A stretch of DNA of 40,835 bases from Octopus bimaculoides (taxonomy: Eukaryota), in NCBI RefSeq assembly GCF_001194135.2, contig NC_068996.1:49324810-49365644 (forward strand). The letters are read 5' to 3'. The notes beneath the pieces were generated by a model. The model ran no database searches. It was not told the origin of the DNA and saw nothing but the letters and a program-made list of their open reading frames with translations. Shown one piece after another: positions 1 to 40,835 of this stretch (position 1 is the stretch's first letter; every line of letters starts with the position of its first letter). The translations under genes and the position numbers were made by a program.

Positions 1-485
1 ATATATATATATATATATATATACGTATATGTGTATCTACACTCACACTCACACATATATAGAGAGATGGCGGAGGGGCTAGGTAGTGTTTACTGATAGT
101 AAAGCTGAGACAAGCTAAATAAAAGCGAAGTGTATAGTTACAAAGAGCTTGTTTCTTATGACTATTGTTGCTTGACTTCACTGGAAATATTGACAATCGG
201 AGGCTACTCGTTTTGTTTGTTTGTTTTTTCCTCTCTTTTTTTTTTCTATTCTCTTGTTGATCAGCTTCCACTGAAAGGATAAAACTAGATGTTTCACACC
301 ATATCATGCGGATCTTATGTTTCGGTATTCAAATTCTCGTCGGTTAATTATGTATTCGTTGCTGTTTTAGTCTTATATCAGCCCTGATCCAATGAGACGC
401 ATGCTAAAAGGCGTTCCATCCACGACTATTTCATTGAATTTTCAGATACAGGATTATATCTAGGACCAGGACTAAATTATCTAAG

Positions 486-830
486 ACACGGGTTCCCAAC
501 TACCGGGCCGCATAGAATGAATAAATTTTTGATAATTCATTTTCTTTGGAATAGTGGATCTCGAATCTCAATACATAAAGCTATAAATAACAGAAAGTAA
601 ATATACGATAAATATTGGATTTCCATTCACCTCAATAGACGTCAGTGATTGGTTGAAATTACCGAAATACAATTTTTTTACATGAAATAACTTCTAATAC
701 AAAATTTTTTATCTGTTCTATAACACAAAATATACAAGTATACGAAGTTTGAAAGTGTTTCGGTACCAAAAACACTACATAAAACATAAATGAAAAGTGG
801 TGCCCGTCAATTCAGAAGGATCCCCACTAT
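486..830. mobile_element. hAT-like MITE fragment
   Basis: Begins cacgggttcccaac, similar to hAT CAGGGGTTCCCAAC termini; right end unclear. Confidence 0.3.
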
Positions 831-935
831 TCTATAAAAAGAATTATTTCACGTTCTCTCGAAAGTTTACTAAATATCTATGATGTCATCAATATTTTTT
901 TATTTTATACTTTATTGACTATCGTAGTCTATAAG

Positions 936-1134
936 CAGTCCTACTCAAAGTGGTGGTCCGCGGACCGGTACTGGTCGGCGAGCCATCAGCTGTCGGTACG
1001 CGTCGAGTTTCCAGAAAAGAAAGAAACATAATAAAATGCTTATTTATTTACAATATAAATATAAGATAAAAGAAATTGTCAACTTTTATTATATTCATTA
1101 TATATATTGTTTCTGGTATAAATTAATATTACTA
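936..1134 (+). mobile_element. hAT-Charlie-like MITE left part
   Basis: Begins cagtcctactcaaagtggtggtccgcggaccgg, similar to CAGTGCTACTCAAAGTG termini. Confidence 0.4.
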
Positions 1135-1500
1135 AGAAATTTTGAACTCAGAACTTAACGGCAGACGAAATACCTCTAAGCATTTCGCCCGGCGTGCTAA
1201 TGATTCTTATTTCTTTATCGCCCACAAGGGGCTAAACATAGAGGGGACAAACAAGGACAGACAAAGGGATTAAGTCGATTACATCGACCCCAGTTACTTA
1301 ATTTATCGACCCCGAAAGGATGAAAAGCTAATTAAATATTAGCATTGTTATAAGCTGTCGTTAGCACACCGGACAAAATGTTTTGGTCTTCTTCCGTCTT
1401 TATGTTCGAGTTCGAATTCCACCGAGGTCGAATTTTATTTTCATCTTCTCGGGGTCGGTAAAATAAGTACCAATCGAACATTGGGAGTCAATGTAATTGA
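1135..1500. mobile_element. tRNA-derived SINE family B pieces: - (1135-1328, rearranged halves) and + (1352-1500)
   Basis: Core gaggtcga..ttt.ttttcatc.t.cggggtcg.taaa.taagtacc, shared with the 34125 copy. Confidence 0.75.
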
Positions 1501-1944
1501 TTATTCGCAATCCCAAAAGAAGGAATGATTCAATGCTGATCCTTAGTGAGGTGGGGTATTTCTAATGTTATATGACATATTGTGTTGATTTACCCTCTTT
1601 AACTTCGTTTTCGTTTGTTGTTTTTCAATGAGTGGGAAAGTCTTGAATCCACTTCTCTATCTAAAACACTAAGTAAATATACTTTTAACTTATTCACGAC
1701 TTTCGTGTGGTTTCCTTTAAAACTCCAGTAAAGTGTAGTATATTTCTATTTATTTTGTCTGTCAGTTCCTCAATTAATTTTAGCAACTGTAATGTAGTTG
1801 ACCTTCAGATAAAAAGGAAAGAAAAAATAGTTTTTGGTAATGTAAAAATCCATTCAGAATTTTATATAAAATCAATGTTAGACTCGTTAGTCTGTAATTC
1901 TCTGCTTCACTCCAGTTTCTCAACTTATATATAGCACTAACGCT

Positions 1945-1984
1945 TGCTCTCTCTATCTCTCTCTTTCTTTCTCTTTCTCTCTCT

Positions 1985-2030
<46 letters not shown>
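1945..2030. repeat. (CT)n microsatellite
   Basis: Direct reading; representative of dozens of (TA)n, (CA)n, (CT)n, (CAT)n and (ATT)n tracts. Confidence 0.95.
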
Positions 2031-2033
<3 letters not shown>

Positions 2034-2124
2034 ACATGTCTAGCAATTGTCTTCTCTCTCGTGATTGTTGACACAGCATAGTTAAGGGTTTCGCTGCCGT
2101 GTATTTAAGAAACCTAGGGTTTAG

Positions 2125-2368
2125 ATTAGGGGTTGCCAACAATTTTTGGCCAAGGACCCCGTTGATTCCTAATTTATTCCACTCGATCCTTATAGCCTTT
2201 GCTTAAAAACATCTCATTACCTTTTTATAGTTTTAGATGTCATTAGCAATAGTATGTAGGGGTTAAAAAAAAAATATTAAAAGGTATCAGCAATTTATTG
2301 CAGATAAATTTTAACAAAATTTTATTTGGACCCCCAAGGGCCATATGGACGCCGTTTGAGAACCACTG
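2125..2368. mobile_element. hAT-like MITE
   Basis: Left ggggttgccaac...ggacccc; right ggacccc...gtttgagaaccactg (reverse complement CAGTGGTTCTCAAAC). Confidence 0.5.
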
Positions 2369-2600
2369 ATGTAGACCATCAGCTTCTGCTAATTTGTTTT
2401 GCCTTTAGGCAGTTTTCTCATTTTTATTTTCTCAAATACTAACTCCATTCGGTTTCGTCTTCCGTCTCACCTCATTTTTCAGGCAATTGTTTGCACCTTC
2501 CTAACTACATGCTTTTCCGTGGAAGTGTGTACGTTGCCGTGTTTGTTTCTCATCTTCTACTTGATATATAAATAATTCTGACCCACAGATTTCTTAATTA

Positions 2601-2988
2601 GGCGCAGGAGTGGCTGTGTGGTAAGCAGCTTGCTTACCAACCACATGGTTTCAGGTTCAGTCCCACTGTGTGGCACCTTGGACAAGTGTCTTCTACTATA
2701 GCCTTGGGCCGACCAAAGCCTTGTGAGCGGATTTGGTAGACGGAAACTGAAAGAAGCTCGTCGTATATGTGTTTGTGCGTCTGTGTTTGCCCCCCCCCTC
2801 CAACATCGCTTGACAACCGATGCTGGTGTGTTTATGTTCCCGTAACTTAGCGGTTCGGCAAAAGAGACCAATAGAATAAGTACTAGGCTTACAAAGAATA
2901 AGTCCTAGAGTTGATTTGCTCGACTAAAGCGGTGCTCCAGCATGGCCGCCGTCAAATGACTGAAACAAGTAAAAGAGTAAAAAAAGAG
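2601..2988 (+). mobile_element. tRNA-derived SINE family A, full length (reference copy)
   Basis: A-box-like gtggctgtgtggt, B-box-like ggttcagtccc, central microsatellite, 3' tail ggtgctccagcatggccg..gtcaaatgactgaaac; more than 15 homologous pieces in the window. Confidence 0.85.
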
Positions 2989-3332
2989 AGTAATTCTTGA
3001 TTTAGCTTATATAAATTACAATGATTCTTTTGGGGTTTTCCTTTGCTTTCTGTAACCCTTTTCCTCTCTCCTCTGTATCCCATGCGATACGCAGGAGATA
3101 TTTCCCTATCATCCATGCATCATATATGATGCTCATATTCCCATTTTTTTCTTACTGCTAGAGTAACTTAGGGACTTATGAAAGGAAAGCTTTATGTTAC
3201 TTAGAACGTATGAAATGAGGGCGAACTAAAGGTTTGAGAACAAGAATAGAAACTTAGGACAAACTTAGGAAAACACTTTGTCCAGGCAAAGGGTTATCTT
3301 CTTTTCTCTTTTACCTGTCTCAGGCATTAGAT

Positions 3333-3498
3333 TGCGACCATGCTGGGGCACTGCTTTGAAGGGTTTTAGTCGAACAAATCGACCCCGGTAGTTTTTTTGT
3401 AAGCTTTGTGCTTATCCTATCGGTCCTTTTTGCCAAGCAGCTTTGTTACAGGAACTTAAACAGACCAACACCAGATATCAAGTAGTGGTGGGGAATAA

Positions 3499-3529
<31 letters not shown>

Positions 3530-3793
3530 TATATAGTCTGACGAATCGGCTGTAGAGTAAGCGCTTTGTAGGTGCGAAACCAACAGTCACTCTCTGACCG
3601 GCCATAACAATTAACAGTTTATATATTTGACGGGTTTCCATACAGTTTCCTTTACCAAATCCATTCGCAAGGTATTGGTCGGCCCGAGGCTATAGTAGAA
3701 GGTGCTAATTGTCCCAGGTGCCACGCAATGGTATCGAACCCGAAAACACGTGGGTGAAAAGCAAACTTATTATCACGCAGCCACACCTGCGTA
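3333..3793 (-). mobile_element. Family A SINE, diverged, carrying a hammerhead-bearing insert in its microsatellite
   Basis: Tail (reverse) at 3333, head at 3790; ~95-bp foreign insert 3535-3625. Confidence 0.7.
3535..3591 (+). ncRNA. Degenerate type I hammerhead ribozyme motif
   Basis: AGT-CTGACGA(3538-3544)...GAAAC(3576-3580)-caaca-GTC(3586-3588)-ACT. Stem I 3 bp; distal stem II ctgtagagt/gctttgtag is G.U-rich; proximal stem II is damaged. Confidence 0.55.
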
Positions 3794-4157
3794 TCATATT
3801 GTATTATCTTTCTTTGTTTTGTGGGAGCGACGAAAGAACTTCGACTAAAAAACAAACAAACAATAGATTGGTTGTTTAACCAACACATTCAACAGACAAT
3901 CTATTAGTTAGTTGGTTAGATATTTAACCAATTGGCTAACAAAAATAAAAAGAGGTGATATTCAACCAGTGCTTGTGTTGTTATTATTATTGGTATAATG
4001 ACCCTCCCTAGACATAAGATTTGTTTCAACACACGAATTCACATCAAGAACCTTGTGAACCAAATGCAAAAACGTAAGTTCTACGATCTGCTTAGACTCT
4101 TAATCTCTCCTATTACCAAGCTTCTAATACGTCACGCTGCTGACTTCTGCGACTTAC

Positions 4158-4188
4158 CCAGCTCAGCCATGGACGCTGCAACCTCTCA
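4158..4188 (-). other. Candidate small exon containing a start codon (ATG GCT GAG CTG G|gtaagt)
   Basis: Minus strand: pyrimidine-rich tract, ttgcag acceptor, tccATGG context, consensus G|GTAAGT donor at 4157-4152. Confidence 0.3.
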
Positions 4189-4549
4189 CTGCAACGTTTA
4201 CAGGAATATGTGAGGTGGGGTGGGGGAATAAAAAAAAACAAATCAGTGCGGTTTCCCAAATAACCCATCTTTCCTCTAACCCTAGGACAAATGATATTTT
4301 GAATATTGATTGGATTGATTGAAAAGTGAATCAAAAATATCTTTTGCCTTCGATTTACCTTCGATTACATCGATTTCTCTTGCACCAGGGTTAACGCAAG
4401 CCCTCTCCACAATAGTAGAGTTTCACCTACTTTTTTAGTTGGAACTTGTCCAAACTGAAGTTTTCCATTTGTTAAAATCTCTCTAGCCAATGTATGATTA
4501 TTAAAAAGGAAATTTCAATCATTTGACTGCGGCCATGCTGGAGCACCGC

Positions 4550-4582
<33 letters not shown>

Positions 4583-4648
4583 NNNNNNNNNNNNNNNNNN
4601 NNNNNNNNNNNNNNNNNNNNNNNNNNNNNNNNNNNNNNNNNNNNNNNN

Positions 4649-4685
<37 letters not shown>

Positions 4686-4939
4686 TTTATTTATTTATTT
4701 CTGTCGGTGATTTTTCGCAAATTTTACTGATGTATTTTCAGATGAAACTAAATCCAAAGAAACTAGCGGTAGGCTGCATTGGTATATTTTTCTCTTCATA
4801 GTTTGGCAATCACCTGCTAGAATTTCTTCAGTTTCATTAAGAAAATTATTAGTATGTTAAGAGGTTGCAATTATTTATTTGATCTGCTCAAAATCTGCCA
4901 ATTTCTGAAAATTTTTGGCATACGTATGGAACAATTGAA

Positions 4940-5180
4940 AAGGCGCGTGACTTAATGGTTAAGAGTATTCGGCTCGCGATCGTAAGTTTATGGAGTTCGA
5001 TTCCTTGAGCAAGACATTTTTATTATTTGATTTTGTTCCAGTCAACTCCAGTCAATTGAATTATGCCTACAGTTCAAAGGGCCTGTTTTGTTGCATTCCG
5101 TGTCACACTGAATCTTCCTGAGAACTACCCTAAGGATACACAATGTCTGTGGAGTGCTCAGCTACTTGCATGTTAATTTC
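4940..5180 (+). mobile_element. tRNA-derived SINE family C, internally deleted
   Basis: A box ggcgcgtgacttaatggtt, B box gagttcgattcc, tail gtcacactgaatc..ctgagaactac...gtggagtgctcagc. Confidence 0.7.
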
Positions 5181-5618
5181 ACCCCCCCCCCCCCACACAC
5201 ACACACACTCTCTCTCTCTCTCTCTCTCTCTCTTACTCTCTCTCTCCTACTCTCTCTCTCTTTCTTACTCATTCACTAGGTCTCTTGTCGAAATTTCATA
5301 CTGACCATCAATCAACCAATCGAGCGTGCATGTTTAGTGTTTATAAATTAATTTCACGCACGCTTGCACACACACACATTGTATGTGCGAGCATGGGTGC
5401 GTATAAAGGAATGTGAAAATGATGTTTGGAGGCTGGGCACCCGACCACCACCGCCACGCACACATCTCGAAAGTTAACAGACGTCCCTCGTTACATCGTC
5501 TTATTTGTGCAGACACTACTCCTTACAACGGTTAAATCATTAAAAAAAGAAGGGAATGTCTACTAAATACGAGATTGAGTATTTAAATGCATCAAATGAC
5601 GTGTTTAAATTGTTCCTA

Positions 5619-5790
5619 CGTGGAAACGCTGAAAAGTTCCTCGCTTCAAGGATGTTGCTAAAGACCTGGTTGGAGGCCCATCCTTCCGAGTTCTTTTACA
5701 GGACTTAGTAAAACGGAAGAAACACTGCAATAAATGTGTGAATCTGAGAGGGGAATATGTTGAAAAAATCATAACTGATCCTCCTCTGAT
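5619..5790 (+). mobile_element. mariner-derived MITE, right end lost
   Basis: TA|cgtggaaacgctgaaaagttcc TIR, then TWLEAHPSEFF and KCVNLRGEYVEK, matching the mariner transposase C-terminus (W.KC...G.YVEK). Confidence 0.65.
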
Positions 5791-6634
5791 TTGCTCAAAA
5801 ACACAACGAACCACCTGGTCTAGGATTTGAAACAACGATGCTGCCATCGTGAGTGCAATACTATATATATATATATATATATATATNNNNNNNNNNNNNN
5901 NNNNNNNNNNNNNNNNNNNNNNNNNNNNNNNNNNNNNNNNNNNNNNNNNNNNNNNNNNNNNNNNNNNNNNNNNNNNNNNNNNNNNNNNNNNNNNNNNNNN
6001 NNNNNNNNNNNNNNNNNNNNNNNNNNNNNNNNNNNNNNNNNNNNNNNNNNNNNNNNNNNNNNNNNNNNNNNNNNNNNNNNNNNNNNNNNNNNNNNNNNNN
6101 NNNNNNNNNNNNNNNNNNNNNNNNNNNNNNNNNNNNNNNNNNNNNNNNNNNNNNNNNNNNNNNNNNNNNNNNNNNNNNNNNNNNNNNNNNNNNNNNNNNN
6201 NNNNNNNNNNNNNNNNNNNNNNNNNNNNNNNNNNNNNNNNNNNNNNNNNNNNNNNNNNNNNNNNNNNNNNNNNNNNNNNNNNNNNNNNNNNNNNNNNNNN
6301 NNNNNNNNNNNNNNNNNNNNNNNNNNNNNNNNNNNNNNNNNNNNNNNNNNNNNNNNNNNNNNNNNNNNNNNNNNNNNNNNNNNNNNNNNNNNNNNNNNNN
6401 NNNNNNNNNNNNNNNNNNNNNNNNNNNNNNNNNNNNNNNNNNNNNNNNNNNNNNNNNNNNNNNNNNNNNNNNNNNNNNNNNNNNNNNNNNNNNNNNNNNN
6501 NNNNNNNNNNNNNNNNNNNNNNNNNNNNNNNNNNNNNNNNNNNNNNNNNNNNNNNNNNNNNNNNNNNNNNNNNNNNNNNNNNNNNNNNNNNNNNNNNNNN
6601 NNNNNNNNNNNNNNNNNNNNNNTATATATATATA

Positions 6635-6900
6635 TAGGAGCACTCCGTCGGTTACGACGACGAGGGTCCCAGCTGATACGATCAACGGAACAGCTTCCTC
6701 GTGAAATTAACATGCAAGTGGCTGAGCACTCCACAGACACATGTACTCTTAATGTAGCTCTCAGGGGGATTCAGCATGACACATAGTGTGACAGGACTGG
6801 TCCTTTGAAATACAGGTACATCTTATTTTTGCTAGCTGAGTGGACTGGGGGAACATGAAATAAAGTGTCTTGCTCAAGGACACAACGCGTCGCCGGGAAT
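6635..6900 (-). mobile_element. Family C SINE
   Basis: Reverse complement of the tail gcactccgtcggttacgacgacgagggt... Confidence 0.8.
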
Positions 6901-7199
6901 TATATATATATACACACACACACACACGATACAACTAATTACCAATATTGATTGATTGATATTAAAAGTTATCAAATTTTTTTATTAAGGTCTTCCGCAG
7001 GGAAAAGCAATTGATTGACGTTGATCATTTGAGTGTTGGACGAAATCCCCGTGTTATTTATTTACATCAGTGTATCCTCTGATTTCATATCTCACCGAAC
7101 TTAATTTTTGCCCTGATCTCCTACCTCGTGGCGGACGATTTTAGCTCTTTTGTGGGTGAGAGGGTTTCCCATATTTCTCCTACAGAACTAATTTTTTTT

Positions 7200-7800
7200 T
7201 AAATTTTACCTTTCAACATTTCGGGGTCGATAAATTAAGTACCAATGAAATACTGGAATCGATGTAATCGATTATCTACTTCTCCTCCTCCCCCGCCCCA
7301 CCGCCACCAAACTTCAGGCCTTTTGCCTTTAGTAGAAAGGATTATTATTATTGTGGAGCAGCAGGTTAAGGCGCCGGCAGATGGCTTGCGGTATTTGTTC
7401 CGGCACTTTACGTTCAGTGTTCAAATCCCGCCGAGGTCGACTTTGCCTTTCATCATTTCGGGGTCGATAAATTAAGAACCAGTTGCGTACTAGGGTCGAT
7501 GTAATCGACATACCTCCTCCCCCAAAATTTCAGGCCTTGTGCCTATAGTAGAAAGGACTATTATTATTATTGTTGAGCAGCAGATTAAGGCGCCGGCGTA
7601 TAAGATGGCTTGCGGTATTTGTTCGGCACTTTACGGTCTCAGTTCAAATCACACCGAAATAAAACTTTGCCTTTCATTCCAACTCCCACTTCAATCCGGG
7701 GTGAGGTGGCGGTGTGGATGTCGATAAAACAAGGTACTAGTTAAGTGCTGGAGCCGATGTAATTAACTTAATCCCCACCTTTGTACCTAAATCAGAAGCA
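7200..7800 (+). mobile_element. Three tandem family B SINE copies with shared linker
   Basis: cggggtcgataaattaag core at ~7222 and ~7460, diverged at ~7690; linker attattattg..gagcagcag.ttaaggcgccggc at 7343 and 7560. Confidence 0.75.
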
Positions 7801-8380
7801 ATTACTATTCTTGTTGTTGTTGAGGCTTTGATGAGGACTTAATAACACATCCATCAACTTCTTCAAGTGCCACTTAAGGAGAAAGGTGTAGGTGACGAGG
7901 GTGGCGCTGTCACCCTCGTAACAAAATTTCAAGAAAGATTGGTAAGAGTGAGAAAGTTAGCGTGGCGAAATGGGGCCTGCACCAAATATGTGACGGCAAG
8001 AACTGTGAGAAGGTAAGTCACCTTCAATCTATCAAAGTAACCTCGAGGTTGTGTGGTGGTGGTGGCGGCGGCGGCGGTGGTGGTGGTGGTAAGGAATCGG
8101 ATCATGTATTCCCGTCCCCTTCCTTATTCCTATTCCTTTGAAGGGATCCTTTCTTGTTCTATGTTGCTATTTATTCATTTGCGTTAATCTCACAAAGGTG
8201 TACATCATTCTGCTACATTTGTTTCTTGTTTTCCAGTGTATTTCATCATTGTACTGTTCCCCGATGTTTTGGGCCCCTGTATCGAATAGAAATAGTTTGT
8301 GCGACGAAAGCAGGGTTGAGAAAGCTCTGGTCTACGTCCACATAATAATGTGTATCTTTCTCCTTCGTTTCTTAAGACTT

Positions 8381-8464
8381 GTAGAAGAGTAAGATTTGAT
8401 GGAGTTTTGTAGAGGAGTAAGATTTGATGGAGTTTTGTAGAGGAGTAAGATTTGACGGAGATTT
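8381..8464. repeat. 28-bp minisatellite x3
   Basis: gtagaggagtaagatttgatggagtttt repeated. Confidence 0.9.
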
Positions 8465-9239
8465 TAGCTGCAATGTTCTTTTGNNNNNNNNNNNNNNNNN
8501 NNNNNNNNNNNNNNNNNNNNNNNNNNNNNNNNNNNNNNNNNNNNNNNNNNNNNNNNNNNNNNNNNNNNNNNNNNNNNNNNNNNNNNNNNNNNNNNNNNNN
8601 NNNNNNNNNNNNNNNNNNNNNNNNNNNNNNNNNNNNNNNNNNNNNNNNNNNNNNNNNNNNNNNNNNNNNNNNNNNNNNNNNNNNNNNNNNNNNNNNNNNN
8701 NNNNNNNNNNNNNNNNNNNNNNNNNNNNNNNNNNNNNNNNNNNNNNNNNNNNNNNNNNNNNNNNNNNNNNNNNNNNNNNNNNNNNNNNNNNNNNNNNNNN
8801 NNNNNNNNNNNNNNNNNNNNNNNNNNNNNNNNNNNNNNNNNNNNNNNNNNNNNNNNNNNNNNNNNNNNNNNNNNNNNNNNNNNNNNNNNNNNNNNNNNNN
8901 NNNNNNNNNNNNNNNNNNNNNNNNNNNNNNNNNNNNNNNNNNNNNNNNNNNNNNNNNNNNNNNNNNNNNNNNNNNNNNNNNNNNNNNNNNNNNNNNNNNN
9001 NNNNNNNNNNNNNNNNNNNNNNNNNNNNNNNNNNNNNNNNNNNNNNNNNNNNNNNNNNNNNNNNNNNNNNNNNNNNNNNNNNNNNNNNNNNNNNNNNNNN
9101 NNNNNNNNNNNNNNNNNNNNNNNNNNNNNNNNNNNNNNNNNNNNNNNNNNNNNNNNNNNNNNNNNNNNNNNNNNNNNNNNNNNNNNNNNNNAAGCTACTT
9201 ACCACACAGCCACTCCGGCACCTGTACGCCCTTTTAAAG

Positions 9240-9473
9240 CCTAGCCTAGCTCATGGGTCCGGTTTCCCCGTTTCTATGGCGTATGTGTTCCCCAACTGGA
9301 CTGGACGCCAGCCCATCGCAGCGTTACTCATTTTTGCCAGCTCAGTAGACTGCAGCAACGTGAAATGAAGTGTTTTGCTCAAGAACACAACACTTCACCC
9401 GGTCTAGGAATCGAAACCACAATCTTACGATCATGATGCTGATACCCTAACCACTAAGCCACGCGCCTCCACT
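9240..9473 (-). mobile_element. Family C-related SINE with a different 3' region
   Basis: tRNA head (aggaatcgaaacc...accctaaccactaagccacgcgcc) plus ttgctcaagaacacaac core. Confidence 0.7.
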
Positions 9474-10041
9474 AAACATGTCGAGTGACTTCCCCAGAAG
9501 TTTCCTTGTATAGCAACAGCTATGTCGTATGTAATAATGTACGATTGGATCCGCGGAAACGTTCAATCACGTTACGCGGAACGTTCGTACAGCAACAACT
9601 ATCAAATTAAATCGTACGAATGGGTTTTTTTCCTTTTGTTTTGTTTTTTTGCTCTTCATGTAGTTTACCATCGTTCAATGTTGTAGCCACATCAAGTGAT
9701 GATCTATAAAGGGAGAGAGAGTCTACGAATCTGTTGGCATCCCGGAAAAGCTGCGTGACTCCGATGTTCTTCGTCACGCGCGTGCACGTGTACATAACGC
9801 ATTCTTTCAGTTATAACGACTGCTTTACATTTATGTTGAGTCGTATAATTTATTGCTTGTGTTGAATCAACATATATATATATGTGTGTGTGTAGTTCAA
9901 GAACACAACGCACTACCCGATCCAGGAATCGAAACCCCGATCTCGCGGTCGTGAGTGCAAGATTATGCTTATGTTTACATCGGTATGCAAAAGAGAAAAC
10001 GGTAATATTTACGCTGCCTTTTATGTGTGTGTGTGTATGTG

Positions 10042-10087
<46 letters not shown>

Positions 10088-10088
<1 letters not shown>

Positions 10089-10265
10089 CCGGAGTAAGCA
10101 CATAAAATGTGCAAAAAGGTGGAAAAAAGAGTACTCAAATACCAGAGGTAGAGTAATATGCTTTATTTAAAAGCAGCAGAAATATAACAAAAGACTTACT
10201 CGGAGTTTCACGTTCCCGTGAAACTCCGAGTAACAGTCTTTTGTTATATTTCTGCTGCTTTTAAA
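10088..10265. mobile_element. Probable Penelope-like (PLE) non-autonomous relic E1 ending in a palindrome
   Basis: Shares gagtaagcacataaa...ccagaggtagagtaatatgcttt with 13776 and 38640; (TA)n flank. PLE assignment is inferred. Confidence 0.5.
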
Positions 10266-10358
10266 NNNNNNNNNNNNNNNNNNNNNNNNNNNNNNNNNNN
10301 NNNNNNNNNNNNNNNNNNNNNNNNNNNNNNNNNNNNNNNNNNNNNNNNNNNNNNNNNN

Positions 10359-10397
<39 letters not shown>

Positions 10398-10400
<3 letters not shown>

Positions 10401-10500
10401 ATTATAGAAGACAGATGTCCAACCTGCCGCGTAGTGGGACTGAACCTAGAACCATGTGGTTAGGAAGCAAACTTATTACCCAGCCACACGCCTGCGCCTA
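10398..10500 (-). mobile_element. Family A SINE 5' part
   Basis: Reverse complement of the head (gtgggactgaacctagaaccatgtgg). Confidence 0.7.
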
Positions 10501-11062
10501 TGGAACCATTTAGATTGCCAGGAATATTTTTTCTGTTCTCTCTTCCTCTCTCAACATTTAAAATGTTTGGCTGAAATAAAAGAAAAAGAAATTGAAGAAG
10601 CAAATGGTATGGGTTTTTTTTGCTGTATTACTGCAAAATATTATTGACCATGACTTAAAAGATCACCTGTCAAAATAATTTGTCTTCAAAGGAAAAAAAA
10701 CCCAAATATTTTGAAATATTTCGTCTCTTGAAACACATTGGTTCAAGTACCCAGACTATAGTGTAGCCGAATATTCATAATATTATTTTGTCCTAAAACT
10801 TATTTTTTTAATATATTAAAGCCTATTAAATATGAAAATATATTATCCTTCAAATAATAAAAGGCGGTTTTCTTTACCGAAGTCCTCCCATTTTGTTTAG
10901 ATTCAATGCGATGACACGACTTGGTAAAAAGTGTAGGAATCGGAAGGATAAGTGACGCTAGGCTTTAGCCTTCGAAACTTCCGGTTTGCCAAAAAGATAA
11001 AAAGTACCTGTAAAGGTACGCCGGTTTATTCAACAATTACGTCTGCAGCTGTACGGTCAACT

Positions 11063-11570
11063 ATACCGAAAAGAAGAAAGCTATATAACCTCAGGTTTCC
11101 GCAAAAAAATTATTAAAACGATAATGCAGGATAATAATTTTTTATGTGAACAGGATCACTGCTCCCATGCCTGTTATGATATCCCAAGCTTTAGGTCTAT
11201 ATATAACATATACGCTAGGTCGCTCATTTTAAAGTCTGCTGAAGTTGCCCGAATGGAAAATTCGGAAATCTTGACAGCGGCAAATATTAAGCAAGTTATT
11301 GAATCAGATGAAGAGTTTAGTCACCTTCGTAATTCGGTTGCCAAGTTTGTTGACCGCAATTTCTTGGCAAAAACTATGGAGAAACGTGAAATAACGGTTG
11401 CAAATTGTAGATTCCTGAAGAGAAAACTTTCGTCTACAAGTGACGAGCCTCAACAGACGAAAAAAATAATATCAAAGGATATTCCTGGAGATGATAATGA
11501 GAAATCGCATCAGATAAGTACGACTTTCGAATGTGTGGCTCGTCCTTCTACTTCTGTCTCAAACTTATGA
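11063..11570 (+). pseudogene. DRAP1: Intronless, divergent DRAP1 (NC2-alpha)-like histone-fold gene copy with disabled start and three indels
   Basis: Three-frame reconstruction: (I)PKRRKLYNLRFPQK / IIKTIMQDNNF / YVNRITAPMPVMISQALGLY / ARSLILKSAEVARMENSEILTAANIKQVIESDEEFSHLRNSVA. It is colinear with human DRAP1 as recalled ([88 protein letters not shown]), about 34/88 identities by hand. Lesions: ATG>ATA at 11063, +1 in A7 (11103-11109), +1 in T6 (11138-11143), +11 nt (11203-11213). An open ~75-aa tail runs to the stop at 11570. Confidence 0.82.
11124..11570 (+). CDS. Residual 148-aa ORF of the DRAP1-like copy (C-terminal half of histone fold plus tail); translation unproven
   Basis: ORF track; frame is stop-free from 11001. 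From residue ~30 it matches DRAP1 helices 2-3-C. Confidence 0.3.
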   Translation: MQDNNFLCEQDHCSHACYDIPSFRSIYNIYARSLILKSAEVARMENSEILTAANIKQVIESDEEFSHLRNSVAKFVDRNFLAKTMEKREITVANCRFLKRKLSSTSDEPQQTKKIISKDIPGDDNEKSHQISTTFECVARPSTSVSNL

Positions 11571-11856
11571 CTTTTCTTAAAGAGTTTTCTTTAACAGGGG
11601 CTCCTGTTTTATTTTCCCCTAGTTTTACACATTTGAAATAACAGAAAGAAGATGATGACACTGTGATTGCCACGTCTTTATAGAAGGCTATCTTTTTAAT
11701 TAGATATTTGAAGATATGACCTTCTGTAATTTAAAAAAACAAATAATGCTGTTATTTAATTTCATACGACTAGAAAGTCGCTGCGGCAGATGTTACATTT
11801 TCAGGTAGAAAAGTATCTGGGATTGAAGTCAGGTCCCGTTTACGAAGTGCTCATTT

Positions 11857-11866
11857 CAAGATGGCG
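11857..11866 (+). promoter_or_regulatory. YY1-type motif CAAGATGGCG in a CpG-retaining non-repeat segment
   Basis: Exact match to the AAGATGGCG core; function unverified. Confidence 0.3.
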
Positions 11867-13445
11867 TGTTCGATTTTCAGTGTTTAAAATTGCTTTACAA
11901 CCATCCTAGAGCACTTCTTTCGAAAACGATCGGTTTTTTGTCATCTACTTTCGTGTTTTCTGCATCCTTACACACACAACGCCCGAAAGAATACATCCAA
12001 AAGATGCCCCTCCTTTATTCAGCTTTGGTAACTGTAGGTTTGACCAGGAGGACGACGAAACTACATCTTCGTTCTGGGTCATTTAAACGACCTAAGAGAA
12101 CTGCTGCATTTCTCCCCAAGGTTTACCCAATGACTGGACCTTTTGTATGAAACTACTTGTTCTTTTTGTTGTAGTTAATGGCTTTTCTTCTTCCATCACC
12201 AACTTGATTAGGTGGTCCTTGCATTTCTTGCTTTGGGATGTGAGTGAGTGTCATGAACACATTGTCACGGTGTTACATGTTCCCTTCCTCTTTGGAAAAA
12301 AAAAAACTCTGACAAGATGTCCCATAAACTCTACACAGCTACCCCACTCCTTGCATGCCTTAGTGTACCGTCTGCTGAGGTTTATTGGTGTTCGGTGTCT
12401 GATATGCATTGCTCGTAGCAAGAAGACGATCCGGAAGGACTGACTCCAGTTTGCCTATATATATATATAATATTAAGGATAAAAATCCAAATTTGCAGGT
12501 AAAAACTCAATTAAATTCAAATTATTAAAAATTAAAATTAAATTTTCACTGTATTATTTATTGTGCTTTTACTTATTAATTTTTCTATATGTGACAGTGG
12601 ATTTTCATCGATGAGTTCATGAACCTTGGTCCTTTTCCCTAAAACTATATATATATATAATATTAAGGATAAAAATCCAAATTTGCAGGTAAAAACTCAA
12701 TTAAATTCNNNNNNNNNNTATATATGTCTTTTTACGTATTTGTACGTGTATATAAATATATATTTATGTATGCGCACATGTGTATTTATGTATTTTTAGA
12801 AGAAAAAAAAAAATGAAGTTTTCTCTCATTAGAATTATCTCGTTTGTTGCTTTTAAATTTTAAACACTCTTAGAATGAGATTTTTGTCTTCTAACTTTAT
12901 GAATAATATCAATTAATCGGAGGTACTATGTTCTTTGAACTCACTATATTACATATTTGACTCTATATCGTTTATGCATTCGAAATTGGAAAAGCTACCA
13001 TAGCATGTTTTCTCTCATAGCTCTGTTGCTCACATTAATAATCAACTCTACTAAATTCCTCTATTTTCAACATACATCGTGCATTTGTTTTACGTCCATT
13101 TTTGTTCTCGTGTTTTGCATGGATTGGCAATGGCGTAGCCAACACGGGAGCGAACGTTCACCACCACCAAACATACTTTTCAAAATTGGCGCCTTTTGAA
13201 TAATTTCCCTTTTAATGGTTCACTTATGCGATAAAAGTCGAACCCCCATCCATGGAATTTCATTTTTTCCACGTTACACATACTTTCATACATAATGACG
13301 CCATAACCTCTCGACACCGGATGATCCCGTGAAGTGTCATTTTTTTTTTTTCATGTCACACCCATATCAATAGTTGTAAGTTTCACACAATATTTGTTAT
13401 TGCAACCTGCAATTAATAATTGTAGAATACAAATACCTATACTGG

Positions 13446-13533
13446 CGAAGGTAAAGAATACGTACACCACCCGTTTTCGGCGTGACAAAAACCCTAAAGT
13501 CTAACCACCGGATGTGCGTATTCTTTACTTTCG
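13446..13533. repeat. Short foldback (19/21-bp arms) around an aaaccctaa core
   Basis: cgaaggtaaagaatacgtaca / tgtgcgtattctttactttcg. Confidence 0.75.
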
Positions 13534-13656
13534 ACCCTATATTTATAACTAATGAAATATTTTGCGTAATATAAGAGAAACGAGTTTAAAATTGTTTGGT
13601 ATGTGTCATAGCGCCTTTTTAAAAAATTTATGTGCTCGCCCCCACTAACTTTGTGG

Positions 13657-13750
13657 AAGCACGTGGCTTAATGGTTAAAATGCTGGACTCCTGATCGTAA
13701 GTTTGTGGTTTCGGTTCACGTTGCTTCAGTCCACTCAGCTGGCAAAAACG
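13657..13750 (+). mobile_element. Family C SINE head fragment
   Basis: gaagcacgtggcttaatggtt...gtggtttcggttc...ccactcagctggcaaaaa. Confidence 0.6.
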
Positions 13751-13775
13751 GTGTTCCATATATATATATATATAT

Positions 13776-14155
13776 ACACCAGAGTAAGCACATAAATGCG
13801 AAACAAGGTGGAAAAAATAGTACTCGAATACCAGAGGTAGAGTAATATGCTTTATTAAAAAGCAGCAAAAATATCACCACGTTCCCGTTCGTCAAGCTAT
13901 TTTTGATTTAAGATTTTCTTCGATTTTTATGATTTTAAACCACAATTTGTTATTTCATGCAACCGGTTATTGAAAATACCGTTTGTTGAAAGGACCAATG
14001 AAACAAAACCATTTTCAAATGTGTATCTATCAAAGTAATTGTATTTCTGCATATAACTTTATCATGCTCCATTCTAAACAAAACTGTCCGACAAACGGGA
14101 ACGTGAAACTCTGAGTAACAGTTTTTATGATATTTTTGCTGCTTTTTAATAAAGT
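13776..14155. mobile_element. E1 relic: left arm 13776-13890 and inverted right arm 14094-14155
   Basis: aaaagcagcaaaaatatca..acgttcccgtt versus aacgggaacgtg...tgatatttttgctgctttt. Confidence 0.5.
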
Positions 14156-14174
14156 ATGTGTGTGTGTATATATA

Positions 14175-14350
14175 TATATATGGGAGAATATACAAAAAAT
14201 AACAACAGACGAGGACAGGTGGTGTAAATAACAAAAGTATATATTAGTATGACGCTCGGGAATACGGAAAGTCTTTGACGTTTCGAGCTACGCTCTTCAA
14301 CAGAAAGAATACGGAGACAAGGAGAAAAACACGGAGAAAAAAAATTGAAT
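14175..14350 (-). mobile_element. PLE-like relic E2 carrying a minimal hammerhead
   Basis: Reverse complement homologous to 20820-21030 and 28500-28680; flanked by (TA)n on both sides. Confidence 0.6.
14272..14308 (-). ncRNA. Minimal type I hammerhead motif with A6U core variant
   Basis: Minus strand TCTTT-CTGTTGA-A-GAGC-gta-GCTC-GAAA-C-GTC-AAAGA: 5-bp stem I, 4-bp stem II, palindromic ACGU stem III. Confidence 0.6.
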
Positions 14351-14770
14351 ATATATNNNNNNNNNNNNNNNNNNNNNNNNNNNNNNNNNNNNNNNNNNNN
14401 NNNNNNNNNNNNNNNNNNNNNNNNNNNNNNNNNNNNNNNNNNNNNNNNNNNNNNNNNNNNNNNNNNNNNNNNNNNNNNNNNNNNNNNNNNNNNNNNNNNN
14501 NNNNNATATATATATATATATACGCCGTGGAAACCGGGAAACCGGCCCTTATGAGTCTATATGACTGACTTTAGAACCTGGCTATGCTTCTCTCGTTTGG
14601 AAGTTGGAATCTGTTGTTTGCGAAATTGTTTCACACCGGATGTTCTTTTAAGCACTAACTTGTTTTGCTTGTTGGCAGGAGAAACTGACAACAATGCTGT
14701 CTTCTCGCTGTACTTTCGTACAAGCAATCGCAGATTGCAGAGACGGATAAGCAAACACACATGCACGCAC

Positions 14771-14890
14771 GACAGTTATCTCCAGTTTCCGTCTACCAAA
14801 TCCAATCACAAATCTTTGGTTGGGCCAAAGCAATCGGAGGTAACACTTGTCGAAAGTGCCGCGCAGTGGGACAACCCAAGACCACAGCCA
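14771..14890 (-). mobile_element. Family A SINE 5' part
   Basis: cagtttccgtctaccaaatcc...gcgcagtgggac. Confidence 0.7.
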
Positions 14891-15320
14891 TATTGACAAC
14901 TTCCAATTCTTTCCAGCTTGGTTGCAGATGCTTTGCTGGTGAGGTTAGACAAGATCGAAACATGCATTACTTTTAACATTTGGCTTTTAGGAAAAACTCT
15001 ATTCAACAGATGAATTGTTTTTATTTTTGAAATTTCATATTTGCATATATTACTGAAGATATCTCCCTTGAGGGAGTTTATGACTGCTAATTACTTGGAT
15101 AATCTGTTAATTGCAGTTTTACAATGTACTGTAATATAACTCTACTGTATTTGTAATTCTTATACAGAACACCTCTCTGAAATATTTTTCTCTTCAGCCA
15201 TACAGTATGACTGAGTGTGTGAGGGAGAACATTTGCACGTGTGTGTGTGTGTGTATTACGTGCATTTAGAGTAGTGTCAGGAACTATATGCATGCACATT
15301 CATTTGTGTATGTGTATATG

Positions 15321-15356
<36 letters not shown>

Positions 15357-15883
15357 TGTTGTGTGTGCGTATTTGTATATGTATATATAAATGTTATTCA
15401 CGTACGTGTCTGTCTCCTTGTAATTTATGCATTTGTCTTTCTATAATTTATTTATGTATTTGTATGACTATGCTGGTTCCTAGGTTGCTTCAAAAGTAAA
15501 TAGTCACACCTCGTTGCTATGCTTACTGACAAATGAGTAGTTATTGTGAAATCTGGTTGTCATAATCATCATCATCATCATCATCGTCATTGCCGCTGTT
15601 TAACAGACACACTTTTCACGTTGTTGCGTTGTCAGACAAAGGAAGATGTATGTGCAACTAGAAATTGTCTTCTGAGATAAAAACCAATAGCTATAGTACT
15701 TCTGTGTATTTTCTGTGATTGTTATCATTTATGATGTAACGATACATATGTCTAGCTCTCTATCTATATCTATCTCCCCCCACCTGTCTCTATCTATGTA
15801 TATTTCACAGGTATAGAAATAGATAGATTGATATGTGTATGTACGTGCCTCTGTGTGTGTGTATACACACATATGATTACACA

Positions 15884-16102
15884 CGAAGAGGTGCTGGAAA
15901 GTTGCTCGTTTTAGGTGAATGAAAATACAGGAGGGTCAGTTAATTATGATTTTATTCAATATTTTCCCCTCTGGGATTCACACACTTATTGCAGTCGTCC
16001 TTCAAATTTTTCTAAGCTCTGTAAAAAGAACTTGGAAAGTTGAGCTTCCAACCAGGCCTTTCACAATACCCTTAAAACCACGAACTTTTCATCACCTCCT
16101 CA
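15884..16102 (-). mobile_element. mariner-derived MITE (both TIRs plus transposase C-terminal codons)
   Basis: TIRs cgaagaggtgctggaaagtt / aacttttcatcacctcctca|TA; interior is the reverse complement of the 5619 copy. Confidence 0.7.
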
Positions 16103-16164
16103 TACGTGTATATATTGATAGAATCTGTGTCTGTGTGTGTATATATATATATAGATGTATATGT

Positions 16165-16547
16165 GGAAGGGCAATGGCCTAGTGGTTCGGGCGGCAGACT
16201 CGCGATACTAGGATCGCGGTTTCGATTCCCAGACCGGGCGTTGTGAGTGTTTATTCAGCAAAAATGCCTAAAGCTTCACGATGTTCCGGCAGGGGATGGT
16301 GGCGAACCCCGCTGTTCTCTTTCACCACCACAACGTTCTGTCACTCTTTCTTCCTGTTTCTGTTGTGCCTGTAATTCAAAGGGTCAGCCTTGTCACACTC
16401 TGTGTCACACTGAATCTCCCCGAGAACTACGTTAAGGGTACACGTGTCTGTGGAGTGCTCAGCCACTTGCACATTACTTTCATGAGCAGGCTGTTCCGTT
16501 GATCGGATCAACCTGAAGCCCTCATCGTCGTAATCGACGGAGTGCCA
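16165..16547 (+). mobile_element. Family C SINE, full length
   Basis: Colinear with the 31741 copy. Confidence 0.85.
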
Positions 16548-16623
16548 CGTATATATGTATATAGATATGTGTGTGTGTGATGTTTTAAATAGTTGAAATT
16601 TATTGGCTTACCACATTAATTAG

Positions 16624-16857
16624 GTACTACTAAAGCAGCGCGGACCCGAACGCGCTAGCTAGTCTTGAGTGGTCGATCCTAACCCTATCCCTATCCCTAG
16701 CCCTAACCCTAACCCTATCCCTAACCCGTGTGTGCAAATGAATACGTGTTTAGGGATAGGGGTTAGGGTTAGGGATAGGGTTAGGAATAGAGTTAGGGTT
16801 AGGATCGACCACTCACGACTAGCTAGTGCGTTCGGGTCCGCGCTGCTTTAGTAGTAC
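16624..16857. mobile_element. Foldback MITE-like element with ~55-bp TIRs plus inward CCCTAA/TTAGGG-type repeats
   Basis: gtactactaaagcagcgcggacccgaacgc...gagtggtcgatcctaaccct is inverse to agggttaggatcgaccactc...gcgttcgggtccgcgctgctttagtagtac. Termini are compatible with a TA or GTAC target duplication. Confidence 0.8.
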
Positions 16858-17368
16858 TCATTAATTATATTAGCGCCAACTTTACCGTTAAAATTCCATT
16901 TCCAGAGTTTCGTGATTTAAAATTTTTATTGATTACATCAAGTGTCTCTTTTTGTGTTTTGATCAAAGAACAGTCATCTGCACAAGCCATCAGGAATTGT
17001 TTGCAAGATTTTGTAGAACACTTCTGTTATAAATCCAATTCTAATTTAGGATATTGTAAATGAACATTAAATTGATATTTTCCTACATATGCACGACAAT
17101 ACCAATTAACATTGTCCTACATGTGCATCTGGTAGTGGCCCACATGTTTGGGGACTTCCAGTATTTTGAGGAATGTAAAACCACCTCTTATCCATTGTTG
17201 TTTCAAGGTCTACTCTGATCCGGAGTGGTAGGACCTACCAGGGTCCCGGCCATGGGCTAAATAGCATGTAACCACTTGAGCCAGGGTACATTGAATTCAC
17301 AGGATGCAGTGTAGCATATTTGGATGTGAATTATTTTACTATTCTGGCAAAGGGATTTTACTGTATCA

Positions 17369-18068
17369 GTGGTGAATATCACCAGATGCCGAGATTATGA
17401 ACTGACAATAAACGATCAACAACCAGAATCAACCGGTTCAGTTAACAAACCAATGTTATCAGCTGTAATCATGGAATGCAGAGGTGAGATATTTTNNNNN
17501 NNNNNNNNNNNNNNNNNNNNNNNNNNNNNNNNNNNNNNNGTTATCAGCTGTAATCATGGAATGCAGAGGTGAGATATTTTTGCTAGGAAAAGACAAATGT
17601 GACTAAAAACCAAGCCAGATGTTTGAGTCAATGGTGAATGCCACTAAATGCTGAGCAGGTGAATGGACAAGAAACTGTCAATGGTCAAGATCAACCAGTT
17701 TAGTTAGTGGTGAGCTAATGCTACTATCATCTGTAGCTGTGACATGCGCAGATGAGATATTTCAGTTAGAAAAAGACCAATGTAGCTGAAACCTAAGTCA
17801 GATGTTCAAATTAATGGTGAATCAAATCAATATCACTAAATACTAAGCAGATGAACTGACAACAAATGATCAACCGGTTCAGTTAACAAACCAATGTTAT
17901 CAGCTGTAATCATGGAATGCAGAGGTGAGATATTTTTGCTAGGAAAAGACAAATGTGACTAAAAACCAAGCCAGATGTTCGAGTCAATGGTGAATGTCAC
18001 CAGATGCTGAACAGATGAACAGACAACAAACTGTCAATGGCTAGGCTCAACCAGTTCAGTTAGTGATC
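17369..18068. repeat. Degenerate tandem repeat, ~173-183-bp monomers in A-B-A-B order
   Basis: (a/g)tggtgaat anchors at 17369, 17631, 17814, 17987; 17540-17640 is nearly identical to 17897-17996. Confidence 0.8.
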
Positions 18069-18574
18069 TAAAGCCTGTGTGTGTGTATTCTTTCACTCTT
18101 CTACACGTTTCAGTCATTTGACTGAAACTATGCTGAAGCCCCACCTTAAACTAGTTATTCAGAGGATTTGTTCTTGTTAAGAGAGTAATTTCAATTATTC
18201 TAAATTTGTTGGATTATTGCATTAATTACTGAACTGTTAGCGGTCAGTTTAAACATCACATAGTGTTTAGTCATGTGAATTTACATTCAATTTTCAAATC
18301 TCCACCAAAGTAAGACAGCCTTTCAGAAAGGATTCAAGAAGAAAAACCAAAAGTATATATATATTGGTGCTATCATGCAAAAGTGTTGTAAGTCCATTTC
18401 ACCATTCCATAGCAAAACTGTTGTACTACACTTTGACAATTTTTGATATCTTGGCATCTGAAGCAGCTGGAGATACGATAACTTGAACAAGCAAAAATAA
18501 ATATTGAAAAAAAACGCATTTGGACATACAACAGTTTTACATAATAGCAACAATGTATATAATCCTTTCTAATA

Positions 18575-18778
18575 AAGACACAAGGCCTGAAATTTTGAGG
18601 GAGGGGTCTAGTCGATTATATCAGCCCCAGTGCTTGGCTGGTACCTCATTTTATCAACCCCAAAAGGATGAAAGGCAAAGTCAACCTCGGCAGAATTTGA
18701 ACTCAGAATGTAGTGATGGGCAAAATACTGTTAAGCATTTTGTCCAATGTGCTAACAATTCTGCCAGCTCACCACCTT
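18575..18778 (-). mobile_element. Family B SINE
   Basis: aaaaggatgaaaggcaaagtcaacctcggcagaatttgaactcagaa...ctgccagctcaccacc. Confidence 0.8.
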
Positions 18779-18977
18779 GAAACAATATATATAATGTAGA
18801 ATGGAAAGCTTCTATTAGAAATTCTTTGTGCATTAATTAATTTAATCAGTTATGAAACATGTTTGATTTATAATCATTTGGGTGAATATAATGTCTCTAG
18901 GTACATTTTATTTGTCTAGCCCCGTTGATCAGGTAACATTTAATGATACTCTGTAACATAATTTTATAAAATAACTC

Positions 18978-19250
18978 AGAGTGCATGGCCTAGTGCTTAG
19001 GGATGTTGCACTCAGAGTCTGGAATGGTGATTTCAATTCTCAGACCGGGCAATGCTTTGTGTTCTTGAGCAAAACATTGAATTTCACATTGCTCACTTTG
19101 ATGCCTGACATGCGACCTACCATGCACCTGTACAGGTAATGTGGATTTGATAGAGGGATTGAGCTAATGTACAGCATAGATATTTGATTGCTATAAGCAA
19201 AACATTTGTGGAGGTTGTTCAGCAAGAAATTGCAGAACTGTCTTTCTGAG
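18978..19250 (+). mobile_element. Family C-related SINE variant
   Basis: gtgcatggcctagtgcttagg head, gtgttcttgagcaaaaca core, different tail. Confidence 0.6.
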
Positions 19251-19282
19251 ACTCAAGAGACTACCAATAAGAAAAAGATGAA

Positions 19283-19443
19283 AGTGGGTGTGTGGTAAGA
19301 AGCTTGCTTACCAACCACTTGTTTCAGGGTTCAGTCCCACTGCATGGTACCTTGGAAAAGTGCCTTCTTCTATAGCCTTGAGCCAACCAAAGCCTTGTGA
19401 GTGGATTTGGTAGACGGAAACTGAAAGAAGCCTGTTGTGTATG

Positions 19444-19474
<31 letters not shown>

Positions 19475-19752
19475 CATCATTGTCGTTTAATGTCCGCTTT
19501 CTATGCTGGTATGGTTTGACTGAGAAGCTGAAAGGGATGCACCAGGCTCCAATCTGATATATGTATGTATCTGTGTGTGTCTCCCCCACCACCACCTATC
19601 ACCTGACGCCAATGTTGGTGTGTTTATGTCCCTGCAACTTAGTGGTTTGGCAAAAGAGACTGATAGAATAAGTACTAGGCTTACAAAGAATTAGTTCTGC
19701 AGTGCTCCAGCATGGCCGCAGTCAAATGACTGAAACCAGTAAAAGAATCAAA
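19283..19752 (+). mobile_element. Family A SINE, full length, with a family D fragment (19475-19556) in its (TA)n core
   Basis: Colinear with the 2601 copy. Confidence 0.8.
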
Positions 19753-19794
19753 GAATGACTCTGCAGTTATTTATTTTCGTCTTTTACATGTTTT

Positions 19795-19960
19795 GTGTAG
19801 TGCCACTTAAAAGGTACCCAGTACACTCTGTGAAGTGGTTTGCATTAGGAAAGACATCCAGCTGTAGAAACCATTGGAGCGAGGTGCAGCTCATCAGCTT
19901 GCCAGCTCCTGTCAAACTATTCAACCCATGCCAGCATGAAAAACAGACTGATGATGATGG
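19795..19960 (+). mobile_element. Family D retroposon 3' part with (ATG)n tail
   Basis: cagtacactctgtgaagtgg...caacccatgccagcatgaaaa...atgatgatg. Confidence 0.7.
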
Positions 19961-19970
19961 TTTTTACATA

Positions 19971-20120
19971 TTTCAATCATTGGACTGCAGCCATACTGGA
20001 GCACTGTATTTCCATCAACCGAATTCACTGACAAGACTCTAGAAAAAACTTCCCCAAGATGTCATTCATTAGGATTGAACCTAGAACCATATGGTTGCCA
20101 AGCAATCTTCTTAACCACAC
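19971..20120 (-). mobile_element. Family A SINE tail and head fragments
   Basis: tcattggactgcagccatactggagcac; ggattgaacctagaaccatatgg. Confidence 0.55.
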
Positions 20121-20631
20121 TATTGTCTGTTCTTTTATTCTTCTCTCTACACAATTTGATTTTTGATTTTTCCTTCTTTTATTTTTATTGTTATTTTTAT
20201 GTTTCTTTTCATGTCGTAGGAGAGTAAATGTCTTTAAATTCCAATAAAGTGAGGAAAGAATTTTGGTAGGGAGAATGGGTTTTGTTTTTGGTTTTTTTTT
20301 TTCTCCCCACAAAGATATTCCTACTTGGAAGGACATACCCCAATTTTGACATGAAAAAAAAAAAAGGGGGAGGGAGAAGCAGGGAACCAAACAAATACAG
20401 AACTCGGATCTCACAAGATACCAGCATTTCCACATACTTTGCCAAAATGCTTTGTTTGTGATTTAGACACAGATCCTGTTGGTCTTTTATGCTTTACATT
20501 TATTTTTTTTTGGTTCTACGGTATTTGAAACATAAGCTTAACATAGACAATTCCCATCACACACGCACTCACACACCTCTGGGGTTAAAATTGGGTCATG
20601 AAAAAAGGAAATGCATTCTTTTATTCTTTTT

Positions 20632-20812
20632 TTGTTTCAGTCATTTGACTGCAGCCATGCTGGAGCACCACCTTTAGTTGAACAAATCAACTCCAGGACT
20701 TATTCTTTTTGAGCCTAATACTTATTCTATCAGTTTCTTTTGCCAATTTTCTGAGTTATGAGGATGTAAACACACCAACATTAGTTGTCAAGCAATAGTG
20801 GGGGGAGGGATG
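20632..20812 (-). mobile_element. Family A SINE 3' half
   Basis: tttcagtcatttgactgcagccatgctggagcaccacc... Confidence 0.75.
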
Positions 20813-20819
20813 AAGCTTT

Positions 20820-21030
20820 TGAATTTTTCTTAAAAATGTTTTTATACTTTCTAAACTTTTTTTGTCTCTCCTTGTTTCTTTGTGTTCCTTTCTGTGGAAG
20901 AGCGTAGGCTCGAAACATTAAAGACTTTTTCAATTCTCAAGTATTATACTAATACATCTGTTTGTTTTCTACACCACCTGTCTTCGTCTTTGTTTTTTTT
21001 TTTGTTTTTTTTGTGAACTCTCCCACGATA
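20820..21030 (+). mobile_element. PLE-like relic E2
   Basis: ctaatacatctgtttgttt..tacaccacctgtcttcgtct shared with the 14175 copy. Confidence 0.6.
20887..20925 (+). ncRNA. Minimal hammerhead motif, same family as 14272, cleavage site mutated
   Basis: ccttt-CTGTGGA-A-GAGC-gtag-GCTC-GAAA-C-ATT-aaagac. Confidence 0.45.
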
Positions 21031-21039
21031 TATATATAT

Positions 21040-32122: not shown

Positions 32123-32613
32123 CCATTTTCCATACTAGCATCATTTGAATGGTTTGACAGGAGCTGGAGGGCCTATGCCCAAGCTCTGCTGTCTGTTGGA
32201 TGGCCTTCCCAATGCCAAATGGGTTAGTTTTCTGAAGGTTTGTTCAAAGCATAAATCCTTTAAGGTATAACTTACACCATGGGGTTTGGATGTTGGTTCT
32301 GTTGTGTGTCAAATACTGAATTACAAATAGAATGCAAAGACTGTGAAGTAAGCCAATGTGTCCATCAACACTTGAGGTTAAAATGGTTAAATAACTAAAC
32401 TATTGGACAACCAATTCCTGGTTTACTGATCGTTTATTGTATATTCCTCGTTCTACCTACATTGCATTAAATGTTCCTCGCTGGGAAAGTTACCAAAGCT
32501 TCTAGAAAGGTTACCTGCTATTAACTGATATTTTCTTATACAGGAAGAACTTTCATACCCCCTCCCTCTTTCTCTCTCTCTCTCTCTCTCTTATTTTCTG
32601 CTTAAACATTATA

Positions 32614-32968
32614 AAAGCTTGCTCACAAAGCACATGGTTCTGGGTTCAGTCCCACTGCGTGACACGTTGTGCAAGTGTCTTCTACTATAGTTTCAGGCCA
32701 ACCAAAACCTTGTGAGTGGATTTGGTAAACGGAAACTGAAAGAAGCCTGTGCGCGCGTGCACGCGCGCATATGTATGTGTCTGTGTTCATATCTGTCTTT
32801 GTCTCGTCACTGCTTGACAACCAGTGATGGTGTGTTACTTCCCTGTAACTTAGTGGTTCAGCAAAACAGACTGATTAGAATAAGTACTGAGCTTAAATAA
32901 ATAATAAGTCCTGGAAGTCAATTTGTTCGACTAAAACCCTTTAAGGCGGTGCTCCAGCATGGCCACAA
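32614..32968 (+). mobile_element. Family A SINE, near full length
   Basis: Colinear with the 2601 copy. Confidence 0.8.
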
Positions 32969-33477
32969 AAGTGTAAGTACTAGCCCTATGGAGTTAATTC
33001 ACAAAATATTTAATGAACATAATTGGTTTGATTCAACACACTACACACCCCTGCCCATTCACCACACCTCTTTATCTCCCTCTCTCTTTCTCTATCTCTC
33101 TCTCTCACACACACACATACCTTCACTCCCCACCTACTCTGTCCCCTACTCCACTCACTATGTCTTTGTTACACACCCTCTGCATCACCTTCTCCACACC
33201 CCTGCATGGCATTTTTCATTAGACCCCTAACTCTTCCCTCTCCCTAATCCCCTTTATAACACTCTCTTCACCACATCCACTTCACTCCTTTTCTGCAAGA
33301 ACAAAACCCCTTCACCAAAATAGGCTTTACCACAGTCCTTTCATCCCCCACTACTACCACTTATCCCAACCGCTTTGCCACACATCCATTTTACCCTCCC
33401 TCTCCCCCTTTCCCACAGCCCCTTCCCTTTCACCATAATTCCTTCATTGGAAGCCAATGAGGGGATCTTCTGCATAG

Positions 33478-33668
33478 TAATTTGACCCGCTAGAAATAGC
33501 AGCCACAGTCTCCCTCAAATCATGTCCTATTATCTTAAGAAAAGAGTAACCTTAGATAATGTGATCCCAGGTTCCTTGTCATAGAAAATTAAGAAAGGGT
33601 GGTCATGACTGGAAAGCCTTTGATCTTAGGTTTGTTTGGTTAAGTGTGACTAGGATTTAAGCAACAAA
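33478..33668 (+). mobile_element. Dispersed repeat family F (also ~355-480 -, ~23590-23760 +, ~26960-27180 +, ~31315-31485 -)
   Basis: Shared gaaatagcagc.aaat..ccctcaaatca and ggtcatg.ctggaa.gcctttgatc...tgac.tgggg.t.aa.caac blocks. Confidence 0.5.
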
Positions 33669-33794
33669 CTCCTATGATTACACCCTTTCACCATGGTTCT
33701 TTGATTGCACTGCCATCCCTATAAAATTTGGGCCCGTGGCCTCACTAAATCCTCAGTATTGAGTGCAACAAATTTTGTCTTATACTTCTTAACC

Positions 33795-33960
33795 CTTTCA
33801 TTACTGTATTTTTATTGCATTACCTTTGTTTCGGTTAAGTTTGAAGATAATAAAAAGTTTAGTAAAATAACTTTGTCGTTATTAAACTGGTGTTTGAGAA
33901 ACATAATACAAAATTTTGATGTGAGGTTTTAATTTAGATTACTTTAAACCTATTTTACCA
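33795..33960 (+). mobile_element. Truncated piggyBac-like MITE related to the 39.4-40.3 kb array
   Basis: ttaaccctttcattactgtattt...tttagtaaaataact shared with the array unit. Confidence 0.55.
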
Positions 33961-34124
33961 TATTTCTCTTGAAATCCATTATCCTTGTTTCATTTAATTT
34001 TGAAGATAATGAAGAATTATATAGGAGTGGCTTTGTGATAAGAAGCTTGCTTCTTAGCATTTAAACCAGCCAAATATTTAAACCCTTTAGCATTCAAACT
34101 GGCCATATCCAGCCCAAATATTCT

Positions 34125-34361
34125 AATTTCTTTATTGCCTACAAGGGGCTAAACATAGAGGGGACAAACAAGGACAGACAAATGGATTAAGTCAATTACA
34201 TCAACCCCAGTGTGTAACTGGTACTTAATTTATCGACCCCGAAAGAATGAAAGGCAAAGTCAACCTCGGCGGAATTTGAACTCAGAACATAACGACAGGC
34301 AAAATACTGCTAGGCATTTTGCCCGGTGTGCTAACGTTTCTGCCAGCTCGCCGCCTTTTAT
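34125..34361 (-). mobile_element. Family B SINE, full length, 17-bp TSD
   Basis: tccagcccaaatattct at 34108-34124 and 34362-34378. Confidence 0.9.
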
Positions 34362-34485
34362 TCCAGCCCAAATATTCTGTTTTATGTTCAAACTGATCAG
34401 ATCTGGCCTCTTACATTTAGCCTACAATGTCAGTCTAAAAATGAACAATCACTACAATGAAATCTCAAAAGCAACGAGATTATGC

Positions 34486-35065
34486 ATGGCTCTGTGGTAA
34501 GAAGCTTGTTTTCCAGTCACAATATTCCAGGTTCAGTCCCATTGTGTGGCACTTTGGGAAAGTGTCTTCTACTATAGCCTCAGGCTGAACAAAACCTTGT
34601 GAGTGGATTTGGTAGATCGAAACTGAAAGAAGCCCGTCATGTACAGTAATTCCTCACCATATCACGATTCACCTATCGCAATTATTATTCATTATTTACG
34701 TCGATTCTTCCATGGTGTTGTTTTGCATTTATAATAGAATAAATATATACAAATTATAAAAATAATAATAAAAAGTATACAGTACAGTACTGTTTCCACC
34801 TAGTGGATTTTCACCTACCTCTGGGGATTTTGGATAGTCAAGGGATTACTGTATATATGTGTGTGTGTTTTCCCCCACCCCTACCATCGCTTGACAACTA
34901 ATGTTGGTGTGCTTACATCCCCGTAACTCAGTGGTTCATCAAAAAGAGACCAACAGAATAAGTACCAAGCTTATAAAGAATAAGTCCCGGGGTCGATTTG
35001 TTTGATTGAAGGTGGTGCTCCAGCATGGCCGCAATCATATAATTAAAACAAGTCAAAGAGAGAAT
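34486..35065 (+). mobile_element. Family A SINE interrupted by a pogo-like MITE
   Basis: 5' half 34486-34641, 3' half 34852-35065. Confidence 0.75.
34644..34851. mobile_element. Tc1/pogo (Tigger)-like MITE with TA target duplication
   Basis: TA|cagtaattcct ... agggattactg|TA, inserted in the microsatellite core of a family A SINE. Confidence 0.65.
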
Positions 35066-35394
35066 AAGCAGAGTATTTGACAGAGTAATCTGAATGCTAA
35101 AGGGTTAAAGCAGAAAATCTATATCATAGAACCAAGAGCAACGTCAGGCAGGTTGCCCGCAAAAGGGTTAAGCATTGAGGATTTTAAGATAAAGGTCATT
35201 GTTGTTTCGTATGGTGTCTTCCTTTCACAGCTGCTTCTTTACATTAAGGGTCCATCACATTGTGGCTGTTTTATGATGATTCAATAATCTTGAAAGGCAA
35301 GTTCTGTTATGATTCAATTATGCTGGCACCAACAGAAAGAAATATTATTTGGCAGCATCAGCTTAGACTGTTTGGTCATGTTTCTTGATTTTCT

Positions 35395-35665
35395 GAGATT
35401 TTGGATAGTGCTTACCAAAAGTGGTTGGCATTTGGAAGGGCATCTTGCTGTAAAAACCATGCCAAAACTGACCTTGCTTGTGCTGGTGACACATAAAAAG
35501 CATTCTGTCCACTCTGCAGGGTGGTTGGTGTTAGGAAGGGCAACCAGCTGTAAAAACCCTGCCAAAACAGACAGCGAAGTATAGTGCAGTCTTCTGACTA
35601 GCCAGTTTTCAGTCAAACCGTCCAACCCATGCCAGCATGAAAAGCAGATGTGAAATGATGATGAT
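35395..35665 (+). mobile_element. Family D retroposon
   Basis: gggtggttggtgttaggaagggcaaccagctgtaaaa...ccaacccatgccagcatg...atgatgatg. Confidence 0.7.
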
Positions 35666-35745
35666 TATATGTTTTGTATTTGTGCTTTGTCTCCACCTCC
35701 CACCACTTCGTTTTTTTTTTTAATTCATATTTTGCAATTTCCTGT

Positions 35746-35747
<2 letters not shown>

Positions 35748-35800
<53 letters not shown>
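35748..35800. repeat. (CT)n microsatellite
   Basis: Direct reading. Confidence 0.95.
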
Positions 35801-35803
<3 letters not shown>

Positions 35804-35822
35804 CTTTTCCTTATATGTATAC

Positions 35823-36030
35823 ATGTTCGTGTTTGCCCCCACCACTGCTTGACAGCCAGTGTTGCTTTGTTTACATCCTCATGACTTACTGATTCAGCAA
35901 AAAGTGACCAAAAGAGTATGTACTAAGCATAAATAAATAAATATTGGGTGTGGGGGTTGATTTGTTTGACTAAAACCCTTCGGATATTGCCCCCAGCATG
36001 GCCACAGTCCAGTGACTGAAACAACAGAGA
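35823..36030 (+). mobile_element. Family A SINE 3' half
   Basis: ctgcttgacagccagtg...cccagcatggccacagtccagtgactgaaac. Confidence 0.7.
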
Positions 36031-36244
36031 GGTAAGCCATAAAAGAAAGACCACCCACACACATACACGTTCACACCCCAAACTCCCTATCTTTTCAACT
36101 CACTTTCTCTTGTTTTCCAACTGGAGTATCCGTGTGTCTACTCCACAGCAAGACAGTTATACGTATGTGTCCCATTTATACCTTGAATCTCTCAACTGGC
36201 ACAAAGTCACAAAACCTCAACACCACTCCCCGACCTCCTTGTTG

Positions 36245-36742
36245 AGGGGTTTTGTCTTGCCAGGTACTTGGTGATCCTGTCAGTGCTGGCGCCACATAAA
36301 AAAAGTGTCACATAAAACCACTGGTGTTGTTGGTGTCACATAAAAAAGCCCTGGTGGTACTGGTGCCATATAAAAATCACTGGTGGTGTTGGTGCCACAT
36401 AAAAAGCAATGGTACTGGTGCCGCATTAAAAGTACTGGTATTGGTGCCATGTAAAAAAAGCTCTGGTGCTGGTTCCACATAAAAAAAAACTGCTGGTGCC
36501 ATGTGGAAAGCACTAGTGCTGGTGTCACGTTAAAAGTACTGATATTGGTACTGCTGGTGCCATGGAAAAAGCACCCAGTACACTCTTTAAAGTGGTTGGT
36601 GTTAGGAAAGACATCCACCCGTAGAAACCATTCCAGAACAAACAATGGAACTTGATTCAACTCCTGGCCTTGCGAGTTCCTATCAAACTGTCCAACCCAT
36701 GCGAGCATGGAAAACAGACGTTACATCACGTTAATGATGATG
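36245..36742 (+). mobile_element. Family D retroposon with an expanded internal minisatellite (~11 units of ~25-31 bp, ggtgccacataaaaagcactggt)
   Basis: Array 36286-36575, followed by the family D 3' part and (atg)n tail. Confidence 0.7.
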
Positions 36743-37814
36743 ATATACATACTCACATACAAACACTAAATGTTTTTATAACACTGCCTGTTTTTTCTTT
36801 CTTTTGTTATTGGATTAATGTAGAATATCAAACAAAATTAATGGAAAACAAGTGATATGGCATATTCTATATACTTGTTGTCGTCTCCATTATCAACACC
36901 AGAGGAGATCATTTATCACATTTTCAAATTTGTAATTGATTGCTCTTGTTCTAAATAAATAATAAGGAAAACAGGAAAAATTATAAACCCTGTTAAAATA
37001 TTTATATGCCAAAAGATATGCGTATTGCATGATTTAATAATTCTAAATGTCAAACTTCCCTCTTGAAATATGTGTGTACGCATGTGTTTGTGTATGTGTG
37101 TGTTTAAGAATATCGAATTTATTTTGCAAAATATTATTTCAAAGATAAGTTGTTTTATGTAAAAATACACGTGTGTGTGTGTGTATATATATATATATTG
37201 TTACATGTATATATTTGTGTGTATATGTATATATAAATTAGGCAATCCTTTATGATTCCTTGGCAATGCATGAATACATATAATTAACATGTATTTTACA
37301 CTCATACATACATACATATTTATATATACATTGATATACACACTTGCACACACATACACACACATATGTATATTAGATATGTGTGCATGTAGATAGACAG
37401 ACAGACAGACGTACATTTTAATTAAATGTTGTTTCAGTTGCATACACTGAATTTTTATTCAGCCCTAGGGGCTTTTCCCAATACCAGTGAATGTATTTTC
37501 CAGTTTCATATATAGTGGAGAGAGCACATTTCATCTGGACATGTGATTTGTAAGTACATGTCATTGCTGAGATCAAAAGTGGTCGAAACATATCTGGTGT
37601 TCTTGAGAGCTTCAGCTGGAACCATGTTTATTAGGCTCTATTCTGTATAATTTTTAACACAGCATGTCTACAAAAGAATTTTCTCTCAGCAAAAGCCACA
37701 GCATCATCCTTTTCAAGGTATATATACATAAAGTCTGATACACAAGATGGCTAGTTCAGTTTAGTGCTTTTCCAATTGCATACATCAAGTGTGTGTGTGT
37801 GTGTGTGTGTGTGC

Positions 37815-38600
37815 ATATAGGTGCATGCTTGGATGTGTGGTAAGAAGTGTGCTTCCCAATCATGTGGTCCTGGGTTCAGTTCCACTGCATGGTACTTGAG
37901 GTAAGTGTCTTCTACTATTGCCCTCAGCTAACCAAAGCCTTGTGGGTGGATTTGCTAAACAAAAACTGAAAGAAGCTTGTCATATTCTTTCATTCTTTCA
38001 CTTGTTTCAGTCATTTGACAACGGCCATGCTGGAGCACCGCCTTTAGTTGAACAAAGTCTAGTACTTATTCTATCGGTCTCTTTTGCCAAACCACTAACT
38101 TATGGGGGAGTAAACACACCATCATCGGTTGTCATGCTATGGTGGGGGGACAAATAGACACGCATATAACAAATACATACATATATATATATATATACGA
38201 CAGGCTTCTTTCAGTTTCTGTCTGCCAAATCCACTCACAAGGCTTTGGTCAGCCCAAAGCTATAGTAGAAGACACTTGCCCAAGGTGCCACACATTGGGA
38301 CTGAACCCGGAACCATGTGGTTAGTAAGTAAGCTACTTACCATCAAGCCACTCCTTCACCTATATATAAATTCATATTATAGGTGTGTGTGTGTGTGTTT
38401 GCATTCATTCCACCCACCACCACTTGACAACTGGTATTGGTTTGTTTAAGTCCTTGTGACCTAGTGGTTCAGCAAAAGGAACTGATGGAATATGTACCAA
38501 GCTTTAGAAAAATAAGTATTGGGGTGCATTTGTTAAACTAAATCATTTAAGGTTGTGCCTCAGCATGGCTGCCGTCCAATGACTGACACAATCAGAAGAT
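37815..38600. mobile_element. Cluster of family A SINEs: + 5' half (37815-37985), - full copy (38000-38358), + 3' half (38385-38600)
   Basis: Each piece aligns to the 2601 copy in the stated orientation. Confidence 0.75.
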
Positions 38601-38724
38601 GAAAGATAAAGATATTGTTGTATATTATTTGTATAAACACAAGTAAGCATAATGGTGCAAAATAAGGTGGGAAAATAGAACTTGAATACCAAGGGTAGAG
38701 TATTATACTGTTTTATTAAAACCA

Positions 38725-39058
38725 AGGTGCATAGCTCAGTGCTTAGAGCATCAGGCTCACAATCATGAGGTAGTGAGTTCGATTCCCAGACTGAGCTGCA
38801 TGTTGTGTTCTTGAGCAAGACACTTTATTCCATGTTGTTTCAGTTCACTCAGCTGTAGAAATGAGTTGCGACATCACTGATGCCAAGCTGTATCAGCCTT
38901 TGCCTTTCCATTGGATAACATCAGTGGTGGGGAGAAGGCGAGGTTGGTATGCATGGGCAACTAATGATCTTCCATAAACAGCCTTGACCAGATTTGTGCC
39001 TTGGAAGGGAACTTTCTAGATGCAATCCCATGGTCATTCATGATCAGAGGGAGTCTTT
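38725..39058 (+). mobile_element. Family C-related SINE variant
   Basis: ggtgcatagctcagtgcttag head, gagttcgattccc B box, gtgttcttgagcaagacacttt core. Confidence 0.65.
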
Positions 39059-39059
39059 A

Positions 39060-39087
<28 letters not shown>

Positions 39088-39093
<6 letters not shown>

Positions 39094-39180
39094 CATAAGC
39101 ATGGCTGTGTGATAAGAAGCTTGCTTCCCAACCACATAGTTCTAGGTTCAGTTCCACTGTGTGACACCTTGAGTAAGTGA
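39088..39180 (+). mobile_element. Family A SINE head fragment
   Basis: catggctgtgtgataagaagcttgcttcccaaccac...ggttcagttcc. Confidence 0.65.
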
Positions 39181-39249
39181 TATCGGGAGAGAGAAAGCAG
39201 TAAATGTAAGGATAAACAAGCTATGTAGGTCAATATACAAAGAATAGTC

Positions 39250-39382
39250 TTTTCTACTGTAGGCACAAAGTCCGAAATTTTTGGGGGAGGGGCCAGTCAA
39301 TTAGATCGACTGCAGTACGCAGCTGGTACTTAATTTATCAACTCCGAAAGATGAAAGGCAATGTCAACCTCAGCAGAATTTA
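39250..39382 (-). mobile_element. Family B SINE 3' part
   Basis: ctggtacttaatttatcaactccgaaagatgaaaggcaatgtcaacctcagcagaa. Confidence 0.7.
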
Positions 39383-39396
39383 ATATACAAAGAATA

Positions 39397-40294
39397 TTAA
39401 CCCTTTTGTTACTGTATTTCTGTTGAGAAGCTCTGTGTTTCTTTCAATTAATTTTAAATATAACAAAGAATTTAGTAAAATAACTTTTTTTTAGTACAGA
39501 GCCAGAGGCAGTTTCAGCTGGGTTGGTATCAAAAGGGTTAAGAATTGTTTCTCTATTATATATTTTAACCCTTTTGTTACCATATTTCTGTTGAGATGTT
39601 CTGTGTTTCTTTCAATTAATTTTAAATATAACAAGGAATTTAGTAAAATAACTTAGTAATCATTCAGCTAGTGTTAGGAACATAAATTGTGACTAAGGTT
39701 TGGTGGAAGATTTTAATTCAGAACTTTTGTAAACAAGACATTTGTACTACAGAGCCAGAGGTGGTTTCAGCTGGGTTAGTATCTAAAGGGTTAAGAATTG
39801 TTTCTCTATTATATATTTTAACCCTTTTGTTACTGTATTTCTATTGAGATGCTCTGTGTTTCTTTCTATTAATTTTAAATATAACAAAGAATTTAGTAAA
39901 ATAACTTAGTTATCATTAAGATAGTGTTAGGAACATTAATTGTAACTAAAGTTTGGTGGAAGATTTTAATTCAGAACTTTTGTAAACAAGACATTTGTAC
40001 TACAGACCCAGAGGTGGTTTCAAGTGAGTTGGTATCTAAAGGGTTAAGAATTGTTTCTCTATTATATATTTTAGCCCTTTTGTTACCATATTTCTGTTTA
40101 GATGCTTTGTGTTTCTTTCAATTACTTTAAATATAACAAGGAATTTAGTAAAATAACTTAGTTATCATTCAGCTAGTTTTAGGAACACAAATTGTGACTA
40201 AGGTTTGGTGGAAGATTTTAATTCAAAACTTATGAAAACAAGACATTTGTACTCAGAACCAGAGGTAGTTACAGCCCGGTTGGTAACAAATGGG
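39397..40294. mobile_element. Tandem array of four piggyBac-like MITEs (TTAA-CCCTTT...AAAGGG-TTAA), period 253 bp
   Basis: Copies 39401-39537 (internally deleted), 39569-39790, 39822-40043, 40075-40294; identical spacer gaattgtttctctattatatatt between copies. Confidence 0.85.
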
Positions 40295-40544
40295 TACAAA
40301 AGAAGTATATATATATATATTTATGTATAAAAAGCTTACACAGAATAGAAATGATACTAATGCTTTTGTGTAAGATCTTTTTATATGTAAGTATATATAC
40401 TGCTTTTGTATTTAATATTCTTTGTTAACTAACTTGCATATACATACATTTACTCCTCTACCCGCTCAAGTTTAAAGCTCTTGAGTGATGTTAGGTGTAT
40501 TCTATATGGGGAATATCTGATTCTCCTCTATGAACTATATATAT

Positions 40545-40835
40545 ATCATCATCATCATCATCATCATCATCGTTTAACGTCCACTTTCCATGCTAGCATG
40601 GGTTGGACGATTTGACTGAGGACTGGTGAAACCGGATGGCAACACCAGGCTCCAATCTAATTTGGCAGAGTTTCTACAGCTGGATGCCCTTCCTAACACC
40701 AACCACTCAGAGAGTGTAGTGGGTGCTTTTACGTGTCACCCGCACGAAAACGGCCACGCTCGAAATGGTGTCTTTTATGTGCCACCCGCACAAGCCAGTC
40801 CAGGGGCACTGGCAACGATCTCACTCGAAAATCCT
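40545..40835 (-). mobile_element. Family D retroposon, young copy, runs off the window
   Basis: (cat)n tail abutting (TA)n; CpGs retained. Confidence 0.85.

What the first reader, a model, noticed from the sequence alone, without database searches (positions are those of the whole stretch)
11063..11570. Hidden, fast-diverged DRAP1/NC2-alpha paralog split over three frames
Seen: the reconstructed path is colinear with DRAP1 (about 39% identity to human, from memory), has no internal stop, and needs only an ATA start, two +1 homopolymer slips and one 11-nt insertion. Established: the DRAP1 histone fold is normally far more conserved across animals and pairs with DR1 to repress TBP. Inference: an intronless (retro)copy that evolved as a coding gene long enough to diverge, then was disabled recently, or whose lesions are assembly or allele artefacts. 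The ORF track misses the N-terminal match entirely.
Basis: partly seen in the sequence, partly recalled or inferred. Interest (0 to 1): 0.72.

Follow-up and report, generated by a model that had tools for sequence, protein, structure and literature searches.

The report
Decayed duplicate of octopus DRAP1 gene
This is a broken, unannotated extra copy of the octopus gene for the transcription co-repressor subunit DRAP1/NC2-alpha, copied as DNA together with its promoter and now full of frameshifts: essentially an ordinary pseudogene, with one oddity, an excess of amino-acid-changing substitutions.

Summary
Window 11063-11570, read across three frames, is a DRAP1/NC2-alpha histone fold (PDB 1jfi_A E=1.9e-13, 39% identity; best of 1.84 billion proteins are octopod DRAP1s at about 45%). 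It is incomplete, though. Homology to the Octopus bimaculoides DRAP1 locus runs from about 10498 to about 11668. It covers some 0.55 kb of 5' flank and promoter and a C-terminal remnant beyond the ORF stop.

Against the parent there are at least seven disabling lesions: ATG>ATA, +1, +4, +11, -20, -5 and an in-frame TAA. The "retrocopy" reading fails. The functional DRAP1 coding sequence is itself a single exon in octopus, argonaut and cuttlefish (abalone has introns). The copy also carries upstream flank and an inverted block, and has no 3'UTR or poly(A). It is therefore a DNA-level duplicate.

No purifying selection is detectable on the copy (pairwise dN/dS about 1.0-1.1, against 0.10 in the functional genes). 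Unexpectedly, the branch estimate is above 1 (omega 3.4; bootstrap CI 1.5 upward). The transcribed part is more diverged than its own flank, and stops are fewer than expected (0 against 4.2, P=0.012). A short phase as a fast-evolving coding gene is therefore possible but unproven. Modest interest.

The parts
10498..10585 (-). Block homologous, in inverted orientation, to the parental 5' flank (L001 9454-9534, about -547..-467 from the parental ATG). It marks the 5' edge of the duplicated segment.
   Evidence: blastn: 75% identity over 88 nt on the minus strand. An interspersed repeat lies directly upstream at 10405-10497.
10617..10700 (+). Far-upstream flank shared with the parental locus but not alignable to Argonauta.
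   Evidence: 83% identity, 70/84. The Argonauta row is unalignable here.
10756..10870 (+). Copy of the distal DRAP1 promoter region (motif TGTAGCCGAATATTC, among others), conserved from octopus to argonaut and slow-evolving in the copy.
   Evidence: 85% identity to the parent over -307..-163. Copy-specific changes are only 11/94 at sites conserved between Ob and Ah.
10871..11062 (+). Copy of the proximal promoter and 5'UTR, including the conserved GAAACTTCCG motif at 10974-10983 and CTGTAAAGGTACG.
   Evidence: Aligned to L001, to the transcript-like contig L002 (which starts at -188) and to Argonauta. Copy-specific changes are 33/120 in -162..-1.
11063..11065 (+). Former start codon, now ATA.
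   Evidence: Aligns with the ATG of all four functional genes. No in-frame ATG lies upstream in that frame.
11063..11340 (+). Histone-fold region (parental codons 1-90), split over three frames.
   Evidence: 41 of 90 codons encode the same amino acid as the inferred Octopus ancestor.
11103..11110 (+). +1 frameshift in or next to an A7 run.
   Evidence: Alignment. Homopolymer list.
11138..11143 (+). +4 insertion at a T6 run (frameshift).
11205..11215 (+). +11 insertion (frameshift). Together with the +4 it restores the frame of the ATG at 11124.
11124..11570 (+). The 148-codon ORF seen by an ORF finder. It starts at the codon equal to parental Met21. It reads 11144-11215 out of the parental frame, 11216-11549 in the parental frame, and the last codons out of frame again.
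   Evidence: Pfam finds no histone fold in this product. No gene with this product is on record.
11341..11549 (+). Tail region still in the parental frame, with in-frame deletions of 27 nt (11362|11363), 3 nt (11460|11461) and 33 nt (11510|11511).
   Evidence: tblastn HSP 11208-11513, E=8e-12.
11549..11572 (+). 20-nt deletion (11549|11550) and 5-nt deletion (11571|11572), both frameshifting. The resulting premature TGA is at 11568-11570.
11588..11668 (+). Remnant of the C-terminal end of the coding sequence (...APVLF...HLK*QKEDDD..T). It has a 21-nt deletion (11624|11625), a TAA at 11639-11641 in the parental frame, lost YD codons and a disrupted stop. Homology ends here.
   Evidence: blastn 85% over 41 nt and 82% over 33 nt. 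tblastn E=0.005 in a different frame. Alignment. No 3'UTR homology: Smith-Waterman score 14 against shuffled 14.1, control 309.

Best explanation
The locus is a non-processed (DNA-level) duplicate of the single-exon octopod DRAP1/NC2-alpha gene.

A segment of about 1.2 kb was copied. It held about 0.55 kb of 5' flank and promoter, the 5'UTR and the whole coding sequence. It ended a few bases after the stop codon, so the 3'UTR and poly(A) signal were left behind. An 88-bp block at the 5' edge was inverted. By silent-site patterns, the duplication happened in the Octopus lineage after its split from Argonauta and before the split of O. bimaculoides from the species behind contig L002.

The copy cannot make NC2-alpha today. 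The start codon is ATA. Three insertions break the first half of the histone fold. Two deletions break the tail, and there are a premature TGA and a further TAA. Along its lineage the protein sequence shows no purifying selection.

Shown: the homology, its extent, the lesions, the intronless parent, and the absence of constraint.

Inferred: the mechanism of duplication, the position of the transcription start near -190, and the history. On the history I put about 0.45 on 'never a conserved gene, decaying since or soon after duplication'. I put about 0.35-0.4 on 'briefly expressed and fast-evolving before it died'.
For: Identity:
- PDB 1jfi_A E=1.9e-13 and 4wzs_A (E. cuniculi NC2-alpha) E=3.3e-6.
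- PF00808.
- The best of 1.84e9 representatives is P0001 (E=4.6e-20), named dr1-associated corepressor-like, Argonauta.
- 67% nucleotide identity to the O. bimaculoides DRAP1 locus over window 10617-11504, E=5e-79.

DNA-level origin:
- The parental coding sequence is a single exon in three coleoids, against at least 6 exons in Haliotis.
- Homology runs to -445, plus an inverted block at about -480..-565 in window coordinates (the parental counterpart is at -547..-467). This lies beyond the part conserved in Argonauta.
- There is no 3'UTR homology although the Ob and Osp 3'UTRs align strongly.
- No poly(A) tract is visible downstream of 11668 and no terminal direct repeat was found.

Dead:
- Lesions are listed.
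- The ORF product has no Pfam histone fold.
- No such protein is in the collections.

No constraint:
- NG86 dN/dS is 1.1 (against Ob) and 0.94 (against Osp), while the functional pairs give 0.08-0.18.
- Amino-acid identity (68 observed, 68.9 simulated), synonymous codons (14 against 16.8) and the BLOSUM62 mean equal a neutral simulation.
- omega_W = omega_background is rejected, 2dlnL = 63.8.

Timing:
- At third positions the copy shares 33 states with Octopus against Argonauta, and 10 the other way.
Against: - A purely neutral history does not fit everything.
- Branch omega is 3.4-4.2, with LRT against omega=1 of 8.8-14.5. Only 0.3% of bootstraps are <=1. None of 1000 neutral simulations reaches it.
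- Copy-specific change is 33% at codon positions 1+2 and 27.5% in the 5'UTR. It is only 11.7% in the distal promoter, and 17% in total (both lineages) in the far flank.
- Zero stops occur in 155 aligned codons where 4.2 are expected (P=0.012).
- The transcription start is inferred only from the 5' end of a Logan contig whose library type I could not check. A very long 5'UTR is therefore not strictly excluded.
- The species of the window was not established. It shares repeats at up to 97% identity with O. bimaculoides.
Confidence: 0.8

Rival explanations
1. Transient functional paralogue. The duplicate kept a working promoter and was expressed. Its protein evolved under positive selection, or under selection to stop it competing for the partner DR1/NC2-beta. 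Only later did it accumulate frameshifts.
For: - omega on the copy's branch is 3.4 (7.5 in the histone fold, 1.8 in the tail). This is robust to three codon-frequency models. The bootstrap 95% CI is 1.5 upward. 0/1000 neutral simulations reach it.
- The distal promoter changed as little in the copy (11 sites) as in the functional gene (8 sites).
- Stop deficit: P=0.012.
- Identity at hydrophobic fold positions is slightly high: 20 against 15.2, P=0.054.
- The +4 and +11 insertions sum to 15 nt and keep the frame of the ATG at 11124.
Against: - The non-coding 5'UTR is accelerated almost as much as replacement sites (27.5% against 33%). Selection on the protein does not explain that.
- Replacements overall are no more conservative than random.
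- Indels are 5 frameshifting to 5 in-frame, not different from neutral.
- At sites conserved in all parents, the deficit at third positions is modest (19/92 against 94/284, Fisher P=0.026, weaker after correcting for base composition).
- Whole-gene omega far above 1 is rare.
- No closer, intact relative exists among 1.84e9 protein representatives.
- There is ascertainment bias, because the locus was flagged for having a long ORF.
Confidence: 0.35
2. Processed pseudogene. An mRNA of DRAP1 was reverse-transcribed and inserted, which is why there are no introns.
For: - There are no introns in the copy.
- The homologous segment ends close to the stop codon, which could mimic a transcript with a very short 3'UTR.
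Against: - The parent has no introns either.
- Homology continues at least 250 bp upstream of the 5' end of the transcript-like contig. It reaches sequence not conserved in Argonauta and includes an inverted block.
- There is no A-rich tract after 11668, no 3'UTR homology and no flanking direct repeats.
Confidence: 0.08
3. The 148-codon ORF (11124-11570) is still a gene. It would encode an N-terminally truncated, partly frame-shifted NC2-alpha-derived protein.
For: - The ORF is open for 148 codons in DNA of 35% G+C.
- It starts at the conserved Met21 codon.
- All indels inside it are frame-preserving in sum.
- Promoter motifs are retained.
Against: - The product lacks helix alpha1. It has about 24 out-of-frame codons (11144-11215) in place of L1 and the first half of alpha2.
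- Pfam does not recognise a histone fold in it.
- No identical or similar protein is called anywhere.
- There is no purifying selection.
- Other ORFs of 110-157 codons occur by chance or in repeats in the same window.
- The 5'UTR copy carries ATGs at 10906-10908 and 10911-10913, upstream of the ATG at 11124.
Confidence: 0.05
4. The lesions are assembly or sequencing artefacts and the gene is intact in the animal.
For: - Two of the lesions sit at homopolymers (A7, T6).
- The assembly is a gapped draft, with nine N runs in the window.
Against: - The lesions also include an ATG>ATA substitution, a 4-nt and an 11-nt insertion, 20-nt and 5-nt deletions and a TAA.
- About 31% of aligned coding positions differ from the parent, with dN/dS about 1. 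No assembly error produces that.
- No Ns lie inside 10498-11680.
Confidence: 0.03

Closest known systems
DRAP1 / NC2-alpha (H2A-like histone-fold subunit of Negative Cofactor 2; human structure 1JFI chain A; O. bimaculoides protein P0151, Argonauta hians P0001)
   Same: - The order of elements matches from the promoter motifs through the former start codon, the histone fold and the basic and acidic tail to the EDDD..T end.
- 39% identity to human over the fold.
- 44% identity to octopus DRAP1.
- 67-85% nucleotide identity to the octopus locus, depending on the segment.
   Different: - There is no start codon.
- The fold is split over three frames.
- The tail is truncated and frameshifted.
- omega is at least 1, against 0.03-0.10 in the functional genes.
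- It cannot yield a protein able to form the histone-fold handshake with DR1 (the last point is an inference from the lesions).
Non-processed (duplicated) pseudogenes arising from small segmental duplications
   Same: - It was copied with 5' flank and promoter.
- There is a rearranged (inverted) edge.
- There are multiple frameshifts and stops.
- There is no purifying selection.
   Different: - The transcribed part (5'UTR and coding sequence) has diverged 2-4 times more than the copy's own upstream flank.
- Replacement changes exceed silent ones.
- A plain neutral pseudogene should not show either pattern.
Processed pseudogenes / retrocopies
   Same: It is intronless and sits away from the 20.7 kb of the parental locus that I examined.
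   Different: - The parent is intronless too.
- Upstream flank is included.
- There is no 3'UTR, no poly(A) and no target-site duplication.
Fast-evolving, often germline-specific paralogues of general transcription factors (for example the Drosophila testis TAFs and TBP-related factors; recalled from memory and from the review PMC3142196, whose abstract appeared and which I did not read in full)
   Same: It is a duplicate of a core promoter regulator with accelerated protein evolution. This applies only if the omega>1 signal is real.
   Different: - Those paralogues are intact, expressed and conserved among related species.
- Here the copy is broken, and no intact relative or expression could be shown.

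Membership tests
NC2-alpha / DRAP1 | Sequence closer to NC2-alpha than to any other histone-fold family (NF-YC, POLE4, CHRAC1, H2A) | tested here: met
   1jfi_A E=1.9e-13 and 4wzs_A E=3.3e-6. The next chains are H2A at E>=0.039. The named top hits among the 1.84e9 representatives are DRAP1.
NC2-alpha / DRAP1 | Descent from the resident DRAP1 locus (nucleotide homology including non-coding flank) | tested here: met
   blastn E=5e-79 against L001. Promoter motifs are shared.
NC2-alpha / DRAP1 | Uninterrupted ORF with initiator ATG encoding alpha1-L1-alpha2-L2-alpha3 | tested here: not met
   ATA start, with +1, +4 and +11 insertions inside codons 1-50. The real ORF product has no PF00808 hit.
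NC2-alpha / DRAP1 | Strong purifying selection on the fold (omega about 0.03 among cephalopods) | tested here: not met
   Fold omega on the copy's branch is 7.5. Equality with the background is rejected, 2dlnL=69. Pairwise omega is 0.9-1.3.
NC2-alpha / DRAP1 | Conserved C-terminal EDDDYDT end in frame | tested here: not met
   The remnant at 11645-11668 lies behind a premature TGA, in another frame, after a TAA, and has lost the YD codons.
NC2-alpha / DRAP1 | Heterodimer with DR1/NC2-beta and binding to TBP-DNA | not testable with these tools
   This needs expression and binding assays.
Processed pseudogene (retrocopy) | Introns of the parent are missing | tested here: inconclusive
   The parent coding sequence has no introns in O. 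bimaculoides, A. hians or A. pharaonis, so the feature cannot discriminate.
Processed pseudogene (retrocopy) | Homology confined to the mRNA, including the 3'UTR, and followed by poly(A) | tested here: not met
   Homology extends to at least -445, plus an inverted block. There is none in the 3'UTR (Smith-Waterman score equals shuffled) and no A tract.
Processed pseudogene (retrocopy) | Target-site duplications at both ends | tested here: not met
   No direct repeat flanks the ends among families of at least 11 nt in 10000-13000. The age of the copy could have erased them.
Non-processed duplicated pseudogene | Non-transcribed flank or promoter copied with the gene | tested here: met
   Caveat: the transcription start is inferred from contig L002.
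Non-processed duplicated pseudogene | Disabling lesions and loss of purifying selection | tested here: met
Functional fast-evolving paralogue | Intact ORF, expression, and orthologues kept in related species | tested here: not met
   The ORF is broken. No such protein is called in the collections. Transcription and other octopod genomes could not be examined with these tools.

The most novel reading that the evidence does not exclude
After a small DNA duplication carried the DRAP1 promoter along, the extra NC2-alpha copy was expressed in an Octopus ancestor. Its histone fold was then driven to change faster than the neutral rate (omega about 3-7). That could have been neofunctionalisation, for example as a germline-specific variant. 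It could also have been selection to stop a surplus subunit from titrating DR1/NC2-beta, i.e. adaptive inactivation. The frameshifts would have finished it later. A related side-issue: the functional coleoid DRAP1 is itself intronless while abalone has at least 6 exons, so it may be an ancient retrogene that replaced its parent.
Probability: 0.33. Interest if true: 0.55.

Novelty: new member of a known kind. Interest (0 to 1): 0.3.

Why it matters
In itself it matters little. It is one more unannotated pseudogene, useful for annotation: it should not be called as a gene, and the 148-codon ORF is misleading.

Two by-products are of some value.

1. The functional DRAP1 of coleoid cephalopods is a single-exon gene with a promoter conserved from octopus to argonaut, and with a shared AACTTCCG motif in cuttlefish. 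A gastropod has a multi-exon gene. This bears on retrogene replacement or intron loss in cephalopods.

2. The copy shows more replacement than silent change, and a transcribed part more diverged than its flank. If other Octopus genomes confirm this, it would be a compact case for studying what happens to a surplus subunit of an obligate heterodimer after duplication.

Tried and rejected
1. The word-indexed protein search with the stitched product found nothing. The exhaustive HMMER search was needed.
2. An exact look-up of the 148-aa ORF in 153 billion gene positions found nothing on record. No orthologue or transcript could be fetched.
3. Retrocopy hallmarks were sought and not found: poly(A), target-site duplications and 3'UTR homology.
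4. Gene conversion in patches was considered as the cause of uneven divergence. It was rejected because copy-specific changes and shared Octopus states are spread evenly along the coding sequence.
5. CpG decay or a GA-context (deaminase-like) signature was considered as the cause of the excess change at codon positions 1 and 2. G sites change about 50% in GA, GC and GG contexts alike, and CpG is not special.
6. Base composition explains only part of the excess. The expected change is 33%, 30% and 28.5% at positions 1, 2 and 3 (my arithmetic from the rates and the compositions).
7. 'In-frame deletions prove coding' was dropped. Counting all indels gives 5 in-frame to 5 frameshifting, binomial P about 0.2 (my arithmetic).
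8. Retention of hydrophobic fold positions was tested and is not significant: 26/29 against 23.6, P=0.19.
9. An overprinted ORF in another frame or strand was considered as the cause of omega>1. No such ORF exists.
10. Rfam and tRNA scans of the window were empty.
11. Pfam on eight other ORFs of the window was empty.
12. The literature holds nothing on cephalopod DRAP1 copies.
13. The first long null simulation timed out and was rerun with faster code.
Full report
**Check of the observation**

- IPKRRKLYNLRFPQK (frame of 11063);
- IIKTIMQDNNF (frame of 11124);
- VNRITAPMPVMISQALGLYI (third frame);
- RSLILKSAEVARMENSEILTAANIKQVIESDEEFSHLRNSV... (frame of 11124 again).

Stitched together, they match human NC2-alpha (PDB 1jfi chain A) over residues 1-79 with E=1.9e-13 and 31/79 identities, i.e. 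39%. The next chain is NC2-alpha of Encephalitozoon (4wzs_A, 3.3e-6). H2A chains follow at E>=0.04. Pfam PF00808 is passed at 27.7 bits against a cut-off of 21.4. The ORF as it really stands (11124-11570) hits no histone-fold family.

An exhaustive HMMER search of 1.84 billion representatives gave 349 hits. The best is P0001 (E=4.6e-20, 45% identity), and the match runs on into the tail. A follow-up search names P0001 as dr1-associated corepressor-like of Argonauta hians. It also returns P0151, the DRAP1 of Octopus bimaculoides. The family assignment stands.

**The parent gene and the true extent of the copy**

P0151 is encoded at L001 10001-10705. That is 705 nt for 234 codons plus the stop, so a single exon. 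The same holds for Argonauta (696 nt) and the cuttlefish Acanthosepion pharaonis (732 nt). Transcript-like Logan contigs are colinear with the genomes from -188 to +446 (octopus) and over 1135 nt (cuttlefish). The abalone gene spans 8.3 kb with at least six coding exons. Being intronless is therefore the normal state of coleoid DRAP1 and says nothing about retroposition.

blastn of the window against L001 shows the following:
- 67% identity over window 10617-11504, aligned to L001 9543-10457. This includes about 450 bp upstream of the start codon.
- Two more blocks beyond the ORF stop: 11587-11627 and 11626-11658. They correspond to the parental ...APVLFPPSS... and HLKGQQQEDDD... codons.
- An 88-bp block (10498-10585) matching L001 9454-9534 in inverted orientation.
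- Directly upstream of that, an interspersed repeat (10405-10497) with ten other copies in the window.
- Downstream of about 11668 there is no similarity to the parental 3'UTR. The Smith-Waterman score is 14 against 14.1 for shuffles, while the Ob and L002 3'UTRs score 309.
- There is no A tract and no flanking direct repeat.

The three-way alignment with Argonauta shows that the promoter and 5'UTR are conserved among functional genes from about -310 to the ATG. Conserved motifs include TGTAGCCGA.TATTCGTAAT, TTTGTTTAGAT, ACTTCCG and CTGT.AAGGTA. The copy keeps these motifs. The copy and the O. bimaculoides gene also share sequence further upstream that is not alignable in Argonauta.

The unit that was duplicated is thus about 1.2 kb of genomic DNA: flank, promoter, 5'UTR and coding sequence, cut just after the stop. 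That is the signature of a small DNA-level duplication with a rearranged edge, not of an mRNA copy. The one inferred step is the transcription start, which I place near -190 because contig L002 begins at -188.

**Lesions**

These come from a five-way alignment with the codon alignment of four functional genes:
- ATG>ATA at 11063;
- +1 in or next to the A7 run at 11103-11109;
- +4 at the T6 run at 11138-11143;
- +11 at 11205-11215;
- in-frame deletions of 27 nt (11362|11363), 3 nt (11460|11461) and 33 nt (11510|11511);
- a 20-nt deletion at 11549|11550, which shifts the frame and produces the TGA at 11568-11570;
- a 5-nt deletion at 11571|11572;
- a 21-nt deletion at 11624|11625;
- a TAA at 11639-11641 in the parental frame;
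- loss of the YD codons and of the stop.

The path 'without internal stop' ends in a premature stop, and about a third of the protein lies beyond it in ruins. There are no Ns inside 10498-11680. Lesions of 4, 11 and 20 nt, together with about 31% substituted coding positions, cannot be assembly noise.

tblastn finds only the two in-frame pieces (11208-11513 and 11588-11659). This confirms that a standard search misses the N-terminal part.

**Mode of evolution**

Pairwise Nei-Gojobori values are dN=0.41, dS=0.37 and dN/dS=1.1 against O. bimaculoides, and 0.94 against the L002 species. The functional genes give 0.08-0.18, and 0.02-0.04 in the fold.

I ran a simulation that mutates the inferred Octopus ancestor with the observed base-specific substitution probabilities at all positions. 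It reproduces the observed amino-acid identity (68 against 68.9 codons), the number of synonymously changed codons (14 against 16.8) and the mean BLOSUM62 score of replacements (-0.31 against -0.39). Retention of hydrophobic fold positions is not significantly high. There is thus no trace of the purifying selection that a 'coding gene that diverged' would leave.

**What does not fit a plain neutral history**

1. The same simulation expects 4.2 stop codons in the 155 aligned codons, and none is seen (P=0.012). Over all 194 codons it expects 6.0 and one is seen (P=0.016).

2. A branch codon model on the tree (copy, Argonauta, (Ob, L002)) gives omega 0.10 for the functional genes and 3.4 for the copy.
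- The LRT against omega=1 is 8.8.
- omega is 7.5 in the fold and 1.8 in the tail.
- F1x4 and equal codon frequencies give 4.2 and 3.7.
- The bootstrap 95% interval starts at 1.5, and 0.3% of replicates are <=1.
- None of 1000 neutral simulations reaches 3.39, and one reaches the LRT.

3. I counted sites identical in all functional genes and different in the copy.
- Codon positions 1+2: 94/284 (33%).
- Position 3: 19/92 (21%).
- -162..-1: 33/120 (27.5%).
- Distal promoter: 11/94 (12%).
- Far flank: the two paralogues differ at only 14/84 positions in total.
- The switch from slow to fast lies near -200, about where the transcript-like contig starts.

Third-position states place the origin of the copy inside the Octopus lineage: 33 are shared with Octopus against Argonauta and 10 the other way. 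Under a clock, the copy has therefore had time for roughly 0.1-0.2 neutral changes per site. This is my estimate from the third-position and dS values. Replacement sites show about 0.44.

CpG or GA context, conversion patches, base composition (rates and compositions) and an overlapping ORF do not explain this.

**Arguments for caution**

- The 5'UTR, which is non-coding, is accelerated too.
- The third-position deficit at strictly conserved sites is modest (P=0.026 before correcting for composition).
- All indels together are 5 in-frame to 5 frameshifting, which is not unusual.
- The locus was picked because it has a long ORF, which inflates the stop-codon argument.

**Conclusion on mechanism**

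I am confident (about 0.8) of three things:
- the locus is a non-processed duplicate of DRAP1;
- it cannot now produce NC2-alpha;
- it has not been under purifying selection for any detectable part of its history.

Whether it decayed from the start or first lived briefly as an expressed, rapidly changing protein cannot be settled from one sequence. The second case could mean a new function, or selection against a surplus partner of DR1. I put about 0.45 on the first and about 0.35 on the second. The excess change in the transcribed part remains unexplained in the first case. The 5'UTR acceleration remains unexplained in the second.

The alternatives are unlikely: retrocopy (0.08), a still-coding 148-residue product (0.05) and assembly artefact (0.03).

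**Comparison with what is known, and novelty**

It works like nothing any more. It is derived from NC2-alpha but fails the tested membership criteria for a functional family member: ATG, intact fold, in-frame C-terminus and purifying selection. It fits the class of duplicated, non-processed pseudogenes.

I found no paper on DRAP1 copies in cephalopods. No intact closer relative exists among 1.84 billion protein representatives. It is therefore a new member of a known kind.

The species was not established. Interspersed repeats match O. bimaculoides at up to 97%, and G+C content of 28-41% and gaps next to (TA)n runs suit a draft octopus assembly. I could not search other octopod genomes, read sets or transcriptomes with the available tools. 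That search is the decisive step.

Noticed in passing
L001 10001-10705; L003 3001-3696; L004 3001-3732; L007 501-8814: The functional DRAP1 coding sequence is a single exon in Octopus bimaculoides, Argonauta hians and Acanthosepion pharaonis. In the gastropod Haliotis rubra it has at least six coding exons over 8.3 kb. The coleoid gene may be an ancient retrogene that replaced its parent, or may have lost all its introns.
   Followed up: partly
window 10756-11062; L001 9697-10000; L003 about 2700-3000; L004 about 2940-2965: The DRAP1 promoter and 5'UTR are conserved from octopus to argonaut over about 310 bp. An ACTTCCG (ETS-like) motif is also present about 45 bp upstream of the cuttlefish ATG.
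   Followed up: partly
window 10405-10497 (copies at 2599-2695, 19294-19368, 30663-30748, 32615-32684, 38266-38341, 39113-39158 and others): A short interspersed repeat of about 90 bp with ten other copies in the window (72-89% identity). One copy abuts the 5' edge of the duplicated segment. ARAGORN finds no tRNA in it.
   Followed up: partly
window 4583-4648, 5887-6622, 8484-9191, 10266-10358, 12709-12718, 14357-14505, 17496-17539, 21843-21977, 29844-30549: Nine runs of N. Several are flanked by (TA)n or (TATG)-type microsatellites. These are draft-assembly gaps, and they create long fake ORFs of X in the ORF list.
   Followed up: yes
window 10166-10196 / 10235-10265: A perfect 31-nt inverted repeat separated by 38 nt, sitting between two (TA)n arrays (10043-10088 and 10359-10397). 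It may be a small foldback or MITE-like element.
   Followed up: no
window 12455-12518 / 12645-12708: Two 64-nt segments, 100% identical and 190 nt apart, next to a 10-N gap at 12709-12718. This is either a recent tandem duplication or an assembly duplication at a gap edge.
   Followed up: no
window 21587-22237: A 216-codon ORF interrupted by a gap. From memory its sequence (…FVLSRLDYCSQLWSPH…) looks like the C-terminal part of a LINE reverse-transcriptase ORF. Pfam gave no hit to either half, so this is unverified.
   Followed up: partly
window 40560-40835 and L001 20096-20368: A 276-bp repeat copy, 97% identical between the window and the O. bimaculoides chromosome locus. Other copies are at 76-92%. 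This indicates a young repeat family and a source genome that is O. bimaculoides or a close relative.
   Followed up: no
window 10871-11668 compared with 10617-10870: Within the copy, divergence from the parent jumps from about 5-12% (copy-specific) upstream of about -200 to 27-35% downstream. The jump coincides with the presumed transcription start and affects both the 5'UTR and the coding sequence. The cause is unknown.
   Followed up: partly
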